A stretch of 54,087 nt of DNA, the filler included, from Catajapyx aquilonaris (Eukaryota): the NCBI GenBank assembly GCA_000934665.2. It is 2 parts of 2 records of this genome, joined end to end, with 100 filler letters (N's around TTAATTAATTAA, not from the genome) between each part and the next. Parts side by side here need not be neighbours in the genome. Positions count along the whole stretch, not along the records: positions 1 to 29,451 come from KZ539359.1; 1 more part is not named here. One strand, 5' to 3'. Under the pieces are notes generated by a model. It was not told the DNA's origin and did no database searches. It was given only the letters and a program-made list of their open reading frames with translations. Below are positions 1 to 54,087 of this stretch, one piece after another. A program made the translations under genes and the position numbers. Each line of letters begins with the position of its first letter. The stretch's first letter is position 1.

Positions 1-677
1 TATTACTATTTTCAAGTACCAATAATTATAATTGCTATATTGTGTACATACACTTTTAGTACCATTCCAACAATGACAGCAATCATGCCCATTATCAGAC
101 TATAATCATTCAAAACGGACAGTAGAAAAGCCACGCCGTCAACATGTAAACATCGCACCGAGATGGATAAAGTATTGTCAGAAACAGAATGACAAGAACG
201 TTATAAAGGCAGCATGCTCCAATGAAAACTTTGTTCAAGAAACCTGACTGCTGGACAAAGACAGCATGCAAAATAATCAGTGAAAAACCATTACATTCAG
301 AAAAATGGTACTTTGATGACGATTATTTTCCACAAAATCCATTGTTCCAGCCTCCTAATCACCTTTTTTTTTTAATGATACAAATGAGCTGGATTTCTCC
401 ACCTCTCACTGGAAGGGATACTAACTCCTCTGTGTTCCTTCATCAAAATACCGGTACAAGGAAGAGGAGACAAGGACATGACAACAACTGGCGACATTGA
501 TCCCACCATTAACTACAGAGAAAAATGTCCATATTCGTCTCCCTTCTGTATCATTCTGTCATCATTGATTTCTAACCACGAAAGAGGTGGATACCCACCT
601 TGGAGAACCAAGAAGACAGGCCGCGCCGTATCTTGGAAGCCACTGCATCGAGCTGCACCTTTCACAACAACAGTGAA

Positions 678-737
678 TTATTATGATTATTATTATTATT
701 ATGATTATGATTATTATTATTATTATTATTACTACTA

Positions 738-778
<41 letters not shown>

Positions 779-787
779 ATAATAATA
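678..787. repeat. Compound trinucleotide microsatellite (TAT/GAT)n-(TAC)n-(AAT)n
   Basis: Directly visible. It explains the poly-Y/T and poly-I/S ORFs at 478-984 and 562-876. Confidence 0.95.
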
Positions 788-1399
788 AAAAAGTAGTATT
801 TAACTACAAGGCTACTGCGACTGGCCAATTGAATGTTCCACAAAATATCAAATCCTGGGACAATCTTGCATTTCACAGAGGAAGCAGCCGGTTAGTTGGG
901 GACGCGTCTCAAGAGGATCGCTGGAAAAATATTTATCTGCAAAAGCTGGAATGTAGGCTCACTGCTGCCATTTTTCACTCCTAGCAGAATGTAGGGGAGT
1001 GAGACATTAGATGAAAGGTGCGTGGTGCATAAACCTTTATACTGGACATCTGATATGACATTCAAGACTTGTATAAATCATCCATCGACGATACGCCCTC
1101 TGGTGCTGGACAAGATTGTGCAAGCCAAGTACTACAGTGTGCAACGTAAATCGGAACGACAAAAATAATGTACATGCGGGACACAGGCCTTCAATATCTA
1201 CGGTTGTAACTGAATGTGAATCATGATCATTCGAATAATATTTCATGGGAATCGAAAATCGACCAGACTTTCCACTTACAGAAGTAAAATAAACAATTAA
1301 TATCTTGATTACATATTTCAACCTTTTCCATTAATATAATCACCAAGCAAGTTGTATTCATGTACTTGATTTACACTCTGCCGATATCGGTAAGATCCA

Positions 1400-2512
1400 A
1401 TCCACCATATAGAAGCGTCGATTGAGAAACTGGATCGGAAGTGGCTGGACAGATTTGGGGACATCCAAGATGCTGTAGTCGCCAGTACCGAGGTAACAAC
1501 AGCAATAGCAGCCCAGAACTAAGACCTGTCGGACAAGTTGGCTCGACTGGAAAAGCACCTGGAGTCAATGGAAAACCACAGCCGCAGAAATAACCTTCTA
1601 TTCTTTGGGTTGGAGGAGATAGAGCAGGAACAGTGGGAGTGGATAAGATCCTGATAGAATATCCTTCCAGATCAACACAAAAAATGTCAACAAAATTCAG
1701 ACGATGTTCTTAGGAAAATCCCTATCACGCCCTTATAAATAATCAGGCAGCTTCGTAAGAGTTGAAACTGCAACGCAAAAATTAGAGGTAACATTGATTA
1801 GACAAGTTGTGAAATTTGTGAACAAAATGCTATCGACGGACGAAAAAACATTGCTGCAAAGGGCGCTGAGTTGTGCAATCAACAATAAACCAAGAGATGG
1901 TAAAGCCCTGAAAACATAGTCCGTGACCCTCAATGAACTACTTGGGAAATATGAGTTGCCAGAACTAAGTCAGAAAATATTCGACATCCAATTAGTGCAA
2001 CGTAAGGTAGCGGAAAAATGTGCCTCGGACAATTTCATGAAACTGAACGGCGCGGTGCATTACAACTTTTATGAAGACATAATGTTGGAGGAGGCAGAGG
2101 TGAGTTACCTGTACCTGAATCTTCCACTAGCCGTGTCAAGACTGATCTGTAATCTAAGAAATAACTTGCCAACATTACGGATTAAGGGGACATTACAAAC
2201 AAACAATGAGGAACCTTGCCAGCTGTGTAATATGGGAGTACCTTTTACTATCCACCAGCTAATGACGGAATGTTCACAAACGAGGTCCCTAAGATGGAAA
2301 TTTCTTGCCTTCCTTTGGGAACTAGGATAAGGAAAACTGGATACTGTGGTTGAGGGTAATATGTTAAAAAGTAAGTGGGTAATATGATTGTAATACTGTA
2401 TAATTCATGTAAATAGTTAAGAAAGTGTCAGTTACGTCTCTTGGGAGTTCCCCCAAAAAAGTCGTTTCGGCCTGTAACAGGGTAATATTTTAATAATAAA
2501 AATAAAAGTAAA

Positions 2513-2586
<74 letters not shown>
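1400..2586 (+). mobile_element. Degenerate, internally deleted non-LTR retrotransposon (LINE) with (TAA)n tail
   Basis: 1523-1654 translates DLSDKLARLEKHLESMENHSRRNNLLFFGLEE (coiled coil plus the SRRNNL..FG..E start of a LINE ORF1 RRM). 1683-2330 translates KIQTMFLGKSL..VRVETATQKLEVTL..KFVNKML (RT C-terminal/thumb, with in-frame stops), then LICNLR...CQLCN-x-HQLMTEC (CCHC knuckle). Ends in an (AAT)n run. Confidence 0.75.
2513..2586. repeat. (AAT)n microsatellite, probable LINE 3' tail
   Basis: Directly visible, ~180 bp downstream of the ORF2 stop at 2330. Confidence 0.9.
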
Positions 2587-2587
<1 letters not shown>

Positions 2588-4445
2588 CACCAAGGAATAA
2601 TTTTTTAAAAATTACCCCAGCCACATGCATTTGATTGATTTATTGATTGATAATGAAACAACAGCAGCAGTATCTCCACTGCACCTGAAACATGGTCATA
2701 TGTATTTTGAATACGTATTTGAATACACTAGAACTCAAACATTAAGTTGCAAGTTCCAAGCCAAGAATGAATATCATCCACTGCCAACACATCAGACGTA
2801 AAAAAAAATTAGTACTGAGCACACTGGGGCTCATAGTTACTCAGTTATCCACATTCTAACAAACAAAAAGTTGTCCAGATGCAGTAATACTGTACACAGC
2901 ATATAACAACATCTGCTGTTGGTAAACATACATGCAACTCCTGGCCATTCCTTATTAATATCAGTGCCCTTCACTTTCACTTCATGTGCAGTACCAGTAA
3001 AAGGGACACCTTTCTGAAGGTACACAATACACATCAAGAGAAGCCTCCGTCCGACGTTCAAGACTGCTCAAGAAATAGGTCAAGAGAGCTACCGTCCTTA
3101 TGTATTAAATGCAGAAAGCAGTCAAGATATTCCCACCAACTGTCCATATGAATTTAAATTACATTTTGTGCTTCATGGCTCCTAGTTGTTCAGTTTACAT
3201 TTGATTATCAGGAGGGCCAGTCAAATAAAATAATTACTATGCTCAAGTATCAATAATTGATAGGGCGTATCTTATACACACTACACACACTTTTAGTAGT
3301 CCACCATTCTAGAAATGCGAACAATTCCACCCATTATCAGACCAATTCAAAACTAGCGATAGCAAAAACCACACCGTAACCATGTAAACATCATACCTCG
3401 TTGGATTAACTCTTGTCAGTATAAGGTGTATTTTCACCCAATTTCATACACCAGAAGTATTGTACCACACAGTATAAGTGTTTATTGAAACAGAAATTGA
3501 AAACTATTTGTAAGTTATTCATTCATAAGCAAATATGTGACAGGAAAAAATGGCTCACCTACATTTGTGACCACATTGTGACAAGACCATACCATATGGC
3601 TACATAACAGGAATCATATAACAATTGAATTGAATTTCAACAAGCCCGTACAGTCGACAGTGGTACAGGTATTGAACCATTACCAGGCCAGTCGTCAAGA
3701 TTTTCACGAGAACTACCGGTGCGCAATTCAGGGCGGAATGGCTCCATGTGGGAAATGCCAAGGATTCATCAGTGACGGCGAAGAAGACGATCAGTACTCT
3801 ACATATGCTACGACGACCAAAAACATCAGAAGCACCACCATGACAGGAGATTTAACTATACCACATGGCTGAGATATAGCACTTGCTTTGAAATCCAACA
3901 GGTTTTTGCAGTACTGCGTCAAAAGACTGTTATTATGTAACTAAAGTACCACATAGTTATAATCTTGTATACAGAGGGTGGAAATCCCCCTGTAGAGGAT
4001 TAGAATCCCCCTAACAAGATAAAATATGATATATGCAAATAAGTAAATTCACAATTATTTCCATTAAACGAACCATTACACAAATGAACCACCTCTTACT
4101 CTAAAGGGGTATTCTCTTCATCAAAATACAAAAGGTAGCCCTCCCGACATGACGTTCGCTACAACAACTGACGACAGTGATCCCACCATTAACTACAGAG
4201 AGAAAATCGCCAAATTTCTTCCCTCGTCTTTATCCATGGTCCGAAATGATACAGACAAAATACCAAAAATTACTCTCTAATCCGTCTGATTTTTATACCT
4301 GAAGTAGGATAAGGACAAATCATACAAATCTCACACATTCTGATATGCCGATGCCTTCAGATTCGACTCGGATTGAAGAGAAGTTAAGAGGAGCAGAAAA
4401 ATCGTTCCAAAAAATTTGGAAGCCATCTTGGAAAAGGGGGGGGGG

Positions 4446-4475
4446 NNNNNNNNNNNNNNNNNNNNNNNNNNNNNN
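4446..4475. other. Assembly gap (30 N) inside a poly-G run
   Basis: Ns flanked by G homopolymers. Confidence 0.98.
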
Positions 4476-5047
4476 GGGGGGGGGAGAAAAAAAGAACGCG
4501 CAGAGCCTTCTGGGTAATTATGACGTCATCATTACCCGCGTTCTTTTTTGCTCTCGTGACGTCACCAGCTTTTTTAATATGGCGAATATTTATCTTTGAA
4601 CAGAACCCATTTAAAATGTTAACTTTTGATTTAAATTTTTAAAAAGTCAAAAAAATGGATAAATGGCAGGAATAGCAGGATCGCTGTTAAGGTAGCGGCT
4701 ATTTTTGTCAAAAGATGGCCGCCATAATTTATGACATTTTGAAGCTGATTTTTTTATATAAATATTAATTATGGGGGCTGAACATGGCAGATTTTGGCGG
4801 TTATGGGCTTGAACGTAATCTGCGCACAATTTAGCACAAAAGTAGCATTTGGTGTATGCAGGAATGTCAGGCATGCCACCGGAGACCCAATAATGAGCAC
4901 GGGTAATGACACTTCAAGGAGCATGAAATTAATAAATATGAAATTAAAAAATTTGTTATGCAAGCATTGCTGGCAATGCTAAGCTCACAGACACACTGAG
5001 CATGTGCAAGGTTATGTAACATCCTAAGTATAGATCAGTGGCCACAG

Positions 5048-6322
5048 ATGAGCGCAATGGAGGTAACAATCAGCCGTAATTTTCAAGCGCATTAATTAGT
5101 CTGCGATGTATCTTACAGGCAGACTTGTTTGCAAATGTTCCGGATCAAGTAGTACTGCGGATCTTCAAGTACCTAACGTATGAACAGGACAAGGTTAATG
5201 TAGGCGCAGTGTGCAAGAAGTGGTTGAAAATTAGTGTCGATCCGATACTATGGAAGCAAGTTGAGCTGAATGCGCGAGGGACCGGTATGACCAAAGAAAA
5301 GGCGGTGCAATTGCTCCGTAGAATGGGCATGCTGCGTACTCTCTACTTGTCGCATTGGCGTGACGGCGACGTCGATTTCATACTGGATGCGATCGAGGCA
5401 TGCCCGAATCTGCGAACAATGTCATTTCTGTGGTTTCAGAACGGCGTGAGTGTACAAGGGCTCACAGAGTTTGTACGCAGGTTGGTTCACTACACTGGTC
5501 GTACTTATATTATCCTAAATTGTGGTCTTTCCCGTTGAAGATACGGCGCACAGATCAAATCGATGTCGTTTGCTTGGTGTGAATTCCCGGATGACACTCC
5601 GCATCCGATGGACATCATGGCTCCATGCCAGAACCTCCAGGAACTTTACTTGGACTTTAACTGCACCACGTTTCGTACCCCGGACGCATCGCTTCAACGC
5701 AATTGGGAGAAGCTGACAAACTTCTCCTATGCGCTTGAACCTGGCTATACCATCGATCCTGAGATTAACTTGATGGCATCCAAGTACGGCGGACAGATTA
5801 TGGAATTGCGGATCGAGGGTGATCTTAGCGACCAGGCTGCCCTGCCCAAGTTCGACAAGTACGTTACGTATGACAGCTTAATTGTATTACTAATCGTTGT
5901 TTCGCTCCAGGGCAGAGGAGCTGACCCTTGCCCACTTGGGGATTCGTGACAACACCTTCCTGGAGTGGGTTGGAAAGCTGAACCTCCGCAGCCTCGCACT
6001 CCAAGAAGAGCCGTCACTGTCCGCATCAGCCATATGCACTCTACTGTCCCTTCCGAACATAGCTAGTCACCTGGAGCAACTCACATTAAGCAGCGGAGTT
6101 AATTTCGATGACACATGTCTAGCAGCATTGTCAAATTGTACAAAACTGACCAATCTGTCATTCGGTCAATGTAATCAAATTACGCTGAAAGGTCTTTTGG
6201 ATCTGGTTAAATCCTGCGAGAGCCTTCAGTATGTGTTTGTTTACGAGTGTCAGGAAATTGACAAGGACGAGGCCGCTAAGCAAGTTGCACAGTTCCGACC
6301 TGATCTTAAATTTGACTGCTAG
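5048..6322 (+). CDS. F-box/LRR-repeat protein (FBXL-like), tandem copy 1. Exons 5048-5062, 5119-5480, 5541-5858, 5911-6322; 368 aa
   Basis: F-box LFANVPDQVVLRIFKYL...VGAVCKKWLKISVDPILW followed by Cys-containing LRRs (LSNCTKLTNLSFGQCNQITLKGL). Three GT-AG introns (56, 60, 52 nt) join the ORF-track fragments in frame (1107 nt). AATAAA at ~6355. Confidence 0.9.
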
Positions 6323-6719
6323 TCCACACGCCCGTAATGTAGCCGCAATCGAAGAATAAAACTGTTGTCTCCTTGAAGTGAATATGGCCAATTGTCTCCA
6401 TAGGATTTTCTTTTCCTCAGCCATACAAAACATAATGATGTCAAATTCTTTGAGTCACATACTGTTCGCTTAAAACTATGCCAGCCGTTCCAATGTGATT
6501 TGCAATTTATTTTTTTGCCACAGACGCAGGTAGGCAGACAGGCACACATTATCGAGAGAACATTTTTGGAGCCGAATGAACAGAGGTCATGGGTATGGCA
6601 ACTTCTCCAGGCCCTCCAGGAACCAGTATTAATTAGCATAATTATTAGCAACTTCCACTAAAAAAATTAAAGTGCAAAACAATATTACAGGAACACACCT
6701 AACATGAAAAGGGTCAGAC

Positions 6720-7145
6720 CTGTTATTATTATTGATATTAAGAATTATTATTATTATTATTAATAGTTACTGTTGTGAATAATTATGTCATTATGAATTA
6801 TTATATCATTATGAATTATTATTAGTCATTATGAATTATTAGTCGTCATCATCGTGATGGTGATGAATTATTATGAATTATCATGAGTTATTTATGAATT
6901 TTTGATTTATGAATTATTTATGAATTAATTATGAACTATTTCTCTTAATATTGTTATTGCTAATAATACTAATTATAATAATGTACAGGTGTGGGGCAGG
7001 TCATTATTACTATTATTGAATTTACATTTTAATACTGTAAAAAGTAATACCCATTTAATTTACATTTAAAGAGGTATATATCACGTAAAGGGGCAGACCT
7101 ATTAAATTTATTATTATGATCATCATAATCATCATTATTATTATC
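6720..7145. repeat. AT-rich low-complexity spacer (TATGAATTAT-like units) between the F-box duplicates
   Basis: Repeated ttatgaattatt motifs are visible. Confidence 0.7.
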
Positions 7146-7693
7146 AATGTAAAAAAGGGGCACATCCCCAGATCTTAAATAATCCAAACTTTGACGTCAC
7201 GAGTTTTTAAACAAATTTTGTGGCTAATTCGCCGTTAGCTAACCTGTCACCGGTGGAAAAACTTGATTAAATTTTAATTTAAAAACATACAAATCGCCGA
7301 ATAGCAATAGCATGTGGCTGTGAATGTAGCGGCGATTTCAAGCTGCGATCGCGGAGCGGCTATTTTAAAAGATGGCGCTAATTGACATTTGCAGCTGATT
7401 TTTTGGGATTTCAATTAATTTTTGGGCCTAAAAATGACAATTTTTGGCGGTTATGGGCTTGAACGTAATCTGCACACAATTTAGTAGCATTTGGTGTATG
7501 CAACAATGTCAGGCGATGACATTGTTGCATGCACCAAATGCACGGAGAGCACGGGTAATCCCGCTTCGAACATGATGATTAGGTAAATAAACATGAAATA
7601 AAATATGTTATGCAATCGTTGCAGGCAATTCTGACAAACTGAGCATGTGCAAGGTTACGTAACATCACTCACTGCAGACGTAGTATAGATCCA

Positions 7694-9004
7694 ATGGCCG
7701 CAGAGACAGAGATGAGCGCAGTGGACGCAGAGGTAAAGCCGCAACAATTATCTGCAAATAGCGCACTAATTTGTCTGCGATGTACCTTACAGGCGGACCT
7801 GTTTGCAAATGTTCCGGACAAGGTCATACTTCGGATATTCACGTACTTGACATGTACGCAGGACAAGGTTAATGCAAGCGGAGTGTGCAAGAAGTGGTTG
7901 AAAATTAGCGTCGATCCGATACTATGGAAGCAAGTTGAGCTGGACGGACGAGGGAGAGGTATGACCAAAGAGAAGGCGGTGCAATTGCTACGTAGAATGG
8001 GCATGCTGCGTACACTAGACTTGTCACATTGGCGTGACGGCGACGCCGATTTCATACTGGATGCGATCGAGGGATTCCCCGATCTGCAATCAATATCGCT
8101 AGTACATTTTGATAACGGCGTGAGTGTACACGCGCTCACCGAGTTTGTACGCAGGTTGGTTCACTACACCGGTTGTACTTATATTATCCTAAATTGTGGT
8201 CTTTCCCGTTGAAGATACGCAGCACAGATCAAATTGATGTCGGTTTGTTGGAGTGAATTTCCGGACGACTTTCCGCATCCGATGGACATCATGGCTCCTT
8301 GCCAGAACCTCCAGGAACTGTACTTGGACTTTAACTACTGCAAGTTTCGTACCCCGGACGCATCGCTACAGCGCAATTGGGAGAAGCTGACGATCTTCTC
8401 GTACATGCAAAAACCGGGGTGTACCGTCGATCCCGAGATTAACTTGATGGCGTCCAAGTACGGCGGACAGATTAAGGACCTGCGAATCCATGGCGATCTG
8501 AGCGACCAGGCTGTCCTACTGAAGTTTGATAAGTACGTTAAGTACGACCGCTTAATCGCTTTATTAATCGTTTTTTTTTTTCGCTCCAGGGCTGAGGAGC
8601 TGACCCTTGCCTTCTTGGGGATTCGCGACGACACTTTCCTGGAGTGGGTTGGAAAGCTGAACCTCCGCTGCCTCACACTCCAGGAAGTGCGGAAGTCACT
8701 GTCCGCATCGGCCATGTGCAATCTACTGTCCCTTCCGAACATAGCTAGTCACCTGCAGGAACTCACATTATGCATCGGAGTTAATGTGGACGACTCATGT
8801 CTAGCCGCATTGTCAAACTGTACGCAACTGACCAGTCTGTCTCTTGCTGAATGTCATGAAATTACGCTGACAGGCCTTCTGGATGTGGTTAAATCCTGCG
8901 AGTCTCTTCAGAACATCTGCGCTTACGATTGTCAGCAAATAGACCGGGACGAAGCCGCTAACCAAATTGCACAGGTCCGACCTGATCTTAATTTTGAAGG
9001 CTAG
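7694..9004 (+). CDS. F-box/LRR-repeat protein (FBXL-like), tandem copy 2. Exons 7694-7732, 7793-8154, 8215-8532, 8590-9004; 377 aa
   Basis: Same intron positions and phases as copy 1 (introns 60, 60, 57 nt). The spliced frame is intact (1134 nt). AATAAA at 9040-9045. Confidence 0.9.
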
Positions 9005-9143
9005 TCACGTTACAGCCTTAAATGTATCCGTAATCGAAGAATAAAAAGTGTTGTCTGAAATTTACTGCTCACCTGTCGAAGTAATTATGGCCATTTTGTC
9101 TCCATAGGTTTTTATTTTCCTCAGCCATACAAAACAGCTTCGT

Positions 9144-12100
9144 TTATATTATCCCGATCTTGTTGGCCACGTCAAGAGCATCGTAGTCTGGCGCAAGTTT
9201 GACGAAAGCCTTCTTCTTCCCATCAGGCCTGATCAAAGTGTTCACCTTCGATACGTCAATATCGTAGAGCTTCTTAACCGCCAGTCTTACCTGGTGATAA
9301 AGAGAAGTTAATTAAACCAGTGCCATTCGTGAAACTAACAGCGACACTTACTTGATGCTTGTTTGCCTTGGTGTGTACTACAAATACGAGTGTGTTGTGA
9401 TCCTCGATCTTCTTCATCGCCGCTTCGGTGGTGAGTGGGAAGCGGATTATGTTGTAGGCATCCATCCTGTTGCGATTAGGCACAGACTTGCGGGCGTACT
9501 TGGGGTTGCGGGGCAGGCAGAGCGTCTTGGGGCGACGGAATCTGACCTCCGTCCTCACCTTACGGCTGCGGGTGCCCCACGGACCCTTCAACACCTACAG
9601 ACAAAAAATGTGTTACCCATTGCATCGAAACAGTCGCGTTCATATCAGATGGCAGACTCAGTTTTAAAATGCTTTCTCGCTCATCCTTATCGGAGAGATT
9701 CCCGCATTTTGTCATCACCGTCTGCAGCTGTTAGCGTACTGCACTTTTAATAGGTCGTACCTTTCTTTGAACCCCAAGGGCCTTGCGGACCACGGGTTTA
9801 CCACCCTTGGCGGTCGCTTTGGCCACGGCAGCCCTAGCCTTTGCAGCCTGAGTGGTCGGCTTGGCTCCCTTCTTTGCTGCGGCTCCTTTGGCAGCTGGTT
9901 TGGCCACCTGCTTCTTCGCAGAGGCTGCGGTTGCCTTGCCCTTGGCCTGCGCCTTCCCTGCCTGCTTCCCCTTGGCTGCCTTAGCATCCTTGGCTTTGGC
10001 TGGCTGTTTCCCTGCGGCTGGTTGTTTGCCCTTAGCTGGAGCGGCCTTAGCTGGGGCTGCACCCTTGGCGGCTCCCTTAGCCTGCTTGGCCTCCTTGGTT
10101 GCCTTTGCGTCCTTGGCTGGCTTAGCATCCTTGGCTGCCTTGCCATCCTTAGCTGGCTTGGCGTCCTTGGCTGGCTTGGCGTCCTTGGCGGGCTTGGCTT
10201 CCTTGGCGGGCTTTGCGTCCTTGGCTGGCTTTGCATCCTTGGCAGCCTTGCCGTCCTTGGCCGGCTTGGCATCCTTAGCTGGCTTAGCCTGCTTGACCGT
10301 GGTGGCTGGTTCGGACTTAGCCTTGGCCGGCTGCTTGCCCTTGGCTGGGGCTGCCTTCTGGGGCTGGGGCTCCTTCTTCTGGGCGGCAGCTACATTTGCA
10401 GCGGCTGCTGGGGCAGGTGCTGGGGTCTTCCCCTTCTTCTCAGGTGGGCCCTGCTTCTTCTCTGGCTCCTTCTTCTCAGCAGGGGCCTTCCGCTTCTCAC
10501 CAGCTCCTGATGATCCCGAAGCCGATGCAGCAGGCTTGGCTGGTGGCTTCTTCTCATCCTTTCCTCCTCCTGTACAGGCAGAGCGAGATTGAATTGAGAT
10601 TCACAGATAAGGAAGCTTCGTGTGTGGAGCCGATTCTATCTCATCGGCCCATGCCTGGAATGAGTGAGACTTGCAGCTGATTATTCTTTGTCCATATTGA
10701 ATGGGTTCGGCTCATGTATGCCTGACAAGCCAGAGGATTTATTTTGAAGTGTGGAACGGGACGAAGTTTTATTTTGCTTTCATTATGTACTCACAGTTAG
10801 TGCTTACCCAGAGAGAGTCTATGAAAGTCGATTAGCAAACAGTATTTTTCGAAATTGAAGGAACATTCCTACTGCATCAAAATATTGTACAAGTTATTCA
10901 AAATAAGGCCAATAATGTTTGAGGACTGCACACTTCATGCCCAGTTAATTTCACAAGATAGCAAAAATGTAATTACACAGAAATTTCTCAAAGGGGAAAA
11001 AGTACCATAACGACGTATATTTTTAAAAAAACAGCATGATGGCGAGCAGAATATGTGAATTTTTCATACGTCGAGAAATGTCATCTAGGCTTACATACTG
11101 AACATTATTTGTCTAATTTTGAAAAACTCGCATATGTAGGAATGTTCCTTTGATTTAAAAACAATACCATCCGCTAAGAGACTTGCGTCTGTGTAAGCAC
11201 TAATTACGGAATAAAAAGTTAATAACTTGAACCTTAGTCACTCTTTATAAAAATGCTCTGGATCGTCTGGCTTGTATAAGCAGAGGCCATTCGAAATGGA
11301 CAAAGAATAATGAGCAAGTTTCACTGTGCTCACAAATCAGCCATTTTTATACCACACCCCAAAATTCGCCACTTGAGACATGCAACTGCAAAGTCGTCAA
11401 TTAATAAAACCCAGCCTGTTCCTCAAGTTGTGAAAATAATTAGTTGGGTCAATCCTTGTTTTCAAATTGCCACAAACGTCGCTTGGAACCTTCACAATTT
11501 TAATGGCAATTGCGAAATTGAGCCACGTATGGTTGACCACTGCTGCGTTTACATGTGAGCGATTTGATCAGCCACGATCGTTACTTTCACCCCCAAACAG
11601 TTGGTTTCATACTAACCAGCCCCATCTCTACCAGCCTAGCCCTTTGTGTTGAAGGTAGTTTAATATAATAAAGTCTCCGCCATGCGGGGAATGTGGCGTT
11701 GGCGAGCCCCCACAGGAATCTACTGGGGGGTTCGGTTCGGGTTGGCCACATTCGGAACCAACCCAAACCGTCCTTCCTCGGAGGGCGTTCGCAGGGTGGC
11801 TGGCAGCGATAGATTCCAGCGTCTAATTGATGATCTGGCGGAGTCTTTTGTATTAAACTACCGTATGACAGGAGTAACAGAGGGCTGATATAAACCAACT
11901 GTTTGGGGTGAAAATAACAAATCATTGTTAACAATAGATTTTCGCCCCAAGCGTCATTGCTGCACATCGCTGATCAAATCGCTTGCATGCAAATGCGACC
12001 TGAACTGAATTCGACCAACTTTATGTGCGCACATGGGTGTGGCACAATTAATCCCATTTGTAGCAATGCAATAGCATTAATTGATATATTCAGTTTATGG

Positions 12101-12669
12101 ACTGCCATCAAAACATTCCTATCGCCTATTATGTCCATTCGGAAAACCCCAGGAACCGCAGAAAATGCATGATTTTCCGTTGAAATTTTTACAACAGAAA
12201 GTTTAAATAATTAGCATAATTATTACACACAACCTGCACTAAAAAGTATAGTAATTACAAGTTTAATTAGCTTAATTATTAGGCACAACCTGTACTATAA
12301 AATTACTAGCTTAATTAGCATATTAGGTACAACCTGCACTAAAAATAGAGAAACACAATTACATTATTGTTAATTATTATAAAAAACGTGACGGAGCATC
12401 TCTAAAGCTGTGAACCCTTCCAAAAATATAATGAGTAAATTATTAATATAAATTTTAAACAAATCGAACACTCCAAAAAGCCCGTTCTAAGATGGCCGAC
12501 CACGTGGCCGGCACCCTAAAACCTCAATTCCCTTCTCCCTAAGGCTCCCCTAGGGTCTGCAGGTGTGTCAGGCCCGTGCTTCGGTCCCGCCCCGAGGCGG
12601 CCCAAGGGCGGAGGAGGGCTCCAGAGCAACTGAATGCGTCTCACCAGTTCCTTTTCCTTTAGGTCCCAT
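9144..12669 (-). CDS. RpL23A: 60S ribosomal protein L23a (uL23) with long H1-like N-terminal extension. Exons 12669-12645, 10569-9761, 9594-9352, 9290-9144; 407 aa
   Basis: Core [53 protein letters not shown]...[32 protein letters not shown] is uL23. Splice phases are consistent (1224 nt). Pyrimidine-rich start upstream of the ATG; minus-strand AATAAA at ~9111-9116. Confidence 0.96.
9652..9725 (-). ncRNA. Intronic box C/D snoRNA, SNORD79 (U79)-like
   Basis: In RpL23A intron 2, sense strand: terminal stem GCAGAC/GTCTGC, box C GTGATGA (9718-9712), D' CCGA (9693-9690) preceded by guide GCGGGAATCTCT, box D CTGA (9661-9658), ~60 nt from the 3' splice site. The guide is complementary to the conserved 28S GAGAUUCCC. 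Confidence 0.85.
10090..10290 (-). repeat. Coding 18-nt tandem repeat encoding about 10-11 (KPAKDA)-like hexapeptides in RpL23A exon 2
   Basis: Minus-strand translation [62 protein letters not shown]. Confidence 0.92.
10661..11326. repeat. Degenerate long inverted repeat (arms ~10661-10920 and ~11101-11326), possibly an old Tc1/pogo-type MITE
   Basis: Matching blocks: ttattctttgtccat/atggacaaagaataa, tagtgcttac/gtaagcacta, aaggaacattcctac/gtaggaatgttcctt, aataatgtt/aacattatt. The right end reads CAGTGAAACTTGC on the minus strand. Confidence 0.7.
11495..12082. other. Long imperfect fold-back with a GC-rich multi-hairpin apical domain (11675-11843) in RpL23A intron 1
   Basis: Nested pairs agcgatttgatcagc/gctgatcaaatcgct, ccccaaacagttggttt/aaaccaactgtttgggg, ggtagtttaata/tattaaactacc and ctccgcca/tggcggag enclose four hairpins. 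Confidence 0.8.
12205..12345. repeat. Three diverged ~50-bp tandem units (…ttagc…acaacctgcactaaaaa)
   Basis: acaacctg(c/t)acta recurs at ~12228, ~12285 and ~12329. Confidence 0.75.
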
Positions 12670-12689
12670 CGCTGCAAAAACGATGCGAT

Positions 12690-12820
12690 CAACGGCGAAG
12701 GAATGGCGAACGGGACGTGACGTCACGAAAAGGAACAGCGTTGCACCGAATGTTCACATCTGGCAGCACGCACCAGCCAGCCAATCAGACACGGGACAGG
12801 GCAACAACAGACCAATCACA
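12690..12820 (-). promoter_or_regulatory. RpL23A promoter: TCT/5'TOP-like start, CRE palindrome, twin CCAAT boxes
   Basis: Minus-strand CCATTCCTTCGCC at ~12706-12694, ~30 nt before the ATG. CGTGACGTCACG at 12716-12727. CCAATCA at 12781 and 12812 (31-bp spacing). YY1/Pho-like AAGATGGC at 12489 and 13228. Confidence 0.7.
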
Positions 12821-13794
12821 GACTGGCTGCATCTTAACACTAGGATGTATAAACTTGCCACGATTTGGTTGTAGCATAACGGCTGTAAATAGCGGTTGTA
12901 CTACTAGCTATAAGCGGCTTATTAACGCTGCTTACTGACAGACGGCAGAGATGGCAGCACTATGCCCGCCACGCTTATCACAAATTGTGATTAAGCCATG
13001 CCATAATTATAATTTTGCATTCCACTAATTGTTCATCCCGTTGGGTAATGTGCGTAATTGCGTTATGATGCGCATGAAGAAATTCCCTATACATTCCTTT
13101 TAGCATGGAACAACTAGTGGAGTTAAAATCGATGGAGTGATCAACTAGTTGAGCCTGGAAAGGTATGTTCGAAACGCTGCTTTAAAAAAAATGTGGCAGC
13201 GGTCAGAACGCACCTTGAGAAAAATTCAAGATGGCGGACAATAATTGCTTCAGATAATTTGGGGGACTTGTTTCTTTTCAAGTTGTGAGACCTCCGGTGC
13301 CAAACTGTGGCAACAGGTTGTTAAAAAAAAAAAAAGATTAGACATTAATTATTAAAAACATGTGCTTAAAAAAATTCGCGAACATTGGTGGTAATGAGTA
13401 AGAAAATAGTTCACATGGTTCACATCAACATCCGGTTGTCACCTTTTTATAAGACACTTCATTTTTTCCCCCCCATTTATTTGTTATGCCCAGTGCCCAC
13501 AGTACTACCGATCAGTCATTAATGTACCGTACTTAGAATAATGAGGTGCACCATGGCATGTTCTCTCTCCCACCATACCGCAAGATTGAATTAATTATAC
13601 ATCCTGAAGTAATCTAATGGAGAAAGTGTCAGACGAATAAAATTTTATTTCTGATATAATTTGCCCTTAGATGCCATTTAAAGTGTCATCTGCCCTGATG
13701 TTTTTTTCTTCCGTTTTCTAGCTATGAGATTTTCATACAGGGGGCTTTTTTTTTTTTTTTTTGCTTCTGTGCGGTTAACAGGAGGCTACAGAAG

Positions 13795-16700
13795 TCAAAG
13801 GTGTGGGTCGAAACGTACAACCCGCTGGGGCTTCGCCGTATCAGGCGGAGTCTTCTCATTGCCGACTGTCTCCGCAGGAGGTTCCAACAATGCCATGGTG
13901 TCCCGCCACTTCATGGCATCTTCGGGAGCCATGTACAAAAGCGAATTGTCCACCAGCTGGTCCACCAATATCTGCAACGCAGGTCACAGAGGAAAAGCGA
14001 GGTTTTATTCAGATCACCTGAATCTTTATGAAAACGCACCTGCGCCCTATTCTTTACACTTCCCTCGAACTTGTCCGGGATTGAGAATATATGACTGTGC
14101 ACGTCCGGATCGTGCAGCCACTCGCTTATCTTGGAGTTGCTCAGCCTGTAGAAAGCCGGGGTCAGATTGGCCTCCGTGTATGAAAGCTCCGAGATGCAGA
14201 AGGCAAGATTCCTCCTCGCCTGCATGTCCAGCTTAGTGGACATGTGACGGCACAGCTGGCAGACGCTCTCCACCACGTCGCCCGACGGGTCCTTCAGTCG
14301 CAGCAGGAACCTGCGGTACAACCCGAGTCACTAAATGCAATTAGCCCGGAAGCGTCGCCTTACATCATCACGGTGCAGAAGTGCTCCTGCGTGATCCCCG
14401 CTCTGGTCAGAAATTCGATGGCCTCGTCCCTCATCTTCGTAAGCCCCATCTTCGGACGCTTGGCCAGCTCCACGAAGAGCATCTGGGCATTCCGCACTAT
14501 TTCCTGGTCCGGGTCCACCAAGCAGAGGGTCAGGCGCACGAACTTGCCGCTTGCCGTCAACTTGCAGGCCAGGATCAGCTCGCAGATGGTGCGCAGGACT
14601 TTCCGTCGCACCTTCACGTTCTGGCAGCCCAAGCTGAAACAGTTGTTGGTGGTCATAATCATGCAGGATTATCAAAAGGTAAGCTCACCATGTGTACAGG
14701 TCGGGCAGCAGCGGGTTGACCACGTCTGGATGAGTGTATGTCATGTCCTTCACCGTCTCCAGGGTATCCAGACACACCTCTGCGAAAGGGGTGCTGACCA
14801 GTAGTTTGAACAGCAGCTGTAGAGTCAACGGGAAACAAATTGAGGCTCCTTTGAGAATATGCTACCCATGGGGACACGTACCTCTCTGAACTCCCTGCAG
14901 CATTTGCGCGAGACATGCATGAGCTTGTGCAGCACTTGCTGGGCGCTGCTCCACACTTCCTTGGTGGAATACACTTGGGCATACGTGCACATCCCATTAA
15001 CAAAAGCGCTGCGGGGGTAAGAAATCGCATGACATATGACATGAAACTAATGATATTTCAGACGCTCCGTATGCGGCTCGACGAATACCTGAAGTAGCAT
15101 TCCATAGCCTGGCGCAGCACCAGCTCGTGACCTGATTTGAAGAAGACAATGAAGTAGAAGCTGTCTTCCTCAGGATCGACATCGACCTTATTTTTCACCG
15201 TCGGAGTTCCCCTGCTATGGCCTCGACTGTGCTTGAGCTGGTGGGCCTCCACCCTCTCCCTCTTGATCCTCTGGTCCACCTTCTTCTCCTTCTCCCGGCT
15301 GATCCTGACTCTGAGGTGCTGCAGGTGACCCATTGTGAAGAGGCTCACCAGGTGTATGAACTTGGAGTGCTCGTGGATGACCGCCTTGTGCGTCGGATTC
15401 TTGTTCTTGATGCTCAGGTTCGACACCACTTGCCACAGGATGCTCTCCATCATGGCAACCGGATCCTCGGATTTCTGCAATTATCATATATATGAGACGT
15501 AATCTGCGCAACGCCATGCAGAAGCAAAATAGGCAAGAAAAAGCAACTTATTTGTACCGCAAAAATCACGTCGACTAGTCCACTGCCCAGTCCCAGGAGG
15601 GACTTGAGCGGATGCTTGAAGAAGTATTCCAGCACCGTCTCATGCAGAAATCTGAACAGCTTGTGGTCCTTCGGGAGCTTCGGCTTCTGGCCCCACGTTC
15701 CCGGCTCCCTGTCCAGGTTGGATATGAGTGTGCATGTGTACCGCAGCAGGTATGGATCGCTCTCTTCGCTCAGACCGATCCTCATCACTTCTTCTATGTC
15801 TTCTATGGACAGCACCTGGTCGTACCTAGCGAAAGCGAGAGAAACGGCACGTCAGTCGCTTTGTCGCTGCCCAAGTTCAAGCAACTATACACATCTAATG
15901 AGGAAACCTACTTCGAAGCCATCCCAAGGAGCATCAGAAGCAGCCCCTTGTTCTCCAGCGGGTACTTCGACACTCCTGTGACTATCTCCCACATAAGCTG
16001 AAAACGTAGCAATAATTCTGCAATGTATGTACGTAACACAAAGACATTATTTTTACCTGGAAGGACCACCTGTCCAGGTACTCGATTTGGACCAAATAGC
16101 AGATCAGCAGCTCCATGGCCTGCAGCTCGCTGTTGGAGCAGTTGTCCACGATCCGGGCCAACTGCGTGATGATCATTATGGTTCTCCTTTTGCTGCGAGT
16201 TTGTGTTAAAGAATTATTAATCGCTTGCGTGCACAGATGGCCAATTCGCTTCCCATTACAGGTTACCTGTCTTCCGGTCCGAGGCCCTCGCAGAACTCTG
16301 CGAACTGCTTCAGTATGTAGTGGTGGGTTGGATGCTCCTGGGACCTGTAGAGTGCCAGCATCTTCCTGACGGCAGGCACAGCCTCGTCCAGCCCCATCTG
16401 CATGTAGGTCATGATCAGCTGGATCATCCTGTGAGTGAACTGGTCGTCCTGCTGCGACCTCAGCAGGCTGATTAGCTCCGGCACGGTGCGGGACAACGCC
16501 TCTTTGATCAAGGTCAGGTCGCTCAGGTACTGGATATTCAGGTGAAGCCTGTTGTGCGTTCCACGCTCCTGAAGGTACATCTCCCGGGTGGGAGGATTCA
16601 TCAGTTCGCTCCTTATTCCCTCCTCGTGAGGCTCATCCCCTCTGTCCGGATGGTCCCCGGAGGCCCCTTGCTTTTCCCTCATGTTGGCCGAGGCGCAGTC

Positions 16701-19378
16701 CCCGACGTGCTTCAACAGCTCGAGAAGATTCTTCTCCTGCACGCCCACCAGATGCAGCGGCATGAACTCCTCAGGCTCCTCCTTCACCTTGTGCAAGGGT
16801 CTGAGCAGCCACAAACTGATGTCGTCCTGGCTCGGGTGGTAATCCAGGATCCTCTTCGCCAGGCGGACCACGGGCTTCCACATGCCTTTCAGAAGGATGT
16901 CGGCAAGCCTGGTCACTGCGCCCGGAAGGGTCTTGGAGGTGACGAAACACAAGTCAACCGTTTCTTCATTCTCTGCGGAAAACCGACAGAAAAAGCAATC
17001 AGTCAGCAAGCAAAGACGGTGGTATGATAATGTTAATTAATCATCATTATCCTTTCACAGGCTCTTTCTCAAAAGACTGGGGTTTAAATGAGGATAATTA
17101 ATGCCGGACAATATTGCGGCTCACCTCTGACCTTCCACTGATCCAGCAGAGGATACACCTCGTTCATTATTTCAGGCCATGGTCGGATCCGTGGGGCGGA
17201 CTCCTGCGAATCCTTCAGCTCCTTCTGGCATCTCTGCAGGTTGTCCGCAACTTCTCGGAAGGGTATCTGAAAAAATATTTGCAAATGTATTTTTCGCATT
17301 TGCAACGAAGAATAGGTTGTTGGGCCGTACGGTTTGCACAATATGGTGGCTCATCAGTGTTGAAACAAGGTCCAACCCGCTTCTCTGAGCCGCATTGTTG
17401 GACCTCTGCTCCAGGAGGTTCGCACTCAGTTCAAATGCCTTCAGGATGAAATCGGGAGTCAGCTTCATGTGCTGAACCAGCCGACACACATGATGGATCG
17501 CCTATTTGGTTGGATTGGACTTAGCAACACAGAGTCAGCAACATTGTGACATTTTGATACCTCGAATTGTGTGGCGGAATTTGAGGTTTTAGCGTCGGTC
17601 ATCAGCAGGTTCAGAAACTCGCTTCTCTTATCCTTCTCCCGTTCTTCCAAGGCAGGTCCTTGCATCGTCGACACCAGGAGCTCGCATATGATCCGCTGCA
17701 GCCAGTGATTCTGCTGGTGCTGCAAAATAGACAACAACGACCTGAGACCTCGAGACGTGAGGTTTTGACGTATGCCTTTCTGGTATGTAAAGTGAATTAA
17801 CGACAATGATTGATTTCAGCCAAACATTTTACCTGGCCGAACAGGAGCGGTCGCAGGGCGTCAAAGTTGGCCAAGAAGCTTCTCGGCGAGTTCTTCACGA
17901 TCTCCAGAAGGAAACCTCCGAACACGTCCACCTTGAGGTTGCCCTTCCCGGAGAATGTGAATTCCGTCAAGCATGTGATCATCCTGTTGGCTGTCCCCTT
18001 GCAGAACGGGTCCCGCTCCAGCGACCCGACGAACTCCGCCAGTGCTCCGACCAAAAAAGGGTTGTCCTGTACCATCAGGAGGAGCTTCTTGGTGCATTTG
18101 AGACCGGAAGTGGCGGACTGGATCAGGGAAGTCAGGACGCTGGCCGTCTCCTGCTGCATCTCCTCCCAGAGGTTGTACGAAGGGTTTTGCATCACAACGC
18201 AACAGATGCCAATCAGCAACCTGTGCAAACCAGAGGGACATACTCAAGGCAATTATGAAGCGCTAATAAATTCGGCTCACTCCGAGACGGCTGATTCCAC
18301 ATGCAGGGCCTTCCACAGGTGATGGATTGGCAGCTGAAGCATTTCATGGAGGTATGCAAGGGCTCGGATTTTGTAATCGGTCCAATCTGCTTCCTGCGCC
18401 TAATTGGACAGAAATAATTACCATATTTGACGGCATACAAGACGGCCACGTTCAGGAAAAAGCGTTCTTCATGTATTGTTGCATATAAGAAGCAGGGTGA
18501 TTTTTTGAGCAATTTTTGGGGGGAGAAAGTGTGTGTCTTATATGCCGTCAAATACATTGCGGTTCAGATTATGCTTAATTGCATTTACTTCAGTTATGCC
18601 TGTGGTGCTGTACTTGAGTTCCATCTTTTCAATGAACTGAGCCAGCAAGTAGACGTTCATCTTGACCTTGTTTCTGTAGTCCCGACGTGTCTCATTGCTC
18701 AGCGTTTTAGTCAAAAGGCATTTGAGTTCCGGGACCATTAATTGCATAGCTGTCGATGCAAATCATGTCAAAAACAGTACAATAATTGAACACAATACTT
18801 ACTTTTTAATGCTATTTCGCTGTACAAGAAGGCATGCCCGACGTCCATATGTTCCATGAACGTCAAAGCACCATAAAGCTGGTCGAAGTAGACGAAGGTG
18901 AAGTTTGGCACCGAGAATTCCAGGTCGAACCTACAAACTGTAATGAACAGATCATGTAATTATTGTATGATGTAATTAGTCTTATCAGGATATGCAACCC
19001 ACTACGGCCAACCCAGAATAATGGTAACTGAAGTTGTCCGTAGTGGGTTGCATTATGATAAGGCAGATATCTCACCCTCGTATTTCTCAACTACATCAAT
19101 CGGAAGCATCAACTTCACCAAGTATCTCGGAGTGTCGTATAAAGCATCGTCTTCATGACTTCTCAGCAAATCATCAGGATTCTTCGGTATGATAAATTCC
19201 CAATTTCGGTCCAGTTCGCGGACAGATTCCTCCTGTAAATAATGAGCAATTATTCTAATTTTTCATTTAAGAAAACATGGCATTTTATAACAGTATGACG
19301 CACCCAACGTGTTGGGATTGGCCTGATCTCTTCTAGGGAAAGGCGTACCTGCTCCGGCTTGGTCTGTCCAGTTGCCAT
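13795..19378 (-). CDS. CAP-D2: Condensin complex subunit 1 (CAP-D2/Cnd1)-like HEAT protein, multi-exon, highly diverged. First exons 19378-19349, 19232-19076, 18937-18803, 18749-18589; last exon 13971-13795
   Basis: Collinear with recalled NCAPD2 motifs: WEFIIPKNPDDLL; YFDQLYGAL; YRNKVKMNVYLLAQFIE; DWTDY..LLQLPIHHLW-like; Cnd1 region LLFKLL..KDMTYTHPDVVNPLLPDLY.CL.CQNVKVRRKVLRTICELIL..LCLVDPDQEIVRNAQMLFVELAKR; RNLAFCISELSYTE. Junctions checked (exons 1-5, Cnd1 exons, last exon) are in phase. Middle exons were not all delimited. Confidence 0.85.
18419..18555. mobile_element. ~135-bp Tc1/mariner (Tc2/pogo-like) MITE in CAP-D2 intron 4
   Basis: TIR TATTTGACGGCATACAAGAC / GTCTTATATGCCGTCAAATA (19 of 20 matching). 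The left end TA-CCATATTT resembles TA-CCGTATTT MITE termini. Confidence 0.7.
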
Positions 19379-20041
19379 GATAGATTAGGTTCCGTTGAGG
19401 TTTTCTGGGCTCCTTTCTTTTTTCAACAACGGTTATTCATCGGGCCAAAAATATGTGCCTTTGGATAAGCTAGTGAAACTGTAACTCATAGACTTCAAGG
19501 AGGTTTGGGCACGTTGCCTAACAACAGGTCAACAAAGTGTCAACAATAGTCTTGTTATTAAATTGTTGACGAGCTAATCGACTCATTCTGTATGTAGATG
19601 GGACATTGAAATATTTTGATCATAATGTAACTCTTTACTTCCAATATGACTGATATGGAATTTATTATTTTGTCTTTGGAGCACTGCGACTACTTCGCAG
19701 TACCAGCCTGTGACATATGTGTTATCGCACATGCTAAGAGCCGTCAGTCACTTCCATGCTTGTCTTTCGAAGAATGTAATTAATGTCAGAAATAATCACC
19801 GCCTTTGCAATGTTGGCCTGACATTCGTGAATGCTAATGAGCATCAGTGTAGTGCACATGCACCTAAAATCAGTCAGTGACTAGAAACACAGGCCTGCTT
19901 TGAATTTGCTGTAATGTGGAGCATTCATTTTCAACAAAGTTGAATTATGATTTTACAATATTAACAGTAGGCTACTACACAGCAAGCCGTATATTCCGAA
20001 ATGTGGCTCAGTATTTATGGATACATGCGACTCATTATGTA

Positions 20042-22211
20042 ATGTCGCTTCTTGTCTTTCTGCTTTTAACGTTAGAGCTGAAGGAATCGGTAAGTACAAT
20101 TCCGGTAGTATATAATGATATCAACATTTTGTCCGATGACATTAGAAGACAAGCTGCATAATATTGTGTGATATGAAAAGTGTTAAAAGTTGTTATCATT
20201 GCGCTTTGATTTCGATTAAATGTGCCCTTTGATAGCTCTAAAATTATTCCAAGTGTGGTTATCATTTTGTTGCTTTATTTTCTAGATATCCGTTCAGATT
20301 AATGTGGGCTTGACTCCAGCTGCGGAAGAAGGTGATCTGGTGTTTGATCTGGTGTCGCACCTTCTGGACCATCACTTCCCGGAGTGTCATCTCAGCATGG
20401 ATACTGACTCGACAGATATTGGTCCATCTCTGCAGAGGGTGTTTCCTCACCAGCAGAGCAGGTATCGTCCCGTCCTGGTTGGCCGGATGGAACCGACCTT
20501 CAAGGTGTCCCATCAGGACTACAGGACAATCTGGAAGAAGGAACAGCTCTACTCCTTCAGGACAATCCCTGTGGAGTTGAAGAGCAACGTTTGGAATGGA
20601 GGGAAATGCACATTCACATTCCTGTTGACCACCAATCCGCACCAGCACTCCCTGAGAAACCTGACGCTTCATGCTGTCAGCACATTCAGGTTCGGAAACC
20701 TTCATGATCCGATCCTAATTCACACAACGAACCCACATGACAACCCAAATCGCATCCTCCTAACCGATCCTCTGAATGGTGTCACCTACAAACTTCTGTC
20801 TCAATATTCAGCAAAGTCACACCAACTGAAGCTGCACAATGTCTGCCACTATTGTTTCAGTCCGACACACAGAGTCAACCCTGCTATTGATTATCCACTA
20901 TTTAAAACGATGAGCACAAACTTGCTTTATCCAGAGGTTTCTTCTGATTTGTATGGCAAAAGACTCAAGTTAGCTCATATTGAAAGCATTGATTTGAATA
21001 GTGCTCGAATCAGAGGCAGGGAGTCGTTTCATCTTCTAACGGTTGAAGAGTACTTGTTGTTGGACACAGAAAAAATAATGAACATTACTATCGAGGTAAT
21101 TGTCCCTGAATTTTCATTGGAGGACTATTACTCAAATGGTTCGTACACAGGGTTCAACGCAGCTTTGGTTTATGGACCAGCAGATGGCTCATTGGTTCAA
21201 TTCTTCTCTAGCATTTCAATCAAAGCAACGGCCGTGACTGATCCTCTCATTTACTTTCAGTTTTCATTCCTGACCAGACATCCCAGACCAGATATGAAAT
21301 GGTACATCATAATCCAACCATACACTCTGGGATCTTGGTCTGTAATATTTGCAACAACTTTATTCTCAGCTCTGATCATACTTTTGCTTCACAGCATGGA
21401 GAACAAGTTACGTGGGATTGAGACTCATGCAAGTCGAGTAGGTTCGTGCGTTAATATATTGAGGGTGCTATTTCGCGAGCTGTTAGAGCAAACGGTTACA
21501 CCATTTCCGTACCCTTCAATCAGAGCTTTTTACTCTTACATACTACTGTTCACTTTGGTCACAACTACTCTGTACAAGGCTAGAATCGTAGCCCTTCTGA
21601 CATTTCCAGAGACAGAAATTCTTCCTCGGAACTTTCAGGAGCTGCACGACTCTCGGTTTTACCTAGGGACATCACAGGAGCTGATAGTCTTCATTGGGTA
21701 TGGTATTGATAAGAGTGAGGTACCGATGCTGAAGAGTCTCTTCAAGAAATTTGAAACAGTCTCAAACTGGCGAGAATGCTTTGAAAGGGCCATAAACGAA
21801 GACTTTGCTTGCATTACACATGATTTCTTTTACCGAAAAGAGAGCGTGGCTTTTGTTGATCACAATGGATATCCCACAGTGCGTTGGATCACAGAGAACA
21901 CACTGAATGCGTTCACAGCACCTGCAATGCCAAACGATGCAATCGGTTTCAAAAAATTCAATCGGGCAATGGTAGGGATTAGAGAAGGTGGAATCAATGA
22001 TCATACTGAAGAGTTGATTAATTACTTGCACTTCTTGAAACATTACCATCGTAAGAGGAAGATTGCTTTAGAGAATGATGAGAAGATTTTGGAGGAAGTG
22101 GTTTTGAGCCTGCGCAATGTCTGGCCCATACTGGGAATGTTGGTTCTGGGACTCTGTTTGTCGGTCTTGATATTTGCAGGCGAATTTTGTGTAGCAAAAT
22201 GCTTCAACTAA
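20042..22211 (+). CDS. Divergent ionotropic receptor (IR, iGluR-related chemoreceptor) 1. Exons 20042-20089 (signal peptide), 20286-22211; 657 aa
   Basis: iGluR topology: S1, FLTRHPRP..WYIIIQPY..GSW + M1, LLEQ pore segment, SIR + M2 ..LYKARIVALLTFP, S2, C-terminal M3 LSLRNVWPILGMLVLGLCLSVLIFAGEF. The hydrophobic exon MSLLVFLLLTLELKES splices in frame. Confidence 0.88.
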
Positions 22212-23066
22212 ACTTTTTCAAGAGGGACATGCAGGCTACTAACAGGCAACACTTTCATTACTACATAGCACAAAATAATGGCCACCATGTCAAATAAATT
22301 TGATCACAACAACGATCCATACTTTGGGAAGAAGAATTTACTTCATCATCATTCCCGGATTAACACTGTCATTCCTAATCACTCCAACAATATGAATTGT
22401 TGTACTTCACTCGCACGTGACCTTTTTGGTAAAAATTGCACCAGCTGTCCACTATTGTAATAAATACTATGAAAATAAATTTGCGCACATACGAAGCATC
22501 TATTTATTACACACTCAATAATATTAGGAAAGACTTACATGTGACTTGAATTTCAACTGCTAGTGAAATACGTAATTATACCGGATCGAAACATGTACCC
22601 ACGTCTTTGGACGTCACCACTACTAGTTATTTCATAGTAACAACCGTACAACTCGATATATCATATATGTTGCTGTGACATGTGTCCTGATTCAGATAAG
22701 GTGTTGCGTAGGGCTATATTCAGGCAAGTCCAGACCCTTATTATCACATCTATGCCATGCATGTCTATACAAAAGATAATGTCAGAAATAATCGCCACCC
22801 TTTCTGAAGTGTTATTACATATGACACTTGTAAACATTATTGGAACAATTCGGTGCACATGCACCTAGAAATCAGTTAGTAGCAACCAACCCAGAAGCAC
22901 AGGCCTGCTTTGAATCTGTCCCGAAATCTGCCTCTATATCAGATCTACCTTCTGGATGGAAAAAAAAAAAAATTTGTGCAAAATAATATTGTTGCTGGAA
23001 CATCTCACATCCTAACATTGTGAATCATAATCTATATCGAGTGGTATGTCTGATACTTATTGCATC

Positions 23067-25260
23067 ATGTTGCCCCTTGTCCTCCTCCTACTGGTAATAT
23101 TCAAGACAACAGAATCGGTAAGTACAATATATGCTAATTATGACACCATTTCGTCCAATGGTATATTAGAAGATAGGTTGCAATAGCAATAAAAGCATAA
23201 AAAGTTTAAAAAGAAAATCAGTTGTTATCTGTTGTGCATTGATATTTGATTTGGACAATATGTGCACCCAGTAGTTTCGTAAAATTATTCTGAAATAATA
23301 ATGTGTGCATTTTTGTTGCTTATTTCTACAGCAATCAGCAGAGATTAACGTGGGCTTGACTCCAACTATGGAGGAAGATGACCTGGTGTTTGATCTGGTG
23401 TCGCACCTTCTGGACCATCACTTCCCGGAGTGTCATCTCAGCATGGATACTGACTCGACAGATATTGGTCCATCTCTCCAGAAGGTGTTTCCTCACCAGC
23501 AGAACAGGTATCGTCCTGTCCTGGTTGGCCGGATGGACTTGACCTTCAAGGTGTCCCATCAGGACTACAGGACAATCTGGAAGGAGGAACAGCTGTACTC
23601 CTTCAGGACAATGCCTGTGGAGTTGAAGAGCGACGTTTGGAATGGAGGGAAATGCACATTCACATTCCTGTTAACCACAAGTCCGCACCAGCACTCCCTG
23701 AGAAACCTGACACTTCATGCTGTCAGCACATTCAGGTTCAGAAACCTTCATGATCCGATCCTAATTCACACAACGAACCCACGACATGACAACCCAAATC
23801 GCATCCTCCTAACCGATCCTCTGAATGGTGTCACCTACAAACTGCTGTCTCAATATTCAGCAAAATCACACCAACTGAAGCTGCACAACATCTGCTACCA
23901 TTGTCACAGTCCGACTCACATCGTCAACCGACCCATCATTTACCCGAATAAGTTCGACATACCTGATCGACACCTACTCTTTCCCAAGCCAAGTACCAAC
24001 TTTAATGGCCGAAAATATCGGCTGGCTCATTTTGAACCATATGATATGAATGATGCTCGAATTAGGGCCAAAAAATCATTCACTCTATTGACCTTTGAAG
24101 AGTTCATCTTAACAGATATTGAGAACCGGTTTAACATAACCACCGCAGTGTACGTCCCAGAATTTTCGTTGGATGACTATTATCCGAACGGATCATACAC
24201 TGGATTCACATCAGCTGTCGTGTACGGACAAGCTGATGGATCACTCATAGTGTATCACACCAGCGTCGCACAAAGAGCCGTGTGTGTGGCCTACCCGTTC
24301 ATTCATTTTGACTTCTCTTTCGTCACCAGGCATCCCCGACCTGTCATTAAGTGGTACATTGTGGTACAGCCATACAAACCTGTCACATGGCTCGTAATAT
24401 GCGTTATAATATTTTCTTCTGCCTTCGTCATAAGTGTGTCGGTAATGGTCGAAGTGAAGTCCCTAAAATGCAGCCTCTCGTCGTACATAAGAAATGTGAA
24501 GCATTTATTACGAGAACTTCTTGAACAACCGGTACCTCCCGCACCGTACACCTCCGTCCGGATATTTTATCCGTACATTTTACTCCTTTCCACCGTTGTG
24601 ATATGTCTGTACAAGGCCAAAATTGTGTCTCTTCTGGCCTCTCCAAGCCTGGAAGTCCTCCCATGTAATTTTATGGAGGTCCACGACTCTGACATGGTGG
24701 TTGGAATACCACTGCAGGTTAGAGTGTTCATTGGTGCTGGAATAGAAAAGAGTGGTATCAAATACCTGAAAGATATGTGGGACAGGTCTGTCCCATTCAC
24801 TAATTACGCTGAATGCTTCGAAAAGGCGATGCACGAAGGATACGCTTGCATCGTGCCAAGCTACATTTACACCCGGGAAAAGAACCAGTACGTGGATCAC
24901 GAGGGTCGTCCTCTGGCCAGGTGGATTCCTGACGGACAGTTCTTCAGCTACACATCGCCTTCACTCCCGAAGAATGACGTTGGATTCACCACAATGGAGT
25001 ACCTAACAGCCAGGTACTTGGAGAGTGGTGTTACCAACCAAGCCATGAAACTGCTAAGCCACGTTAAGTTCCTAAGGAATTATTACCGTGCTAGGAAGCA
25101 ACTTTTAGAATCTAAAGATGGAATAATAGCCAGCGAGTCACTTCTGACTTTAAATAAACTGTGGCCCGTGTTTGGCATGTGGGTGGTGGGGGTTGGGTTG
25201 TCCTTATTGTCCATCTTATATGAATTGTTGCGGAAGGGTCGGACCAGGGTTCTATCATAA
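23067..25260 (+). CDS. Divergent ionotropic receptor (IR) 2. Exons 23067-23117 (signal peptide), 23332-25260; 659 aa
   Basis: Same architecture (FVTRHPRPVIKWYIVVQPY..TW, LLEQ, SVR..LYKAKIVSLLASP, LTLNKLWPVFGMWVVGVGLSLLSILYEL). Same phase-0 intron after MLPLVLLLLVIFKTTES. Confidence 0.88.
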
Positions 25261-25436
25261 AAATATGATCTATATGATATACCCAACGGTCTTCCAGTAA
25301 ATTCAAAGTCATCATATGTATGCCTATATAAAATTCGTTAGGCGCATAGTCTCTCCCTCTGCACTCTACTGCCACTCTCAGGGGGACCGTAGTAGCCTAT
25401 ACTACACATGCACGTTGGTGATGAGTCAATCCCGAG

Positions 25437-25700
25437 GTTTGGTTTGGTCTTTGGTTTATTAGGAAGAAGCCAAAGCAACTATGGCTATCTGGCTGTAAGA
25501 AGAAAAAAAAGGTGGGAGAGACGGAGAGAGAAACGACGAAGAGGGAAAAGAAGAGAGAGTCTGTCTCCTATCCCAAAGACCTGTCCGGCTTGGGTGGCCC
25601 TACCAGTAGACGAAGCTACCGCCGGCATAGCTCTTGGGGTCACGGGAGAAACGCAAACCCCCCAACCCCGAGGACAAAGTCCACCAGGGTGCTACATGGC
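25437..25700 (-). mobile_element. SINE-like retroposon: RTE-type 5' segment plus 3' stem-loop and (AAACC)n tail
   Basis: Minus strand GAGCTATGCCGGCGG…GTAGGGCCACCCAAGCCGGACAGGTC resembles the recalled RTE/BovB 5' region. It ends AGCCAGATAGCCATAGTTGCTTTGGCT…AATAAACCAAAGACCAAACCAAACC. Confidence 0.6.
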
Positions 25701-26320
25701 CAGAGTATGACTCCATTGATTAAAGTAGTGGCTTCTCTGACCGCTATAATAATGCAAGAAATAAAGAGTAACTCTTTATTTTTAAATAATAATGTCCTTT
25801 AATTGTTAAACCCGGGTTAAGTGAAAACTATTTACAACTACTACCGATGTATCCGCGCGCTTTAGCACCTAAGGCCCTTTCCACCAATCATGCTGCAGTG
25901 TTGGTGCGCACATTTGTGCAGTGTAATGCCTCCGTTTTCCTGCCTCCTGTTTGGTCCGTCCCATCCGATCCAGCCATCCGATTGGTCCATTTGCAGCGGC
26001 TTTCACGTGTAAACCTCAATCAGCGCACTGCGCATTGATCTCGCGATTTTTTTTTTTTTGTTTTTTTTGCTATCTCTTCGCCAAAAAACGTTCCATTCGC
26101 CGCGCCGCCGTCTCTTTATAATTATTGTTGTGTGTGCCAGTGAGGATTGCGACTCCGGCGGGGATGGATCGGTGCGGCGGCCCCATGTTCCAGGCTCCGT
26201 GCAGATGAGGAGCCAGGCTGGGAACGGAGGATGACCACGGCCGTCGGGGCCAGCTCGGGGCCTGCACAGCACAACCGTAAGCCGCATTCATCGCAATTAG
26301 ATTGGAATTATTCAAAATAC

Positions 26321-27080
26321 TAATTGCGGCCTCACGAAAATACAGAAAAAAACACAGCCAAATGAACAATGAGAAACATTGCAATGCGGTTGGTCATATG
26401 GTTATCATACAACACTATAAGTACTGGTTGTAATTAGTAATGACGGCAGTAATGACTAATAAGGAGCTGTAATTAGTAATGAAGTCATGCTGGATTATTG
26501 TTATTGCCTGGTAATCAACGATTTTTTCACAAGGCAGCTTCGAAGAGGCCACAACCGTACTTTAATAAGTAAGTAAGTAAGTTTATTACCACACCCCAGC
26601 GATGTTATTACATATACCGGTACTTTAGTAATACGGTACGTAAGTACTGACACAGCTGGTGGCGGAGGCCGTACATTTTTTCCCCCTTCATGTTGGACTT
26701 ACCCGTAGATCCTACGTAGAATCCTTAACGTAAGCATAATTGCAATTAAATAAAAATAATTGGCCTCACTGTTGAAATAAAAAAACTAGCAATGAGAAGC
26801 AATTACATTGAAATGCGGTTGGTTGCGTAGTATCATACACCATTAAGTACTGATTGTAACTTGTAATTAGCAATTGCCGAAATTGTCATTTGAGCCATGC
26901 TGTAGTGTATGTACTGTTAATACTTGTATGTAATTAGCAACGCCAGATTGTACGAAGAAAATTTAAATGTACATTTGGGCGCAACTACATTAATACCGAC
27001 ACGGCTGGTCGAAGAGACCGTACATTTTTTCTCGTTCATGTTGGACTTACCCGGAGTTCCAGGTAACATCCGTAACACCT
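26321..27080. repeat. Diverged tandem duplication (units ~26321-26756 and ~26757-27080)
   Basis: Shared blocks ggcctcac, caatgagaa, aatgcggttggt, tatcatac…taagtactg, ccgtacattttttc…ttcatgttggacttacccg. Confidence 0.8.
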
Positions 27081-29451
27081 GCGCTATTTTTCAGAAAATG
27101 TCGTACTGGCAATTTCGGAGACAAGCTAGAATAATTTCTACCAATCATTACAATGGGCAGCATCCGAATTGAAGCGAGATCAATAATCTGGATTGGCAAC
27201 ATTGTGCATAGTAATCACAAAAATGGAGCCGGTTCATTGCCCCCTCGGTGAATTGTGAAAGTTGCGGCAGTAAACTTTAGATCAAATATTTATCCCACAG
27301 CCTTGTGTGTCAAAGGTTACCATTACCGCAACATTTCATTGCCCCCAAGCTGCTAAAGAGCCGGGTGATATTGCCCTTGGGTGCAATACACTCCGACGTG
27401 CACCGTGCATTTCTTATTACATTGTATTACCATGATTAACAAGCTTAAGTGTTAAGGTTAAGTGTTACGGCTGGGAGAGCTGATTTGTCCGCTCAAATTG
27501 TGATTGGAACAAGCGACCACTGTGGCGTGTTGCCCGTGTAATGGTAAACCGCCTCATTAATTAGTTGTTATGTAATACGCCTTGTGTGGGTGGGTGCAAT
27601 GGAGCATGGGATAAATTTAATATCGCATTACCCATGAAATTAATGGTGGTGGTTTAACTTTATAAACCATGTTCGGTGCAATGTGGGTTCTGCTATCGAA
27701 CTATTGATTCTGATTAATCATAACTTTTTGGTTAGGCTTGGAAGCTATGAATTATTCAAATAGATGCATGAAATTACCATTTTTACGGCTGACCATATAC
27801 ATTTACAATGCCCATTCGTTATGAGCTGATCAGCTGCATATACATTTCACCCTATATGAAACTCTGCATTTGGCACGAAATTTGTGTGGTTTCTGGCTGC
27901 CTTTTTTGGGTTTCACTGTATGCCGCATTTTTGTGTACTTTTTAATTAACTGCTTGAGCGTCTAGTGCATTAAAGAAGAAGGTCTCAGCAGGCCCGAGCC
28001 TGTTGCTGGTAGACGTCAAGTCGGCAAGAGTTAATCTCATCAAAGTTGTATAGCATTCACGTCTATTCCCTAGCTGCACAGCTGCCCGAAGGAAAATAAT
28101 TTTGCGGCCGGCTTCCCACTCCTTTTTTTTTTGGAGCTTCCAATATTTAAGGTGCAGGCCTCCTCTAATCACAGTTTTGCGGGTGGAAACTTGAGGGCTT
28201 GTCAGTTAAAGCATGAATTAATGTCCAAATTACTGCCCCAAAGTTTGCTGGAAATTTCTCCCTAATTGAGTTTTAAATTACTGCCACAAGCGATGGGCTG
28301 CAACAGAAATTCTGCCAAGTAAATATTTTTGCACACCGCATTAGCAGACTGATCCTGGGGCTGAGCACTGTATCGACTGTTTTGCCGAGGACCGGTTGTT
28401 GTTATCATCATTGTCGCATAACTTACAGCATTGATTTTGCGCACCGCTCGTTTAATGAGAGCACGGCTGATTTACTGCTGGTCATTAGCGTTGAGCTTTA
28501 TATTTATTTCCGCTGCACCCGGTACAAAATGTAATAGTGCTTTAATAGTAATAATTTCTTATTGTACTAATTATAAATGTGTAATTTGTAATTTTTTATG
28601 GTGCAGCTTATATGCTGTGTAAGTCAACCTCACAGCTACGGAGAAGGTCAGGTTAGATCACCTGTTTAAAATTCTGGTGCTTCCCCGCTTTTTTGCTTAA
28701 TTTTTTTCCTCTATTGTTACAAGGAAATCGACCTTCAGCGGAGGATAAGTGCATTACGGCTCTTGATGTTCAGCATGAGAACCTGAGTGGGATTAGAAAT
28801 GAAGAGAGCCGGAGAAGCCCTTTGTTCTTTGGAGCATTGATTTTGACTGCCATTTTGCATGCGTCGTGCCAAAAAAAGAGAGAGCAAAAAAAAAAAGTGT
28901 CCTTCTTTCAACTGTAGGTATAACGAATCAATACCCAAGGCCACATTTAATTTACTGGAAAGGACCGGATATCCGGGTTCTCATTTTTTGGGGCCAAACA
29001 TGCATTTTTAAAGGATGGGAATAAATTATCTGGTGTGTAATTCCAGCTTGCATTTGCAGCGCTTGAAAGCGGAACCAGAGAAGTGCTATTAGAGAGGTGC
29101 ATGTGTAAAAGTGGATATTCAAATTAGGCCGTAACGGTGAGCAAAGTACATTCGGAGCTGTAAAGTCATGAATTGAACATGTAGTGCATCTGCAAAATTC
29201 AGCAATGCGCAAGCCGTTTGAGGATTGTTCGCACCAGCAACCAGTTGACAGTATATGACTTATGATTAATTTTAAAAATTTAGAATATTTTAAAATTGCC
29301 AGAAAATCGAAGGGTCATATTACGCCCAATTAAAATTTTTATATTAAAAAAAAATTAAACACTAATGATCCATCATGCATTTATGTCATCAGTGTCACGC
29401 CTCTTCCGGTCGGTTCGTGTCAATCGCACTTCCTCCTCCAATCAATCACCT

Positions 29452-29551
29452 NNNNNNNNNNNNNNNNNNNNNNNNNNNNNNNNNNNNNNNNNNNNTTAAT
29501 TAATTAANNNNNNNNNNNNNNNNNNNNNNNNNNNNNNNNNNNNNNNNNNNN
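29452..29551. other. Artificial contig spacer N44-TTAATTAATTAA-N44
   Basis: Exactly 100 bp and symmetric. The 12-mer gives stop codons in all six frames. Confidence 0.95.
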
Positions 29552-29939
29552 CGGGCCCCCCTAGAAAGTAATTTCAGATATGCCCCCCCAACAACCGAAT
29601 AAGCCCGCCGCAGGCGAAATTTTTTTTGTTCCACGTCACACAATCTTATGTGAATGCAATAACTGACAAAGTACAGTGGAATCCTCCTATACTGTAAGCA
29701 CATCGCCTATAAGCAAGTAGAAAGATCGGTCCCTTCATATTTCCAGCAGTGCCAATGTCCAAGCGCAGTTGAAGCCGGATATAACAGACTTGTCTGCTAT
29801 TATCTGACTGCACAAATCCTTATTCGGAACTGCACTTTTGGCTTTTAGAATTCACGAATTGTGTAGAACTGCATGCTACAGGAAGCCCTGAGAAGTAGTT
29901 GTTACCTAATCTGTGCGACTTTTACCCTTTTCGAGTCAC

Positions 29940-30024
29940 AGATTTTTTGGGTTCGCCCCCTGTTCGCCCTGCCACCCCTTCGCGCCCCTCCAGGGGAGCG
30001 CGCCCCACAGTTTGAGAACCGCTG
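29940..30024 (-). mobile_element. hAT (Charlie-like) transposon/MITE terminus
   Basis: The minus strand begins CAGCGGTTCTCAAACTGTGGGGCGCG, a typical hAT TIR. A second MITE-like end (CAGTGCCGTGTTTTGTGGGGGG) lies at ~30319. Partner ends were not found. Confidence 0.55.
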
Positions 30025-30473
30025 CAATAGAGACTGGTACAGTCAATAGAAGAATGTAGGTTGTCAGTGAATTTGGAAAAACCTCTTGAAGATTGTTCTT
30101 CACAATGAAATTGGCTATGACAATTGGCTTTGATGACTTGTTGGGCGCTCATCAATATCCCCCCCTACTCAGTGATCATGTCCATTTTGAAATATGCGCC
30201 CTGGCCGTGGTCCTCAGTCGAGACTGCTTTTTTCGCCCCCCTTTGCTGATTGCGCCCCCTAATTGGCGAAACGTGGGGGGGGTCTTCACCCCCCAACCCC
30301 CCCACAAAACACGGCACTGACACTGTTGGATTGAATATACTTTCACATGAAATCCTGATCCAATATCTTCCCATCCTCCTGTTAAAACCTAATCATACTG
30401 AAAGCAACATAATCATCAAATGTAATTTGTTACATCTTAGGTACAGATGGATTTATTACGTATTTATCCACAG

Positions 30474-31101
30474 GGGTGAGTGCCGGTGCAATGAATGTGA
30501 ATGTAAAGGGAGATACTCTGGCGCATTCTGCCAGGACTGTCACAGTTGTGGGGACACATGTGATGAGAAGCGTCCATGCATCCTATGCTGGTTGCGTCAA
30601 ATAGAAGATGAGGATAAAACCACTTGCGAGGAAGAATGTGGGGAGTGGGTTCTGGCCACTCTGCAAGATGAGGCTCCCCCTCTGGATTGGCTTGAGTCAA
30701 ATAATTCCAGCCATAGTAATGTCAGTCTAGGGGATGAAAGACTCTGTCCCTTCCTGCAAGATGGTTGCTGGATGCAGTTTGCATACACAGAAGGTGACGA
30801 CACAGGACGTGTTCGGTTGTGGCAAGGTAGCCACTGCCCAAAGAGTGACTGGGTGACCTGGGCCTGGGCTGGCGGGGGTGTCATTGCTATGATATTAATT
30901 GTTGGTTTGGTGACCCTGCTGGGTTGGCGCCTTTTGACCAACTATTACGACCATCGAGCTGTTAAGAAATTTCTGGCAGAGGCAGATCGGACCAGGCTGT
31001 CACAGGATGATGAGCTGGTACTCAACCCATTGTTCAGACCTGCTTCCACAAGCTACACTGTCCCACCTGATCTGAGGGAAAGAAACATGAATTTGGATTA
31101 G
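30474..31101 (+). CDS. Integrin beta subunit, terminal exon only (I-EGF, beta-tail, TM, cytoplasmic tail)
   Basis: After acceptor ttatccacag: GECRCNECECKGRYSGAFCQDCHSCGDTCDEKRPCILC, beta-tail cysteines, TM VIAMILIVGLVTLLGWRLL, tail YYDHRAVKKF…NPLF. Upstream exons are not present in this contig. Confidence 0.88.
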
Positions 31102-33748
31102 CCTCATCATGTTGGTGAGCAGCATGAATAATTATTACAAGCATGCTGCATGAACTGTTTTGCATTAGTTGCATACAAGATTATTGCAGAATATACCCCT
31201 AATAATTTGCATTGCATCATCTATATGTTCCTGATTGAAATTCATGTAATCAACATATTATTGTAGACCATACTGGTACATTATTTAAGTCTGTTTAGAC
31301 TGCCGGATTTGCATTGTACGATTTGTACCCAATGAAGAAGTTTAACAGACTGCATCCCTTACATGACAATGCCTTGTGCAAGTTCATCTGGAGTACACAT
31401 CAATGTAGCATGTTCAAGCTTAGTGCTGTGGAATTTGGGAATTACTGCACTAGTGTCAAGCAAATTTAGATCATAATTGATAAATTGAATATAGTAATAC
31501 CTGTTCAACATGGTAACGTTCCTAGTCAGATTGGATGCCCCTGAGTTACAAATTACAATGCTGAATATTCATTTGGATACTTCCAGTCAATAGACAATTT
31601 ATTAGCAGGTAATGCATTTGATATCCCCCCAAAATTAGTGCTAATGGTTTGATAATATGGAACATAGTGCAAGGAAATTCACTTGCTGAAACTGGCAGGG
31701 ACTTTGGAATGCCATGTAAATTACAATACTGCAAGTCAGATAGTGTGAAAGTTACAAAATGCTGCGACAATATTGATATTTATGCAAGTACTCTGATGTA
31801 AGGTTACTCATTTTTTTTAGCAATGAGGTGACCTCAGTTCAGGAGGCAAGTGGGTGCCATTTCCTATCACTCACCTTCCACAAACATTGCCCCCATTATT
31901 GTGTCCACATGTATTTAGCCACATTTTTTAAAAATAATAAAAGCGTCAGAAATTTCTAAAAACTTCGTGCAAGCTTATGACAAAACTTTTCTAGGTTATT
32001 TTTCACAATATTGTCAACAGCTGATATAAGTTATCATAATCAAATTTCCCCCCTATAGGAAATTCAACAGTTTTATTTAATGTGTTCCCCACAATGTAGC
32101 AATCTGCATGTCTAATTACTGATGGGTTACTGTGAGACTCATAACAATGGTAAGTTACAAACCGTGTATAGTAGTTTTGTGTGAAGATAGGAAATGGGGC
32201 TTGTGCATAGGGGTGTTCTACATTATGAATGACGTGCATCAGAAATCATAAGGTGGAACTGACCCATTGGCATTGTAAGTTAATCTAACAGCTTATCTGC
32301 AATTAGTTTGGAGTGTTCCATCGCAATTATGCTGACACTGAGTTTAACCTTCAAGTGCATTATGCAGTTACACCGCTATAATGCAACAATTCACAGTCAA
32401 CCACTTCCTACATTCCCAGTTTCGAAAATGCTTCCCTGACACATAACAGACGCGATCACATTAGTCAGGCTCTACTGTCCTGCAATAATTGTGCTCTTGA
32501 TGGTGGTGTGGGGGGGGCCAAAGTATCCGAAAAGGAGATTTATTGGCAAGCCAGGTAGGGGATACAAGACGTTTTTTTTTTCTCTCTCTCTCTCCAACCC
32601 CTTGGGCGGCCTAAAAGAGCAAGAAGAGTCTGGTTGTATAGGGAAGAAGCATGCAGGTCTGGAGGGAAAGGAGTGTAGCATGTAGGGGTATCTATTCTCC
32701 GCTGATATGGGTTGGCCCCCACGTGGCTTTTTGCCTGAGGACGGCGGTCCCTTTGAACCAGCGCCGCCTGGGAATTAATTAGTCGCGCCGTTGCCTTCCG
32801 AAGCTGCAGCCTGCCTTCATGCAACTACTATTCCCAGCCGGGCGCCCAATGAGGAAAATACACGCACGCAGTAGCTTATTCCTCCATCACGACTCTGGTC
32901 ATAAGTCGTGGTCAGGCCTGGGTTCACACTGGAGTCCATGTCTTTGTCTTTCAGGCCATAACGACCGAAAAACGAAGACAACCCATCACTACACAGCTTC
33001 GCTGATGTTTAGATGTAATCTTACCTGATCTGCATGATATGGGCGCTAGATTTGCTGTGAAATTGTAGTAAGGTAGACGACGCGTATCTCGGTAGACAAA
33101 GTGGTTCCTTGTCGGCCGCTAAATACTAGCCTGTGTTACAAACAACAAGGAAGGGGTCCTTTGCGACTTCTTGCATCTGGCAGTGATTTTCTTGGAGCCT
33201 TCTTCCATCTGGATGCGATGCACAGCACTTCTCCGCGAGCGTTATTCCCTCACGGCAGAGATATCTGATTACAAGTCGCGATGGCTGCGTCCCAAACTCT
33301 TTGAGCACTGTCGCATCGTCTTGGCATGTACTGGCACATACCACCTTCCTCATCATTCATCATATTGTCCATAATACTACTGTATAGTAATTTCAGTCCA
33401 GTAGGCCAGATATCCAGTTGTTATTATTTACTTAGGAAGAAACCAACCAACAACAATGCTAGGAGAAAAATAGGGTGGTAAAATAAACAAGCCATTGACA
33501 AGCAGAACAACAATCATTCCATTGCATCTATTCTGAATACATTACTCAATGTTCCAAGTAAAATACGCTCCAGGTCACTTATCAATAAATAAAACAATAC
33601 GCTACTCTGTATAATATGAATGGAGAACGATGATGAAAAAATAGTCAATGCTGCACCGGGGATGAGTCCTTATATAGATACTGTACACTCGTGTCCAGAA
33701 GATGAAGCACTTCGGATGGATGGATGTATAAGGCCAGCTGCTGTGTGT

Positions 33749-41881
<8,133 letters not shown>

Positions 41882-42269
41882 GGTTGACTCCAGCTTGATC
41901 TTAGGTGGTCGTGTAGCGACGACGCGACGGCTGCTCTCAGGAGGCCGTCGCTTATTCAGGTTCTCCCTCCCCCGTCAACTCCAACGCCGTCACTTGTATC
42001 CAGCCCAGCGATGCACTCGCTCACCACGCCCGACGAACACTACGAAGACCACAAATCACCAGTTCACTACGCGATTCTACAGGTCCTACACATGTCAAAA
42101 ACTGCTCGTTACATCTACCAATTACAATGATCTGCTGATCACCATCACAAAATTACCCCTCCAAGCGTGACAATAATATGAACTACTCGGGACGCCGGCT
42201 GCGAACACTTGTTGCCTGGACACCGCTTACCTGTTGCGACAATGGTCCCCGGTCAGCTACCACGTTGCA

Positions 42270-42540
42270 CAGACGGACACTGGTCAATGAAGTAAGCCGG
42301 TAAAGGTAGAGACGACGACCCTCTCGTGTTGGCCGGCTGCCTTCCACTGACTCACTCGAGGGAACTTGGGGTCTGTTGGTGTGGGCCTGGCCCCGTGTGC
42401 ATCCATCCAAATGGGCGCCAAGGCCCTCGTCAGTGCCCCTCCAGCCTCACCATTGGCTGGAGGGCAGCGGAGGCTCCCCCTCTCGCAGCCCCAGATTGGT
42501 TCCCTGGAGTCCACTTCCGCTTCTTCTCCCGCCCCTGGTC
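42270..42540 (-). promoter_or_regulatory. Candidate core/proximal promoter of the Pax3/7 gene
   Basis: GC-rich island ~400 nt upstream of the ATG: Inr-like TTCATTG near 42288, TGAGTCA ~42348, CCAAT boxes ~42453 and ~42495, GC box ~42528. Confidence 0.45.
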
Positions 42541-43493
42541 CGCACTGTTGTTGGCTTCTTGTCCACCCTCACCTGCAACTGTCCTTCGTCGAACAATGAT
42601 GCACCTTTCTACACCGTGTTACAGGATTTTTGTCCCACTTGCCCTGTACACCCGACACCCACTCGTGCATGTCTGAGCTGCTGCTACTGCCACACCGCAA
42701 TCGCCTTTTGTTCGTAACCTAATAATATTGCACACAAAAACACGGTTGGTCCACGACACGACCATGTGGCGTCCTGAGGATAGTCCCTGCCTCACTGTGC
42801 GAAAACATTGAGATAGGACACTGCTGCTGGAATGAATGCCACGCTGCATTAGCCTACATTTTTCTACTGGGCTTATGATTCATTAATTAGTCACTTGGGA
42901 AGGTCTGACTGGCATGACATGCTGTTGGAATTGTATCCATGGCGTATATGTTGCGATTTTTTGGGGACTACCGAAAACTGCATGCTCATTCCAACTTCCA
43001 AAGTCGAAAGTTTTCTACTCGATAGCATCTACGAATCTGATAAATTTAAGATTCATTACCGTATTTTGCGCATAATAGTGTACATATCACTGAATACATT
43101 TAAGGACTTAGAACAGAAAGAAACAAAAATAAGTAACTATATGAACTCTGCATGAAGATGATGTCGCGTTTTCTAACTTTTAGAGAAATCTCATCAGTTC
43201 ATTGCTTCCCCTTGTCTCTAAAGTATCTTATACCGTACTAATGAGTATTAAGATATACACAGTGATGTTTTCTGTATATTACGTGAGGTGTACACAGAGT
43301 TGATATTTAGAGGATTAAATTATTTTTGTGTTTTTATTCCGTGCAATGACTGACTTCAATTACTCTCCATCTATACTGTAAGTGCACAGCTCTCGTAGAT
43401 GCAAAGAAACGGTTTACATGGGATCCATCAAGCATATTTGCCTTTGAATCCAACTATCAGCTTGCACCCTATATAATTTTTTAAAGTAGGCCT

Positions 43494-43927
43494 ACACTGT
43501 ATACTCCTGATTATCCGGGTGCGGATTTTCCGTGCATCGCCAAAAAATTAAATTTAAAATTAAAGTCCGAAAAAATGTGTCGAATTTTCGTCCCACTTCT
43601 AGATATTGCTAACTTAGCAGTACCGCAGTGCCAACACTGGCAAGTTACTGCTAAGTTAGCAGTATAACTTAGGAGTGGGAGGAAAATTCCGCCCACTTAA
43701 ACCAACGAAGAAATGTAAGACATTTTCTAGAAGACAAAGTAAAAATCTATGGTAAGTTTTATTATTCTGATTCAACCAAAAAGCATACTGTCTATACAAT
43801 AGTAGGCCTATTGTACATTTAAAACTTGCGAGTAGCTCATTTTTTCACGATTTCGAGGACCATTTCCCGATTATCCGGAAACACCCGTGCAGTCATTAGC
43901 CCGAATAATCGGGAGTAAGTTTACTGT
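43494..43927. mobile_element. pogo/Tigger-like MITE, degenerate TIRs
   Basis: Left tactcctgattatccggg versus right (revcomp) cagtaaacttactcccgattattcggg. Internal repeat cccgattatccgg at ~43866. Confidence 0.6.
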
Positions 43928-46900
43928 GTATTGTGAGTGTAGTTGTAAAGTACACCATCTCTTAACTTAATTGTGTGCACTATACTGAAAGCATATATTG
44001 CTCAAAGCATTAGGACACTGTAGATAAGTGTTCACCTGTCGCACTTGCAGCATGGGATGTAACACTGCTTCTGGATCTGGCTTCATCTTGAAAGTGCTTG
44101 ATCATTAATATAATTAATACTTCCTTTTTCTATTTTCAATTACAGTACACAAACTCGATGTTACCAGGCTTTATTGCAGCCGTGAAATTTTTTATTTGCA
44201 ATTGTATACAAGTATAGCATAAATCATGGCGGAAACTTCCATAGTGCAAGAAATTTTTCTGGGGTTTCCACTGTCCCGAATTCTACGTGATCGTGAATGT
44301 CTCCTCGTCCTGCACGACTGCTGCGGACCTGCTCCTTCTGGACTTTCATATTGCGACGACATTGCCCGTGAATGAAACATGTATAAATTGCTCAATTTTA
44401 CTAAGAAACCTCTGACCAAGGAGCGTTATTAAGTTGATATTTGCACGTGCTCTTCACGCTGACGTGAGCAAGTCTGTGATGCTGTTGTATACATTTTGGC
44501 TGCACGTTGATCCTGCCGCAGATTGTCACGCAATAAATATTCAATAACATCATAATCTCTGATGATAGCCCATGTTGATGACAGATTCGTACCGTGCCGG
44601 GAAATACATGTATCATGTGTCACTGATACGGTACTACTGAAGAGTTGCACACGCAGACTTGAAATGAATTGTGTAATAGGGTTAGATTTGGCGACATTAT
44701 TTTGCATGAAGGATTTGTATCTAGAACTGATTTTTTTTTGTACGTGTGGCACATGGAATGCCGTTTTGGCATGAATCATATCTGGCACAATATGCTGAAT
44801 ATATAGGTTCGGTTGTGCAGCTGCTGGTTAGTGATGTAATATCTCGGAATGTAGATATCTCTGGTCCTGTGATGCTTGCCGGTTCTTAGAATGTGACTTA
44901 TATACGGGCGCGGAGTTAGTCCAGTTTCATCGAGTAGCCTTCGGTCACATACTTGCTCCGTGAATAAGAGACTCTTAATTTGCTGGCTTCGGCACTGACA
45001 CTCCAGCACGGGTGAAGGTCCACTCGAGACATTATAATCGTATGTAAATAGGCCGCGTTGCCAACGTGCGTGCAAACGCGATGTCATCAAAATCAGGGAC
45101 AAAGGTGGCCTTTTCGCCTTGTGGCCGTGACTTGGAGCAGGGTATTGCAACAGCTTCTATAAAGGATGAGGAACAGTTAGCCGGCGGCAGGTCCAGAGGC
45201 AATATGTATTGGGACAGGTCCGTGACACGATGGCCGGCTGCTGCACTTCACTAAGCTGGAGTCATTATGTCCCCCAATAAGACCTGCTGTAAATCATCCT
45301 ATTACCGTTGGTGGTGAAAGCGGAGGAGTTGGGTTGTAAAAGGGTTGGAAGATTTCAAAAGTCAACCCTTCCCGGAAAGGCTTCCCTTTTGGAGAAGGGC
45401 AGCAGGTCGGTGCCCCTTGGCCATATCCCCTGCTGGAAGCACTGTGCTAACCCAAATGGGGAGGTTCAAGGCAGTGTATTTATGAAGGTCACAAAATTAA
45501 TGTTTTAAAATATTGGTCATCTCTAAAAGTGCATTGCAATATATTGTAAAAGAATGTACAGAATGTGCAAGCAGAATTTTATGATGGATTAATTTGGTTT
45601 AATGGTCACCTGGATGAATGCTTATTGCAAAAACTAATCAACCCCAAGATTTTCAGGAGGATTTTTGGAAATGTCTGACCTGGATATAGCTGCAGAACGC
45701 AATGAAGTCAACAACTTTCAGGAAATGCAATTAGTCCTCCTAGATATTTCACATTTTTTTTGTTGTGTGTGGGAGCTCACATCGACTTTTAATAGACTGG
45801 TGACGGTGCATAAGAACCTTTCCCACGCGGTCGTTGTAGTTACTTCTTATCCAGCCCACACCCATTTTGGGGTCAGTTTTCTGTCCCGGCCTCCAGCGAA
45901 GGAATGGAGTTGCCAATTTCTTGACAGATGACTGGGTCGAATTTGGCAATTGATAGACACGAAATAGGGCGCGAAGAGAGGCAGATAGGGGCGGGGGAGG
46001 AAAAGAGAAAAGGGTGAGTTCTCACGCTGAAAGTATGCGGACGTCAAACGTCCATGCAAAGCAGAGCGGATTGGACACGCCAACAAGAGAGACAGAGAGG
46101 CACAACATCAGGAGAATGGGTCCTCTCCTGCATATAAAAAGTGGATGTAGGAGGGGGGGAAAAAAGGAGCAATGGCGGAAGAAAGGAGAGCGGGGGTGGT
46201 ATAGGTATAGTTAGAGCGGATCTCTGTCCGTCCGTCCAAGCATGGCATCAGCAGTATAGGAGAGTAGTAGCACCGAGTTGCGCAGAAAAGAGGGCAACGG
46301 TAGGGCGGCCGGGATTGGGGTTCTGTTGGCTTTCATGGCTTCATGGCCCCCGCACATACACACGTGACCGTGACGCCCATTCACGTCATGCTTCACCAAC
46401 ACCCGCCATCATTCTTCCTTTACCCAACATTATACTGCTGCTGATGCTGATGCTGCTCAGACTCAGATTACATGATTACATGAGTCTTATCTGTTCCAGA
46501 TATGGGGGTTTGTTGTCTCGAAATTGGTCGACTTTCTGTTGGGAATCCTGTTTTCGGAAGTCGGACGAAACATTTTCAGCAGCATAGGTCAACAACGTCC
46601 GGGATCAGTTCAATGCGAGGAAACAATAACGACAAGGGAATGTGCACAAGTTTCTTTTCTTGAACCTGCTCATATTATTGAGGCAGGTAATCCGGTATAA
46701 CTTCTCCCCCTGTCCATCACTCTTGGACTTTGATATTTGGCAGTGCACAACACTGTATACTGGAAATAAACATTTCATTTACAGTACATGTACAGTTAGC
46801 ATTTGTGGCATATTGGTTGAAAGTATACGGTAGTTGAATAAATGGTTGGCATTTTGTATGTTGTAAACTCACAAGTAATCCACCATGAGTGCAGCAAAAG

Positions 46901-47034
46901 GTTTTAGAAGATTTTGAAATGCTATATAAATATTTGAAGAAGAAAATTACAACATTATAGTAGTATTATTTCAATAGTAACCTAAACTCAGAAAGTTGGA
47001 CAACAGCAACAACATCACCATCACGACATTTTCC

Positions 47035-47938
47035 TATATCCTCCTGAGACCTGGTGTCGACATATGTCGACATCAGCAAAAGGTTTTTTTGGCGCCAACC
47101 AGTGATGCCAACAGAACTGTAATAGGCTGGTATCCCATGGTTACAATCTGGCCTCAATAGCTGTAGCCACCTAGCGTCGAATATCTGGCTTGGGCCGCGA
47201 AAATTAAATCGCGGACAAAATGGCGGATTCCGCTGCTGAAGCTTAGGCGCTCATCTGATCAGTTTTATTTTTTACTCATATTTAGAATGCGATTTTCGCA
47301 ATGCAGTGAATGTCCTGGGATTCGCAAGGAATGTGTCTTAGGAACTGCGAAAAGATGATTCTGTGACAATCTTTGTTGCTGTAGAGAACTGGTCATTTTC
47401 TTTTCTTCCTGAGACCAAATGTCCATTTAAATGGACATCCGAAAAATGGCATTTTCAGCTGAATGGGTGTGACTTTTCTTTACGTGCCTGTACCTATACA
47501 CCCATAAGGAAGTGGGCTTTGCACTATGCTGTTCAGTTTTGAAATCTAGAATAGCAAGGTACCACTTTAGCGGGTAAGAAGGGAAGGAGCAAGCCCCATG
47601 CCTGGAGTGGTGGCGTTAAAAAATGATTTCATTTATCTTTAATTGTCTTCTGAGAGGAATTGCTACCACTAATTCCACAAATGAATTTTAAAAACATTGT
47701 TTGGAGGATAGAGCACTATGTGAGTGATCCATTAAGTGGTATTTCAATTTTCAGCTTTCATCCGTTCTGCTTTTGTAGCACCAATTGGGTCCTAATGTTC
47801 CCATTGGTTGTTTGTCGCCATTTTTGTCGATATTTTAAAACTTTTTTTTTTCTTGTTTCTTATTGGGAACATGTTCAGAAAATGCAATAGGAACTGACAT
47901 TGCGTTAAAAAAATCTTCTCAGGTCTCAGGAGGATATA
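47035..47938. mobile_element. ~900-bp non-autonomous DNA transposon with perfect TIRs, flanked by TATA
   Basis: TATA-TCCTCCTGAGACCTG (47035-47053) / CAGGTCTCAGGAGGA-TATA (47920-47938). Internal TIR-like copy at ~47407. No ORF. Confidence 0.85.
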
Positions 47939-50692
47939 AGGGGTAGTCAGCGATGACCGGAGCCACAAGCTAACCCAAAATATGAACTAAATTAATACTT
48001 GTAAAAATAAACCTATAAACAACCCGTCCCGCCCCCCACCCCTGCCCATCTAAGACGACAAACTCTCAATATTAAATTTAAATATTACACTATGCAACGT
48101 GGTACTTCGAGAAATCAAGTGTCCCCAACCCCCCTGGAAGAGGAATCAGCAACTGTTAAATACCTCCAAGTGACTAGAAAGTTGGACAATGTATCATAAG
48201 GCACAATAAATTATTCCAGTATTTAAAAGTCAACCTTTGGTGGCACATGCATCATACACGTTATGCGACTGTACCACGTCCCTGTCGGTACATTTTGACG
48301 TATAGTTAGTACCGTTCACTTTTCTGCAATTGTGTAATTTGAGTGGTCATTTACTATTGTTGCAGAGATGACAAGAAATATGTAATCTGTATACCTTTTT
48401 CATAACGTTGCAACTTGAATCCAGCTGATCCGCGGAAATGCCGCTGAAACAGATTTGGCATCGGACAGCATGGGTGGAATATTTTACGTTTGAATTATTG
48501 CTTACTGCACGTTACTTCAAAATCTCCGCCACCTACTTCACCTTTATGTTTATAGGCCTACATCAATATTAAATGGTTTCAGGAAATAACTAGTGCTTTG
48601 CCTATAATTAGCCAGTCTCTTGTTGATGGTAATGTTTGGTACACTGATAAGCAAATATATATGATATTTAGGGACATACTAAATAACATCAGCAATGCTT
48701 TGTCAGGTATAGCCAACGCAAGTAGCTGTCATTAGTGAGGAGTCTTTTATCCGCCTCTTCAATGTCATTCGATTACTTTTTTTTTTGTCTTCCTTGCTAT
48801 TGCCTCCTTCCTTCACCTGATGGCTCCTTTCCTCTTCGCCGCACACCAATACCAAGTGCCTGTCGTTCTATAGTCTTCATTGCTTTCCACTCTCTTAGTC
48901 ATGAGGACATTGTGTCCAATTCACGTCGAAGGGAAAGTAGACATAAAAGGCATTAAGTTAGCCATGCGTTGCTGTTCTCGAGGACATTTCCCAAAAATCA
49001 TTGGGGATGATTTAGTGAAAGCAGCCGGTTAGTGTCGCAGCAGCACCTCTGTGACTACAAGGTGATAACGTAACGAAGTTTAGGGTTGTTACGATGCGTA
49101 TTTGCAACGATAATGAGCTGTTAATTTTTTTAAATATGCTGCGACATATAGGCTATTAATTTGTCCTTGCATAGCATTGGACATCCAGCAGAATACAATG
49201 CTGTAATGGTGATATTTACTCGAGATTAATACTGGCGGCGAATTTATACTACAGAGTGTATAAAATGAAGGTAAAGGAAAGACGTTTGCGTGACCCATCG
49301 CGACCATCACCTCTAAAATACATTTCAAAGTTCACAGCCTTGACCACCCCCTTGCCTGAAGCGAAGGGTGGGCATGAGGAAGCAATAAATTGCGCCTGCA
49401 AGCAGTGCATTTATGGCTAAGAAATATGCGAAAGAACCTATATAAGAGGTCGGATCAGTTATAATGAATTCATGAACGTTCCTGTTACAAGTAACCCGAT
49501 ATTTTCGAGCATATTATTTTAAATCCTTGGCAGTATCGCTATTATCAATGAACAGAATTATTGTTAAGTTCACTCTATAGCAATATCTTGTAACAGAGCA
49601 TCTGTGGGACTGGCGTAGCCCTTGGGGTAGCCCTCATTGAGACGGACAGCTGCGGCTGCAGTTGCGTTGATGATTCAGCAATCATATACTACAATTATAC
49701 CGTCTGGGGCGCTGTCTACCTGTCGTCATAAAGTTTGCCAATGGGAATGACGACCCGTAGAGAGCGTCTCGTATTTTACGTTCGGATGCAAGGCCTACCA
49801 ACGCAACTGCTCTTCTATTGTCCTTCTTTGGTCGCATCACGTTGCTGGCCTGTTGCGTTGGCTCCTCTCCGAACTGCTTCGTTTGCCAGATGACTCGATC
49901 TTCAATCGCAAAGCAACATGCTATCCCAATCCTCCAATGAGTTGTGCTAATGCTGCTGTTTGTCAAATGCCGTCTTTGTAGTGGCACAAGCCATAACTAT
50001 ACCAGTTTCGGTGCGCCATGGTGTCATTTTCAATAGTGGCCAACCCTTTTTGAAGGGCCGGCTTATCTTCTGATGCCGGGCAATATGTCACAAGTCGGGT
50101 ATAAGATGTGGATACATGCCAAAGCATCCATCCATTCCCTGCCTCATCATTCCCCTCTTGATTCCTCTCCAAGGAACCAATTATCCACGCAGAGTTTGTT
50201 TCCTTGACAGGCAGCCGTCCATCTTGCCACTCTCCTGGCCTACCGCCAGCATCTCTTATTTGCTTCTGTACTTTGCCTACTTGTCGATTGCGCTCATGCA
50301 CCCCCCTTCTTGGATTACATTTTTTTTTATTCTGGAGGAGACAACGGTGTGGTTGAATGGCGGGCGAGCAAAGGCGTGTGATCCACCTCCCATGCAGTAT
50401 AATAAACGGGCATGAAGCAAAAAGGCAAGTGCAGCAGCTTGCTGGGAACGGAGGCAGACGAAGAAAAAGCAGTGGGCCCGGGGCGAGGAAACTCCAGTAG
50501 CCGACAAGGTTGACAGGCGAGGAGGAGAAATAGAGAGAGCCCCCCCACCATCTACCCTTACCACCACCATCTTCGCGCCTTTTATCTTGAACAACCCTCT
50601 CACACCACCCACTCCACACACCCCCACTGTTCTGCAAGAATGGAGTCAACTCTGCAACATTCTGCACAACGTGAAGATGGCAACATTCCTAC

Positions 50693-50693
50693 G

Positions 50694-50772
<79 letters not shown>

Positions 50773-50775
50773 TAA
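50693..50775. repeat. (ATA)n microsatellite
   Basis: Directly visible. It explains the poly-Ile ORF 50640-50966. Confidence 0.95.
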
Positions 50776-53700
50776 TGGTGGTGGTGGGGAAGGTTGTGTC
50801 CTGGGGCGAGCATCACTTGGGATCTGTTCCCGACACAAAAGGTGAGCCTTTGTCGCCGCCGCCATTTGTCAATGGTTTTGTTGAGCTTGACAGCTTCGTT
50901 CTGCTCAAGCTAGACAAACCTATTAAGGAGCTCTATTATCCTCATCCCCAATTTGCCCATCGGTAGGGGGATGGTGAGGGATGGGGGATGGGAGGAAGTG
51001 GGGTGGGGTGGGGCTGACAGGAATTCCAGACCAGTCGCTAACCCCTGAGGTCACCCCGCTGCAATCTTACCTGAAAACGATCTCCCCCTCCCATTTATCT
51101 CATTTATAATTGTGGCATGCTCTTGGCGGTATGAATGTAAAGGCATTTTATAGTGAGGGGATGACAATCCATCATTTTTGTACCGTAGGACACTCTTCTG
51201 GAGTGGACAACAGGTGTTGCATTCACGGTGTAACTCTATATAGGCGTAAAACTCTGCTTTGGGTCCAGATTTTTTTTTTCTGACAAATCCAGCCCCAAGT
51301 GCACGGATATCTCAAAATGCATAAAATAATTAGTTACAAGATGCATAAAATTTCGGGTGAACGAATAATTTTATGCAAATATTGGTTCATTTTTAATTTT
51401 TAATATGAGGTATATGGGTGTGCTCTGTGTAGCGGTGTTGGCGCGGTGTGGGCCGTACACGATGACGACGCACAAACGACGGCATTTGCAGGTCGTGTAT
51501 ACCCAGTGAGGCGCGAAATGAATCCTGGTCCGAGCTTCTAGGCTAGGGCATCCATCCATCCATGGATCCATCTATCTCAGTCCGATGGGTTTTCAATCAG
51601 AAGAAGTGGAGCCGAACTGGTGGCTCAGCAACAGACCAGGACGCTGACCTTGTTTGGGTCAAAAGGTCGTGTGCGAGTGGGTTTGTCACGTGCTGTTTAC
51701 AGTACACTCAAGTTACGGGAATCCATGCCGTCATCACTTCTCTTGTTTGCCTGTCCGCCATGGATTATGTCAGCAGCCGGGCATGACCCCCACCACCTCT
51801 CTCCTGTTACATTGTTTCAAAGCGCAATTTGTGATACTTTTTCGGGGTCAAACATGGCCGCCAGAATGACGCTGCCATATTGTGCCAGAAAAAGACCACA
51901 AATGAAGTGTAGCATTTGGCTAATTAGGGGCGGAACTCCTTCGTCCTCTGCGAGTTTTGGGCGCATAAACGACGAGACCGACCCTAATCACTTTGTAAAA
52001 GGGGAAGTCGAGCCGGAAGAAATATACTTCAGATGGGGATGGGGGCCGTGTAATAGTCAAAAAAGGGAGGTGATTGGGAGTGATTTGTTTGGGGGGGGGA
52101 GGCTGCAGCGACGACCTGCTCATTAGCGGAATTTCACGCGGTTGGGTTTCACAGGAGCCGCTCAACGTCGCACATGTGCTCGTGTGTGGCCAGGAATTTT
52201 CGGCATAAGGCTGCAAACTTAGAGGGGGAAGGTTCAACAATGCGGCTGTTCTTGGAAGATGCATAGTGCAATTTTTATATCGCCAGGTGGTCCAGTTCTG
52301 TAGGCTGACTTGCAGCAGGGTGAGCCTTTGGGCCAAGAGTCGTCAAACAGTCTGGAAGGATATTGAATCCTGAGGAGAGCAGGTGTTGGGGGGTTCACGG
52401 TTACGGGGTGGTGGAGGAAGTCGGCGTTGTTTTTCATCCGGGTGGTCCTTTTACCTAGTTCTCCCCAAGTTTTTGGTGCGGCAATAGGAGAGGAGGGGAG
52501 ACCCCGTATGTGATGTGGGTGGGCAGGGGTGCTGTTTGCTGGCCCATTGCGTACCAACCGTCCCGCCCTGTTGCCCCGCACGGCCATTCATCATCCACAC
52601 CCCTGCTGTAACATGCAGCACAACAAACTGCACCATGCATCCTCTTTCTCTCCTAACTATGCAAACCGACGCCTCATGCTTATGTGTACATAGGAATATT
52701 AGTAGATATGGCCACTGGGCAGGCGATCTGGAACGTTCGTGAACTATAGATCGAGGCTGTATGTGTGGGCAGCTGCTTATACAGTACCTTCTTCATATTT
52801 CTGCCAAGTCAGTAAGATTCTTCGCGGCAGTAGCTACACCTGAGAAGTTGATAATGTGTGCGCCACATATTTTATACAGTGTAAGGCTGATGCACGGCAC
52901 AAGTCCCCAGTCCTAATTGAGGCATATATAGGGATAGTTATGTGTTTGAGCGCCAATTATTACAACTAGAAGTTGCTTCGCTTTAAACTGATTGCTGAGC
53001 TAAACAATACGCAAATTCTTCATTTACACCTTTTTTGCAATGGGAACTTGGTCAGTGCCGCGTGACTCGGTGTAAAGCAGATTTTAATGGATAATCATAT
53101 TCCAGCATGCCCAATCCTGCTTGTGAGGACACTGTAGAGTAGGTTTATGATGCGCATTGACATAACTCGAGTACCTTGCACTATACGAGTATACGGTATA
53201 CTCAGAGATTTGCACCAATATATTTGTTAAAATTTTAGAGGATATCCTGGACCAGCACATTAGGCCCAATTAGGAATTTTAAGCTCCTGAAAAGAAGGCG
53301 ACATATCCTTCAAATTCTGTAGCATTTAAGTAGTAGTTAAACCGACAATAATGGATACATGGAAACCAATAAACCCTGCCTTTAAAGACATAAAAATTGA
53401 TACCAGCGATTGAATTATCCACAATATGCCAAATATGGCGTATACAGTACCACCACTCTCTGGAAATCACAAGTTCGACTCTGGTACAAATTATATGTTG
53501 ACTACCACTGAAACGCCAAAGTGGTTTTGGCAATCATATGGTATTCTGATACGGAGTGTGACGTCATTAAAGGGTCATTTACAACTTGATGGCTAATTAC
53601 ACTGTGAACACCCAGATGGACGTGGCTCTTAAAAACAATTAATCGACAACTTTGATGGAACTTGACTAAATTCTTTTAGGACTGTAACATGACATTGTAA

Positions 53701-54087
53701 CTATCTTATACTGTTCAGCTTCTTTTATTTTTCATAATGAACGATGAATCTTGATACACTTAGGACCTGCCGGTGTTTACAACAACTGAAGAAATTTCAT
53801 GCGATATACATTGCAACTGCTATAAAAAGCTTATTTTTCCCATTGGTTTGAATGTGCTGCATGACTCTATATATGCCGCTGTCTTTTATAATGCAAGTTT
53901 ATGTTATTGCTGCAAGTATATATATTTAGCTTATGTTTACTGCAGTATGATTGTGATATGTACGCAGAATGTACGGTATACAGGATTACAGCACTCAAAA
54001 AAAGGATATGGCTGTGACAGCAAATAATTTTTAGCTACCGCATTTTAGCTGTCCCAGATGCAAGTTCAGCTGGAGCAGGCATGTAGT

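Follow-up and report, generated by a model that had tools for sequence, protein, structure and literature searches.

Intron 1 of RpL23A in Catajapyx aquilonaris hosts, at positions 11543-11996, what is very probably a non-coding palindromic MITE-like (foldback-type) repeat that combines at least two dispersed families, one inside the other. A sequence-only reading had described this part of the intron as a ~600-nt rod topped by a kissing-loop and pseudoknot domain, and had offered a novel ncRNA or ribozyme, a ribosomal-protein autoregulatory element or a structured mobile element as explanations. The data support the last of these, whereas the first two are not borne out, given that there is no Rfam match, no strand bias and only a marginal core fold. 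Our analysis gives no support for a new structured RNA: the segment is best read as an ordinary mobile-element relic.

Results

The palindrome lies in intron 1 of RpL23A

All coordinates refer to the window, the whole 54,087-nt stretch of DNA that was analysed. The RpL23A (uL23) gene is on the minus strand. The coding part of its exon 1 spans 12645..12669, with the ATG at 12669-12667, and the frame continues into an exon-2 ORF at 9731-10600. Intron 1, read from the sequence, is 2,075 nt long (10570..12644) and has a GT at 12644-12643 and an AG at 10571-10570. Its splice junction is seen in a contig of run X5 in which exon 1 runs, at 12644, into the first 30 letters of exon 2 without a mismatch. 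The spliced mRNA is present in X5, with a depth of 184 over exon 1, and the downstream exons match the Ribosomal_L23eN domain (E 5.7e-17) and the fly RpL23A chain 4v6w_CX (E 3.9e-37). The gene context originally proposed is therefore correct. Within the intron, ~650 nt separate the palindrome from the donor and ~970 nt separate it from the acceptor. A neighbouring ORF at 8213-9004 has no homologue at E<=0.001.

The rod is shorter than reported and folds on both strands

Pairing above chance covers 11543-11996, ~454 nt; the end points of contig matching, the step in depth and the fold all mark this segment as the whole composite repeat. The outer flanks of the rod as first drawn (11495..12082) are 48 nt on the left and 86 nt on the right. 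They are single copy by contig depth, and 11495-11542 pairs with 11997-12082 no better than shuffled sequence does (ddG -9.2 versus -5.4 +/- 3.1, 20 of 200 shuffles being as good). Since these flanks pair at chance level, the rod measures ~454 nt and not ~600 nt. Inside it the pairing is strong. For the outer duplex, 11543-11579 with 11954-11996, the ddG is -28.1 (z -7.9, 0 of 200 shuffles as good), and for the middle and core arms, 11580-11682 with 11836-11953, it is -41.1 (z -8.7).

The imperfect arms that had been noted do exist, as three paired blocks that are 82-100% complementary: 11545-11572/11969-11996 (28 nt, 86%), 11591-11607/11892-11908 (17 nt, 100%) and 11654-11675/11841-11862 (22 nt, 82%). 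The arm-closing words CTCCGCCA (11675-11682) and TGGCGGAG (11836-11843) were likewise found where they had been placed, and we saw no tandem subrepeats in the arms. A permissive alignment of the arms, with 195 of 237 aligned positions matching (82%), was set aside: it spills into the flanks, and that extension is chance by the shuffle test. Strict self-blastn on the minus strand misses 11543-11996, because indels break its arms, and finds only a neighbouring palindrome.

Both strands of the rod fold equally well. The minimum free energy (MFE) of the ~600-nt stretch is -227.6 kcal/mol on the + strand (z -9.1 versus shuffles) and -226.3 kcal/mol on the - strand (z -7.7), and that of 11543-11996 is -198.5 (+) and -194.1 (-). 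A predominance of G.T among the non-Watson-Crick pairs had been taken as a hint that the folded strand is antisense to RpL23A. This bias disappears on counting: the MFE structure of each strand contains 19 G.U pairs, and the gapless arm blocks have 4 G/T versus 3 A/C mismatches in 102 positions.

Nor is the rod the only structure in the intron. The neighbouring palindrome, at 10663..11325 (arms 10663-10919/11101-11325), adjoins the rod but lies outside the element. It is equal in strength (z -9.4/-12.7, tested over 10660-11330) and single copy, with a depth of ~1-2 times the single-copy level. A third palindrome is found elsewhere in the window.

The repeat is dispersed in the genome

Contigs were available from three DNA runs of one sample of the same species (X1-X3) and from X5, a run of another sample and of a kind not on record. 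They were compared with a 2,141-nt intron stretch at a threshold of at least 80% identity. X1, X2 and X3 yield 261, 253 and 267 matching pieces, respectively, and X5 yields 20; X5 does not cover the copy-specific parts of the intron, an absence that was counted neither for nor against any reading. The pieces span all identity bands (in X1, 45 at 99% or more, 46 at 95-99%, 87 at 90-95% and 83 below 90%). The extra depth is confined to 11496-11999, where the summed depth is 7 to 80 times that of the single-copy flanks, a ratio to be read with the limit that summed contig depth is not copy number. In every bin outside 11496-12071 the depth is 19-50. In successive bins from 11496-11567 to 11928-11999 it is 1633-2656, 310-473, 878-1248, 1243-1804, 167-321, 161-273 and 655-1000.

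At the two boundaries, 11542 and 11996, 8-13 contigs per run have loose ends that continue for a median of 189-255 nt. The low agreement of these ends (0.48-0.56) indicates that the other copies have different flanks. Moreover, several contigs join 11562-11572 to 11954-11966, bringing the two ends together with other or minimal content between them; in one copy the outer ends are separated by GATCA only (5 nt). The contigs of the locus itself are interrupted at 11543-11571 and 11746-11775, as 31-mers shared with other copies would lead one to expect. The copy-number check suggested in the sequence-only reading thus revealed 253-267 pieces per DNA run, of all degrees of identity and with unlike flanks. 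Within the window, blastn (word size 9, E<=1) gave only the self match and arm-to-arm matches, and no further copies. Exact-pattern scans returned 0 loci both for a 31-nt core motif in metagenome and viral contig collections and for a 21-nt motif of the terminal inverted repeats (TIRs) in metagenome and genome contig collections.

The element is a probable composite of layers

The depth profile resolves several layers. The outermost belongs to a family termed A, whose left TIR (11543..11579) has the highest depth of all (1633/2103/2656 in bin 11496-11567, versus ~20-37 in the flanks); its right TIR (11954..11996; 655/836/1000 in bin 11928-11999) has joints to the left end. Further inward, the left middle arm (11580..11640) has a lower copy number (310-473 in bin 11568-11639, ~13 times the flanks) and either belongs to family A, as a variant with long arms, or makes up a layer of its own, B. 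Its 11580-11607 pairs with 11892-11918 in the right middle arm (11863..11953; 161-273 in the bins within 11856-11927), and joints 11572->11894/11895 reveal copies in which the right middle arm directly follows the left outer end.

The GC-rich core forms a second family, palindromic and of high copy number, termed C. Its left arm (11645..11723, depth 878-1248) is matched by pieces from other copies that cover 11645-11775, 11648-11775 and 11670-11794 with 16-20 mismatches. One X5 contig carries 11671-11723 on the + strand and 11671-11777 on the - strand, and hence represents a palindromic copy elsewhere. The left arm is followed by a GC-rich asymmetric spacer (11724..11809; depth 1243-1804 in bin 11712-11783), in which a single variant can occur in as many as 40 distinct contigs. 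In the degenerate right arm (11810..11862; TAGATTCC ... TGGCGGAG ... GGTAGTTTAAT complement), 11836-11862 pairs with 11654-11682. After ~11793 the intron copy lacks ~11 nt that other copies have, as shown by the loose-end consensus at 11775 and 11723. From the loose end behind 11723 (agreement 0.92-0.93) we infer that the 18 nt between 11817 and 11836 may replace a mirror of 11683-11714 seen in other copies.

Most copies lack an intact version of the proposed pseudoknot

As had been noted, the core is GC-rich within an AT-rich intron (GC 0.54-0.56 at 11600-11899 versus 0.26-0.43 around it), and its four small hairpins all appear in the + strand MFE structure, within one base of the coordinates originally given. 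Hairpins 2 and 3 lie in the spacer, as does one strand each of hairpins 1 and 4. In the 153-nt core, 2 complementary words of at least 8 nt are found, where 2000 dinucleotide shuffles give an expectation of 0.17 (P ~0.013). The core fold is only marginally better than shuffles, and somewhat better on the + strand (-66.7, z -2.6) than on the - strand (-54.1, z -1.9). The only transcript known here has the opposite sense to the better-folding strand.

The 8-nt words 11715-22 and 11810-17 are perfectly complementary as claimed, but they are nested inside the closing stem and therefore continue the symmetry of the arms rather than form an independent tertiary contact. What was taken for a kissing loop corresponds to the innermost part of the core family's own arms. 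The 9-nt words 11689-97 and 11745-53 are also perfectly complementary here, but most copies do not preserve the pseudoknot. The majority state is G>T at 11693 (37 contigs, 910/1048 of the depth in X1), A>G at 11748 (40 contigs) and A>C at 11750 (39 contigs), which turns 1 of the 9 pairs into a wobble, mismatches 2 and leaves 6 as Watson-Crick pairs. Each of the three states that perfect the complement in the intron copy is a minority (~13%, 37% and 27% of the depth). We tentatively take their union as chance or as conversion between similar segments.

Across the helices, most of the variants listed among the family copies are one-sided rather than compensatory. Pairs are broken at 11693, 11716, 11717, 11726, 11727, 11739, 11741 and 11750, and wobbles are made at 11709, 11748 and 11753. 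The only potentially compensatory variants, 11734/11769, are both CpG transitions. Moreover, the 3' strand of hairpin 4 falls in sequence that is not common to other copies. The picture is essentially the one that the sequence-only reading had named as its own refutation, with many decaying copies in the genome and no preservation of the loop-loop pairs.

No known RNA family matches the rod

Rfam 15, which includes ribozymes, snoRNAs, RNase P/MRP, SRP and riboswitch-like cis elements, has no match anywhere in the window at gathering thresholds and none over the intron at E<=5. At E<=10 there are 4 chance-level matches in 11300-12300 (11.8-14.4 bits versus thresholds of 30-154), 3 of them outside the repeat and 1 a 47-nt fragment at 11639-11685; none is to tRNA, 5S or 7SL. 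Two further candidates were rejected. One was derivation of the core from a tRNA or SINE: ARAGORN predicts 0 genes in the window, and the resemblance of GGTTCGGGTTGG to a B box has, by eye, 3 mismatches in 9 specified positions. The other, a box C/D snoRNA on the + strand, TGATGA (11828-33) with CTGA (~11885), has no terminal stem, is on the wrong strand for a snoRNA of this intron and has no Rfam match.

Discussion

Identity and origin of the element

The segment has TIRs that are 86% complementary, dispersed copies with unlike flanks at both boundaries, and a small size of 454 nt without coding capacity: the 4 stop-to-stop ORFs across or beside the repeat have no Pfam match at E<=0.1. A search for target-site duplications gave a 4-nt GACC match alone, which requires the left end to be shifted to 11539. 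The loose-end consensus reads ATAAA before 11543 and AGCTTTA after 11996, suggesting that other copies are a few bases longer at their ends and that the true termini of the intron copy are uncertain. Neither an empty-site allele nor a joint 11543->11996 is among the 15 joints listed.

The composite is probably nested. The outer family would have supplied the TIRs and probably the middle arms too, and the second palindromic family would have formed the core at ~11645-11862. The rod owes its existence to the fact that every layer is an inverted repeat in its own right, and an element inserting close to the middle of a palindrome would extend the stem. Both long-range complements, like the small hairpins, would be by-products of palindromic ancestry and of local decay, which in the intron copy would comprise the 11-nt loss and the replaced inner right arm. 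Mobilisation presumably relied on a transposase acting in trans that recognises the terminal repeats, and the intron copy would be a passenger that is spliced out with the intron and has no apparent host function.

Foldback elements, such as Drosophila FB and Galileo, consist mostly of long imperfect inverted arms that fold into rods, are usually kilobases long and have internally tandem-repeated arms. The element shares their long imperfect arms and rod fold but is shorter than 0.5 kb, and its arms show no such subrepeats. In its general features it is close to the MITE-like elements and P-MITEs of mosquitoes (PMC3212995, PMC1562414), which are also non-coding, hundreds of bases long, equipped with long TIRs or fully palindromic, present in many dispersed copies that share ends around differing interiors, and found in or near genes. 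According to PMC3212995, the Anopheles gambiae families have TIRs of 18-204 nt and lengths of 430-1678 nt, six are palindromic, and subfamilies have common TIRs and different interiors. MITEs that have inserted into other MITEs are described for maize, rice and mosquito (PMC5172404, summarising Jiang & Wessler 2001). Like those nested multimers, the intron element is a composite with one small inverted-repeat element inside another, although its nesting is suggested by the steps in depth and by copies that carry the outer ends but no core.

Alternative readings

Drosophila hairpin-RNA (hpRNA, endo-siRNA) loci are, like the rod, long inverted repeats that can be transcribed into a hairpin; their arms form near-perfect stems and derive from a target gene. 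It is conceivable, if very unlikely, that the rod has been exapted in this manner, its ~200-bp imperfect stem being transcribed within the abundant RpL23A pre-mRNA and diced to endo-siRNAs or a miRNA-like product directed against the repeat families, or that it tunes splicing by looping out ~450 nt. The long stem is predicted on the sense (-) strand as well, the host is a ribosomal-protein gene with spliced mRNA in X5, and many related copies could serve as targets. Against this, the arms are ~82-86% complementary with many bulges, originate in dispersed repeats and show no similarity to coding sequence, and repeat ancestry accounts fully for the structure. We regard it as very unlikely that the intron copy, carried by a very highly transcribed gene, was co-opted as a small-RNA source against its own repeat families or for tuning RpL23A splicing, with the states at 11693, 11748 and 11750 under selection for the RNA fold.

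The lack of a clear target-site duplication and of a known transposase partner would also suit a dispersed repeat other than a TIR transposon, be it a Helentron-associated or DINE-like element, a SINE-derived foldback or a recombination palindrome. DINE-1/Helentron elements have subterminal inverted repeats and a stem-loop (PMC4067079). We consider such an origin very improbable, since ARAGORN reveals no tRNA-like unit in the window and Rfam no tRNA, 5S or 7SL match at E<=10, and the two ends are the most conserved and most repeated parts; together with mini-copies that are hardly more than the two ends, this is the pattern of a MITE. Finally, the hairpins, kissing loop and pseudoknot could constitute the fold of a functional RNA, be it a novel ribozyme or ncRNA, a uL23 autoregulatory element or an intronic snoRNA-like gene. 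The excess of perfect complements in the core and its z of -2.6 on the + strand speak for such an RNA, as does the perfect 9-bp complement of the intron copy, which most copies are missing. We judge it extremely improbable, because the core is a multi-copy repeat, the majority copies break the pseudoknot, the listed helix variants mostly break pairs or give wobbles, the 3' strand of hairpin 4 is foreign to other copies, Rfam has no match and the better-folding core strand is the antisense one.

Implications

The MITE-like repeat matters little beyond annotation. Should the reading as a small-RNA source or splicing modulator prove right, a housekeeping gene would offer a modest case of transposon co-option. 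Palindromic transposon relics stacked inside one another can by themselves give rise to a striking "rod with pseudoknot"; the copy number of intronic hairpins in this genome should be checked before an RNA function is proposed for them.

Genomic placement in RpL23A

The host gene is encoded on the minus strand. Pieces of its downstream ORF match Ribosomal_L23eN (E = 5.7e-17), and their best match among solved structures is chain 4v6w_CX, '60S ribosomal protein L23A' (E = 3.9e-37); entry 4v6w is presumably the fruit-fly ribosome. Exon 1 extends from its ATG (12669-12667) to 12645, where GTGAGA follows, and exon 2 starts at 10569, preceded by ...TGTACAG. Moreover, a contig over exon 1 (depth 184) from sequencing run X5 passes at 12644 into 30 letters that match the beginning of exon 2 exactly. 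Thus, intron 1 spans 10570-12644 on the minus strand (2,075 nt), and the element lies inside it, as the sequence-only reading had placed it, at distances of ~650 nt (donor) and ~970 nt (acceptor) from the splice sites.

Exon 2 (9731-10569, minus) contributes an N-terminal extension of ~280 residues that is Lys/Ala/Pro-rich and histone-H1-like, carries short peptide repeats and has no Pfam match. This composition explains why GC reaches 63% and AT skew is strong at 9800-10500. Directly downstream of RpL23A, on the opposite strand, an ORF of 263 codons (8213-9004, +) has a leucine-rich-repeat-like look; a search of proteins 144-461 residues long gave no homologue at E up to 0.001.

Inverted repeat and GC-rich core

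Sequence inspection finds the closing motifs CTCCGCCA (11675-11682) and TGGCGGAG (11836-11843). The inverted-repeat listing pairs 11545-11572 with 11969-11996 (28 nt, 86%), 11580-11596 with 11902-11918 (17 nt, 88%), 11591-11607 with 11892-11908 (17 nt, 100%), 11654-11675 with 11841-11862 (22 nt, 82%) and 11665-11682 with 11836-11853 (18 nt, 83%). For the 588-nt stretch as a whole, the folding energy is -227.6 kcal/mol on the plus strand, compared to -169.4 +/- 6.4 for shuffles (z -9.1), and -226.3 on the minus strand (z -7.7); GC is 0.54-0.56 across 11600-11899 compared to 0.26-0.43 in the surroundings. The inverted repeat and its GC-rich core are therefore real. The proposed extent of ~600 nt, however, has to be reduced. 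Whereas the duplexes 11543-11579/11954-11996 (z -7.9) and 11580-11682/11836-11953 (z -8.7) exceed chance by a wide margin, the outermost 11495-11542 and 11997-12082 pair at chance level (ddG -9.2, shuffled -5.4 +/- 3.1; 20 of 200 shuffles equally good), which leaves a rod of 454 nt (11543-11996).

With gathering thresholds, Rfam 15 matched nothing in the entire window, and over intron 1 it gave no hit at E up to 5. At E up to 10, 11300-12300 returned four chance-level matches only, with no ribozyme, snoRNA or RNase P/MRP/SRP family among them. ARAGORN found no tRNA-like gene, and the four stop-to-stop ORFs crossing or beside the element have no Pfam match.

Copy number

Contigs from four public runs of the same species were aligned to 10560-12700 at 80% likeness or more. 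X1-X3, all DNA runs, come from one sample; X5, of a kind not on record, comes from another. The aligned pieces number 261 (X1), 253 (X2), 267 (X3) and 20 (X5), and by identity those of X1 divide into 45 at 99% or more, 46 at 95-99%, 87 at 90-95% and 83 below 90%. Summed depth in X1-X3, which is not a copy number, is 19-50 in all bins outside 11496-12071, but reaches 1633-2656 at 11496-11567, 310-473 at 11568-11639, 878-1248 at 11640-11711, 1243-1804 at 11712-11783, 167-321 at 11784-11855, 161-273 at 11856-11927 and 655-1000 at 11928-11999. Since the single variant 11748 A>G is carried by up to 40 distinct contigs in X1, there are dozens of non-identical copies. In 8-13 contigs per run matching ends at 11542 (left) and 11996 (right), and the tails beyond (median 189-255 nt) agree poorly with each other (0.48-0.56), a pattern characteristic of a single repeat present at many different sites. 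Contigs from the locus itself are interrupted at 11543-11571 and 11746-11775, as would be expected where other copies have the same 31-mers.

Outer family and core family

Repetition is highest at the outer ends. Several contigs lead from 11562-11572 straight to 11954-11966 across different content, in one case only GATCA, which points to a family of small elements having just these terminal inverted repeats in common. In further contigs 11572 is joined to 11894/11895; the right middle arm thus goes with the outer family in part of the copies.

A second high-copy family, palindromic in its own right, makes up the core. One X5 contig (282 nt) contains 11671-11723 on the plus strand and, 43 nt on, 11671-11777 on the minus strand. 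Of the X1 contigs matching to 11723, 12 go on as the reverse complement of 11795-11809. Each DNA run has 9-12 such contigs, with an agreement of 0.92-0.93; the right arm of other copies thus mirrors the left arm up to GGAATCTA. In the RpL23A-intron copy the expected mirror of 11683-11714 is replaced by 18 nt (11818-11835), and ~11 nt found in other copies after ~11793 are missing, according to the loose-end consensus at 11775 and 11723.

Core hairpins and long-range complements

All four small core hairpins are present, at most one base off the positions proposed. Both long-range complements are also perfect in this copy: GGAATCTA (11715-22) with TAGATTCC (11810-17), read as a kissing loop, and GAATGTGGC (11689-97) with GCCACATTC (11745-53), read as a pseudoknot. 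The core alone (11683-11835) folds with a modest gain over shuffles (z -2.6 on plus, -1.9 on minus), and its two perfect complements of at least 8 nt exceed the 0.17 expected (P about 0.013, 2000 shuffles), yet repeat ancestry accounts for them. The 8-bp pair sits nested within the closing stem and, given the mirrored arms of other copies, is the innermost remnant of the core family's arm symmetry rather than a kissing loop. The 9-bp pair does not characterize the family: T at 11693 (37 contigs; 910/1048 depth in X1), G at 11748 (40 contigs) and C at 11750 (39 contigs) prevail among the copies, and in the majority sequence six of the nine pairs are Watson-Crick, one is a wobble and two are mismatched.

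The variants listed in the proposed helices, from contigs of repeat copies, mostly break pairs (11716, 11717, 11726, 11727, 11739, 11741) or weaken them to wobbles (11709, 11753), and 11738 C>T restores a pair missing from the RpL23A-intron copy. The one possibly compensatory pair is 11734 G>A and 11769 C>T; both are CpG transitions, their linkage unreadable from the tables. The suggested plus-strand excess of G.T pairs, hinting at an antisense folded strand, did not materialize: 19 G.U pairs occur in the MFE structure of either strand, and gapless arm blocks contain 4 G/T and 3 A/C mismatches in 102 positions.

Other repeats in the window

A palindrome scan of the window peaks at ~11000, ~43625 and ~11825. 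The first peak marks a second palindrome of equal strength in intron 1 (10663-10919/11101-11325; z -9.4 on plus, -12.7 on minus). Imperfect and ~660 nt long, it fills the acceptor-side third of the intron and, unlike the 11543-11996 element, is covered by the DNA runs at the level of a single copy; at 11142-11302 there is a second haplotype with 7 differences. A third long palindrome (~43275-43975) scores 26.5 at centre 43625 (fold z -5.6/-6.1). Near the donor end of intron 1, an AT-rich direct repeat of ~38-56 nt (TAATTAGC..ACAACCTGCACTAAAAA) has three to four copies at 12208-12345 and a related stretch at 6622-6664. Inverted repeats at 7487-7541 (25-nt hairpin, 96%, 5-nt loop), 18424-18554 (30-nt arms, 71 nt apart) and 22636-23057 (25-nt arms, 372 nt apart) resemble short elements of the MITE type. 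N runs at 29452-29550 (119 N in the window), with TTAATTAA-type sequence on the flanks, are read as an assembly gap.

Nature of the element

Of the alternatives offered by the sequence-only reading, the structured mobile element is the right one, the element being multi-copy, unlike its flanks. A novel ncRNA or ribozyme, or an autoregulatory element, is made unlikely by the many copies of core and element, by proposed helices that are not conserved among them, by the lack of strand bias and of an Rfam match; we consider a functional structured RNA or ribozyme highly improbable. Hardly more probable is a non-TIR dispersed repeat of Helentron or SINE type, against which the mini-copies made of ends only speak. 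There is a slim chance that the element has been exapted as a source of putative siRNAs or as a splicing modulator.

The element is, with high confidence, a composite, probably nested, MITE-like palindromic repeat. No clear target-site duplication was found at its ends and no empty site among the joints listed for contigs of X1-X3 and X5, no autonomous partner is known for it, and its last few bases seem unlike those of other copies (loose ends); for these reasons our confidence in the class stops short of certainty and that in any superfamily assignment is low. An outer element delimited by terminal inverted repeats would carry a second palindromic element at its centre. The two stacked palindromes would form the 454-nt rod, tipped by the GC-rich spacer of the inner family, and the small hairpins and long-range complements would derive from palindromic ancestry and local decay.

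In Anopheles gambiae, 32 clusters of MITE-like elements have TIRs of 18-204 nt and measure 430-1678 nt; six are palindromic, and some subfamilies have TIRs but not interiors in common (PMC3212995); P-derived MITE families have 5-310 copies and unrelated internal regions (PMC1562414). Likened by description alone, the element agrees with both accounts in every testable feature. It is of a kind already known and, judged from its class membership, would have been moved by a transposase acting in trans.
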